A DNA stretch of 64,000 bases, taken from positions 1 to 64,000 of the forward strand of contig NIVC01002349.1 in NCBI GenBank assembly GCA_002269645.1, given 5' to 3'. Position numbers and translations under genes: made by a program. Of this stretch, positions 1 to 64,000 are shown piece by piece (positions within the stretch are counted from its first letter, which is position 1; every line of letters starts with the position of its first letter). The DNA is from Macrostomum lignano (Eukaryota). Below the pieces are notes generated by a model that made no database searches, was not told the DNA's origin, and was given only the letters and a program-made list of their open reading frames with translations.

Positions 1-1090
1 GAGATATTGACTTGGGGAAATAGGGATTTCTACCTGAAGCTTTGGGATCTGAGATATTGACTTGGGGAAATAGGGATTTTCTACCTGAAGCTTTGGGATC
101 TGAGATATTGACTTGGGGAAATAGGGATTTTCTACCTGAAGCTTTGGATCTGAGATATTGACTTTGGGAATAGGGATTTTCTACCTGAAGCTTTGGGATC
201 TGAGATATTGACTTGGGGAAATAGGGATTTTCTACCTGAAGCTTTGGGATCTGAGATATTGACTTGGGGAAATAGGGATTTTCTACCTGAAGCTTTGGGA
301 TCTGAGATATTGACTTGGGGAATAGGGATTTTCTACCTGAAGCTTTGGATCTGAGATATTGACTTGGGGAAATAGGGATTTTCTACCTGAAGCTTTGGAT
401 CTGAGATATTGACTTGGGGAAATAGGGATTTTCTACCTGAAGCTTTGGGATCTGAGATATTGACTTGGGGAAATAGGGATTTTCTACCTGAAGCTTTGGG
501 ATCTGAGATATTGACTTGGGGAAATAGGGATTTTCTACCTGAAGCTTTGGGATCTGAGATATTGACTTGGGGAAATAGGGATTTTCTACCTGAAGCTTTG
601 GGATCTGAGATATTGACTTGGGGAATAGGGATTTTCTACCTGAAGCTTTGGGATCTGAGATATTGACTTGGGGAAATAGGGATTTTCTACCTGAAGCTTT
701 GGGTCTGAGATATTGACTTGGGGAAATAGGGATTTTCTACCTGAAGCTTTTGGATCTGAGATATTGACTTGGGGAATAGGGATTTCTACCTGAAGCTTTG
801 GGATCTGAGATATTGACTTGGGGAAATAGGGATTTTCTACCTGAAGCTTTGGGATCTGAGATATTGACTTGGGGAAATAGGGATTTTCTACCTGAAGCTT
901 TTGGATCTGAGATATTGACTTGGGGAAATAGGGATTTTCTACCTGAAGCTTTGGGATCTGAGATATTGACTTGGGGAAATAGGGATTTTCTACCTGAAGC
1001 TTTGGGATCTGAGATATTGACTTGGGGAAATAGGGATTTTCTACCTGAAGCTTTGGGATCTGAGATATTGACTTGGGGAAATAGGGATTT
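1..1090. repeat. 51-bp minisatellite (runs off the window start)
   Basis: Tandem unit gagatattgacttggggaaatagggattttctacctgaagctttgggatct; the periodic 17-aa ORFs here are artefacts of the array. Confidence 0.95.
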
Positions 1091-1386
1091 TTAGAAGTTT
1101 TCTAACTATTAAAACTTCTAAAAATATTGATATATTGATCAGCAGCTTTCTAATCGAAAATGTTTGCATGGGATCTGAAATTTGAAGTAAACCGGGATTC
1201 TCAGTATCTGATTTGGGATCAAGATGCTGAGCAAGCGCCCGTTACATCAGAATGGAATTCGGCACTTATATAAAATACGAGATCGCTGTCCGGGTGCGGG
1301 CGATAATTAGATTCGGCAATTCAATTCTCAAGCTTTGGCTCCCTGCTGCTGCTGCTGTCTGTTTGTCAGCGAAGCTTCGATGCTCT

Positions 1387-4004
1387 TCAACACGCCCGGC
1401 AGTTGCTGCGGCCCGGTGGCTGGCGAGGCCGCGCCCGGCTGCCGAAGCTGAGCACCTTCTGCAGGCCCTGGCGAACTCGCTGGAAATTGTACTCGATAAT
1501 GCCCTGCCTGTCCATGCCCTCCTCGCGGAGCACGCAGACCAAAGCCAGGCGGCGATCGACGCCGCGCAGCAGCAGCACTGTGCTGTTGTCAAGGCGGATG
1601 GAGGCGGCCGTTTCCTCGCTGAACCCGGCCGACTCGTCTGCCAGCTCCGGACTGCGGGTGGTTGGGGATGCCGCTGTTCTGAGATCTGGGGATGCCGCTG
1701 TTCTGAGATCTGGGGATTCTGCTGTTCTGAGATCTGGGGATTCTGCTGTTCTGAGATCTGGGGATTCTGCTGTTCTGAGATCTGGGGATTCTGCTGTTCT
1801 CAGATCTGGGGATTCTGCTGTTCTCAGATCTGGGGATTCTGCTGTTCTCAGATCTGGGGATTCTGCTGTTCTCAGATCTGGGGATTCTATCATTCTGAGG
1901 TGGGGATTCTGTAATCCTGAGATGGGAATTCTGCCATTCTGGGGTGGGAATTCTGCCATTCTGGGGTGGGGATTCTGCTATTCTGGGGTGGGGATTCTGC
2001 TATTCTGGGGTGGGGATTCTGCTATTCTGGGGTGGGGATTCTGCCATTCTGGGTGGGGATTCTGCCATTCTGATACGGGGATTCTGCCATTCTGATACGG
2101 GGATTCTGCTATTCTGAGGTGGGGATTCTGCTATTCTGAGGTGGGGATTCTGTCATTCTGGGGTGGGGATTCTGCCATTCTGGGTGGGGATTCTGCTATT
2201 CTGGGGTGGGGATTCTGCTATTCTGGGGTGGGGATTCTGCTATTCTGGGTGGGGATTCTGCCATTCTGGGGTGGGATTCTGCCATTCTGATACGGGGATT
2301 CTGCCATTCTGATACGGGGATTCTGCTATTCTGAGGTGGGGATTCTGCTATTCTGGGGTGGGGATTCTGCTATTCTGGGGTGGGGATTCTGCTGTTCTGA
2401 GATGGGGGTTACAGGTTAGGATTAAGCCATTTTAAAGCCAAAGAGGTTCTTAACAGATGTTCAAACGTATGTACCAATAGCTCACCCATCTGAGTAAATA
2501 GTGCCAACGTCCACCACAAGGTCGATCATATCGCAGCAGAGCTCGTAAACCTGCATGTCAACGGGTGACGGGTCTGTTGCTATGTAAATTTTGGTTGCCA
2601 CGTCGAACAGGAATGCTTTCTCGAGACCGGAGTTCTGAAAAGAGGGGAATAGAAGATATTTGTTATTATAATTCTCCCATCATATAACATTGTTATTGCT
2701 CCAGTAAACACTATACTAAAAAAGTCTAGACTAAACAAATCGCGATTGGCTTACATTGCAGAAAATATTGAGCAAACTTTCGAACGCGCCCATATGCGGG
2801 ATGAGCTTCTGCACCACTTTGCTGAACGCTTCGAAAATCGAATGGTCGTAAATAGTAGTCAGGTGATAGTGAATATTGATCACTTCATTGCCTGCGGAGA
2901 TTAGATAGGATAGATAGGATAGGGGTATTTATTTAATAAACAAAAACTATCTAAGCGACTGTTTAATAAAACATGCGCAACCTTGGGAATCCCCTGGCCG
3001 TTTCTATTGGCAACACACACATGTAGGTTGCTATTGGCTGCGAGGAGTCACGTGACTACTACCTGTCCAATAGCGACTTACACGATTGAGGGTGATTACC
3101 AAGGTTGCCCCCAGACATGAGCCCAGTGGTCCAGCGCGGCGCTCTTTATCCCAGCGGCCGCGGCTCGATTCCAAGTGCAGTCACATTAGTTCTGTGGCTA
3201 AATTGGAATCTCGGCTTGGCTCTGCTAATGCAGTTAACAGCCTTGAGGGCCAACCCCCAAGGCAGAGTTAAGTGTACATGCCTAACGATAAATAAAGTTA
3301 GGGCCGCTGTACACTCCAGTGTGAATGTGCCTGTGCGTATGACTGCGTACGTATCAGCGTGCTTCTGTGCCTGCTCAGGGGAGTCGACGGAATGGGCAGT
3401 GATGCCTCTCGCCGGTTGTGACAATGTCGCTTAAAGTGGTGCCAGGGTGCACACAGCTGCCAGCCCACTGTCTATTAGCGGCCGTGGCGACCATGTGCCG
3501 AAAAGTTTGCGTCTCAGAAAGATTCGCGTCTAGTCTGAACCACATAATTTAAAGTACATTTAGAAAAGTGGCCGGAATTGCATGTCCGGAACTTGTCCGA
3601 AAGCGGATACTAGTGGCCGAAATTTGGAAACTTTAGTTGATCATCGTTAACTTATAACTGGCCACATTTTGATCAAATGAATCAAAGGTTTGCTCGCTTT
3701 CGCATTTCGGGGTCATCATTTTTCGCGTGAGGTCCGAGAATTCGATTATATTGTGATTTCAGATTTTAAGCCACACATTTTCATAGTTTATCCGATAGTT
3801 TGATTTTTTCATTTTGCATGTATTTGACAACTCTTAAACTGTCCAGTAACTGTTCCTTGCAGCTATGGACAACCTGCACGTTTTCTGAGCTACACTTGCT
3901 CAGAGCTACATTTGGCCTGGCATTTGACTTGCTCATGCAAGTGTAGCTCAGACTGTCGCGACTTTCTTAGTCATTTCTTTAGTTCACCTTCACTTGTCTC
4001 TGTT

Positions 4005-4063
<59 letters not shown>

Positions 4064-7000
4064 CTCTCTCTCTCTCTTTCTCACCCCCAATCACTCGATT
4101 GCAAACTTTGTCTCCATTGCTATCGAACAAGTTCTTAATAACAACAAAATCGAACTAAGGGAAGAAATCTGGATTAAAAAACTGGGGACTGACAAACCGC
4201 CAGGTACGAACATCAGGGTCGACAATCACCTTCTCCGACCCATCCCAATGGTCTTTCCTTTTCACCCATCTACGGTCTGGCTTGCCAACGAGATTGCTAA
4301 AAACTTTGATAAGCTACAAAATAAACCAGGCTCCCGCATACTGCCCACTTTTACACGGCAACGTAACTTACAGAGCCTCCTGGCTCCCAATAAGTTCAAG
4401 TCTCAGCCAGGAAACATTGAATCATTTTAACCAATGCGCTATTTTTACCCTATTGAAATACAATATTTATTCACGTGTCATTTATTTTATTTTATTCAAA
4501 CTGCTTAACTGTACGCTCAATATTGATTTTTATGCTCCTACCCCCAATACCGGCATTTCATCTAATCGTATAGTATCGCATATCGTATAGTTCGAAATAA
4601 CAATTTTTTATAACAAATATACCGTCGTTTAAAATTAATGGTGGAAAGCCTCTGGGACAAGTTAGAGCTAGGCAAAACAGGGTTTTAAATGTACATCCCT
4701 CATATGTACAACTACTCATCAATTCTATCAGACTAAGAAAAATAATACTTAAAAGACCAACTTGAATTGCATGACACACAGATTTTTTGGCCTGACGAAG
4801 AGCCCAGAGGCTCGAATCCGGTAGCCCAGATTTATTTAATTATTTTTTAAACACGCCGTGACCTCTCTTCTCTCTCTCTCTCTCTCTCTACCTCTCTCTG
4901 TCTAGTAGCTCAATCTTGTTATTCCTCTCTCTCTCTCCCTTGCTGCCTTCTGATTGGCTCTCCATTCTCGCCTCTCTCTTTAGGCGCGCACTCCACCCTT
5001 CCCTTTATTATCTGCATTCAACCCCCCCCCCGAGTTAATGTCTGATATAAATATTGTTGTTTGGGCCCTAAATCTCACTCTCTTCTTTCTCATCAATTTA
5101 ACTCTAATTTAGGTAGTTAAGTCTTAATATTTTCACCTCATAGACAACACTGAGTAGTTGTTTAGTAGAAAATCATCCAGTAATCCTTTAATCGGCTCTC
5201 TTCCTTTTTAGCTGACAGAAAGCGCGAGGTTATCGAAGAGATCAATATAGCTTTCCAGAATGGTGAGATACTTCGTCAAAATCGTCCGTAAATGATACAA
5301 AACATGTCATTCAGTTGTAAAGAAACTATATTTGGTAAACTCCTTTTTATGCTATGACTGTTCATTACTACCAACTATCCGTTAAACTTGAAGACTTTTA
5401 AATTCATTGGCTACATGCAAAGCCCAGCTACCTCTTGTTACATTTATCGTGCTCACTTAACTATGAAAAGTATAATTTTTTCGTTTTTCGTTTGGCGTTT
5501 ATCACGGGCAAATATCATAAGATCTATGATCAAAAGTAAGATCGTAAAATTTTCAAAGCCAGGACAGGAGTTAAAAGTCTATGGCCCGAAGCTGCAACCC
5601 AATTTATATGTTAAAAAGACAGATAAGATAGCTCGAGGACTGACTTTAAGTCAAATTGAAAGTCATATTGAAAAATATATAACGATCAACGCCAGTTTCG
5701 GTCTTGCTTTTATCATGTCGTTGAGGACTCGCGCAACCTCGACCACGGCGAGCCATCGCAGCCACTACCAAGCTGCCGCTGGGCGCCGAACTTCATTCGG
5801 CCAAGCCCCCAAAGGCCACCATCGCTTTCAGTCATCTGCCAGCAGCGACGCCAGCTGCAGTGACAGCAACGGAAGCAGCAAGTACTTGTCCCTTGGTCAC
5901 ATCGGAGCCACTCGGACACACAGCCAGACAAGCAGCCCGAGTTCAGAGTGCAGCTTTAACTCAAGGATTCTAGACAATGGGAACCGCCAATGGGACCGCC
6001 TCATCAAACTGGCAGTGCGCGATGCCAACTCTTCGAACCGCCAGCAGTCGACCAGGCGTCGGAGTCGCCGACATGACTCGATGTCACCGCAGCCAATCCA
6101 GCCGGTGTTTTCGCCGCCACCGTCGCCCACTGCGAACCCGTACAGGTACCGGCGCGGTCGCAGCGCAGGACGGCACCATGAGGATTCGATCAGCCCTGCG
6201 CAGCGTTGGAACGACAACAGTTCCAACCAAAGCAAGATATACGACTTCAGACCGTTGAGACAGCAGCGGCAGAGAAGAACGGCCTGCAAGCCGCAGTTGC
6301 TGCAGCAGCACAAGCATGGACGAATGATGCAGGAACAGCAGCCAAATAAGATCTACGCTGGCAATCACGCGGAGAGCAATGTGCTGCTCAATCGGAAGCT
6401 CAACGACTCACTTCGACGGCTGCAGTCGCAGAGACGAAGCAGCCGCAACTTGGTGCGGTGCAACAATGAGGACAGGTGGACGTCTTTCTATGGCAAAGAC
6501 GACAGCGATTCCAGCCAAAGTGAGCAGGAAGAGAGACCGCTCCCAGTTCAAAAGGCTCAGCAATGGGTGCGGGACAGGTGCGGCAGAGATGAGCGAGCCC
6601 GAGAACTAGAGCCTAGCTGCGATGGCGCCAGAGGCTGCATGCGAGAGACCAGAAGCCACCGCGAGACCCTGTTCAGCTGCCCGTTCATGGCCCTGTCACT
6701 GACGACCAAGATCTACGAGTGCGATAAATGCGCTACCAAATACCACAGCAGTTTGAGCGGCAGTCGGGCTCGAATGCCATGGGTTCAGCAGTGATTTATT
6801 TCATCGACTTTTTTAGATAAAGTGATATTTTAGTAGTGACAATCCTTGCCATTTGTTGCAAAACGGACAAATATTTGTATTTTTAATATCCTTTTTTGGA
6901 AATGCGGACCGGCAGAGAGTTCCTTTGCACTAACACGCAGCCTAATTCGATTTCGGGTGAATTTTTCAGTGAAAATAAAACTTTAATACACATTTTATCC

Positions 7001-10000
7001 ATTAACTCCTACCATTTTCTAAGTTTTGGCAACTTTGGTGTGCGTTTTTTATTCTACGCTTCGTGTTACCGTAGGTTGTGTTGGATCGCTTTTCATAAAA
7101 ACAGCAGTCATCTCAATAAGCGACTGATCCTATATTTCTAAGGTAACAGAAAGATTGCAGAACCTCTGCCAGGCACGACGAGATTCAACTTCAACTTCGA
7201 AATGCACAGCCATCCTTTTTAGCCCGGACCAGCGGGAGTAATTTTGAAAACTGCACGTCTACATCAACGGAAATCAGCTCCCGCCAGCTCTCTACCCGAA
7301 AATTCTTAGTGTCAAGTTCGACTCCTTGCTGTCCTTCGTTCAGCACTGAAGAATTGACACTAAAAGGCGATCACAATCATGCTCCCATTTCATAGGCAGA
7401 AGTGCGACTGTTAAAACTGAAGCGCAGACTAAATGTGCTAGCTATAGAGCAGCCTGCCAAGCGCTTCAGGTGTATCGTTGATGAAGTAGCGAGTAATGAT
7501 CCCGGCACTCACGATCATGCTTTTCCTGATGTACAACAACGAGCCAGGCGTGCGACCCAGTATACCAAGCTCGATCGAGGAGACATGCATCTCCTAGAAT
7601 CTGATGAGCTGAACTTGTGAAAATGGTGAGAAATTTTACCAAGGCTCTGCCTCCACCCAAGGACCACTAGGAACACTTCGTTATATAAGGACGCTACACT
7701 CTTGATTCGTGTAAAAATAGTTGAAGGGCGATTTTCGTTGTCGTATACATTAGCGAGATAGATAAATTGCACGATTTTCATCAAAATATGTGCTGTTTGC
7801 AGTAGCTTAAGTTTATTTATTTCACAAATTTTGCAATATAAAACCAGAAACACTTAGCTATATTATATTCCTTTGTGGTTTTGTCGTATTTTAAGGTTAT
7901 TACATTTCTTCAAATTACTTTTGACTAGGCTAGGCCTATGACTAAGACTAATGTTTATTGACAGGGAACCTATTGTAATAAATACTTAATAGGCCTAAAA
8001 CTATTTGATTTCTAACTAGGCATAACCTTAACTGCCTTAACTAACTAGATTTTTTATTGATTGCATGCTTGCAAAGTATAAGTATTGACTGCAACTACAT
8101 GCTTTAGCCCTATCATATTGGTTATTGCCAGAGTTCAAGGCTGTTATTAAGTATATTCTATAGTGTCTATTTTGCTTAGGCCTCTGTTACTGTTGCTGCT
8201 TATAAAATTAGACTTATTTTGTATTTTTACTCATTTATACGTATATGTACCACCAGTATATATATATACATATGTAATATGAAATTATATATTTATTCAT
8301 GCTAGGCCTACATAACATTTGGCTAAATATCTATTGGAGGAATTCGAAAACTGAAGGGAACTAGAGTAGGCCTAGGCCCCTTTTAGAAAAATAGCTATAG
8401 CCTAGCTAAGAACTGTATGATAGATCGTATTTATTATATGCAAAGAATTAAGCTCAAGCCAGTAATTATCATACAGTTCATTTTTTATTTTTAACTTTGC
8501 TTAATTGCAGACCAGCTGTCAGGCCAATGAAGTGCTGTGTGTCAAGATGTACAAGCAACTACACTACTGGTAATATATGGCCAGGGTGGCTTTGAATTGC
8601 CCTTGAGGCCCATGTCCACACTTTTGTCCATGCTCCTGTGATGCTCTTGGATATCCAGAACTGAGATGCCCAGGTTGGCCACCAACAAATTCCACAGGTG
8701 ACTGAGATGACAGACCAGCTATTCTAATGCTTCCTAAACTTAAAATTGATGTGTAGAGTGACAGGGTTTGTCAGCATACACATGTACCATTTGTAGACAT
8801 TAGCCTAACACTGGTTATGAACACTGCTGAATTTGTTAAAATAATTTTTGTGCATTTGTAAAAGCGTTTTTCTTTGTTTTTGTTACTTACTTTTTCCATT
8901 TTCCTTCTTTTAATACTGTTGTCGGATTTCCATCCTCCAAATATTTGTACTTTCTGTTTTGCAATTCAGCCTCGTACTTTTCAGTTAGCCGACTCCCTTC
9001 GTTTACCATACTTTTCCCCACAGACGATCTCAACCGTTAATTTACCACGGATAATTCAGCTAACCTCCTGTTCATTATTGTTAGTATAAATACAAGTTTA
9101 ACTCGCGGCTTTGGCCCTGGTCCTCTGCTTCACTTCTTTTCTGCCCCGCTAATCACTGTTAAATCAATTTGCAACACTGATCGACAGACAAATCTGCTCA
9201 ATATAGTTTATCATACCTCCTCAGTTTTGTGGTGGCCAGACTGCTGTTCATAAGTTTAGCTATAAGCAACTAAACTCGACACAACTCTGCTTGCTTGCTA
9301 AATTATATTGCCACTCGCAAGCAGATTATTTACTATTAATTATTTACAGATTATAGCTAGAGAGAACAGAATGTTGAAACAGGAGTCTGCTTTGTGATGT
9401 TTGACTTTTTTATTCTCACTCATTTTTCTAGCCCTCTTATGAGAAAGATTTCAAAGGATATAGACCAAAGCATGTGGGTTCTGTATATTATCTCCAGACT
9501 TCTGGATCTCTCAGAAACGTCAATAGCTAATGAAACTACGAGCGTATTCAGAAAAGATGCGCCTAAGATTTTCGCCTCGTTTTTTAATTTTGCTTCCTAA
9601 ATTTAAAGATTTGAATACCAAAACGCCCCAAAATATAGGGCGTCTCCAGTGTACAGGATTTTCTTGCATCTACATCTAGTGGGAAACGAAACTAGATGAC
9701 TTACGTGGTAGGAGACAAAAATCTGAACAGTCTGGCGAAAAAAGTAACATTCTACATGCAATCGATTCGGAGATACAAACATTTCAATGATCGGCCTTCA
9801 ACTATTTTTGCACGATTTGCAAGCGTTGCGTCCTTTTAGTCTAGCAGTCCTTGATTCCACCCAGTAACATTCCATCTTTTTGGTCATTCAGAGCTTCTAA
9901 GAGTTAGAGAAACTGCGCAAAGTGTTCGCAGATGGAAGATTTCGTGTGGTTCCGCGCATATGTTACTCCTCACAATCGGAATCTATACCCAAGCAGGGTT

Positions 10001-13000
10001 ATTCCCCCCCCTACTTCTTCGCGCAGCTTACCGGAAAATCTAAGGCTGCATAGCATATTACAATTTGTATTTGGACAAAACTTTAGTAGGCTGCGTGCCC
10101 TTTGATTTCCCATTTGCACGAAGCTGTGAACTCTGATGGTTTGAATTACGCTATTGCGCTATTGCGTAATTCAAACGCGTGAATTTTTTAGCATTTCCAT
10201 TGCATCAGATAAGTAAATCCGTGTCTTATTTGTACAGTGGGGCTACAGACTCATCGGGAAGGCTTAAGTAGTTTATTGGGTTGAAGCTTCGCACATTCGC
10301 GATGGGAGTTTTAATAATTTTAGAATTGAACTCATTTGAAGGGCCATTGCACAATAATTTAACACCCGGTACAATTCCGGTGCCAGTCGAAATGCGTGCA
10401 AAGTGCTTGGTGTCGAAAGTTTTTTTTAGATTAACGTATTTCAGCTATCACTCAATAGAATGAGCAGCGATTGTGCATCATTATATACGCTCGTACTCGC
10501 ATATGCTGTTGCTATCCATGTATTGCGTAAAACATCGGAATGCATTTGTATTTGAAATGATAGCTAAATGTCTCCGTTAGGCAACTCCTCTCCCTCACAT
10601 CTCATCCTCTCACGCCATCACTCATCAGTCTTCTTTCCTTTCCAAGACCGATTGTAAATGATTTCAGAGCCTAAAATCAATTGCGTAATCACAGCAACTT
10701 TCATTAATACTCTACATACATCACTTTTGGCCCAATGATAAAAGTTTTTGTTTAACTTTCAGTTAGCAAGGTTTCTAATGGTTGGAAGATTTTTCCCAAA
10801 TGAAGACTTTGACGTGAAGAGTTAAATACATTAGGTTATACGAGCTATATTCGAAAATTTTGAACCTGCAAATATCAGTCTTTTAATAGATTTTTTGAAA
10901 TCCATGGCAACACTAGCTATAGTAAAAAATATTCTAGCCGTAACAGGCAACCCATTGCCGGTGAAGGATGATCAGAAGCATAGAGCAGGCAAATCCTACA
11001 TCTGCCCATGACTCGGTCGAGATCACACAATCGAGGCTCAGCCAGCACGACCAAAGGAAGCACATGGCAAGCAAAGTGCAAAAAATAATCGACGATTCCA
11101 AATTTCCCATTGACGAGTTGGAGCCGGTTATCGATGTCATTTGTGCATTAGCGATCGTAGCGCACACGCAAGTGAAGTCTGGTATCCCAAACCAAAAAGG
11201 CTCTCAGCAGTGCCGCTTTCGCTGGTGTTTGGCGGGGCACCAAGGAGGCCGGTCAACGCGCACATCCGCCGCCTGCACAAGGAGGACCGAGAGGCCGAGA
11301 TTGAGACTAAGGTCCTGGAAGCGGAGCAGCGTGTCGCCAACGAGGCAGCCGATGCAGGACAGCTGGCGACAAAAAAAACTGTTCCGAATGTCATAATCGT
11401 GCTTTGCGAGTATCTTAGGGACTTTGACCGGTGGCCTGCTAGCTCAGCTCCTTGCTCCTTGCTCTGGGGCGGAATACATTTCTGCCCAATATGCTAGTCG
11501 GTACAGCAGTTGCCGATTTTGATGGCATCTTTTGGGCACTGATTTTGAGTTAAAAATAATATTTTTGCATATTTTTTCATAAAGCAGTTGCTTAGCATTC
11601 CAGTCCCTTGAAAATCTAATCAATATTCACTTATCCCAAGGCAGTTAACTTAGCTGATTGGTTTGGATTTAGTGGTGTTTAAAAAACAGAAATTGAAGCG
11701 GCTCATCACCACTGGATCTCAGTAGAGAGCCAAGACAGTCCCGAAAAATCCTGTCAGACAAACTTGTCTCAAAAACACAAATAGGAGTCTAAGCGGAGTG
11801 TAAAGCATTATAACAGTATTTATGAGATCTTAGTGTCTGATATAAGTTTCTCAAGTAGGCTCATCCTAGCCGACGTTGCTGATCAGTTAAACAGCTGCTG
11901 GACACAAAGTTGCAGAATATTTATTCCTTATAAATGAGTAGCTCGAAAGTCTTCATATGATTGTTCAGTGTTAGCACGGTTCCCGAGTTGTTGTTGTTGT
12001 TGTTAATTCCCGGCCGGGTTAATATCCGGGGGGCGGGTTTGCGCCCCTACCGCCTGGAGGAAGTGCAGTGCGCGCGGGCCGTCGTCGTGGAGGATGGCCA
12101 GCGTCGGGTTCTCGCCCAGAATTTGTCGTCTGGTCTCGGTCGTGGCGCGACATTCCAGGAGCAGGTGTTTGAGGTCCTCCGGGGCCTCCCCGCAGGCCGG
12201 GCAGGTGGCCTCCGGTTCCAGCCCGATGCGGTGCCGATACTGTCGAAGTATCGGGCAGTGGCCAGAGCGTAGTTGGGCTAGCAGGACTCTGTCCTTACGG
12301 TTCATGGAGGTTTGCTGTTTGGGTCGTCGGCCGTTGGTGCAGGAGCGGTGGATGCTGCAGTGCTCGTTTGTCTCATACGATCGGATGAAGTCGTTGTGGG
12401 CCGTCGCCAGAATGGCAGAGCGTGCGCTGCGGTGATCCAGGGGTGCGTTGGTCTGATCAAGGGTGGCAGCAGCGCGGGCAGTGGCATCGGCGAGATCGTT
12501 GCGACGAAGGTCGCAGTGGCCCGGGACCCATTGCAGGGTCACGTGATGGCCAGGCGGGAGGCGTCCCAAGATGCGCAGTATGTCGCGGCAACAAGGGGAG
12601 AGCCGCGGGCTTGGGCCGCCTTTGAGGCAGCGGAGCAGGGCCTGGGAGTCGGTCGCGCAGCGCAGCTCGCGGTTTCCCGGCCACGGCAGTGCGTCAAAAG
12701 CTGCTTGGAGGCCGAGCCTAAGCGCGCATTCTTCCGCACGGAAGGACGAGGTCAGGCTCCCCGCCGGAGCTCTCAGAAAGCGCGTCGACGAACCGCGGGT
12801 GTAGAGGACAGCTCCTGCTCCGCCGTTGGTGGTCCCCCTGCTGCCGACCCGTCCGTCCAGAGTTCAAGGTCAGCGGGGGGGGAGCGACGCTAGGGTCTCG
12901 AGCGCCGCGGCCCTGCGAACATGCGGTGGGTCGTCGCGTGAGCACTTAACTATGAGGGCGTCTTGGATGTGAAAGCTGGTCGAGGATGACCACGGAGGCA

Positions 13001-16000
13001 CCAGCTCGTTGTCGGTTTCGATTTGGAGCTCAGCCAGTCCGGCTCTGTGGGTCAGCTTTCTGGCACACCTGCGCCAACATCTGCGGAAGTTGCCGTTTCC
13101 GCCGTGAGCGCGGATGCTAGGAGTGACTTCTCTGTCGGCGATGTTGCGGAGCGAGGTGGCTTGGCGTTGGCGGAGCGTTTTGTCCAGGAGCGTCGCTGCC
13201 GCGGCCGCCGCACTGTGAGACAGGGGTTGGAGTCCGGCTTCGATAAGGAGCGCGTCTGTTGGCGTAGATTTGCAGCATCCTGAGATGACACGGGCAGCCT
13301 CGTTGTGGGCAGATTCCACCAGTTGTCTGCAGGCGTCCGACGCGAAGTTAAACCAGGCTGCCGCGCCGTGAAGAGCAGCCGACTCAGCGTAGGTTCTGTA
13401 GAGTTGCGACAGGAGCCCAGGGTCCTGGCCCCAGTCACGCCCGGCTAGGCAGCGGAGAGCGTTGGTCCTCTTTTGGAGGTTTTGTTTTTGTACCGACGCA
13501 TGGTGCCGGAACGTGAGCTGGGAGTCGAGGTGCACGCCCAGGAGTCTTGGGTGAGGTTCGAACGGGGCCTGGACGTCGCCGAGCCTGATATTCGGTCTCG
13601 CTTTGCCATTTACCTCACGGGGATCGAGGGAGAAGAAGGAAACGACCGACTTGGACTTGTTGAGGTCCACCTTCCAGGTTTGGGACCAGGTAACAAGCCA
13701 ATCGGCCGCTCTCTGCAGTCTCGACTCGCACTCTTTGAGGTTGTGGCCTTGGGCGCCGAAGGTGGTGTCGTCGGCGTAACCGACCGCCAGGACGTCTTCG
13801 GGGGCGTCGTCGAGCAGGTCGTCGATGTACACGTCCCAGAGCGTCGGGGCGAGAACGGATCCTTGCGGTAGGCCCTCGGTGAAGATTCGGACGCGGCTGC
13901 GGACCCCGTCCCAGGTGACGAGGGCGCGGCGGTCGTTGATGAAGTTTTTAATCCACCGGTTCATACACGTGGGCGTCCCTTTTCTGTTTAGCTTGGCAAT
14001 TTGGGCTTTACGCCACACGCGCTCGTACGCTCTGGAGAAGTCAGCTAAGAGTAGGGCGGTCCGCTTCGCTGGTTTCTGAGCTTGGAAGCCGTCGAAGATG
14101 TATTGGGTGACCGCCGTAATCTGCTCCTCAGTGGAGCGGTTCCGGCGGAATCCAGCTTGGGCTGCATTTAGCAGTTTATTCTCTTCCAGATGAAAGGCGA
14201 GGCGTTCGTTAACGAGCCGCTCGGCGATTTTAGCAGTACAAGAGAGAAGGCAGATAGGGCGGAAACTCGCCGTGATGCTGTGATCTTTTCCGGGTTTGGG
14301 GATCGGTCGAATGTCGCCCAGACGCCACGCAGCCGGGACTTCAGCGGTACGCCAGGAGATGTTGATGGCAAGCAGCATTCCCGAGTCGTAAAGGTAGTAG
14401 AATATGCCATCATCTTTGACGTCAGAGTACATCTTGTAGATTCCGTTCGGGTTGATGGCCGCGCAGTGTCCATACCACCAGCCAGCTGACTTCTCAGCAG
14501 CGCAGCTGCCATAAAAGTGCGCGTCATTGTCATATTCGGGCGTGCTGAACTGGTGATTATTTGGCAAAAAGAGTGCTTCAGTTCGCTGTCCGACGCTTGA
14601 CCTGCTCGCGTCCAGTGGTCCCATCAAGCACCTGTACTTATCGGTCACTGGCCCAACAGAGAACGGAGCATTCTCAGCCCAGTACCAATTGCCGTTGAAG
14701 TCACTGAACTCCCAGCGGACTCTCCACACTCCAGTGGCGGTGAGCTGGTGGAGCTGCTCCAGTCCCATCCAGTAGTTGAGTCTCTCGCCCTGACCGAATC
14801 CATTCATGTAGTCCCCCCAGTTTCGGTTGAAGCTGACGGAGCCGTCGACTCTGTGCTGGAACGTCGTCCAGCAAGCGCCCAACGGCTCCTTGAACTGAAA
14901 TTAACAAGAGATGAAGTTCGCGCATGAGAACTCTGTTACAGCTAGACAGTATCCTGATCACTGAGCTGTGCTACTCACCCACAGCTTCGCCAGGCCAGGA
15001 TCTCCCTCGTGCCGGCACTTTCGACAGGCGTCCTTGCTGCCTCGGTGGCACATCAGCAGGGTGCAGTCACCCGACTCAGCGCTGAATGAGACAGCGTGAG
15101 CAGCTTCGGCCCTGCTCAGACAGTGGATCTTGCTGGCACTCTTGAACACTCGCAGTACCCTGTACTCAGAGATGTCACTAGACTGCAGCTTCCAATTCGA
15201 GAGAGAATTGGAAGAGTCAGCTGGTTCAGCAATCACAGTTAAGGCGATTGCAAACACCCAACAGGCAAATCGCATGTTGGGACTCATTCTGGGGTTTTAT
15301 TGTTGACTGTCAGAGCTCGATTGGGCGTCAATATCGAGAGAATACCAATATAGAGATCTTATGAGCCGTGTTCGCACCTCGAAAGCGATTTTCCCCCGCT
15401 AAACTGACTTGTATTTATACACAGCAAATAAATCAATGCCAGCTTTGACTGAAAGCTTTTCATTGTGAATCTGAATGGCCCAATGTGTCGCATTGTAGCC
15501 CCCCCCCCCGACAAAGGCTTTTAAACTGGGACCGATTGCTTCATTTGTCTTTTTCTGCTCTGCCGCGCTTGTAAATTTCTGAAAAAGAAATGTTTGCGCC
15601 ACTGACGAGGCCGTGGAGATGCTAGGCTATTATGAAAAATTGCTCATCCACGAGGCGTTTGAAGCTGCGATGCTTTGAATTCGATTTTCAGCTCCCCGAC
15701 AGGCAGTAGTTCCAGCTCATTAGCTGTTTAGATTGAAGCTCCATTGTTGAGCTGAATTGTGCAGTTCTGCTATTGCCTTCTTTAAGGCTCTCACAATAAC
15801 AGGATTAAGCTCTTTTTAAATAGGGCTCGACACCGTTTGCTGTTAGATAGGAGCAGTCCAAGGATCTGGGAGGGTGGCAGGTGGAGCAGCCAGAGGAGCT
15901 GGGAGGGTGGCGGGTGGAGCAGCCAGAGGAGCTAGGAGGGTGGCGGGTGGAGCAGCCAGAGTAGCTGGGAGGGTGGCGGGTGGAGCAGCCCGAGGATCTG

Positions 16001-19000
16001 GGAGGGTGGCGGGTGGAGCAGCCAGAGGATCTGGGAGGGTGGCGGGTGGAGCAGCCAGAGTAGCTGGGAGGGTGGCGGGTGGAGCAGCCAGAGGATCTGG
16101 GAGGGTGGCGGGTGGGTCAGCCAGAGGATTTGGGAGGGTGGCGGGGGATCAGCCAGAGGATCTGGGACGGTGGCGGGGGGGGACCAGCCAGAGGATCTGG
16201 GAGATCATTAAATATTGAGCAAGACTAATTGAGTAACCAATCGAGCATTTTTACATTTTTCCCCAACCAAATGTAGCAAGCGACCGAGCGAGATCTCAGT
16301 TTCATTGTACAAGCTTTTACTGCAGTTAGTTGCTAACAACTTTTTAATTGTAATCCAGTGTAAGAAATGTACTTGAACAATAAATGATCCACGCTACGCA
16401 CTACAAGGCCGAGTAATCCAATTAAAAAATAAAAAATGGAGTTGATATTTTGTATTAAAAGCAACAGACTAGCTGTTGAAATAAAAAATTTATACCAACC
16501 GAATTTGAACGAAATGTAGGCTGGAGGCTTGGGCCTTTTCTCTCTTGCTCGCTATGAACACGCACTGGATTTGGGTTTTTCAAGTTTTCCTGTTTTCCTG
16601 CAATCTTTAATTTTCAATAATATCTTTTTGAGCACTTTTGAGTCTGAGGCAGTCTGCAGTCAGCAAAACAGAATGAAGATGCCAATTTAATAGATCTGCT
16701 TTTAGAAATTCAGAGACTTAATCATTATCGATTCATTATCTTGTAAATAAATGACTCTTTTTAACTTTCCCATTATATAGACGAAAACGCTAATTTTGCT
16801 ACTGAAAAAGAGTAGATAAGCAAGTTTTTATAGTTTAAACATCGGCGAGTATCTGTGTCATAGGTGCCAGAGTGTGTGCCATGAATGCCAAATTGTCATG
16901 ACTAACGAGTATTAGAGGTCAAAAAAGTGATGTACAGTATTTGTAGTTCACCCAGCTGTAAAATGGGTGCCAGTATTAGCTGTGATAATTGAGTGTGTGG
17001 CGACCCCCTCCCCCCCCCCCCCGAATTCTTGGACTGAACAGCCGTACGCAGCTTTCAATCTATTATTATTATTATTATTTTATTAGTCATAGGTTGAAGC
17101 TGGGAGCGATATCAAATCAAAAGTTAGAGGCTGATTCCTAGAAATGTGCATATTTATCAAGAATTACTAGCGTATGTACTTTAGAATTGCCTGCAGCTTA
17201 CCATTGCCAATGTCAATAAGTACATCATTAGCTCGCTGCGTGATGTCGCACTGTGTTTCAATTTTCTGTTCATCAGATAGTCCGTCAACTTTGTGTATGA
17301 ACACTTCGAATTTAATCTTTGGATTAACCGAGTAGGCGCCGCTAACGAGAACTTTCAGCCGATCAATAGCGTCAATGTATTCGTCTTGAGCGTCGATAAC
17401 GAATACAATAGCGCCAGTGCTGGAGAATGTGTCGTTGGCATCGAACACGTCGTTCATGTAGTCAATGTGGCCCGGCACGTCCCATACGGAGAACTGGATA
17501 AATGAGCAGTCGGACACCTCTGCGGGAATTTAGACAGAGTGGACTCATATGAGACCGCTTGCTCACCTGCTACACGCAACTCTATCTGCGACTGTCTAAA
17601 GCTCGCTCATCTGAGATCCAATCCATCTACCTCAAAGGCCAGATAGGGAATTTAGCCCTTGTCTGTGGGCCAGATGAGAGTTTTATTTTATTAGAGGTAG
17701 GGGGGTTGTGTGCACCCTGGCGCACTTTAAGCGACATCAACGCACAACCGGCAAGAGGCATTACTGCCCATTCCGCCGACTCCCCTGAGCAGGCATACAA
17801 GCGCGCGGATACGTACGCAGGCACACAATCACACAGGAGTGTACAGCGGCCCTAACTTTATATTATCGTTAGGCATGTACACTTCACTGCGCCTTGGGGG
17901 GTTGGCTCTCAAGGCCGTTAATTGCACGAGCAGAGCCAAGCCGAGATTCCAATTCAGCTCTAAATTAATGTGACTGCACTTGGAATCGAGCCTGGGTCGC
18001 TGGCACACCAGAGCCTGCGCTAGACCGCTGGGCTACGGCCCCCCTGCCAGATGAGAGTGGAAAGGAAAGGGAATGGAAGACAAAAGATGAGAAAAGAGAG
18101 GAGAGGCAGGAAATGGTATGAGAGAAAAGATAAAAGAGGAGAGAAGAGGGGAGAGAGGGAAAAGAAAAAGAGAAGGGCGAGGGGAGAGGGGAAGAGAAGG
18201 GAGAGGGGAGAGAAGAGAGAGAGGATAAAAAGCTGAGCAGAGACACAAACCTTGAGCGGGCCGGATTGCCATTGTGAAGTTTCAAAGGACCTGAGTTCGC
18301 CGACCCTTAATTTGATACTTAGAGTTCTTTCCATTCACTCACCATCTTTCTGAATTTTGCAAGTGCTCTCGAGAAACAGCGTCTCATTGGGGCTCATCTT
18401 GTGGAACACCACTTTTTGGATAGAAGATTTGCCGCTCCGCCTCATTCCCATAACTAGAATGCGCGGCTTCTCGTCCGCGGCTGCCGACGCGCCGGCGACA
18501 CCGCTACTGGACGACATGGCGCCGACACCGACTCCGTTGACGGAGGCGACACCAGCCTGCGTTGCAGTTACGAAATTTAAGTGGGAATACAACATTAATC
18601 AAGGCAAAGATTTAATATCATAAAAATAGATGATCTATTTACACAACCGAATGTGGGATCTATCTCTACACAACCAAATGTGGGATCTATCTACACAACC
18701 GAATGTGGGATCTATCTCTACACAACCAAATGTGGGATCTATCTACACAACCGAATGTGGGATCTATCTCTACACAACCGAATGTGGGATCTATCTCTAC
18801 ACAACCGAATGTGGGATCTATCTCTACACAACCGAATGTGGGATCTATCTACACAACCGAATGTGGGATCTATCTCTACACAACCGAATGTAGGATCTAT
18901 CTCTACACAACCGAATGTGGGAAATGTGGAATCTATCTACACTATCAAATGCGGGATCTATCTGCACAATCGAATGTGGGATCTATCTATACAACCGAAT

Positions 19001-19404
19001 GTGGGATCTATCTCTACACAACCGAATGTGGGATCTATCTGCACAATCGAATGTGGGATCTATCTCTACACAACCGAATGAGGGATCTATCTCTACACAA
19101 CCGAATGAGGGATCTATCTCTACACAACCGAATGTGGGAAATGTAGAATCTATCTACACAATCGAATGTGGGTTATATCTACACTATCAAATGCGGGATC
19201 TATCTGCAAGTTTTTCCTGCAAATTAGATGAGATTTTCCCAGAAACGATAAAACTGTGAAAATCAGCAGCCCCCCCCAGCTCACCTGATCGTATCCATAC
19301 TGCACGGGGAAGCTACCAACAACGTAACTGCCAACTGTGGCTTCCTCTTCAACAGCGGCTGCTGCCCCTAGCTGCTGCTGCTGTGGCTGTTGCGCTGCTG
19401 ACAT
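1387..19404 (-). CDS. RRAGC: Ras-related GTP-binding protein C/D (Rag GTPase), 6 exons, ~400 aa
   Basis: Exons (minus): 19285-19404, 18343-18556, 17202-17519, 2755-2891, 2486-2634, 1387-1651. All are GT-AG with matching phases (0,1,1,0,2). Motifs: [100 protein letters not shown], and the C-terminal roadblock domain [16 protein letters not shown]. Confidence 0.95.
1663..2400. repeat. 23-24-bp minisatellite filling most of the last RagC intron
   Basis: Units ggggattctgctgttctgagatct grading into ggggattctgctattctggggt; abuts the exon 6 acceptor at 1652. Confidence 0.9.
3113..3460 (+). mobile_element. tRNA-derived SINE, family A (copy 1)
   Basis: A-box-like gagcccagtgg and B-box ggctcgattcc. 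The ~340-bp body matches the reverse complement of 17682-18045 along its length. Confidence 0.75.
4011..4080. repeat. (CT)n microsatellite
   Basis: Near-perfect CT run. Confidence 0.95.
4082..4860 (+). mobile_element. Penelope-like element 3' fragment (end of GIY-YIG endonuclease plus 3' UTR with hammerhead motif)
   Basis: The ORF ending at 4430 reads [23 protein letters not shown], resembling the C-terminal part of PLE GIY-YIG, then [19 protein letters not shown] hammerhead-like motif lies at 4789-4826, and CT tracts flank both sides. Confidence 0.65.
4789..4826 (+). ncRNA. Minimal type I hammerhead ribozyme motif (variant core)
   Basis: GGC-CTGACGA-A-GAGCC-caga-GGCTC-GAAT-CCGG-TA-GCC. It has stem I GGC/GCC, a CUGACGA core, a 5-bp stem II and a UA cleavage site, but GAAT instead of GAAA. 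Confidence 0.6.
5715..6794 (+). CDS. Orphan intronless ORF, 359 aa from the ATG at 5715, Arg/Ser/Gln-rich with Cys-rich C-terminus
   Basis: 1080-nt GC-rich open frame that is not a tandem repeat, inside AT-rich flanks; ends ..[15 protein letters not shown]... No homology recognised. Antisense within RagC intron 3. Confidence 0.45.
   Translation: MSLRTRATSTTASHRSHYQAAAGRRTSFGQAPKGHHRFQSSASSDASCSDSNGSSKYLSLGHIGATRTHSQTSSPSSECSFNSRILDNGNRQWDRLIKLAVRDANSSNRQQSTRRRSRRHDSMSPQPIQPVFSPPPSPTANPYRYRRGRSAGRHHEDSISPAQRWNDNSSNQSKIYDFRPLRQQRQRRTACKPQLLQQHKHGRMMQEQQPNKIYAGNHAESNVLLNRKLNDSLRRLQSQRRSSRNLVRCNNEDRWTSFYGKDDSDSSQSEQEERPLPVQKAQQWVRDRCGRDERARELEPSCDGARGCMRETRSHRETLFSCPFMALSLTTKIYECDKCATKYHSSLSGSRARMPWVQQ
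7140..7380 (+). pseudogene. Degenerate LINE RT fragment (C-terminal/thumb region)
   Basis: Translates [47 protein letters not shown], which parallels [18 protein letters not shown] of the LINE at 12-14 kb; contains in-frame stops. Confidence 0.55.
11921..15287 (-). CDS. Secreted fibrinogen-related (FReD) protein gene, interrupted by a LINE insertion; pre-insertion product ~294 aa
   Basis: Exon 1 15287-14979: signal peptide [16 protein letters not shown] plus a Cys-rich PAN/apple-like segment. Intron 14978-14895 (GT-AG). Exon 2 from 14894: [57 protein letters not shown]. Removing the LINE restores ..[26 protein letters not shown] with the stop at 11921-11923. Confidence 0.85.
11989..14377 (-). 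mobile_element. 5'-truncated I-group non-LTR retrotransposon (RT + RNase H + CCHC knuckle)
   Basis: RT motifs [33 protein letters not shown]. RNase H motifs [42 protein letters not shown] knuckle. (AAC)n tail at 11989-12004. 9-bp TSD ttcccgagt at 11980-11988 and 14378-14386. No APE domain is retained. Confidence 0.92.
15860..16203. repeat. 33-bp G-rich minisatellite
   Basis: Unit ggatctgggagggtggcgggtggagcagccaga; the [14 protein letters not shown] is an array artefact. Confidence 0.9.
16945..17056 (+). mobile_element. 5'-truncated copy of SINE family B (3' half)
   Basis: agttcacccagctgtaaaatgggtgccag..tgtgtggcgacccc..ttggactgaacagccgtacgcagc matches the reverse complement of about 34650-34770. 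Confidence 0.75.
17590..18320 (-). mobile_element. hAT-like non-autonomous element, family 1 (GA-rich interior), carrying a nested SINE
   Basis: Conserved blocks ctacctcaaaggcc..gggccagatgagag and ccttgagcgggccggattgccattgtgaagtttcaaaggacc..gttcgccgaccct are shared with copies at about 21.0, 28.0, 31.9-32.9 and 49.8-50.7 kb. The left end is degraded. Confidence 0.55.
17682..18045 (-). mobile_element. tRNA-derived SINE, family A (copy 2), full length with TSD
   Basis: Head gggggccgtagcccagcggtctag (A box) and ggctcgattcc (B box); A-rich tail; 13-bp TSD gccagatgagagt at 17669-17681 and 18046-18058. Confidence 0.85.
18637..19208. repeat. 25-27-bp minisatellite in RagC intron 1
   Basis: Unit ctacacaaccgaatgtgggatctatct. 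Confidence 0.9.
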
Positions 19405-20037
19405 AGTTCGCAATAGCAATCCAAGCTTTTTTCACATAAATAATATTCGATCGATTCAAATGTATATAATAGACCTGCCAATCTGAGTACTAACCGCAAC
19501 CAACTTTGCTTAACTTAGCCTAATAAGGCCAGCAACCCAATACTGTTATTTATCATCAAAATACACAATAGCTAAGATAATACTAATGCATCATATTAAA
19601 AATAGTAAAAGATAAAATAAATAAAAATAAGCAGCTCAAATTCATAATGCGAGTAGGAATGCCAGATGCCAAAGATATATTATATATTTACTCTGGTTAC
19701 ATTCTTACACAGTAATTCTAAACCTAACAAATTTAGTTACTCGCAAACTCTAAAGTTACCAGGCGTCTAACACGCAGTCTAAGTACGTACAAATAAGAAC
19801 AAAATTATTCACGGGAAAAATTGAAAAATTCAAAGCATGAGATTAACGGTTAGTGCGAATGGCTAAATTCAACACTGAATTTGATGAATAAACAGCGCAA
19901 ATGAAATTTCATAATTCCAAATTAACATGCTGACGCGATAGATTGAAAGCTGAAAAAAGGTTCCATTTTATAGCATTAATGTAGGAATGGATTAATGGAA
20001 TTCTGGATGCCTCAACAGTCGCTACTGTTGGGGCACA

Positions 20038-20230
20038 GTCTGTCTGTCTGTCTGTCTGTCTGTCTGCCTGTCTGTCTGTCTGTCTGTCTTAGTGTCTGTC
20101 TGTCTGTCTGTCTTAGTGTCTGTCTGTCTTAGTGTCTGTCTGTCTGTCTGTCTTAGTTTTTGTCTGTCTGTCTGTCTGTCTGTCTTAGTGTCTGTCTGTC
20201 TTAGTGTCTGTCTGTCTGTCTGTCTTAGTT

Positions 20231-20261
<31 letters not shown>

Positions 20262-20430
20262 GGCTGTCTGTCTTAGTGTCTGTCTGTCTTAGTGTCTGTC
20301 TGTCTGTCTGTCTTAGTTTCTGTCTGTCTGTCTGTCTGTCTGTCTTAGTGTCTGTCTGTCTTAGTGTCTGTCTGTCTGTCTGTCTTAGTTTCTGTCTGTC
20401 TGTCTGTCTGTCTGTCTTAGTGTCTGTCTA

Positions 20431-20461
<31 letters not shown>

Positions 20462-20519
20462 TAGTGTCTGTCTGTCTGTCTGTCTTAGTGTCTGTCTGTC
20501 TTTCTGTCTGTCTGTCTGT
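20038..20519. repeat. (TCTG)n microsatellite with ttagtg interruptions
   Basis: Lies between the IVD stop and the RagC start. Confidence 0.95.
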
Positions 20520-20720
20520 ATTAAATAGCCAGCCGTTGGCCACTATCTTATTTTAATAGTTCCCCTTCCAGCTATATCTAAAAGACACAGACAAAAGTAC
20601 ACATGAAAATAATTAGCTGTACAAGTGAAAATAAAACAGACAAAAACACTACTTGGAAACGCAGGCAAGGCGCAAATCTCAATCAAACGCAGAAAATAAC
20701 ACAGCATTTTAATCTACAAA

Positions 20721-23700
20721 TTAAGATTTATAAATATTGTTAATAGCCCGACCAATAACTAGGCGTCGAACCTCGGACGTGCCGGCGCCAATTTCGTACA
20801 GTTTAGCGTCGCGCAGCAGCCGGCCAGCCGGGTATTCGTTAATATAGCCGTTGCCGCCCAGGATTTGAATGGCGTCCAGGGCCGACTGAGTGGCATCTTC
20901 GGCGCATTTCAGTATCACTCCGGCGCAGTCCATAGGCTGTCGCGAGCCCTGAGATGGAGATAATAGGTTTCGAAGGAAGTATTAGAAGGGCCGGTCTATC
21001 CGGCCCTCCGGTCCTTTGAAACTTCGCAATAGCAATCCGGCCCGCTCAAGGTTTCTGTCTCTTTTACAGATACTCGTACTAAAATAACTAAAAAAATAGT
21101 TATTCTAGTATCCATGGTCTCTTCCCAACCCTCATTTTTCTCTCCTCTTCTCTCATCTCCCTCTTGTCACCTCTCCTCTCTTTTTTCTCTCTCTCCTATC
21201 ACCTCTCGTCTCGTGGACACTGTGGTGAGCCACCAACACCCTGCTCTGTAGACACTACAGTGAGACGCCTACACCCCCTCTGTGGACACTGCGGTAAACC
21301 GCCTGCATCCCCTCTGTGGACACTGCGGTAAACCGCCTACACCCCCTCTGTGGACACTGCGGTAAGCCGCCTACACCCCCTCTGTGGACACTGCGGTAAG
21401 CCGCCTACACCCCCTCTGTGGACACTGCGGTAAACCGCCTACACCCCCTCTGTGGACACTGCAGTGAGCCGCCTACACCTTATCCGTAACCCCCTGATCT
21501 CCATAGGTTTTACTTGCCTACCCAAAAGGTTCTACTGTTGACAATATGTAGAGTGAAGCCCACCAATAACTAAACTGTAAATATATATATACATATAACA
21601 GGTCACAGGTGTAAACACACACAGCCACTCACCTGAGCCAGAGCCCTAGCAACAGAATAAACGTAGCACCGACCACTAGTCAATCGGCAATACATATCGG
21701 CCATTTTTCCTTGCAACAATTGAAACTGCCCAATAGACTGGCCAAACGCTTTGCGAATGTGGGCATATTGGAATGCGGTATCGCAGGCGGCCTGCATAAT
21801 ACCCAACGGCCCGGCAGACAATAGCAGCCGTTCAATGTCCAGGCCAGACATCAGCACGTACACGCCACCGTCTAGGCGGCCCATGACCCGATCAGCCGGC
21901 ACTCGAACTCCGTCGAATACCAATTCGCCCGTGTTGCTACCCCGCATGCCAAGTTTGTCCAGCTTGCGAGAACAACTGAAACCGGGCGAGTCTCGCTCTA
22001 CTAGAAATGTTGTTATACCGTGCGCCCCAGCCTCCGGTTTAGTCTTGGCGTACACCACTATTACATCCGCGTCTGGACCGTTGGTGATCCAAAATTTGCT
22101 GCCATTCAGCACGTAGGAGCCGTCAGACTGACAAAGAGATATTTTCGAAAAAAATCATCACTGAAGATACCTTTTAGTCTGAATATTTAGCTCTTGTTGC
22201 TGAGTAGCCACTGCCTAATACTGGCTTCAAGACTCTTTGCTGAGTAGCCAATGCCTAATATTGGCTTCAAGACTCTTTGCTGAGTAGCCAATGCCTAATA
22301 CTGGCTTCAAGACTCTTGTTGCTGAGTAGCCACTGCCTAATACTGGCTTCAAGACTCTTGTTGCTGAGTAGCCACTGCCTAATACTGGCTTCAAGACTCT
22401 TGTTGCTGAGTAGCCACTGCCTAATACTGGCTTCAAGACTCTTGTTGCTGAGTAGCCACTGCCTAATACTGGCTTCAAGGCTCTTGTTGCTGAGTAGCCA
22501 CTGCCTAATACTGGCTTCAAGACTCTTGTTGCTGAGTAGCCACTGCCTAATACTGGCTTCAAGACTCTTGTTGCTGAGTAGCCACTGCCTAATACTGGCT
22601 TCAAGACTCTTGTTGCTGAGTAGCCACTGCCTAATACTGGCTTCAAGACTCTTGTTGCTGAGTAGCCACTGCCTAATACTGGCTTCAAGACTCTTGTTGC
22701 TGAGTAGCCACTGCCTAATACTGGCTTCAAGGCTCTTGTTGCTGAGTAGCCACTGCCTAATACTGGCTTCAAGACTCTTGTTGCTGAGTAGCCACTGCCT
22801 AATACTGGCTTCAAGACTCTTGTTGCTGAGTAGCCACTGCCTAATACTGGCTTCAAGACTCTTTGCTGAGATATCGTGTGGATTCATTACTTTATCTTTT
22901 TTTAAACTTTATAAACCCTAATAAACGGAAATTCCCCAGAGTAAATAAAGTTAGTATCGCCTTTATTACCTGCTTGTCGGCGCGCATAGTCATCGACACA
23001 ACGTCGGACCCGGCATTTGGTTCCGACATTGCTAGCGCGCCAATCCATTCGCCGCTAATTAATTTCGGCAGGTAACGGCTCTTCTGCTCGTCGGTGCCGT
23101 GTCGGACAATCTGATTGACGCACAGGTTAGAATGGGCTCCGTAGCTTAGGGCCACTGCGGCGCAGGCCCGGGACATCTCCTCCATTACGATGGCGTGATC
23201 CAGGTATGAGGCGCCCAGGCCACCGTACTCCGCTGGGGAAATTCCATGGTAAAGGTGGTGATTCTTTATGAGAGGGTAGGGATTCTTGATGGGAGGGTAG
23301 GGATCTTTGATGGGAGGGTAGGGATCTTTGATGGGAGGGTAAGGATCTTTTATGGGAGGGTAAGGATCTTTGATGGGAGGGTATGGATCTTTGATGGCAG
23401 GGTAGAGAATTTCAATTGGAGGCTGGAGTGGGGGGGAGGATTGACTGGAGGCGAAGATCGTTGGTTTTTTCAGAGAGATACTTCGTCTTAATTAGTGATT
23501 AGAAGCCCCCTAATCGAAGTGGGAAATGGAGGCCTTTTGCAAAAATTATAAAACTTACTGATTTAGTTTTGCCCAGTATCAAAATGTATACTCGTAAATA
23601 CATATGTATTTATTGAGCTCATATAAATAGATTATTATCATACTTACTAGGCGCTGTAACACCAAGAAGTCCAAGTTCTCCACACTGCCTCCAGAACTTC

Positions 23701-26225
23701 TGCAAAAAAAAAGTTTTTAATAAATTTGTTGGCTTTTTTCTAAATCAAATTTTAAATTTTGATTTGTCCATACTACATTACCTTAATGTCTTTGAAGTCA
23801 TTTTCAGCATCAATTTGTTGTGCCTTTGGAGCCAACTCTTTCTGGCAGAATTGAAATATAGTTTGGCGCAACTAAAAAGGAGAATATAAAATTTGTTAAG
23901 CAACTAAAAAATTAAAGAAATAATTCTTAACGAATTAATCACAATTAAAACATTTGAATTTTTCCTATGTAACATTATTTTCTTTTCATGGGATCTTTGA
24001 TGGAAGGGTAAGGATCTTTGATGGGAGGGTAGGGATCTTTGATAGGAGGGTAAGGATCTTTAATAGGAGGGTAGGGATCTTTGATGGGAGGGTAAGGATC
24101 TTTACCTTACCCTTTTACCCTTTACCCTTACCCTTTACCCTTTACCTTTACCTTTACCATATTGATGGCGTAAGGAAAAACTTAGCTATATGTAACTTCA
24201 TCAGCTTTGTGCAAATGGAGCAAAGAGAAATCCATTATGTAATATATGACCTGGATGGCCACATACTTTGTTGCCTCAACTGGTTATGGAAGCAAAGCAA
24301 TAATGCCCATAGGCCTTAAACAGTTTTATAAGCAAGCAAAAATTATTAGAGCTTAGCAGGTTTGCACTCCATAGTTCAGATCATGGCAGGCATAGGCTAG
24401 AATGAAAATTCATGTTTTTTCAATTTTACACTAACGTAAAATAAATAAAATTTTTACACCAAGACTAAAATTGTTTATACGTCATTTTTTAAAGAATATA
24501 TATTTTTAGGAATTCAAAACTTTTATTAAACTTTAAAATGGCTGTTTTTTGCTAAAAACTGATTTTCTTTGTTTTAATTTTGACTTTCTTGTGATTACAT
24601 TATTATTTTCTAGTTTAGTTTCTGATTTTTTAAAGAGCTTTCAACGTTGGTTGATATTTAACTACATGTTTACATTAGCCTTGAACTTGGCTATTTTTTG
24701 TATACCAACTACGTACACTTCATGTTGAACTTGAAAATTATATACGCCAAGTGTATGCCAAGATTGTCAGCAAGACCAAAAATACACTGGAAAATTCTTG
24801 CATAAAGGAATAGAAAATTCTGGAACCACCTTCTGGACTATGGTTTATACTAAAGAATAAAATTATAATGAAAACTTAAATACATAGGCCTATACAGTGT
24901 GCATTTAGAATTTAGATGCCAATTATAGTAACAAGTACAATCTCTAAGCATGTATTTCAATCCTATATTTTACAGACTATTGATTGAGTAACAATCTTTA
25001 CCTATAAAAATCAAAACTCTGTCTGTCTGTCTGTGGACAAATTACTTTGTTTATGTAGTAGCGGTACCTAATTTCTAGGAATTATTGTTTTTGAACTAAC
25101 GCGAAAATTAATATTCTTTTGTTATAATATGCAAAATATTCTCAAGTTGTAAGAGTTTGTTTTAAATATACGCGATTGATTGGTATAAATAGGAGAGAGC
25201 CGAAGGGATGGAAGAATAACTCGTTTGTTAGCTATAAGCTCAAAACGTGTTCGATAAACATTCTCAGATCTTTGCTCATTTTAAAAAGGTATTGAAAGTC
25301 AGAATTGGGAATTCATGCAGAGAGAGTACTAAGAATAATCGCTGTGACCCTCTAATCTTGGTAACGCCCAGACTGGAGAGAGAAAGTACATATACCAGTA
25401 AGACCGCTCAGGCCATATACTAAGAACGCTACCAGACTAATACATAAGACGCTACCAGACTAATACATAAGAACGCTACCAGAAACGCTACTAAAAATGC
25501 TACCCAGAAAATACATGAGATTCTAAGAAACAGTTAGAAATACTAAAAGCAGAATTTAGTATCAGCAGTATAAATTCGATAGCAGGGAATTTGAAGGCCT
25601 GTCCCTGTCACAACTTGGTAACAGCGGTGAAATCATTTGTAGGGACAGAAGTTACCCCTGGAACATTTACATATATAACAAAAAAATCAAGTCACAATTT
25701 ACAGCTTAGAAAAATCTTGGGATAACAAAGTGTCTTCAAAAAATGGTCACTTTGTCATCTAGATTTCTAACCATTTTTGGTATGACAAAGTGTCCAAAAA
25801 CCATGGTCACTTCATCATCTAGATGATGAACTGGTAGGATGACAGTGTCTAGGAACTATATAGGCCTACCCAAATAAAAATTAAATAATTACAAATTCAT
25901 GCCAAAAGTCTTTTATACATATTACAATATATTTAAACAAACATGCATCAGGCCTAGCCCAAACCTAATTATTAAAATAGGCCTACAATATACACATACT
26001 ACATAGTCACTTTGGTTTTGATGCATCAATTTTTACCTGCTTTTGTTCATCTGTAAGTCCATAAAGCTCATCATTAATTGGAAAGAACTCAGTAGAGTAA
26101 AGGCGGGTAGAGCTTGAATTTAAACTAAAACTGCAGGACTTGCCTAACTTCTGAAGAAATTGTCTTGCACTAGGCCTAGCAGAAGTGCATACTTGGGAAT
26201 GAAGTACTGGCCTAATAAATTGCAT
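20721..26225 (-). CDS. IVD: Isovaleryl-CoA dehydrogenase, mitochondrial, 6 exons, ~438 aa
   Basis: Exons (minus): 26037-26225, 23782-23871, 23648-23699, 22970-23232, 21633-22127, 20721-20948. All GT-AG and in phase. N-terminal transit-like peptide; motifs [51 protein letters not shown] (catalytic Glu), [24 protein letters not shown]. Confidence 0.96.
21225..21480. repeat. 34-bp minisatellite in the last IVD intron
   Basis: Unit acaccccctctgtggacactgcggtaaaccgcct. Confidence 0.85.
22192..22869. repeat. 42-bp minisatellite filling IVD intron 4
   Basis: Unit gttgctgagtagccactgcctaatactggcttcaagactctt, near-identical copies. Confidence 0.95.
23272..23405. repeat. 21-bp minisatellite in IVD intron 3
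   Basis: Unit gggatctttgatgggagggta; the same unit recurs at 23989-24100. Confidence 0.85.
23989..24100. repeat. 21-bp minisatellite in IVD intron 1
   Basis: Same unit as 23272-23405. Confidence 0.85.
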
Positions 26226-27959
26226 TACTATTATTTAAAGTATTAAATAATTTTACTCGTATTAGAATTAAATAAAGTGTTTCACGAACAAAATGCTGTG
26301 ATCAAGTGCCGGCAAACTAATATTGTAAGTTTGTACTTGTAGTAATAATGTTAATATTTTTACACTTAGGTAGAAATACTACGGCGTTCGAAGAATATTT
26401 AACATATTTTAAAATATGGAAACCCAGTGACTAATAACAAATACAAACTGTAAATTAGGGAAAAATCATACTATTCCTTTCTAAAACTAGACCACACAGT
26501 TTTTAAAAAAATTATTCTATGGATGATATACAGGTGGGAAATGTCTAGAAAAAGAATTTTTCAAATAATTGGTGCCCAATATTCGAATTCTGTTATTCAC
26601 ATCTATATTTTGACCTTGTTTGATATTTGGACAAATCTATCAAACATAAAAATAGATTTGGACATAATTTAATCTATAATAAGCTAACGCCTCCTAGCTA
26701 CTATTGTTTATTGTTGCCCTCTACATGTAGTGCCAGCTTGCAGACTTAAGTTACGGGAAACTACGTCTCTTAAAAAATGTTTACGAGGCTTATTTTCGCC
26801 GAAAAAAACACTACGTAGATAGGAAGCTATTATTTTTCAGCACAATAATGTTATTGCTTACGATAGGAGTCAGAACCAATGTTAAGGTTGTCTAGCCATC
26901 ACTAAAAATGTAGAAAAAAGAACCACAGAATTTGGCAATCTTTTCGAATCGTTCGTTTAGTTATTTCCGGAATTATTTCGCCCTCTATTCAAGGGTGGTG
27001 GGGGTTTGTAGGAGATCTGAGATTACCTAAATATAAGGCTATTTTGCTCTAGTTAGGCATATATCTTCCTATATGATAAAAGAGAATATGAAAAATTGAT
27101 TAGCAATTAGACCTCTTATCATTCTAGATTTTTTCTTTGATAAAATTTATTCCTAATGACAATTTTTCTTTTAAGGTAGCTCTGTGCCAAATAATTTTTA
27201 TTGCTTTTTTTCAAAATTAAAAAATTATTCCTAATGTGATTCCTAATTTTTCATATTTTGTTTAATAGGTAAAATCAGGTAAAAATAATGTTAACATTTT
27301 ATTTCTATGAAACAGATTCAAATACAAGTTTTACCAGTATTTTTGAATTTTGGTTGTTTTGTCCCCAGACATTTCACCCCCAGACCATTTTGCCCAGGCA
27401 TTTTGGCCAAAATGGTAATTAATTATGTGATTTATAAATATAGCCATACTATGCATCTCTATAGCTCACCTAGTAGGCCATTACTAACCTAATACTAAAC
27501 CTATTAGCAACCTAACCTAATGTATCTTACAGTGGCATAGCCAGAGTTAGTGGCTTACTTCTACATATTGCTGCATATATATATTATAAAGGCACATTTG
27601 AGCCATTCATTTTATACTATTATCCACTTACTTATAAAATAGGCTAAATTATCTTAGATACTATTCTTCTATACAACTTCACAATTACAACCAGATTCTT
27701 GATCAACTTATTTTCAATCTTGATTTTTTATTAAAATTTTTGGTCAATCTTGCTTAAAAAACAAAAATCTAATCTCAGTTGGACTCTATAAGATAATGCA
27801 GTATCTACATAGGAAAAACTTTTTTCTATTTGTATTTATCTAAGCTGTTAAAACCTAGTGGATTTTGAATACCAGGAATTCCAATCCCTAGAACTGCAAA
27901 CATTGATATTGTTGGCTGGGATACTACACAGAATCTCAGGCAGTCTCTCTGACTCTAAA

Positions 27960-28462
27960 ACATGTATTGGCAAACTCTGGTCTCTGCCTTTGACTCTCCT
28001 CTTTTTCCTCTTTCCTCTCTTCCCCTGTTTCTCCTATCTCTCGTCTGTTCACTCTCATCTTTGCTCTCTCATCCCCCTCTTTTTATCTGTCATCTTTACT
28101 TCTTTATTGTCTTATATTTTCTCTCACCTCTCTCTTCTGTACTCTTTTCTTTCCCCTCTTTTGACTCCTCACTTTCCTTTCTCCTTTCTTCTCTTCTCTT
28201 CTATCTTCTATACTCTCTCCCTCTCTTGTCTCCTATCTTCTCTCTCCACTTTTTTCTTTTCTCCTTTATCTCTCATCTCTCCTTACATCTCTCATCTCTA
28301 CAACCCTATCTCTTCTCTCTTCCTTTTACTCTCTCATATCTCCTTCCACCTCTGCTCTCTTCTCCCCTGTCTCCTCTATCCTCTCATCTGCAGCTCTCTG
28401 CTCTCTTCTCTCTCCACTCTCCCCTCTTCTTTCTCCCCTCTTCTCCCCTTCTCTCTTTCCCT

Positions 28463-28520
<58 letters not shown>

Positions 28521-28680
28521 CCTCACCCCTTCATTTATCTTATTTTCTTCTATCTTTTCTCTTATCTTCTCTATCACCTCTCTTTTTGAATCATCTATTC
28601 CTTCTTCATTCCATTCTCATCTGCCCCTCAGCCATGAGCTAGATTCTTTATTTGGCCTTTGAGGTAAAACTCTACCCATC
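27960..28680 (+). mobile_element. Family 1 non-autonomous element with CT-rich interior
   Basis: Starts catgtattggcaaactctggtc, has ~630 bp of CT-rich sequence, and ends cagccatgagctagattc..ggcctttgaggtaaaa, matching 50640-50690. Confidence 0.55.
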
Positions 28681-29755
28681 CCTGCTTAGAAAACCAGTTT
28701 GTGGGATGTAGTACTCTCATGGTTGTTCTCATGCTTTGATCATGTTATCTTTCTTATCAATTTGCAGCCTTGAAAAGAAATTATGTATCTTCAGCTCCAT
28801 TGCAATCTGCATCAGTCTAACAACCAAGGAAACACACATTTCTTAGAAGGCTATTTAAATTTTAAATTACCTTTAAGAGAAACTTAGAATTTCTATAGTA
28901 TGACTAATTTAGTAGGCTTGTATTGCATTGCGTTGCCTTTTTATAAATCTTTCGCTTTTACAAACCATGCTGGATTGCCTTGATTTGCCAATTGCTATCC
29001 ACTGTTAAACTGCTGCAGAGTTTGCCTATATAGAGGGCAGTGATTATAATTTCTCACTAAACTATTATGGCTAAACCAAAATGTAGCCTCTCTATTGGGG
29101 TGCAAAGAAGGCTATAAATAAAGCTATTCCAAAACATTGTATATTTGCTATGTATATTCAGCCCTATTGCCTGACCCTTTGTCTGGCTCAAGGTGCACAG
29201 TGTCATTTAGGATTAAATTTGAGACTCAAAGTATTACAGGATTTTGTCAGTTGTCAGTTGACAATAATTGTCTATGTCAAATTTGAAAAGAATCAGTAGA
29301 AGTAAAGTAGTGCTATGGAGGATTTAGTGAAAAATGCACTTCTTTACAGTTTTTTTTGCTTTTTAGGTAGAAAGACTTGGATTAAGGAAATTTTAAGGTA
29401 GCCTAAGATATTCTCTATAGTGAGTTTAGGGTGGGTACAAAATTTGGTATAGTTTGGTTAAGCAGTTTGGGAGTCCATAGCAATAAAAATTGTATATACA
29501 CAGATATACAGACAGGCAGTTTTCATTTTTATAGGTAGATATAGCTTATCCACAGTGGCATAGCCAGGAGGGCTGGAGGCTGTGGCCCTCCCCCCTCTTC
29601 AATTGCCTGTGGCGGTGGGGTTGGGTGCAGCAGGTACTTGTACCAAAAACCATGAGGCAATTGAGTGCCTGTGATGTGTTCCTTATTACCAGTCCTCAAC
29701 TGTAATCAAGGAACAATCACTTTTAGCTCTGTGGCTAGGCAACCCAGTAATCAAA

Positions 29756-30640
29756 TGAAGGTATTCAATTACCTTTAATCCGGATTCTTAGATTTCATTC
29801 TTGAGTCGTTCTCAACTGTAGATCTTTCGGTAGATCTTGTAGACTTCTAGACGTCTTCAGGTGTCGATCGGGTCCGAGTTTCCTTCTTCTCTCCTTTAGA
29901 AGTATTTCCGGCTAGAATCTGTCGTTCAGACCAATAGGAAGCTTCCAAATTAACAATGGGGATCCCTGCGCCAAACTGCGGTTTAATATCAGCCTACTCC
30001 TTCTAGTAGTGCCTCTATGCACTCTAGGTATGGCTCCGGAAACCACTGACAGTCTTCTAAGATCTATCAGGGGCAGTCCTTCTGGAGACTACAACCAGTA
30101 GAGTCTAAACAGACTCAGGAGTCTCAACAGACTCACAATAAACTCAAGTCACCCTTAGACTTGAGCGAGACGTCTCAACCAACAGGCGCAAATAAGTAAG
30201 GCTTACCGCAAGAACTCGACCACGTCTTCGAGTTGCTTCAGGAAGTCTGCTGCAGATCTTCCTCTTTGGAGCTTTCTCTCTCGGAGATTCTTGGCTCCGG
30301 GTCCGTTCCGGACCACTTGTATTTATAGGCAAATGGACCCCCATGAGGTCACGTGGGTCCAACTCTTCAGCTGTCAAAAAGGTCACGGTTTGGTTGCTGT
30401 CAAACTTGGCAGGGTAGAAAGTTACTCCATTGGTTCAGTGTAAAAGCGCGTGATTGGTCATTGCATTCGAGTTATTTTTAGTTACATTTGATTGGGTCAC
30501 GTGCGTATGGTTGAATGATGCATCTTTTCTGGGGTTTGCGTTTGACACGTACAGGTTACACGTGATTGGGTGATTTCTAAATTTAGCATGCTCAAGGTCT
30601 CTCTCTTTCTATTGGTTAGTCAGAATATACTTATAATTCA
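29756..30640 (-). mobile_element. Possible solo LTR
   Basis: TGAA...TTCA termini. The minus strand carries several CCAAT/CACGTG boxes, ctataaatac (TATA), a splice donor ggtaagc and attaaa near the 3' end. No TSD was found. Confidence 0.35.
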
Positions 30641-30739
30641 AAGCATACCTTTATTCATGCTCTTCAACTTACTACTGAATAAAATGTGTGAGTAGTACAT
30701 TAACACTTTTATGTCTTTTTTACGAAAGGTAGAACACTC

Positions 30740-30865
30740 TACACCTGTAGTGCTAAAAAGGGTGCCTGTGGTGCCAAAATGAGTGCCTGTAGTGCCAAAA
30801 TAAGTGCCCAAGGTGCTAAAATGAGTGCCTGCGGTGCTAAAATGTGTACTTGCGGCACCAAAATT
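30740..30865. repeat. 21-bp minisatellite (gcgctaaaatgagtgcctgcg family)
   Basis: Same unit as the array inside the hAT MITE at 32160-32640. Confidence 0.8.
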
Positions 30866-31601
30866 ATGCAATAGATATCTTTCTCTTTATGCTTTTAAGT
30901 TTCTATACCACATAAGAAAAAAACTTTCTATAAGTACATATTTTATAGTTTATCATGTTTATTACTGCCTAAGCTGTCTCAATAATTGCTATTATACTTG
31001 TCTCTTTGTAAAGCCTAATTGATAGTCAAACAAAAATGGAGAAATTGTTTATCAAAAAGACAAATATATGATTATATGGATTTTATATGTTGATTCTAGT
31101 CTATCAAAAGGTATATATATGAATTTTGTAATAAATATTTAGGTAGGTATTTAAGAACAAATGTTTGCATATTAGTTCTTGGTTTTTAAACCAATCAAAA
31201 TATTCTGAATTAGAGTTAAATTGAATAGACAGAGAGTCAGTGGGGCATAGTGCCCAAACATATATATTTATAAGACAACTGGGGGTTGAGTGCACATAAT
31301 GGAGGGGTGAAATGTGACTTAAGAAAGAGGCAAGAATGGAGAGTGGAGCCAATCAGAAGGCAGTGAGGAAGAGAAATGAGCTTAAACAAACTTAAACTAT
31401 ACAGAGAGAGAAAACATAGATAAGTGAAGATGAACTGAAAAAATGACTAAGAAAGTTGCAACAAATCTTTACACAAAAGATTTTCCTAGACTATGTTTAA
31501 TTATATTTGTTTGTGCATTTCTTGCACTTATGTCTTATCTAAATTCATTAGTATCTTACTCAGCTAGAGCCTTGGTACTTAATTGGATTATAACTTCATG
31601 C

Positions 31602-33234
31602 ATGCTGGTTGAAATGTATTTGTACTTTGAATTCACTGACACTGTGAAAAACCTTCTGTTCAAGGGCTGGAATGCATCAACACCATCAGGTGAGAATAAC
31701 ATTTTGTTGCTTGATTTTTCCTAGTTTGTCAGCTTAGTGCGGTAGATTGTGAAGTTTTTTGATATTCCTATTTACTACTTAGAATGTCTAGCACTGAAGT
31801 ACTACTAGCACTGGGGCTAATTGTCGTCTCAAAGAGTGAGTTCTCCAATAGTCAGTTAAAACAAAATTATACAAAATGTGCAAAATATGTAGATGCGCGA
31901 TATTCAAAGAAATACACCCTTTCACAATAGCTTACAGGTGACTGCGGACCAGAGGGGAGAGAGGGGAGGGAAGAGAAAAGAGAGAGTAGAAAGGAGAGCA
32001 GGGGTGTCGCCACCCGGCGAAGACAGGGGGGACATGTCCCCCTCCCAGTAAAAGCTATGGGGTGGACATGCCAATGCTTTACCCCCCCCCCCACACAAAC
32101 ACAACCTTGTGACCCGTTATGAAAATCAATAATTTTGCTTCAGGGTGACAAAATATAGCGCCTGTGGCACCAAAATGAGTGCCTGAGACGCTAAAATAAC
32201 TGCCCGAGGCGCTAAAATAACTGCCCGAGGCGCTAAAATGTGCCTGCAGCACCAAAATGAGTGCCCGAGGCGCTAAAATGAGTGCTTGCGGCGCTAAAAT
32301 GAGTGTCTGGGGCGCTAAAATGAGTGCTTGCGGCGCTAAAATGAGTGTCTGAGGCGCTAAAATGAGTGCCTGCAGCGCTAAAATGAGTGCCTGCGGCGCT
32401 AAAATGAGTGCCTGCGGCACCAAAATGAGTGCCTGCTGCGCTAAAATAAGTGCCTGCGGCGCTAAAATGAGTGCCTGCGGCGCTAAAATAAGTTCCTGCT
32501 GCGCTAAAATAAGTGCCTGCGGCGCTAAAATGAGTGCCTGCGGCGCCGAAATGAGTACCCGAGGTGCTAAAATGAGTGCCTGCGGCGCCAAAATGAGTGC
32601 CCGAGGCGCTAAAATGAGTGCCTGCGGCGCCGAATGAGCGCTGATAATACCGATTCTGAAAATAATGTACATCTACATGTACAATTTTTGACTTGGCCCC
32701 CCCCCACCATAAAATCCATGGCGACGCTCCTGAAGGAGAGGGGGGAAAGTGAGAACAGACGAAATTGGAGAGGAGAGAAGAGAGGAGACAACAGAGAAGA
32801 GAGCTGAGCAGAGACAAGCCTTGAGCGGCCCGGATTGCTATTGTGAAGTTTCGAAGGACCCGAGGTCCGGAACGGATCGAGAGGCTTCGCGGGCTTCTAC
32901 TTATAGTGGCATGCAGCCAATCTATGCAACACTACAGTGTGCTCTAATCCTACTTGATGCACTCCGCAGACTGGCCTACGCGACAATGTCAAGCGCAGTG
33001 TACACAGTCCGGGTACTGATCTCCATGCTGCTAATGTTGGCTGTGATGACCTACAATGCGTGGATTTTCCTGTCAGTCGTGCTTGGCAGCGCTGTCGGCT
33101 ACTTTTTGTCCCCGTTGGCGCGTCGGGCATTTCGCCCCTGCATTGCCGCCACCTTCTCCACTGCCGCTGCGGATGATGCAGCTGTTGACGTATTCACCAC
33201 CTCTGCCAGCTCTGCGCATGAGCTCAATGACTGA
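31602..33234 (+). CDS. Copper transporter, CTR/SLC31 family, ~140 aa
   Basis: Exon 31602-31689 MLVEMYLYFEFTDTVKNLLFKGW (donor G|gtgaga, phase 1). Last exon 32907-33234 with ISMLLMLAVMTYNAW (MxxxM) and LGSAVGYF (GxxxG). The phases do not join directly; a candidate micro-exon lies at 31931-31937. The true start may be upstream. Confidence 0.75.
31999..32732. mobile_element. hAT-superfamily MITE carrying a 21-bp minisatellite
   Basis: TIRs CAGGGGTGTCGCCA (31999-32012) and TGGCGACGCTCCTG (32719-32732), 12/14 match. 8-bp TSD aaggagag at 31991-31998 and 32733-32740. Confidence 0.85.
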
Positions 33235-33254
33235 CTAACCGGCTCACTTGCTCA

Positions 33255-34066
33255 CTCACGGACTTACTCACTGACTGACCTAGTGACTGACTGACTGACT
33301 GACTGACTCACTGACTCACTGACTCACTGACTCACTGACTGACTCACTGACTGACTGACTCACTGACTCACTGACTGACTGACTCACTGACTGACTCACT
33401 GACTGACTGACTCACTGACTGACTGACTGACTGACTGACCGACCTAGTGACTGACTGACTGACTGACTGACTGACTGACTGACTGACTGACTGACCGACC
33501 TAGTGACTGACTGACTGACTCACTCACTGACTGACTGACTGACTCACTGACTCACTGACTGACTCACTCACTCACTGACTCACTGACTGACTCACTGACT
33601 GACTGACTGACTGACTGACTGACTCACTGACTGACTGACTGACTGACTGACTCACTCACTGACTGACTGACTGACTGACTCACTGACTGACTGACTGACT
33701 CACTGACTCACTGACTGACTCACTCACTCACTGACTCACTCACTGACTCACCGACTGACTCACTCACTCACTGACTCACTGACTGACTCACTGACTGACT
33801 GACTGACTGACTGACTGACTGACTGACTGACCGACCTAGTGACTGACTGACTGACTGACTGACTGACTGACTGACTGACTGACTGACTGACTGACTGACT
33901 GACTGACTGACCGACCTAGTGACTGACTGACTGACTCACTGACTCACTCACTGACTGACTGACTGACTCACTGACTCACTGACTGACTCACTCACTCACT
34001 GACTCACCGACTGACTCACTCACTCACTGACTCACTGACTGACTCACTGACTCACTGACTGACTGA
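33255..34066. repeat. (ACTG)n/(ACTC)n compound microsatellite
   Basis: Begins just after the CTR stop codon. Confidence 0.95.
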
Positions 34067-34647
34067 GAATCTTGCAGTCAATCAGAAGAAATAAGTTTTG
34101 ATCGATAGAATTTACACTGTTAGAAGAATTCAAATTCTCCACACGAAATGCCGCAAGTGGCTCAGCAATTGAATTGCTTTGCTTGATTGATCGATTGGCA
34201 AAAATTCAATGCGATTGTTTTGCATATTTGTGATGTTAATTAGCTTGCCCTGCTGAATATTAATTGTCATTATATTCTACATGTAAAGACAAAATGCTTC
34301 GAGAGAAACAGTCACAATTTTTCCTTCCCTGATAATTCCAATCGCTTCTCTCTTGATGATGGATGATTTTGTAATACTAGTGCCTAACAAGCATCAAGAA
34401 TAGTTTTACTGTACTACTCATAAGTAGCAGCATTATGTGATTTTAACATTTGGATTTTTACACAAAATTCTCACTAGATTGTAAACATACACTGTATGTT
34501 GTTTAGATTAGATTTTTAAATATAATAGTGCGGTTATAATTAAAAATACATTCGCTGGTTCTGCCGGATATTTTTTCTACGCAATATAACTTAAAATCTA
34601 AACATGGAATAACTTGTTCCCGACTCCTAATAGCTATTGCGCGGCGC

Positions 34648-34876
34648 ACCTGAAGGCTGCGTACGGCTGTTCAGTCCAAGGACTGGGGGGGGGGGTCGCC
34701 ACACACAGCCTCAATTACCCCAGCTAATGCTGGCACCCATTTTACGACTGGGTGAACTGAAGCAATGCAGAGTTAAGTGTCTTGCTCAAGGACACAAATT
34801 GTTTCGAGTGGGTTGGGAATCGAACCCCCGACCTTGAGTCATGAGTCCGACGCTCTAACCACTAGGCTACGACTCC
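34648..34876 (-). mobile_element. tRNA-derived SINE family B with CORE-like central domain
   Basis: Minus strand: ggagtcgTAGCCTAGTGGttagagc (A box), GGTTCGATTCC (B box), then tgtgtccttgagcaagacacttaactct..cagttcacccag..taaaatggg, which resembles the MIR/CORE consensus. A partial copy lies at 16945-17056. Confidence 0.75.
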
Positions 34877-36239
34877 TGGCTAGAGGGGGAGAGAGATACG
34901 CTGCATAGATAGGCTTTGCTCAATGATCTGCTGTCGGCTGAAATCTAATGGAACCTACCCTTAGCTTGCTAATGTCAAATGAGAAATGGCCGGCGGCCTC
35001 TGTCTCATGCACAGCATGCGGCGGTAATGGTGTTTGACACTTGACAGCAAGTCAAGCGTGCAGGGAGGTAAGCTTAAACAATGTATTAAGCAAGGCAAGC
35101 AGTGGCGGTGTGGAGACGCCTGTGAAATATGATAGATGGAGCTGTTGTCAGGGAAGCTGGACTAGCCCAAGATTCACAGCATGCCTTGTTAAGGGGGGTT
35201 TTGAGTTGCTCAAATAAACACCGCCGCTCTACAAGCGCTCGTCTCTTTTTTAGGACCGATTTGACAGATCACTTGGGGTGGGGGCAGTCAGTGATCGATC
35301 GCCCCGCGTGCTGGTTGCGCGGGAAGAGGGGCACCCTCTCAATGATCAAAGCGCATCAGTTCTGCCGCACTGTTATGCAGTATGGCTGATTGCTAATGTA
35401 TAGTTAAATAGAAGCTTCATTGTATATTGGGCCGATGATCAAAGGGGTTGTGCCGCTTCTTACGAGTAGTAGGGTAATTTTGAGCTACTCATAAATTGAA
35501 ACCGAGCATTGCACTATACTCGGTAGCTACAGAGCAAATTCTGTTGACAGCTATCTAATCAATAGAAGGTTAATATGAAGCGATATTTTTAGCTAATGGC
35601 CAAGGTCACGACAGCTTCATATTAGCTGCATTGATTGAATCTTCTATGGTCCAAGATATAGTGAAGAGCACTGCTGCAACAGTCTTGTATTTGGGGGACT
35701 TGGGGAGAGACTTGGATGACGCAACCCGCCAGCTCATTGTTTGGAGAGTGTACGGGCCCGGCTCTATATGAAGGCATAGGTACGAGTATTGTATTGTATA
35801 AGTGATTTCGAATAAATGATTCATCGCATTCGCAACCTGCACATACCTAATTTTGGGGGTATGTAGCGGATATGAGTAGAGGCTCAGATCAGTATAGGAA
35901 ATTATTCAAATCCGCCTCTGAGTGCGCGCGTATCCACCTTTGCATATACTGTATACAACAATGTACATAATGTTAATGTACGTATACAAGTAGACATAGA
36001 AGTAGACAATGTACATATAGAATTGGGAATTGATAGGGTTTATTGTAGTACATAGCAAGACTATAAACTAGATAAGTCACTCACAGTCGCCGCCGAAGCG
36101 CGAGAACCCTGGGGTTAAGACCATAGACTGTACGAGCTAGCTTCTAAGCTTCTGCTGCTCCCAAGCGTTTTGTTTGCAGCAGCAGCTAGTGCCTGTGGCT
36201 TAAACCCCGGGTTTTCGAGGCCTTAGAGACGGCCGCTAA

Positions 36240-36388
36240 ATAATATAGAATCTGTGGGTTAAGGCGTCACTTCATGTGACAAATTTTACAAATTTAACTT
36301 TTTTTGAGCTTCCGTGACACTAAGCTTTTTTGTAGGCAAGCATCGCTAAATACACGTAAAAAGCGAGCCTTCACAGACTCTGTATTAT
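36240..36388. mobile_element. Small MITE-like inverted-repeat element
   Basis: ataatatagaatctgtg (36240-36256) versus cacagactctgtattat (36372-36388), 15/17 inverted match. Confidence 0.4.
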
Positions 36389-38019
36389 TCTGTGCTCTAT
36401 ATACTCTATAACTCTATATAGTGGCCTTGTACCAGAGCCCAAGGCACTGCAAACCGCAGGAGTCGCTTAAAAACTCGGAGATTTTTTCCAAGAAACTTCA
36501 AGCAGGGGCCGCTGCGCCCCCTTGACCTTCTCTGGATGAATCTTCTAATTGCTGTTAAGCAATAATCTCGATGTCAGTTGGGGCAGCTGCCTGTTCCGCG
36601 TTGGCCTGCATCTCCGTTGGCCTGACAATAGTCTTGCTGCTTACCATGACAAAACGTCACGTCAATCAGGTGGGGGATCTGCATTCGTGCATTGCACAAC
36701 AGAAGACTGCAGCTACAGCAGAAGCTCTTATGCAAAGACGAGAGGCAGCTCCACCCTAGCAGCTGCGTTCACTCACTCAGCAACTTCTGCTGCCTGTCTT
36801 GATGCACCGTCTGTCAAAGGGGCCGATGGCGCTGCCTACAACGCGCCCTCTCATTATTGACACCCTCGAGTGCGGCTGGCCCTGACAGGCAGGAGTGGCC
36901 TCTCTGTGTCTCCCACTCCACCTAATCCAGATCCTGTCCTGTCAGGGTATAAGCCACTTTTGAATAGAAGAGCTAGCTAGGACCGGGGCGCGCCTAAAAA
37001 TGAAGAGGCCCTGTGTGACAGCAACCGATTGGGAGGAAACTTAAGGGATTATATCGCTTTTGCAGGTTGTGGCGTGCCGTTACACCGACCAGGCGCTAAC
37101 TCCTCCCACTTCCCCTCTCTCATCTTCCTTCCTAGGCTACAGAAGGACTGGCAGATTGCTAGCGGTCCATCAGCCCAGCTGCATCTTCCTTCACAGCGTC
37201 TCCTCAACACCTCGACAATTCTCGCCGTTGCTTTTGACCACGCAGAGATGGGGGGAGGGTCAGGCTGCCTATTGATAGATTGCAGCGCCGCAACTATTGA
37301 TGGAAGCACGAATGACGGCTTGATTGACACCCGGCTTTTGACAACGCTTTTTTATAAGATAGCTTTTTTATATGATGAGACGGCGCAGAGACTGCATGAC
37401 AGTCAGGATCAGGGACTCCTCGTCTGCACGCGATGCCATGCGCCGCAAACAAACACCTCAATGAATGAGGGAACCAACAGCTAATTGTTGTTCCCCCCTG
37501 GCTTGCTAATGTCGCGGCAGCTGAGGCGTTTGAAATACGCTGATTTTATAGTTTTGGTTTTGGCGCCTATAGGCAGAGATTTCTTGCTTGTCTGGCAATG
37601 AGAGATACGAGTATATTAGATATATGCCAGTGCAAGCAGCAGTAGTCATTCAAAAAGGAAACCCTTTGATGCGGCACCACTTGTTAGTCAGCCTGCCTCA
37701 TGAATTCTCATATAGCAAGCAACCAAATCAACCATGTTGATGCGTGGAGTGCTGAGATTCTATCAGCTAATTTTTTTGGATGAAGTCCTTTTGATGATGA
37801 AGCGATGAATTATCCACCCGCGAGAACCTCGGAGAGGCTTGAGCCAAATTTTTAGTTGCTGAATTTTCTTTTTGCCCGAGCTTATGCAGAAATTTCGATG
37901 ACGCGGTGACAAATCGATGCACTCGTGTATTCTGACAGCTCGCAACTCATCAATCAGTCAGTGCTTGTATTCGCGATTTTGGCTGAAAGATTACTCCTAC
38001 TAATTCCCACGCTATGGAA

Positions 38020-39565
38020 GGGTGAGATTTCCTCCCCTCAGTCTCATTCAACCCAGGCTGTTTAGGGGTGAGATTTCCGTCTCTTAGGCGTGAGATTTCC
38101 GCCTCTCAGTTTCATTCTTCTCAGGCTATTAAAGGGTGAGATCTCCACTCTTCAGTCTCATTCTTCTCAGGCTGTTTAGGGGTGAGATTTCCGTCTCTTA
38201 GGGGTGAGATTTCCGCCTCTCAGTTTCATTCTTCTCAGGCTGTTTAGGTGTGAGATTTCCGTCTCTCAGTCTCATTCTACCTAATCTGTTTAGGGGTGAG
38301 ATTTCTGTCTCTCAGTCTCATTCTACCTAATCTGTTTAGGGGTGAGATTTTTGTCTCTCAGTCTCATTCTACCTAATCTGTTTAGGGGTGAGATTTCCGT
38401 CTCTCAGTCTCATTCTACCTAATCTGTTTAGGGGTGAGATTTCCGTCTCTCAGTCTCATTCTGAATAATCTGTTTAGGGTGAGATTTTTGTCTCTCAGTC
38501 TCATTCTACCTAAGCTATTCAGAGGTGAGATTTCCGTCTCTCAGTCTCATTCTGAATAATCTGTTTAGGGGTGAGATTTCCGACTCTCAGTCTCATTCTA
38601 CCTAATCTGTTTAGGGGTGAGATTTTTGTCTCTCAGTCTCATTCTGAATAATCTGTTTAGGGGTGAGATTTTTGTCTCTCAGTCTCATTCTGACTAATCT
38701 GTTTAGGGGTGAGATTTTTGTCTCTCAGTCTCATTCTACCTAATCTGTTTAGGGTGAGATTTTTGTCTCTCAGTCTCATTCTACCTAATCTGTTTAGGGT
38801 GAGATTTCCGTCTCTCAGTCTCATTCTACCTAATCTGTTTAGGGGTGAGATTTTTGTCTCTCAGTCTCATTCTACCTAATCTGTTTAGGGTGAGATTTCC
38901 GTCTCTCAGTCTCATTCTACCTAATCTGTTTAGGGGTGAGATTTTTGTCTTTCAGTCTCATTCTACCTAATCTGTTTAGGGGTGAGATTTCCGTCTCTCA
39001 GTCTCATTCTACCTAATCTGTTTAGGGGTGAGATTTTTGTCTCTCAGTCTCATTCTACCTAATCTGTTTAGGGTGAGATTTCCGTCTCTCAGTCTCATTC
39101 TACCTAATCTGTTTAGGGGTGAGATTTCCGTCTCTCAGTCTCATTCTACCTAATCTGTTTAGGGGTGAGATTTTTGTCTCTCAGTCTCATTCTACCTAAT
39201 CTGTTTAGGGTGAGATTTCCGTCTCTCAGTCTCATTCTACCTAATCTGTTTAGGGGTGAGATTTCCGTCTTTCAGTCTCATTCTACCTAATTTGTTTAGG
39301 GGTGAGATTTCCGTCTCTCAGTCTCATTCTACCTAATCTGTTTAGAGGTGAGATTTCCGTCTCTCAGTCTCATTCTACCTAATCTGTTTAGGGTGAGATT
39401 TCCGTCTCTCAGTCTCATTCTACCTAATCTGTTTAGGGGTGAGATTTCCGTCTCTCAGTCTCATTCTACCTAATCTGTTTAGGGGTGAGATTTCCGACTC
39501 TCAGTCTCATTCTGACTAATCTGTTTAGGGGTGAGATTTCCGTCTCTCAGTCTCATTCTACCCAA
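38020..39565. repeat. 46-bp minisatellite
   Basis: Unit gtttaggggtgagatttccgtctctcagtctcattctacctaatct. Confidence 0.95.
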
Positions 39566-40124
39566 TGTGTTTTCCAGTTCTGTGATTAAGGCTTGTGCTG
39601 GATAGGTTGCAAGGCCCGAAAACCAGTCAGCTATCATCAGCAGTAAAATTTGGACACCTCGACAGGTCTGTGTAATAAACAAAAATCAATTCTAACACTT
39701 GCATGGTGGTCTATTTGCTCCAGGATAAACAGACAGCAACAGGTTTTGCTAATCCTAGCTGTTGGCGGCGTTGGTAGAGAGGCTTTGCTTTTTGCTTAAT
39801 TCTGCCTTATCGCTGACTATAAGATGATAGAAAAACGCCACAGGGGCCGAGACCGAGATGTCTAAACTCGATTGTCGGACGAATAGCAGTCGGTAACAGA
39901 GCGTATCAGGCAGTGTTCAGGTGAGAGGCTTACAGGATCAAAAACGGACACCGCCAAATCTGCTGGTGTCTGCAGCAGTCGGATCGGCCTGTGGTGATAA
40001 AAATTGACTGCAAAATTAAGTGAAAGTCAGGTTAATGCAGACGTTGCATGGGCCGAGTGTGAATTTCAGGAATGTGTTGCGTTCACTTCACCATCAGGTT
40101 TCAAGGTTTCAAGCAAAAATAGTG

Positions 40125-40586
40125 ATCACTCTGTGAATCGTATCTAGAATCACTCTGTGAATCACACAGAGAATCACTCTGTGAATCACACAGAGAATCA
40201 CTCTGAATCACACAAAGAATTACTCTGTGAATCGTATCGAGAATCACTCTGTGAATCGTATCGAGAATCACTCTGTGAATCGTATCGAGAATCACTCTGT
40301 GAATCGTATCGAGAATCACTCTGTGAATCGTATCGAGAATCACTCTGTGAATCGTATCGAGAATCACTCTGTGAATCGTATCGAGAATCACTCTGTGAAT
40401 CGTATCGAGAATCACTCTGTGAATCGTATCGAGAATCACTCTGTGAATCATATCGAGAATCACTCTGTGAATCACACAGAGAATCACTCTGTGAATCACA
40501 CAGAGAATCACTCTGTGAATCATATCGAGAATCACTCTGTGAATCACACAGAGAATCACTCTGTGAATCACACAGAGAATCACTCT
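40125..40586. repeat. 24-bp minisatellite
   Basis: Unit gagaatcactctgtgaatcgtatc. Confidence 0.95.
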
Positions 40587-42104
40587 AGCAGGCAGCTGAG
40601 GTGACATTTAAATCAACAGAACGGAAGCTCTCATCCTTGTAATAAAACAATCAAAGAGCACCCCCCCTAAGCCACAGCAAAGCAAATCTATGGGAAGTCC
40701 TTTCGATACTGCAGCGCAGCATGTGGGAAAAATTTCGGATCGCATTCCCCCTAATAAATCAAGTTCTTAAGGGGTGGGGGTTTATGGGGGACCATGGCAA
40801 TGGCAATAATAATTTTTCCTAACTGATTTACAATTCATTCAAAGCAATCTATAAATAAAAAGCCTAGTGGCGGTGGTGGGCCCATGAGGGAGGGGGGTGC
40901 GGCGGTCCGCGCTTGCGAGTCAAAGCTAACAGTTGTCATACATCATAAACCTCGCGGCTTGGGCATTGAAGCAGAAATTAGCTCTGTTTATTATATACAA
41001 TAAATATACATAGTTCTACAGTTGCGGTTTGTTCAACAGTACTAAGGCCGGGGGCTATTTGTCAAGACTACAGCAATTAGCCACCCCTTCTGTCTGTTTG
41101 CTTGCGAAGGGTGTTCTGTTCAAGACTTGATAGTTGCAACTGTCAACTATTACAGAAATTGGATTAAAATAGATAAACAGAGGCTCGCTTTCGTGGTTGC
41201 TGTCCTGTCTTCTCTTTCCCTCTATCTATTTGCAACTCTGTTTGATCATTGCCGCCGCAGTGTTCGCTGGTCTGTGGGCAAGAGTTGAAATTTAACCAAA
41301 AAAATTCTTCACAATAATAATGCTGCTTCTAATCAGCTTTAACGGTTGGGGCTTCGCGCTGTCTGTCTGTCAAAAATGTGAATATCAATGTGTTTTATCT
41401 CCATGTGTGTTGTCTCTCGGCCTCTGTGAACTTGTGGCGGCTAAACCGCCGCGCCCTGTCACTGTCACCCCCCCCCCTGTGCTGGAGATGACAGGCTGAC
41501 AGGGCAGAGATACCGAGAGCCGCTTTCAAAGCAGTTTTGACAGGCGGTTTATCAAAAGCCCGACACACCAAAGCCGCACATCAGCTGGAGGCCGCCTTGA
41601 AAACTATAGTAGTCAACTAAGCAGAATTCTCAGCCGTTCTGTCAGAGAGCTGGCAGATAGGATCAGCCCCCCCCCTAAAGAGATTTCTTCCAGGGTTTGA
41701 TTTCAGTGCAACGCGTGACAGTTAGTTTAGCCGCGCATTTTGCATTTTGCTTGTTGTGACAGCCAGCAATATTAGCTACCTCTTATTCTCTTAAAGATAC
41801 CATGTTTTTCCTGCTTTTCCTATGCATAAGTCATACTGAATAGCGCAATAAAAACCTACTTACGAGTAGGCAAATAAAAATGATATATGATCCTAATGCT
41901 TACTAACAACTTGTTTACTAAGAATTGGGGTAAATAAGATTTTTATGCCTCCAAATCTGTGGGGTAGGAGAACTTGGGAAGCCGGGTGAGTCACTGAAGA
42001 TTTTTATACAGTTTACACTCGTAAATCCCCTAAACTTGCTTTGAGGCTACCAGGCTCAGTCCCGTCTCTGCAGGTTAACTGCTAAATTCGGTGGGCCTGA
42101 ATTG

Positions 42105-42320
42105 CCCCCCCATTCCCCTGAATTGACCCCCATTCCCCTGAATTGACCCCCATTCCCCTAAATTGACCCCCATTTCCCTAAATTGACCCCCCATTCCGCT
42201 AAATAGGCTCCCATTCCCCTAAACTGACCCCCATTCCCCTGAACTGACCCCCATTCCACTGAATTGACCCCCATTCCACTGAATTGAGTCCCATTCCCCT
42301 GAGTTAACCCTTCCCCGAAT
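42105..42320. repeat. 20-21-bp minisatellite
   Basis: Unit ccccattcccctgaattgac. Confidence 0.85.
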
Positions 42321-43189
42321 CCCATGAGTTGCCCCCCAGCATGACATGGGCCCGATCCCAGCATCACAACCCCAACCTCATACATATTTTACATCCTGAT
42401 CCCAACATTTCTGAACTGCTTCAATCCCGGATGCAAACGAATCGAGCCCCTGTCCGCCTAAGCTTTGTCCTCCCCCCTCCCAGCTCCATCCATTAAATAA
42501 TCGGACCATCTTTACAAGGCAGGCCGGATATCCCCCCATCTTGTCTTGTCAAGCGGGAGACAGCACTGGACTCTCCCAATCCTCCGATGCAGTGCGGTCC
42601 CCTGAACCGCCCTGGGCGGGTCATAAGCCGACTTTATAGCCTCAGACTGGCAGAACTAGAATATTATTGCCTCCCCACTAAGCCAAAGCGCCCCCTCCCA
42701 GCACCAACATAAGTTTGCGGCTCAAAATGTTTATACGATCCCCCGCTGACGGGACCGGCCATCGCGAAAACCCTCGAGTCCGATCGTTCTTCCCCTCCCC
42801 CCTCCCCCTTCCGCCCGTGTATTATTAGCTATGTATACACGTTGCTGTGCGATAATATAACTTGAGTTATATATTATTATTATTGGCATGCAAATGCTCG
42901 CTTTGGTGGGCTCGTGTTTATTGCCCCCCCTCCCAACCCCCGCGAATGCACCAGCGGGAGTCATAAATTGCATTTATGCTCCAAGCTATAAGCCAGCCAG
43001 CAGCGCGGCTTCTTTGAAGCAGTCAATAATGCATGCGTATGCATACTTGGGAGATGAAGGCTTGCAGTGCAGCTGAATGTAACACTGAGAGATTAGAATG
43101 GCAGTCGGTGATAATGTTGTTCTAAATTGCATGGCTTATTCGAGTGTAAACTTACGAACTAAAAACGAAAGGATCCAGAAGGTAACTAT

Positions 43190-43445
43190 AGAGACTTGTC
43201 TATGGTTATTTATCTAGAGACTTGTCTATGGGTATTATAGACTTGTCTATGGATATTCTAGAGACTTGTCTCTGGTTATCTAGAGACTTGTCTATGGTTA
43301 TCTAGAGACTTGTCTATGGTTATCTAGAGACTTGTCTATGGGTATTATAGACTTGTCTATGGGTATTATAGACTTGTCTATGGATATTCTAGAGACTTGT
43401 CTATGGTTATCTAGAGACTTGTCTATGGTTATTTATCTAGAGAAT
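43190..43445. repeat. ~22-bp minisatellite
   Basis: Unit tagagacttgtctatggttatc. Confidence 0.85.
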
Positions 43446-44384
43446 TACCTAGAATACCTTGAATTCACAGTTTGAATTTACACAATTTGATACACTACAG
43501 TATACAAGCAAGTAAAAGTACAATTCAATAAAATAATTTCAGGAATCGGCGGTGCAGCCCCGTCTCGCGTTCTCGTCGGCTCTTTGAGCCAATAATTCAA
43601 AGCGGCCCCGCCTGATGTGTCCGTCTGTCTGTGTGCGTGCGCGGTCCCAGGGCCCGCCTGTCCGCCTGTCTGTCAGCGGGTCAGCTGTCTGATTGATCGG
43701 CGTTGCGTCCTTCGGAGGCGCGGTGCCCTCGCAGATGCGGAATGATGAATTGAGCGTTACTGACTGGCTATCCCCACCCACAACAACTGCACAGACGGCG
43801 CTGCGGCTCATCTAATGGTAGCCGCCAGCCCACCCGCCAATCCAGCTTTTCTTTGTATTTCTTGGCAGTTTTGCATTTTGCGGCATTTCAAAAAGCAAGC
43901 GAACCGCCAGCGCGAAGCAACAGTCCACAGTCAGTTCCTGTGTGCACTGCGCCTGTCTGCGTGTGCCGCGGTGCCCAAGCCATCCATCACTCACTTCACC
44001 CTCCTCTCTCTCTCTCTTTCTCTCTGATATGCCTGCCCGCTTCCGCCACCCTGTCTGTCCGTCTGGTGTTTGCAGCGTTGAAGCTCCCCCTTGGCTGCTC
44101 CTGCCTCCTATCCTATGATGCTATGCTTGGTTGCTGTCGACTCCTGATCACCGGCTTGATTGACCGATCGCTTGTCATCGGTCGTCCTGCCCGGGCCTCT
44201 CTCTCTCTCCCTCTTTTTCCCTCCTGCTCATTACATTTTTTGCTGAATAAATGCTTAATTGGAATGGCCTGCTATTGATAGATGGATAGGCAGCTGGATT
44301 GGAGGCTGTGAGACCGTTTCGGAATCAGAATTCTGAGAAGGATCTCACAAAATCCCTGCTCAAAATGGAGTTTCACGAGGGCAT

Positions 44385-45505
44385 TTCTGGGGTGTCAGTT
44401 TGGTTGATGGTTTCTCAGATGCTGTGGTGTCAGTTTGGTTGATGGTTTCTCAGATTCTGTGGTGTCAGTTTGGTTGATGGTTTCTCAGATGCTGTGGTGT
44501 CAGTTTGGTTGATGGTTTCTCAGATGCTGTGGTGTCAGTTTGGTTGATGGTTTCTCAGATTCTGTGGTGTCAGTTTGGTTGATGGTTTCTCAGATTCTGT
44601 GGTGTCAGTTTGGTTGATGGTTTCTCAGATTCTGTGGTGTCAGTTTGGTTGATGGTTTCTCAGATGCTGTAGTGTCAGTTTGGTTGATGGTTTCTCAGAT
44701 GCTGTGGTGTCAGTTTGGTTGATGGTTTCTCAGATTCTGTGGTGTCAGTTTGGTTGATGGTTTCTCAGATGCTGTGGTGTCAGTTTGGTTGATGGTTTCT
44801 CAGATGCTGTGGTGTCAGTTTGGTTGATTGTTTCTCAGATTCTGTGGTGTCAGTTTGGTTGATGGTTTCTCAGATTCTGTGGTGTCAGTTTGGTTGATGG
44901 TTTCTCAGATTCTGTGGTGTCAGTTTGGTTGATGGTTTCTCAGATTCTGTGGTGTCAGTTTGGTTGATGGTTTCTCAGATGCTGTGGTGTCAGTTTGGTT
45001 GATGGTTTCTCAGATGCTGTGGTGTCAGTTTGGTTGATGGTTTCTCAGATGCTGTGGTGTCAGTTTGGTTGATGGTTTCTCAGATGCTGTGGTGTCAGTT
45101 TGGTTGATGGTTTCTCAGATTCTGTGGTGTCAGTTTGGTTGATGGTTTCTCAGATGCTGTGGTGTCAGTTTGGTTGATGGTTTCTCAGATGCTGTGGTGT
45201 CAGTTTGGTTGATGGTTTCTCAGATTCTGTGGTGTCAGTTTGGTTGATGGTTTCTCAGATGCTGTGGTGTCAGTTTGGTTGATGGTTTCTCAGATGCTGT
45301 GGTGTCAGTTTGGTTGATGGTTTCTCAGATTCTGTGGTGTCAGTTTGGTTGATGGTTTCTCAGATTCTGTGGTGTCAGTTTGGTTGATGGTTTCTCAGAT
45401 TCTGTGGTGTCAGTTTGGTTGATGGTTTCTCAGATGCTGTGGTGTCAGTTTGGTTGATGGCTTCTCAGATGCTGTGGTGTCAGTTTGGTTGATGGTTTCT
45501 GAGAT
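44385..45505. repeat. 35-bp minisatellite
   Basis: Unit gtggtgtcagtttggttgatggtttctcagat(g/t)ct. Confidence 0.95.
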
Positions 45506-46466
45506 TCTGTGTTGTCATCTTGGCCGTTGGGTTCCAAAGCAACCCTGGCGTTATTCCATTCAGATTTAATGCCGGATTACTCAGCATTCCATGAAAAAAA
45601 CAGCTTCTGTCTGACAGCCAGCTACCTCTGCTCTCCGCTTGCGTGAGTGGCAGCGCAGCCGGAATCGCGGATGTCGCGGCGGCTTCGGGTCGCGCACCTT
45701 CTTTTCCTTTCACACCTTTCTCCTTCCCCACCCGGCTTCCTCAACCTGGCCAGCGCATCCGCCTTTTCTCCCATCCGGCCCCAGCACCACCAGCGTGGAA
45801 ACAATGGGGGGCGGGCGGCGGCTTGACACCCGCAAAGGCTGCCACGGCACAATGCGTCCAGATAGATTATAGGCGACGGAAAAACTCCCATTTTCCTCTA
45901 TACCGGCACAAGCTACTGCCAAAACCCGCCGACTGCAGCAACCAGCGGGACCTGCCAGGGAGAATGAATGGTTGGGGGAGCGACAAAGAGAAAGGGTGAA
46001 CTCTCTTTCTCTCTCTCTCTCTCTAGCCAGTCAGCCCAGATGCCTTTCGTCGCCTTTCGTCGCCTCTCCATCGGTCTCATTTTTGCCGCTGTTCTCTCTA
46101 ACCAGCCAAGGCCTGATTGTCCTCCCTCTTTCCTCTTGTCTGTTGATTTTTAGCGAGCGTCCTTCCTCACTCGCATCTCAAACACAGCTGGAATGAGAGG
46201 ATTAGATTAGCTAAGGTGCGGCAGGTAATTCTCCATGGCTCTCCCTGCCGGTCTCTGTATTGTTGAGATGCACAGACACCACACACACAGAATTTTCTGC
46301 CTTGAATTTCCCTCAGTTCCCGCCTGCCTCTCACCTCCCGCCTTACCGCTCTTGCGCCGCCGCTGGCGCTGACTGACAAGGGTGGGGGGCATGGCTTGGA
46401 GGCGGAGAGGCACTGGAGAGAAACGAGAGAAGCAACCCCCCACTCAGCTTTTGATCTTGCCGACAG

Positions 46467-46476
46467 CTGTCAATCA
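46467..46476 (-). promoter_or_regulatory. Pbx-Meis/Prep consensus site TGATTGACAG upstream of the NET gene
   Basis: CTGTCAATCA on the + strand, ~780 bp upstream of the ATG; variant TGATTGGCAG at 46631-46640. Confidence 0.35.
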
Positions 46477-47259
46477 AGCGCAGCAGGCGGGGTTTGTGTC
46501 ACGCAGAGGGGGGGACAATGCAGGCAGGCGCTGTCACTCTCTCTCTACCCCCTTCTAAGCCCTCCTAAGCCCAAGCGCTGGGGCAGGCAGGGCTTCCAGA
46601 AATGCGTTTATCGCCTCTCGAGAGCCAGGATGATTGGCAGGTCGTCCCCCTCTCTCCTTCACTCAATCCACTCCAGCGGAGGAGCGGCAGAAGACTTAAC
46701 AGTAGTTTGCTGTTCTGACGGTATTGACATATGGATGGATTTTGGGGGGGGGGTTGCGGCGGCGGCGGCCGTTGAATTCGTTTGATGAGGCCCCGATGAT
46801 GCTGCTTGCCTGAAGAGAATTAAGACCCCCACCCGTCCAACCCAGCCCCGGGGAGGGTTGGCAGGGTGTTCGCCAAACTGGAGCAAATCTGCCTATTAAT
46901 GCTCTTTAATACAGGTAAGGAGACAAGAAGATCTCTGCTTCTGGAACTGTCTGGGGCCTGCACGCACACGCCTCGAACTGGGGGAAGGGCCCATGGTCCA
47001 ATGCCAGTTGCCCACTGTAATTGCTAAGCTTACTAAGCCAGGTCTTTTCCCATTGGTCGAGGTGGGCTTCAACTGACACCGCCTCCCCCCCCTAGCCCCT
47101 GTCACGGAGAATTATATTGAAAAGGCTAGGTGGAGAAGGAAGGAGGAGGTTAAGACTAGGATTGACACGGAGATCCCTTTGCTTAAACTATATACTGGAC
47201 TCTCGCGAATTCTGCAGTCAGACAGTGCCATCAGGCGAGATTTAATCAATTAATTAGCA

Positions 47260-49075
47260 ATGTCAGCCGCCACAGCGTCTAATGCGAACTCGAGTGCAGC
47301 GACGAAGAGCAAGTCGAGCTCGGCGGGAAAATGCAGCCAGCAGCGCAGTCAGTACCTACATCCGGACTTCTTGGAGGCCCCCAGTTGCTTGGTGAGTCCA
47401 AATCCACCTAATTTGGTCTGCCCAAGAATAGCTCGTACAAGAGAAATTGAGACATGGCACTTAGAGGCCCTTATTCCAAAATCAGCTTGGTGGACTTAAG
47501 GAATCGTGAGCTATAGCCCAAATAGAATGCAGTTTAAACCAAATTAGTTGCTGGTTTTCTGCACGTCTATAGCAATTAGCAAACCAAGTCATGGCAAAAA
47601 GGTATACTTGGCACAGAAATCAATAATAGCCTTTTAGCTATAGACATATGGGCATTATTAGCGGCCGGGCTGCAGTCGTCAATGAGAGTTGAATCGTTGA
47701 ATCGATGTGTCTATGGTCCAACTTGTAGCCAGAGTTAATCGTTGAATCGATGTGTCTATGGTCCAACTTGTAGCCAGAGTTAATCGTTGAATCGATGTGT
47801 CTATGGTCCAACTTGTAGCCAGAGTTGAATCGTTGAATCGATGTGTCTATGGTCCAACTTGTAGCCAGAGTTGAATCGTTGAATCGATGTGTCTATGGTC
47901 CAACTTGTAGCCAGAGTTAATCGTTGAATCGATGTGTCTATGGTCCAACTTGTAGCCAGAGTTAATCGTTGAATCGATGTGTCTATGGTCCAACTTGTAG
48001 CCAGAGTTAATCGTTGAATCGATGTGTCTATGGTCCAACTTGTAGCCAGAGTTAATCGTTGAATCGATGTGTCTATGGTCCAACTTGTAGCCAGAGTTGA
48101 TCGTTGAATCGATGTGTCTATGGTCCTCGGAGCCAGCCATAGACACAGCGGGGAGACCTAGAGTGGCTGAGGCTGACTAAAGCAGTTAAGACCGGGCCAG
48201 GGCTGACAAACGCAGGCGAGCAATGAGACTGACAGCTCGTGCTGGTTATTCTCGGCCCAAAAGGAGATGAGGGAGAGGAAGGGAGAAGGAGAAAAAAATC
48301 CTTTAAAAAATGTCACTCCTCGTGAGAATGACAGATCCGCCTGTGCCCGTCCGTCAGTCAGTCAGTTTGCCTGTCTGTCTGTCTGTCTGTTTGCAGGAGT
48401 TTGCGAAGACGAAGGTGCGACGCCCCTGCCTGTGGGTAAACACGCAGCGCTTGGGCAAATGTGGAAGGATGAAGGAGAGTCAGGAGGCTGATGTTGGGAA
48501 CCTTGGAGATGGAAGTGTGTGCAGGATGGTCTACCCCCACCCCAGACCCGCCAGAGCAATGATTGACACCTTTCCCGTCATACAGTCCCAAGTCCTGGTG
48601 ACGGAATTTCGCTAATAGCTGATTAAGCGGCCCAGCCAGGTGTCACAGGGGCTGCCTGCCTGTCCGCCCTGTCTGTCTGTCTGTCTTTCTTTTCCTTTTG
48701 CGCCTGTCCTTCAGCAGAACCGATCGACTCGACATCTCCATGCAGCTATAGCCATCACTCTTCTGCGGGTTTCTGCCGCTCCAATAACACAGCACAAGAG
48801 CGTTGCGTAACTAGACTTTCTAGTTATGGGAGTCTGGGGGCGGATGGACTGTGGATGAAGAATAACAAACCCATCACGGCCCTTCAGTCTTGACTGTGTT
48901 GTTCTAAAAAATTATAAAATTAAAACAGCAAAAAAATGGATTTTCCTAATTCAAAATAATTCAATACGACTCGGTTGCCATGGGCTTTAGCGGACCAAGA
49001 CTGCACCACGGAGTCTGGGGGGGGGCATTATTGATTGGCCGGCAATGTCAAAAGACAAGGCATTAATCATACAAG

Positions 49076-49156
<81 letters not shown>

Positions 49157-52100
49157 TCTCCATCTGAAAAGATAGATGATGGCCCGGCCAGCACCAGCAT
49201 CAGTCAATGCGGTCATTTATATTGGCAATTCCTCATTAGCCCAGCCTACTACAGATCCTAAATATTATAGTCAATGAATGAACTCAACTTACTCAACAGG
49301 TACAGTATAGGGAGGCCTATTCAGCCAGAATGAATATCTGAGCCTTGAGCTGACAGGCCTGCAGGCCCCGCCATCTCCCCCCCTTCGGTCCCTATCAATC
49401 AATCGGTCCCCAGGTCCACAATTCCCCCCCCCCCAGTCACTCCCGAGCAGCGATATAAATAATGGGAGCATGATTGAGAAAGCCGTGTCAGTGGGGGGAG
49501 GCAAGCCCAACTTTATGCATGACGTGCATGAGGGGGAGGCAGGGAGGGGGCCCCGACCCCTCCGGCTTTGATTTATCGCTGCCCGCCTCCCCGACTCAAG
49601 CCGTCATGAGCTCTGATGAATGAGGTCTCCCAGCCTCCGCTTCTGGACTGGACTTTGCGACCTCAGCCTTATTTTAGCGACTAGGGACTTGGGAAATGAT
49701 CCGCGTTGAAAGCCTGAAGCGGTTTAGTCTGCCAAGTTAGAAATTGTTCACTTCCCTTGGTAGCTAGCAACACCTGGAACAGGGTCATCTTCTCTGCTCT
49801 AGTGGAACAGGGGTCCTTTGAAACTTCACAATAGCAATGCCAAGTTTTTTGTCTCTTCTCAGCTCTCTTCTCTCCTCTCTCTTCTCTCCTCTCTCCTCTC
49901 TTCTCTCTTCTCTCTCCTATTTCCCGTCTCCTCTCTCCTCTCTCTTCTCTTTTCTCTATTCTCTCTTCTCTCCTCTCTATTCTCTCTTCTCTCCTCTCTA
50001 TTCTCTCTTCTCTCCTCTCTATTCTCTCTTCTCTCCTCTCTATTTTCTCTTCTCTCCTCTCTATTCTCTCTTCTCTCCTCTCTATTCTCTCTTCTCTCCT
50101 CTCTATTCTCTCCTCTCTCCTCTCTTCTCTCTTCTCTCTCCTCTTTCCCGTCTCCTCTCTCCTCTCTCTTCTCTTCTCTCTATTCTCTCTTCTCTCCTCT
50201 CTATTCTCTCTTCTCTCCTCTCTATTCTCTCTTCTCTCCTCTCTCCTCTCTCTTCTCTTTTCTCTATTCTCTCTTCTCTCCTCTCTATTCTCTCTTCTCT
50301 CCTCTCTATTCTCTCTTCTCTCCTCTCTATTCTCTCTTCTCTCCTCTCTATTCTCTCTTCTCTCCTCTCTATTCTCTCTTCTCTCCTCTCTCCTCTCTCT
50401 TCTCTTTTCTCTATTCTCTCTTCTCTCCTCTCTATTCTCTCTTCTCTCCTCTCTATTCTCTTTTCTCTCCTCTCTATTCTCTCTTCTCTCCTCTCTATTC
50501 TCTCTTCTCTCCTCTCTCCTATCTCCGTCTCCTCTCTCCTCTCATCTAATCTCTCCTCTCCCTTTATCTCTCATCCCATCACTCATCTAGTCTTTCCTCT
50601 CATCTCTTCTCTATTCGCTCTCCTTTTCTCTCTGTCATCTGGCCCGCAGCCATGAGCTGGATTCTTTATCCGGCCCTTTGAGGTAAAAAAAAAAATTCCG
50701 ACCCCTTGATCTCTACTTTCAATTTGATTTTTCTGCCTTTAACAAAAGCAGCAACTCTTCTGTCTCTTCACATTGTGGAAACGCGGCGCCGTCTGTCCCG
50801 CTGCAAATTTGGGGGGGGGGTTAAAGTGGCGAAAGAGGAAGATTGGTTTCTATTCCTGTGTCCGACTTCTGCAGTGCCTCATCACCACTCTCAGTGTGCT
50901 TGAGAGTACTTGAGAGCAGCGGCCGGGTCCTCGAGAAAAGTGAAATAAATTTCTCTAGCCAAACTCCAGAACTGGGCAGAGCTGAGAACGGCGGGGAAAA
51001 TGAAAGAAACAAATTGATTTATTATTATTATTATTACAATACTATTACAGACCGACCCAAAGCAGAGTCCGCTCGCTCTGCTGGTGAAGACCTGCGACAG
51101 CATCGGCTCGGGCTCAGAGCATCACTCGGCTGCAACAACTGGCGCCAGCAGCGGCGCCTCCCGCTCCACCAGCCGTCGCTCCGCTGGAAGCCGGCCGCCG
51201 TCGGCGACCAACGCAGTCGATGCCGGAGCCCCGCCACCGCTGAAGCGGCCCGCCAGTCCCGCCAGCCGCGGCGGCTTCGGGCAGCCTCGCCCGGCTAAGC
51301 AGCGCTCGCCGCAGTCGCCGCCACCGCCGCTGCCGCCACCCCCGCCTCCGCCCCAATCGAATCCGTTGAAGTCAGCTGAGTCGCCGACTTCGGCTTCATC
51401 GGCTGCGGCGATCGCGGCGGCGATGGCGGCTGCCGCAGCTGCAGTTGCCGGAGGCGGCCCGCACCAGCAGCAGCAACAGCAGCATGCCTCTCCGCCGCTC
51501 TCCTATCCGCCGATGTTCCCGCCTTTCCACCATCATCAGCCGCATCATCAGCAGCATCTGGCCACCTGGGGACTCGGCGCTGTGCCCGAAGGCCACTCGG
51601 CCGCCGTCTGCACCTGTCCGCACTGCGTCCACGCCCGGGCCCTGGTGGACTATCTCTACGCCTCGGCGGCGGCGGCCGCGGCAGCCTCAGCTGCGGCCGA
51701 AACCAGCACCGCGTTAACGACAACCAGCAGCAGCAGCAGCAGCAGCTCCGGCCAGCAGCAGCAGCGCCGCCAGCATTCGTCCCCGGCGCCGCAGACTCCC
51801 CAGGCCGAGTTCTGCATCTTCTGCGGCCGGCACTGCCCGACCCCCGAGCAGCTGGTGCGGCACATGCGCTCGCACGAGTCGTCCTCGTTCGCGACGTCGG
51901 TTGCGTCGGCGCCGCCAGCAGCTCCGCAGCTCAGCCCGTTCAGCGGGCCGCCGTCTCCGCCACAGATGCCGACTTTGCCAACTTCGTCGTCGCATCATAA
52001 CGCGACGCTGGCTTACGCGGCCGCTGCCGCCGCCGCCGCAGCAATGCAGCAGCCGCATCAGCAGCACCAGCAGCTGGAGTCGATGCGCAAGTGGGCGGCA

Positions 52101-52205
52101 GCGGCGGCGGCGGCAGCGGCGGGCCCGGATCAGCGCTACCAGCCCTACCGCAGCCTTCTCGGCCGCCTGCAGTTCCCTCATTTCGGGGCGGCGCCCCTGG
52201 TCTGA
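47260..52205 (+). CDS. NET-family (NocA/Elbow/Tlp-1; ZNF503/ZNF703-like) zinc-finger transcription factor, 2 exons, ~428 aa
   Basis: Exon 1 47260-47391 ends QYLHPDFLEAPSCL|gtgagt. Exon 2 51051-52205 starts TDPKQSPLALLVKTCDSIG (Sp motif) and contains a CTCPHC btd-like box, a single C2H2 finger CIFCGRHCPTPEQLVRHMRSH, poly-Ala runs and C-terminal RYQPY. Confidence 0.85.
47690..48124. repeat. 45-bp minisatellite in the NET intron
   Basis: Unit gttgaatcgatgtgtctatggtccaacttgtagccagagttaatc. Confidence 0.95.
49078..49152. repeat. (GA)n microsatellite
   Basis: Perfect GA run. Confidence 0.95.
49808..50705 (+). mobile_element. Family 1 non-autonomous element with ~800-bp CT-rich interior
   Basis: Starts caggggtcctttgaaacttcacaatagcaat and ends ggcccgcagccatgagctggattc..ccctttgaggtaaaa..ccgacccct; the termini aggggtc/gacccct are inverted. 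Confidence 0.6.
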
Positions 52206-52954
52206 CTGGCTCAAGCAGACTGACAGATGAACAATCGCACCTTTCAATTCTCGACTAAACTCTCTCGCTTCCCATTGGCCTCCGCTTCATGAACATCGTG
52301 TAATTACGCGTATTATTAGCGATATTCGGCCTGCATAGCAACGCTCTGCATACTTATAAGTATCGATTCGTCCCTGTATTCCTTCGCGCTTGGTTCTTGA
52401 TGTACACACAGCAACAGTAGCAGCAGAACTATAGAATGCGCTGTACCTGCTATAAGCTGAGTAAATTATAATAATAGTAACAGATTACTTATTTTGCATT
52501 AAGTCGGTCGATATTTTATATCTATGTATATGTACAGTATGTATGTATATATAATCATGTAATCCTCTTCTTCAACCTCAAGAATAATTAGGTTAAATAA
52601 AGAGGCAAGTCAAGCAAAAAGTGCCAATCAACACTGCTAAATTGTTATATTTACAACCCTGCTGTCCTGACTAATGCAGCTTTGTCAGCTCTGTTTCAAA
52701 TTAAATAATTAGGTGATCAAAATAATCCAACTTGTGCTAAAGAATAATACCACGTTGGCTTGTTCTGTAATAACATATGCAATATATAAACCTTCATACA
52801 TTATAAAAAGTAAATATAAATATTTCATACAGTATGTAACATCTCGGCGCTGAGATAAAAACTGCTAATGTGATCCATTACGTACCTATTCATCGGTTGC
52901 CTTGTTACCCGATTGTTTTTTCTCTAAGAAACAGGTAGGGAAAATATGTCAAGA

Positions 52955-53302
52955 GAGTTACAGTTGTAGATAAGAGAGTGACAGTTGCAGATAAGAGAGT
53001 GACAGTTGTAGATAAGAGAGTGACAGTTGTAGATAAGATAGTGACAGTTTCAGATAAGAGAGTGACAGTTGTAGATAAGATAGTGACAGTTGCAGATAAG
53101 AGAGTGACAGTTGTAGACAAGAGAGTGACAGTTGTAGATAAGAGAGTGACAGTTGCAGATAAGAGAGTGACAGTTGTAGACAACAGAGTGACAGTTGTAG
53201 ATAAGAGAGTGACAGTTGCAGATAAGAGAGTGACAGTTGTAGATAAGAGAGTGACAGTTGTAGACAACAGAGTGACAGTTGCAGACAAGAGAGTGACAGT
53301 TG
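52955..53302. repeat. 21-bp minisatellite
   Basis: Unit gtgacagttgtagataagaga. Confidence 0.95.
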
Positions 53303-53849
53303 AGCATTATAGAAATGACAAGCAAGATATTTAAACAATTATAAACACTCGCTCTCTAATCGCTCAAATTCAATCAGATTAAGAGAATCAGACTCTCTTA
53401 GATTCTGATTCAGAATCAGAATCAGATTAACAGTATTTTGTTACCTGTAATTGCATGGTTGCTTAGAAAATATGCAACTTTATTTAGAAAAGAGAGAAAG
53501 CAAAAAGCAAAGCTTAAGTTTAGGCCAGCAGACTTTCCCACGGGTCTGTCGGTTTTGTCGGCAAAGATCAAAAGAAACGCTAAGCTCAGTACGAGTAGGA
53601 GTAAACTATATAATCCAACCCTTGTTTACCCGTTTCGCTAAGCATTTTATGGAGAATTTGAAAGAAAAATTTCGGGAAATAAGCGACTAAGCGGGCACTG
53701 CTAGGACTGGCTGACAGACAGACAGGCAACCTAACCTGCGGTTAGAACTGTAAACTGAATGCTGATTGACTGACACTGAGAGTCAGGCAGATAGAATATG
53801 CAAATTAAGAGTGTTATAAAAGTAGTGGCAAATAACTGTAAGGGGATGC

Positions 53850-54590
53850 AGTTGAGAAAATCAGAGAAGGAAATAGGAAGAGTCAGGATTAAGCTGAGAG
53901 TCAGGGGATGAGATTAAGGTGAGAGTCAGAGGATGAGATTATGCTCAGAATCAGAGAATGAGACAAGCTGAGAGTCAGATGATGAGACAAGCTGAGAGTC
54001 AGAGGATGAGACAAGCTGAGAGTCAGAGGATGAGATTAGAAGAGTCAGGAGAATTAGCTGGGAGTCAGAGGATGCAGTTGAGAGAATCAGAGAAGGAAAT
54101 AGAAAGAGTCAGAGGATGAGATAAGCTAAGAGTCAGAGGATGAGATTAAGCTGAGAGTCAGAGGATGAGATTAGAAGAGTCAGGAGAATTAGCTGCGAGT
54201 CAGAGGATGAGATTAGAAGAGTCAGGAGAATTAGCTGCGAGTCAGAGGATGAGATTAAAAGAGTCAGGAGAATTAGCTGCGAGTCAGAGGATGAGATTAG
54301 AAGAGTCAGGAGAATTAGCTGCGAGTCAGAGGATGAGATTAGAAGAGTCAGGAGAATTAGCTGGGAGTCAGAGGATGCAGTTGAGAGAATCAAAGAAGGA
54401 AATAGAAAGAGTCAGAGGATGAGATAAGCTGAGAGTCAGAGGATGAGACAAGCTGAGAGTCAGAGGATGAGACAAGCTGAGAGTCAGAGGATGAGATAAG
54501 CGGAGAGTCAGAGGATAAGATAAGCTGAGAGTCAGAGGATGAGACAAGCTGAGAGTCAAAGGATGAGATTAAGCTGAGAGTCAGAGGAGA
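53850..54590. repeat. Compound 24/42-bp minisatellite
   Basis: Units gagtcagaggatgagacaagctga and gagtcagaggatgagattagaagagtcaggagaattagctgc. Confidence 0.9.
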
Positions 54591-55035
54591 GATAGTGAAA
54601 GCCAGATATCGGAAGGGCGACTAGCTGATGCAGTCAGTCAGTTGATCCTTTATCATTTCCCGGCGCCCACAGTCAGCAGTCGCAGTTTGTAGCGACAGTT
54701 CTATCGGGTTTAGCTCGGTGGCCGGCATCTTCTGATCAAGAGGAGAGGCAGAGAGAGAAACTGATTGATTGATTGATTGATTGATGACCCGGTATGCGGC
54801 CGCGGCACCTTGTGGAAATCCAAATCGACGGACAGACGGAATTGACGAGGCAAGAAAAATGGGTAAAGGAGAGGTGAAGAATGAACGAGCTGCAATCCTT
54901 GCGCCTCGGTTTTTTCTTTTAGTCTTTCTTTTTCTGCTTCTTCTTCTTGGCCGTTGAGTTCAAGGAGTTCGAAGACATGGAAAATCTAGTAAAAGAAACT
55001 GCCTGGTGACTTTTTGATTCTGATATCCTGATAAC

Positions 55036-55333
55036 GGCATGGCACTCCCCGGTATGGCACTCCCCGGCATGGCACTTCCCGGTATGGTACTCCCCGGTAT
55101 GGCACTCCCCGGCATGGCACTTCCCGGTATGGCACTCCTCGGTATGGCACTCCCCGGCATGACACTTCCCGGCATGACACTTCCCGGTATGGAACTCCTC
55201 GGTATGGCATTCCCCGGTATGGAACTCCTCGGTATGGCATTCCCCGGTATGGAACTCCTCGGTATGGCATTCCCCGGTATGGCACTCCTCGGTATGGTAC
55301 TCCCCGGTATGGCACTCCCCGGTATGGCACTCC
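55036..55333. repeat. 15-bp minisatellite
   Basis: Unit ggtatggcactcccc. Confidence 0.92.
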
Positions 55334-55609
55334 TTGACTCTCTTTAACCGCACTCCAGACCCTGGCTGTATCCATAGAATTCCATGACAAAGGCGCGATC
55401 TCCTTGACCAATTATCATCAGCCGGGCAGTCGGTCGGGCTTTGATAAATCGAGCAATGCCTGAGGCTGCGGCGATGATGAAGGAGACTGGATTAGGGCGT
55501 GGTATGTTCAGACCTGCATGGCTTTTAAGATGGATTCCCTTTCCTGCCTGAATAGACAGCCTGCTGCAGATGCGGATCTCAGATTTCGAAAATTCCAATT
55601 TTCGACTCC

Positions 55610-57062
55610 GAAACCCCAGCTATTCGAATCCGAAAATCCCAACTACCAAATCCGAAATCCCAATAAATTTAATTCAAAATCCCCAATAAACCGAATCCAA
55701 AATCCCAACTATTCGAATCCGAAATCCCAACTATTCGAATCCGAAATCCCAACTATTCGAATCTGAAATTCCAAATATTCGAATCTGAAATTCCAATTAT
55801 TCGAATCCGAAATCCCAACTATTCGAATCTGAAATTCCAAATATTCGAATCCGAAATCCCAACTATTCGAATCCAAAATTCCAACTATTCGAATCTGAAA
55901 TTCCAATTATTCGAATCCGAAATCCCAACTATTCGAATCCAAAATTCCAACTATTCGAATCTGAAATTCCAAATATTCGAATCCGAAATCCCAACTATTC
56001 GAATCCAAAATTCCAACTATTCGAATCTGAAATCCCAATTATTCGAATCCGAAATCCCAACTATTCGAATCCAAAATTCCAACTATTCGAATCTGAAATT
56101 CCAATTATTCGAATCCGAAATCCCAACTATTCGAATCTGAAATTCCAAATATTCGAATCCGAAATCCCAACTATTCGAATCCAAAATTCCAACTATTCGA
56201 ATCTGAAATTCCAACTATTCGAATCCGAAATCCCAACTATTCGAATCTGAAATTCCAACTATTCGAATCTGAAATCCCAACTATTCGAATCTGAAATTCC
56301 AATTATTCGAATCCGAAATTCCAACTATTCGAATCTGAAATTCCAAATATTCGAATCCGAAATCCCAACTATTCGAATCTGAAATTCCAATTATTCGAAT
56401 CCGAAATCCCAACTATTCGAATCTGAAATTCCAATTATTCGAATCCGAAATCCCAACTATTCGAATCTGAAATTCCAAATATTCGAATCCGAAATCCCAA
56501 CTATTCGAATCCAAAATTCCAACTATTCGAATCTGAAATTCCAAATATTCGAATCCGAAATCCCAACTATTCGAATCCAAAATTCCAACTATTCGAATCT
56601 GAAATCCCAACTATTCGAATCTGAAATTCCAATTATTCGAATCCGAAATCCCAACTATTCGAATCTGAAATTCCAAATATTCGAATCCGAAATCCCAACT
56701 ATTCGAATCTGAAATTCCAAATATTCGAATCCGAAATCCCAACTATTCGAATCTGAAATTCCAAATATTCGAATCCGAAATCCCAACTATTCGAATCTGA
56801 AATTCCAACTATTCGAATCTGAAATTCCAACTATTCGAATCCAAAATTCCAACTATTCGAATCCAAAATTCCAACTATTCGAATCTGAAATTCCAACTAT
56901 TCGAATCCAAAATTCCAACTATTCGAATCCAAAATTCCAACTATTCGAATCTGAAATCCCAACTATTCGTATCCGAAATCCCAACTATTCGAATCCAAAA
57001 TTCCAACTATTCGAATCTGAAATCCCAACTATTCGTATCCGAAATCCCAATTATTCGAATTA
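55610..57062. repeat. 22-bp minisatellite containing palindromic ATTCGAAT
   Basis: Unit tattcgaatc(c/t)gaaat(c/t)ccaac. Confidence 0.95.
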
Positions 57063-57894
57063 TTCTAGGATAAAAGTAAAGTCACAGTGGGTAGGCTTAC
57101 TAACTGCTCACAGGGTCAGTGAACCCGACTGTCGGGCACATTGTCAGGCAGTTTTACACAGCCATGTGACGCCACTAATCAGCAGCGACAATAAATCTAT
57201 AAATTCGCTGGAATTAAATTGAAATCCAAGATAAGTCAGTCTACCCCATACCGCCCTCGCACTCCAGTCGGTGGAGCAATACGCTCATAAATCATCCGAA
57301 CTGGCAGTGCGACCCCCCCCCCGCAATAATTAATCTGCAGCTACCAAATATTTCTTCGCGCTGCTCTCGCGACTGGCGAGGCAATAAACTTTCTTTCCCG
57401 AAATTCTTTGGCCGCGTCAAAAAAACTGTATCGGCTTTCACTGACAAGCGGCGGCCTCGCGCGCGCCCAAAAAGAGGAAAAATTCCCCCTGTCAATGTTG
57501 TGTTTTGGATTGTTACATATCTCTTCTTGGTCTCTGTGACTGCCTGCCTGTCTGCCTGTCTTTGCAGCAGGGCAGGGTGGGGTTCAGGAGAGGAAAGCGA
57601 CAAGGACGCAGACAGGGAAATGATTAACGGGACGGGTCTCCCCAGCTTCATTTTAGCTTCCAAATTGTGGCCACTCCATCAAACAGAGCCTGAGCCGTTT
57701 GACCGATTGAGGCTGGGATGTGGCTCGAGCTGCAGTTTTACCCAGCGACTCGGCCATTTGTGTAGATGCAGTCTCCCTGAGCTAGCGGCCGCTGTGTGCG
57801 TGACAGTCACTACTCTGTCGCTTGTACTTTCTATACATGTGGTGAGCCAGGCAGTCTTCCCTGACGCCCAGGTAGTCTTCCCTGATGCCCCGCT

Positions 57895-59580
57895 AGCCTC
57901 TCTTGGCGCCCCACAGCCTCTCTTGGCGCCCCACAGCCTCTCCTAGCGCCACGCAGCCTCTCTTGGCACCCCGCAGTCTCTCCTAGTGCCCCACAGCCTC
58001 TCCTAGCACAACGCAGCCTCTCCTAGCGCCCCGCAGCCTCTCTTGGCGCCTCGCAGCCTCTCTTGGCGCCCCACAGCCTCTCTTGGCGCCACGCAGCCTC
58101 TCTTGGCGCCCCGCAGTCTCTCCTAGTGCCCCACAGCCTCTCCTAGCGCCACGCAGCCTCTCTTGGCACCCCGCAGTCTCTCCTAGTGCCCCACAGCCTC
58201 TCCTAGCGCCACGCAGCCTCTCCTAGCGCCCCGCAGCCTCTCTTGGCGCCTCGCAGCCTCTCTTGGCGCCCCACAGTCTCTCTTGGCGCCCGCAGCCTCT
58301 CTTGGCGCCCCACAGCCTCTCTTGGCGCCCCGCAGTCTCTCTTGGCGCCCCACAGCCTCTCTTGGCGCCCCACAGCCTCTCTTGGCGCCCCACAGCCTCT
58401 CTTGGCGCCACGCAGCCTCTCTTGGCGCCCCGCAGTCTCTCCTAGTGCCCGACAGTCTCTCCTAGCGCCACGCAGCCTCTCCTAGCGCCGCACAGCCTAT
58501 CCTAGCGCCCCACAGCCTCTCTTGGCGCCCCACAGCCTCTCTTGGCGCCCCGCAGCCTCTCTTGGCGCCTCGCAGCCTCTCTTGGCGCCCCACAGCCTCT
58601 CTTGGCGCCCCACAGCCTCTCTTGGCGCCCCACAGCCTCTCCTAGCGCCACGCAGCCTCTCTTGGCGCCCCGCAGTCTCTCTTGGCGCCCCACAGCCTCT
58701 CTTGGCGCCCCGCAGTCTCTCTTGGCGCCCCACAGCCTCTCTTGGCGCCCCACAGCCTCTCTTGGCGCCCCACAGCCTCTCTTGGCGCCACGCAGCCTCT
58801 CTTGGCGCCCCGCAGTCTCTCCTAGTGCCCCACAGCCTCTCCTAGTGCCACGCAGCCTCTCCTAGTGCCCCACAGCCTCTCCTAGCGCCACGCAGCCTCT
58901 CTTGGCGCCCCGCAGTCTCTCCTAGTGCCCCACAGCCTCTCCTAGCGCCACGCAGCCTCTCCTAGTGCCCCACAGCCTCTCCTAGCGCCACGCAGCCTCT
59001 CCTAGCGCCCCGCAGCCTCTCTTGGCGCCCCACAGCCTCTCTTGGCGCCCCACAGCCTCTCTTGGCGCCCCACAGCCTCTCTTGGCGCCACGCAGCCTCT
59101 CTTGGCGCCCCGCAGCCTCTCTTGGCGCCCCGCAGCCTCTCTTGGCGCCCCGCAGCCTCTCTTGGCGCCTCGCAGCCTCTCTTGGCGCCTCGCAGCCTCT
59201 CTTGGCGCCCCACAGCCTCTCTTGGCGCCCCACAGTCTCTCTTGGCGCCCCACAACCTCTCCTAGCGCCGCACAGCCTCTCCTAGCGCCCCGCAGCCTCT
59301 CCTAGCGCCACGCAGCCTCTCCTAGCGCCCCACAGCCTCTCCTAGCGCCACGCAGCCTCTCCTAGCGCCCCACAGCCTCTCCTAGCGCCGCACAGCCTCT
59401 CCTAGCGCCACGCAGCCTCTCCTAGCACCCCACAGCCTCTCCCGGCGCCGCACAGCCTCTCCTAGCGCCACGCAGCCTCTCCTAGCGCCCCACAGCCTCT
59501 CCTAGCGCCGCACAGCCTCTCCTAGCGCCACGCAGCCTCTCCTAGCACCCCACAGCCTCTCCCGGCGCCGCACAGCCTCC
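57895..59580. repeat. 20-bp GC-rich minisatellite
   Basis: Unit cagcctctcttggcgcccca with a cagcctctcctagcgccacg variant. Confidence 0.95.
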
Positions 59581-60442
59581 ACAAAGTTATGATCTCATTA
59601 TTTTGCATCCCCAGTTTCTCGCTACTGCCTCGACTGGCGCCAAAAATCTCCACCAGAGAAAAAAGCCATGACTAAAAGCCAACAAGCAGCCGCAGCAGCA
59701 AAGAATAATTATCACGATTTCCCGCACACACCCGAAGCTCTCCCAACAGGCGGATCTCAGGGTTGAGAGAGTTTTTTTTCCATTATTGAATAACGTCTGC
59801 GTGACCCAACAAGAGCGAGACCTGGGCTGGATTGATAATACGGCCTTCAGCTTTGAATTCACGGTTGAATTTCGAGAGAAAGGACCGAGACTTAAGTGGC
59901 TCAAGGCCGGCCAGTCGAAGTATAGCTCAGAGTTCTTTCTGTTGCTGCAAAAGCAAAAAATTGCCAAGGCGACTCCTCCCTCTACCCTGCTGTCAGCTGT
60001 CAATCAAATTATCAAAGACAGATGAATGAATGACTGCAATGACGACGGGCTGAGAGAGGGGAGGAAAATGGGAAATAATATGAGCCATGCCCCCCTTATC
60101 CCCCCGCGAACTCAGTTGTAATACTCGTATCCTATATATTAGTAATACGATTTGAGACTTGTACGAGATGCCAGATTTCTATATCAGTTTAAGCAGGCCT
60201 TTTTTGGATTTCTAGCAATCATCATCAATCTCCTGTTTGTCTGGCTCCCCTCCCGCTGCTGCGAGTTTGCTTTCGCAATGTTGACTCTCAAGCCGCATTC
60301 TCTGCTTCCGTCAAGACAGGGCAGGACTGTATAGGCTCTGGTGAGCTCCTGCATGTTTGCTTTTCAAAGATGGGCTCAGTGTGAATAGGAGAAGGAATGG
60401 TAATTGGCATTGCCTATCGCAGCCCATCATTGTGCAGGATGT

Positions 60443-61190
60443 CTCAGGGTGTCAGGGTTCCAGGAGTCTCTGACGAGGGGTGTCAGGGTTCCAGGAGTAT
60501 CTGACAAGGGGTTTCAGGGTTCCAGGAGTATCTGACGAGGAGTGCCAGGGTTCCAGGAGTCTCTGACGAGGAGTGCCAGGGTACGAGGAGTCTCTGACGA
60601 GGGGTGTCAGGGTTCCAGGAGTCTCTGAAGAGGGGTGTCAGGGTTCCAGGAGTATCTGACGAGGGGTGTCAGGGTTCCAGGAGTCTCTGACGAGGAGTGT
60701 CAGGCTCTCAATGCTGAACTAGATCTCATTCTAGTGAGGGTGTCAGGCTCTCACTCTAGTGAGGGACGTCAGGCTCTCACTCTAGTGGGGGATGTCAGGC
60801 TCTCACTCTAGTGGGGGATGTCAGGCTCTCACTCTAGCGAGGGATGTCAGGCTCTCACTCTAGTGGGGATGTCAGGCTCTCATTCTAGTGAGGGTGTCAG
60901 GCTCTCACTCTAGCGAGGGATGTCAGGCTCTCACTCTAGTGGGGGATGTCAGGCTCTCACTCTAGTGAGGGATGTCAGGCTCTCACTCTAGTGGGGGATG
61001 TCAGGCTCTCACTCTAGTGGGGGATGTCAGGCTCTCACTCTAGTGAGGGATGTCAGGCTCTCACTCTAGTGGGGGATGTCAGGCTCTCACTCTAGTGAGG
61101 GATGTCAGGCTCTCACTCTAGTGGGGGATGTCAGGCTCTCACTCTAGTGGGGGATGTCAGGCTCTCACTCTAGTGGGGGATGTCAGGCTC
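60443..61190. repeat. Two abutting minisatellites (31 bp, then 26 bp)
   Basis: gtcagggttccaggagtctctgacgaggggt to about 60702, then gtcaggctctcactctagtgggggat. Confidence 0.9.
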
Positions 61191-62039
61191 TCTAAAGAGA
61201 TTTCTAAAGGTCAAATATGACGTTTGTATATTAAATTGCACTGAGCACAAAGTAAATAAAATTAGCTACTAACAGTATGTACATATGGCTTGTGAAACCT
61301 GGACTCATTTTTCAATCACAGACGTGCAAAAAAGGCCAAGTCGTAAAATTTAACTGAATGCAACAATAGTATATATCAATTTCTTTTTTCCAGAAAATGC
61401 TTCTGGTCAGGGATGAAACAATAGAATGATGGAGACTAAACCAATCGGGATACAAGGGGTTCAAATCAGAGCAGAGATGTATAGTCAAGATTCATCTTGT
61501 CAGGCAAATTAAAATATTTCGGGCAAATTTATATAATTTAACAGTTTTAAGCGAATAGAATGCTACTAGACCGTCAGTAGGATGGAGCGGATATTATATG
61601 GAAAAAAATAAATTATCAAGAGTATAAACGGAAGGAGAAATGAGTCGAAAAATAGTAGTTTAATATTAAATAAATAGACCACGGTATGTGCAGGTAATAA
61701 AATTTGAGAGACAGTCTTGCAGAACAGCAACAGCCAGCATGGGTAAATAAAAACAAATTAATTATTTATTCTGAACAACGGTGAAAGCATTGAAAATTCG
61801 AATCTCAGAATCATAGGTCTGACTGCAGTCTAATCTGACAGCTAATGTCAGTACACACACGTACTTGCACATCACACACAGATGAGCAGGTGTATGTCAG
61901 TACAGCAACTTCTTCAAATAGCACCAGTGGATTGTAGGCTATTATATGTAGCATTATTGTCCATCAAAGCAGGCCCGATGATAAATAACCTGCTAATCCT
62001 TTTTCCTTTAAACTGCGATAAACCTCGAGAACAATTTTT

Positions 62040-62805
62040 CTGCACCTCATAACAGTGTACATTCATTATATTATCGATCTAATTTTCTCTACCTTTCGTA
62101 ACAGTGTGCATTCATTATATTATCGATCTAATTTTCTCTATCCCTCATAACAGTGTACGTTCATTATATTATCGATCTAATTTTCTCTATCCCTCATAAC
62201 AGTGTACGTTCATTATATTATCGATCTAATTTTCTCTATCCCTCATAACAGTGTACATTCATTATATTATCGATCTAATTTTCTCTACCTCTCGTAACAG
62301 TGTACATTCATTATATTATCGATCTAATTTTCTCTACCTCTCGTAACAGTGTACATTCATTATATTACCGATCTAATTTTCTCTACCCCTAATAATGTAC
62401 ATTCATTATATTATCGATCTAATTTCTCTACCTCTCGTAACAGTGTGCATTCATTATATTATCGATCTAATTTTCTCTATCCCTCATAACAGTGTACGTT
62501 CATTATATTATCGATCTAATTTTCTCTATCCCTCATAACAGTGTACGTTCATTATATTATCGATCTAATTTTCTCTACCTCTCGTAGCAGTGTACATTCA
62601 TTATATTATCGATCGAGTTTTCTCTACCCCTAATAATGTACATTCATTATATTATCGATCTAATTTTCTCTACCTCTCGTAACAGTGTACATTCATTATA
62701 TTATCGATTGAGTTTTCTCTACCCTTAATAATGTACATTCATTATATTATCGATCTAGTTTTCTCTACCCTTAATAATGTACATTCATTATATTATCGAT
62801 CGAAT
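62040..62805. repeat. 49-bp AT-rich minisatellite
   Basis: Unit aacagtgtacattcattatattatcgatctaattttctctacctctcgt. Confidence 0.93.
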
Positions 62806-63346
62806 TCTCTCGGATTTTCTGCCCTTTTTGCTTGTTTTCTCCTATTCATTTCAACTATTGCTACGCTCGTACATCACTTGTTAAGATCCATTCGATTTGA
62901 TACGTCGATTTGTCAAAGTTATTAAATGGTTTGCGAAGGTGCTCCACTCTAGACGCCTATCTCCTTAGCGACGGCTTCCAGTCCACTGTTGCTATGTATA
63001 GAAGTCCCTGGTCAGTCTTACTCATAGTCAGCTGTTCAGTTCGCCTGTCACTCAGTCAGTCCGGTCAGCCCTGGGAGTCCAGCCGCGGGTCCATGCTGGG
63101 CCGCAGCAACAGGCTGCCCTCAACCCAGTCATTTGGTTTCTCCAGCATCCGGGTCCACATCAGCGACTCGTGGCCACGAGCGTCCATGCAGGGGTAGCTG
63201 CGGTCTGTATGGCATGGGGGTTGTTTTTGGAAACAGAGCCACAGAAGTAACCCACAACAAAGCAAAAATTCAGAGATCTTTCAAACTTTTCTTTACCAAA
63301 AAAGCAGCACGGACGGAAAATACTCCAAAGCTACTCAAAAGAAGTA

Positions 63347-64000
63347 ACTATGGGAAGCTACCCGGAAGCTACCCAGAAGCTACACAGAAGCTACCAGGAA
63401 GCTATCCAGAAGCTACCTAGAAGCTACCCAGAAGCTACCCAGAAGCTACCAGGAAGCTACCAGAAGCTACCCAGAAGCTACCTAGAAGCTACCCAGAAGC
63501 TACCAGGAAGCTACCCAGAAGCTACCCAGAAGCTACCTAGAAGCTACCTAGAAGCTACCCAGAAGCTACCCAGAAGCTACCTAGAAGCTACCTAGAAGCT
63601 ACCAGAAGCTACCCAGAAGCTACTAGGAAGCTACTAGGAAGCTACTCAGAAGCTACCAGGAAGCTACCCAGAAGCTATCCAGACGCTACCCAGAAGCTAC
63701 CTGGGAGTTACCCAGAAGCTACCTGGGAGTTACCCAGAAGCTACCAGGAAGCTACCCAGAAGCTATCCAGAAGCTACCCAGAAGCTATCCAGAAGCTACC
63801 CAGAAGCTACCTGGGAGTTACCCAGAAGCTACCCAGAAGCTACCAGGAAGCTACCCAGAAGCTATCCAGAAGCTACCCAGAAGCTACCTGGGAGTTACCC
63901 AGAAGCTACCAGGAAGCTACCCAGAAGCTACCCAGAAGCTACCAGGAAGCTACCCAGAAGCTACCCAGAAGCTACCTAGAAGCTACCCAGAAGCTACCAG
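63347..64000. repeat. 11-12-bp minisatellite (runs off the window end)
   Basis: Unit cccagaagcta and variants. Confidence 0.93.

Follow-up and report, generated by a model that had tools for sequence, protein, structure and literature searches.

An in-frame insertion of a 5'-truncated LINE has very probably impaired a predicted secreted FReD lectin gene copy in Macrostomum lignano

Insertions of human L1 into coding exons cause disease alleles. Among non-LTR retrotransposons, RNase H is carried by the groups I, Nimb, Ingi, Tad1, LOA and R1, and the I factor of Drosophila terminates in (TAA)n repeats. Here we describe a locus in a 64,000-nt stretch of Macrostomum lignano DNA (the window) at which a 5'-truncated, RNase H-bearing LINE lies in the second and last exon of a gene whose product is predicted to be a secreted lectin with a fibrinogen domain (FReD). 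We consider it very probable that this is a young insertion, that the lectin copy was thereby lost or impaired, and that the resulting fusion of lectin and reverse transcriptase (RT) has no function. The locus represents an ordinary insertional mutation and not a new kind of protein, and the allele created by the fusion is most likely young and either null or hypomorphic.

The gene is read from the minus strand, as are all features of the chimera (Table 1), with its ATG at 15287. The signal-peptide-like N-terminus encoded by exon 1 has a hydrophobic core at residues 7-20 and comprises 20 residues followed by EP; downstream of it lies a Cys-rich module (..CRKCRH..) that is common to the M. lignano paralogs and was aligned with three of them (P0001, P0004 and P0005). 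The original prediction had described this exon as PAN-like, a description we could not sustain, as neither the module nor three paralogous modules matched any Pfam family even at E<=10. In the searches run, the module was found only in Macrostomum proteins, and it takes the place of the first ~40 FReD profile positions. Exon 2 matched Pfam Fibrinogen_C with an E-value of 1.4e-34 (score 120.3 bits, cut-off 22; profile positions 40-207 of 221), and a PDB search with the FReD returned ficolin-2 (1.4e-27), the best solved relatives being ficolins 1-3. Both the Pfam and the PDB alignments begin only at residue ~106-109, and the N-terminal A subdomain (profile positions 1-39) is absent, which reads as a trait of the subfamily and not as damage, being common to all Macrostomum paralogs. 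The DxD motif of the Ca site is retained, as is the Cys pair. Fibrinogen_C was the sole Pfam domain detected in the native 294-aa protein, which showed no IgSF domain, and the AF2 model of the restored FReD reached a mean pLDDT of 45 with a 7-sequence alignment.

The paralogs P0001 and P0002 share an identical two-exon structure with the window gene, and in P0001 (locus L001) the intron lies at the same place and in the same phase, after ..LW. Exon 2 is 83-84% identical in nucleotides to the M. lignano paralogs, and the dN/dS of the window FReD against P0001 was 0.28 (0.27 for exon 2); judged by these substitutions, the FReD family is under purifying selection. Between the window and loci L001 and L005 (the latter encoding P0002), similarity is confined to the FReD coding sequence and a 21-bp minisatellite that they share, and no synteny of the window with either was found. 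These loci would thus appear to be paralogs or too diverged, and the comparison yielded no empty-site orthologue.

Table 1. Coordinates of the features of the lectin gene and of the inserted LINE in the window
Feature	Position	Strand	Details
Exon 1	14979..15287	-	309 nt, 103 codons; start codon, signal-peptide-like N-terminus, Cys-rich module
Intron	14895..14978	-	84 nt, GTGAGT...TTTCAG (GT..AG), phase 0
Exon 2, FReD-coding part, start to insertion point	14378..14894	-	begins at 14894; includes the 5' duplicate
Target-site duplication, 5' copy ACTCGGGAA	14378..14386	-	9 bp, exact; repeat family D1
5'-truncated non-LTR retrotransposon (LINE) fragment	11989..14377	-	2389 bp
RT domain RVT_1, in frame with FReD	13638..14303	-	Pfam 3.7e-33, residues 26-247 of the LINE ORF
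C8 homopolymer and TGA	12870..12882	-	C8 at 12882-12875, one C extra relative to homologs; TGA at 12872-12870 closes the 777-aa frame
RNase H domain	12465..12874	-	Pfam RNase_H 8.8e-6, RVT_3 6.8e-4; wholly downstream of the chimeric-frame stop
G5 homopolymer	12834..12838	-	one G short; original frame regained 45 nt after the first indel
LINE ORF2 C-terminal CCHC region	12135..12281	-	zf-RVT 5e-4; motif CX2CX8HX4C readable directly
(AAC)6 3' tail	11987..12004	-	begins inside the LINE stop codon; final AC overlaps the 3' duplicate
Target-site duplication, 3' copy ACTCGGGAA	11980..11988	-	9 bp, exact
Displaced native gene end	11920..11979	-	last 19 FReD codons; stop TAA at 11923-11921; tblastn match of the tail

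At 14378/14377 the FReD frame enters the LINE fragment, which has a GC content of 62% (46% for the window), and the spliced chimeric frame remains open for 777 aa. The C-terminal end of the FReD is therefore incomplete in this frame, its last 19 residues, conserved among the paralogs (..MKTFE..), being replaced by LINE sequence. The displaced residues are still encoded downstream of the LINE, where an AATAAA at 11925-11920 overlaps the native FReD stop codon. When the stretch 14377-11980 (the LINE plus one duplicate) was removed in silico, a 294-aa ORF was recovered that includes the native last 19 residues and is colinear up to the stop codon with the intact M. lignano paralogs P0001 and P0002, so that the number of displaced residues agrees with what had been predicted.

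The breakpoints carry the signature of target-primed insertion. Direct repeats of 9 bp are not in themselves rare, 40 repeat families being present in the surrounding 4.1 kb; the location of both copies of the duplication exactly at the two homology breakpoints is beyond chance. LTRs are absent, with no long direct repeats flanking the LINE, and next to the duplication lies a pure (AAC)6 tail. The tail starts inside the LINE stop codon (TAA, 12005-12003), leaving the element with essentially no 3' UTR. ORF1 and APE are absent from the window copy. L002, a relative of 59% identity, has an APE-like ORF preceding its RT, the fragments P0010, P0013 and P0016 extend ~200 aa N-terminal of the first LINE residue of the window, and more distant matches carry PF03372/PF14529. 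Because relatives thus possess such an ORF ahead of the RT, the window copy is regarded as 5'-truncated, in line with the predicted truncation just before the RT domain.

Across RT, RNase H and CCHC the fragment is colinear with LINE ORF2 proteins, and the RNase H region with barnacle and metagenome ORF2s and with the RT+RNase H proteins P0007, P0008 and P0017. The catalytic motif YADD of the RT lies at 13778-13767. The original prediction was right that exon 1 is spliced in phase 0 to a FReD exon that continues in frame into an RT with this motif, and its two lengths, 777 aa as assembled and 1066 aa after correction of two 1-bp homopolymer indels, were both reproduced. It had, however, placed a complete RT-RNase H-zinc knuckle unit in the fusion, whereas the chimeric ORF holds the RT only: the two indels put RNase H and CCHC out of frame in the assembled sequence, and the first catalytic Asp of RNase H (DLELWTDGS) falls in the shifted-frame stretch. 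RNase_H scored 26.4 bits, just over its gathering cut-off of 25.8, and zf-RVT 21.1 bits, below its gathering score of 27.5; the CCHC motif taken for a zinc knuckle is indeed present and is better named a LINE ORF2 C-terminal CCHC motif. Once both indels are corrected, the LINE has no in-frame stop over ~790 codons, which would fit low divergence.

We searched for other proteins combining the two domains using two word-indexed protein searches and an exhaustive search of the representatives of 1.84 billion clusters. No protein containing both FReD and RT was found among 6 FReD matches, the 120 listed RT matches, or the best 150 of the 1.84 billion cluster representatives. In the exhaustive search, RT matches mostly began at or near the junction (query 167-184, with the junction at residue 173), apart from fragments beginning inside the RT and a few alignments that reach further upstream, at most to query 147. 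Exact look-ups in the protein collection of the chimera, the restored FReD and eight ORF variants gave no match, and a literature search for FReD-RT fusions retrieved no report. For the LINE family itself, the protein collections contained nothing above ~63% identity, the JGI metagenomes only a relative of 32% identity, and the window no second copy in its 64,000 nt. The nearest full-length relatives are 36-43% identical, and the nearest proteins are arthropod and metagenome ORF2s with RT and RNase H, for which 'BS' and 'jockey' are automatic source labels. An Rfam scan of the window gave no match, and a conserved IVD exon of the window was at best 73% identical to its matches, with no flatworm at the top of the list.

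These features are consistent with the following course of events. The LINE endonuclease, acting in trans or supplied by a full-length source copy, would have nicked the bottom strand of the target, and reverse transcription of an (AAC)n-tailed RNA would have proceeded from the nick until synthesis or joining halted ~25 codons before the RT domain; staggered cleavage of the second strand would then have produced the 9-bp duplication. The sense orientation and the FReD reading frame would be a matter of chance, 1 in 6, as had been proposed originally together with a recent target-primed knockout, a proposal supported by the exact duplication, the pure tail and the gene restored on excision. Because the fragment is sense and in frame, the annotated frame reads from the lectin into the RT: it would comprise the signal peptide, the N-terminal module, the FReD minus its last 19 residues and the RT before stopping at 777 aa. 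In such a product the conserved C-terminal FReD strand would be swapped for ~500 RT residues, all to be translocated into the ER, and we infer that it would lack RT activity.

Whether the locus might be an assembly artefact, arising from a LINE copy misjoined at the FReD locus or from collapse or chimerism of the contig, had to be considered in an extremely repeat-rich genome (tandem repeats make up 29% of the window), and the two homopolymer indels resemble long-read consensus errors. Such a misjoin would not, however, yield an exact 9-bp target duplication at both ends, nor would it leave the halves of the FReD exon in order, orientation and frame on both sides. Three IVD exons elsewhere in the window (~900 nt) are free of frameshifts, which may speak weakly against widespread homopolymer error as the source of the two indels, and altogether we regard an artefact as very improbable. 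A translated fusion protein is conceivable, given that the frame is open through the whole RT, and would be through RNase H and CCHC if the indels were assembly errors. A further reading is that a secreted lectin-RT protein has been domesticated or neofunctionalised and is kept by selection, for example in immune diversification or in a nucleic-acid handling role. The insertion is sense and in frame with the RT motifs intact, YADD included, over 777 open aa; the native promoter and the signal peptide would stay on the transcript; and with the stop in the last exon, exon-junction-dependent NMD would not be expected. Yet the intact duplication and the pure tail point to a very recent event and not to an old maintained gene, the frame excludes RNase H and CCHC, and the fusion has lost the terminal FReD segment that all paralogs keep. 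The signal peptide would moreover keep the RT away from templates in the cytosol and nucleus, sense transcripts could be cut short by AATAAA and ATTAAA signals within the LINE (14180 and 13952), and FReD and RT were combined in none of the matches listed in the searches. We therefore hold domestication to be extremely unlikely, and we give just as little credence to the specific form in which both indels are assembly errors and a 1066-aa secreted FReD-RT-RNase H-CCHC protein is expressed and retained by selection as a nascent lectin-reverse-transcriptase host gene; the suggestion that the locus offers raw material for RT-lectin domestication finds no backing in these results.

A different question is how much the loss of this lectin copy would matter. 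The same insertion may have hit a copy that was already redundant or dispensable, in which case it would be an effectively neutral, possibly fixed pseudogenisation and not a polymorphic knockout with a phenotype. The subfamily has multiple members in M. lignano, tandem and multi-FReD proteins among them (P0001-P0005 and P0313), and the genome carries large duplicated blocks (PMC5730564). On the other hand, the gene shows no sign of decay before the insertion, its FReD being free of stops and frameshifts apart from the insertion itself, with the DxD motif and the Cys pair kept, and we regard prior redundancy as a tentative possibility that is rather unlikely.

Taking the locus as a young insertion that impaired a lectin gene, its value lies mainly in annotation. 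A gene predictor would call a 777-aa 'FReD-reverse transcriptase' here; such a model ought to carry a flag marking it as an allele of a 294-aa lectin gene disrupted by a transposon. In addition, the locus would attest to recent activity, in a macrostomid-like flatworm, of a LINE family that is GC-rich, bears RNase H and has an (AAC)n tail, and the filled site provides a clean marker for population or haplotype genotyping. The window further displays how a Macrostomum-specific FReD subfamily is natively organised: a signal peptide, a Cys-rich module and a FReD without the canonical A subdomain. An expressed and conserved fusion would count as an unusual case of RT domestication; none of our findings points in that direction.

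Compared with exonic 5'-truncated L1 insertions, the locus is alike in its target-primed reverse transcription, 5' truncation, short target-site duplication, disruption of the host ORF and simple-repeat or A-rich 3' tail. It differs in that the element is not an L1 and has RNase H, in that its tail is (AAC)n and not poly(A), and in that the copy is sense and in frame, so that the ORF runs through 502 LINE codons and does not meet an immediate stop. With I-type and other RNase H-bearing LINEs it shares the (APE)-RT-RNase H-CCHC order of ORF2 and a trinucleotide-repeat tail, whereas the window copy has no ORF1, APE or, essentially, 3' UTR, and it is placed among these elements at the level of the RNase H-bearing group. 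The lectin resembles the invertebrate FReD lectins (ficolin-like and tachylectin-5-like proteins and snail FREPs) in its predicted secretion, C-terminal FReD, DxD motif and P-subdomain Cys pair; unlike snail FREPs it has no IgSF domain, unlike ficolins it has no collagen stalk, and a lineage-specific Cys-rich module replaces the first ~40 FReD profile positions.

The gene for a lectin with a fibrinogen-related domain (FReD) is interrupted within its second exon by a fragment of a non-LTR retrotransposon (LINE), and the locus is an ordinary, probably recent LINE insertion disrupting one lectin-gene copy. The 9-mer ACTCGGGAA is present twice on the minus strand, at 14386-14378 and 11988-11980. 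Chance alone gives many 9-base direct repeats here, with 40 repeat families across 4.1 kb, so a pair of copies proves nothing by itself; the first copy ends exactly at the switch from FReD to LINE homology, the second comes after an (AAC)6 tail, at the very point of return to FReD homology, and this placement at the homology breakpoints is the decisive evidence for insertion. Excision of 14377-11980 yields a 294-aa ORF, the last 19 residues of which align without gaps to the C-termini of three M. lignano FReD paralogs, P0001, P0002 and P0005 (..SMKTFECLIFN). The original prediction, that this is most likely a knockout allele, is upheld. An empty allele or haplotype would read ..TACGACTCGGGAA joined straight to CCGTGCTAAC...

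Features of the window and their coordinates
Feature	Position	Strand	Details
FReD exon 1	15287-14979	-	309 nt, 103 codons, begins with ATG at 15287
FReD intron	14978-14895	-	GTGAGT...TTTCAG, phase 0
FReD exon 2	start 14894	-	phase 0
LINE fragment	11989-14377	-	2389 bp
Three isovaleryl-CoA dehydrogenase (IVD) exons	23137-22952, 22115-21642, 20951-20727	-	64-76% identity to animal IVD
ORF with Ctr copper-transporter domain	32749-33231	+	Pfam 3.5e-15
373-aa low-complexity ORF	51084-52205	+	Ala/Gln/Pro/Ser-rich; one low-scoring match to a C2H2-type zinc finger (E 0.009); possible exon of a transcription factor
Two overlapping ORFs, 142 and 118 aa	10968-11497	+	different frames, without Pfam match; on the other strand, past the 3' end of the FReD gene; possibly one gene that is frameshifted or spliced

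The splice in the FReD gene is supported by homology, since the sole intron of P0001 (locus L001) interrupts that paralog between the equivalent codons, just behind ..LW. The N-terminus fits a putative signal peptide in having a basic residue, a hydrophobic core of 14 residues and a V-I-A|E site, and the native stop codon (11923-11921) shares bases with an AATAAA. Some 560 bp before the start codon is a 33-bp minisatellite of 10.7 copies with 91% matches (15850-16203). In the restored protein, residues 109-275 match Pfam Fibrinogen_C (1.4e-34; profile positions 40-207 of 221); the nearest solved structures are ficolins 1-3 (1e-27), and both the calcium-binding DxD motif and the pair of Cys residues are present. 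The AlphaFold model of the restored protein (pLDDT 45) was too poor for use. Neither the exon-1 module nor three paralogous exon-1 modules gave any Pfam match, even at E<=10, which leaves the earlier description of exon 1 as 'PAN-like' unsupported, while the locus had otherwise been described accurately.

The LINE has a GC content of 62%, versus 46% for the window and 54% for the host FReD exons, and no second copy was found within the 64-kb window. The 502-aa stretch after the lectin part matches RVT_1 (Pfam, 3.7e-33), with YADD at 13778-13767, and the next frame segment matches RNase_H (8.8e-6) and, under the Pfam cut-off, zf-RVT (5e-4); the C-terminal motif is CX2CX8HX4C. Three metagenome fragments of LINE relatives (P0010, P0013 and P0016; 59-63% identity) reach ~200 residues further towards the N-terminus than the LINE sequence of the window does, and the contig of P0010 (L002) carries an APE-like ORF (..ILQLNLSGL..DVACVQETNL..) upstream of its RT, so the window copy is 5'-truncated, ~25 codons before the RT domain. 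Compared with the ORF2 proteins P0008 and P0017, the LINE is colinear across RT, RNase H and CCHC save for one frame-shifted 45-nt stretch. A C8 run (12882-12875) that is one C too long and a G5 run (12838-12834) that is one G too short account for the shift; with both corrected, the conceptual length of the chimera is 1066 aa. These indels are either mutations or consensus errors, and the three conserved IVD exons of the same window contain no frameshift. Apart from the effect of the two indels, the LINE has no in-frame stop, its (AAC)6 tail is pure and the 9-bp duplication is perfect, all of which fits an insertion that is probably young. The LINE stop codon leads directly into the (AAC)n tail, with essentially no 3' UTR.

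As written, the chimeric spliced frame stays open for 777 codons, ending at TGA 12872-12870 (minus strand), and had been proposed as raw material for domestication of a lectin-RT fusion. The prior for sense orientation together with a matching frame is 1/6, so selection is not needed to explain the in-frame fusion. Each of the six proteins retrieved by a FReD search was FReD only, and none of the 120 proteins listed by an RT search carried a FReD. When the contiguous exon-2 ORF (FReD plus RT) was searched exhaustively against 1.84 billion representatives, RT alignments mostly started at the junction or a few residues from it (query 167-184; junction at residue 173), the exceptions being fragments beginning inside the RT and a few reaching upstream, the furthest to query 147; on local re-scanning of the 150 best proteins, not one aligned with both the FReD and the RT half. 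The terminal FReD segment, which in solved FReD structures (fibrinogen gamma-C) rejoins the central sheet as a strand, is conserved in every paralog and lost in the fusion. With no FReD-RT protein in these searches and this segment lost, domestication is speculation and highly improbable. The RT of the fusion would be translated behind the putative signal peptide, and the chimera as written does not read RNase H and CCHC in frame. Within the RT region, the sense strand carries the poly(A)-like hexamers AATAAA (14180) and ATTAAA (13952), at which a read-through FReD transcript could be polyadenylated prematurely.

Matches to the FReD subfamily came only from Macrostomum lignano (63-68% amino-acid identity, ~84% nucleotide identity in exon 2). 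The dN/dS of the window FReD versus P0001 is 0.28, which shows constraint at the family level and carries no information on the time since insertion. Members of the subfamily also occur with two FReDs (P0003), with four in 1365 aa (P0313) and as tandem fragments (L001:8615-8871). No synteny was seen between the window and the loci of P0001 and P0002 (L001 and L005); a 21-bp minisatellite, GCCTGCGGCGCTAAAATGAGT, at window 32160-32630 is shared with M. lignano contig NIVC01000178 (L005:12786-13132) at 80-84% identity. The tandem repeats of the window are for the most part minisatellites (period 11-51 bp, arrays of up to 1.7 kb), and they fill the introns between the IVD exons (20727-23137). Altogether, tandem repeats make up 28.8% of the window (81 TRF rows), in agreement with the repeat-rich Macrostomum genome (PMC5730564).
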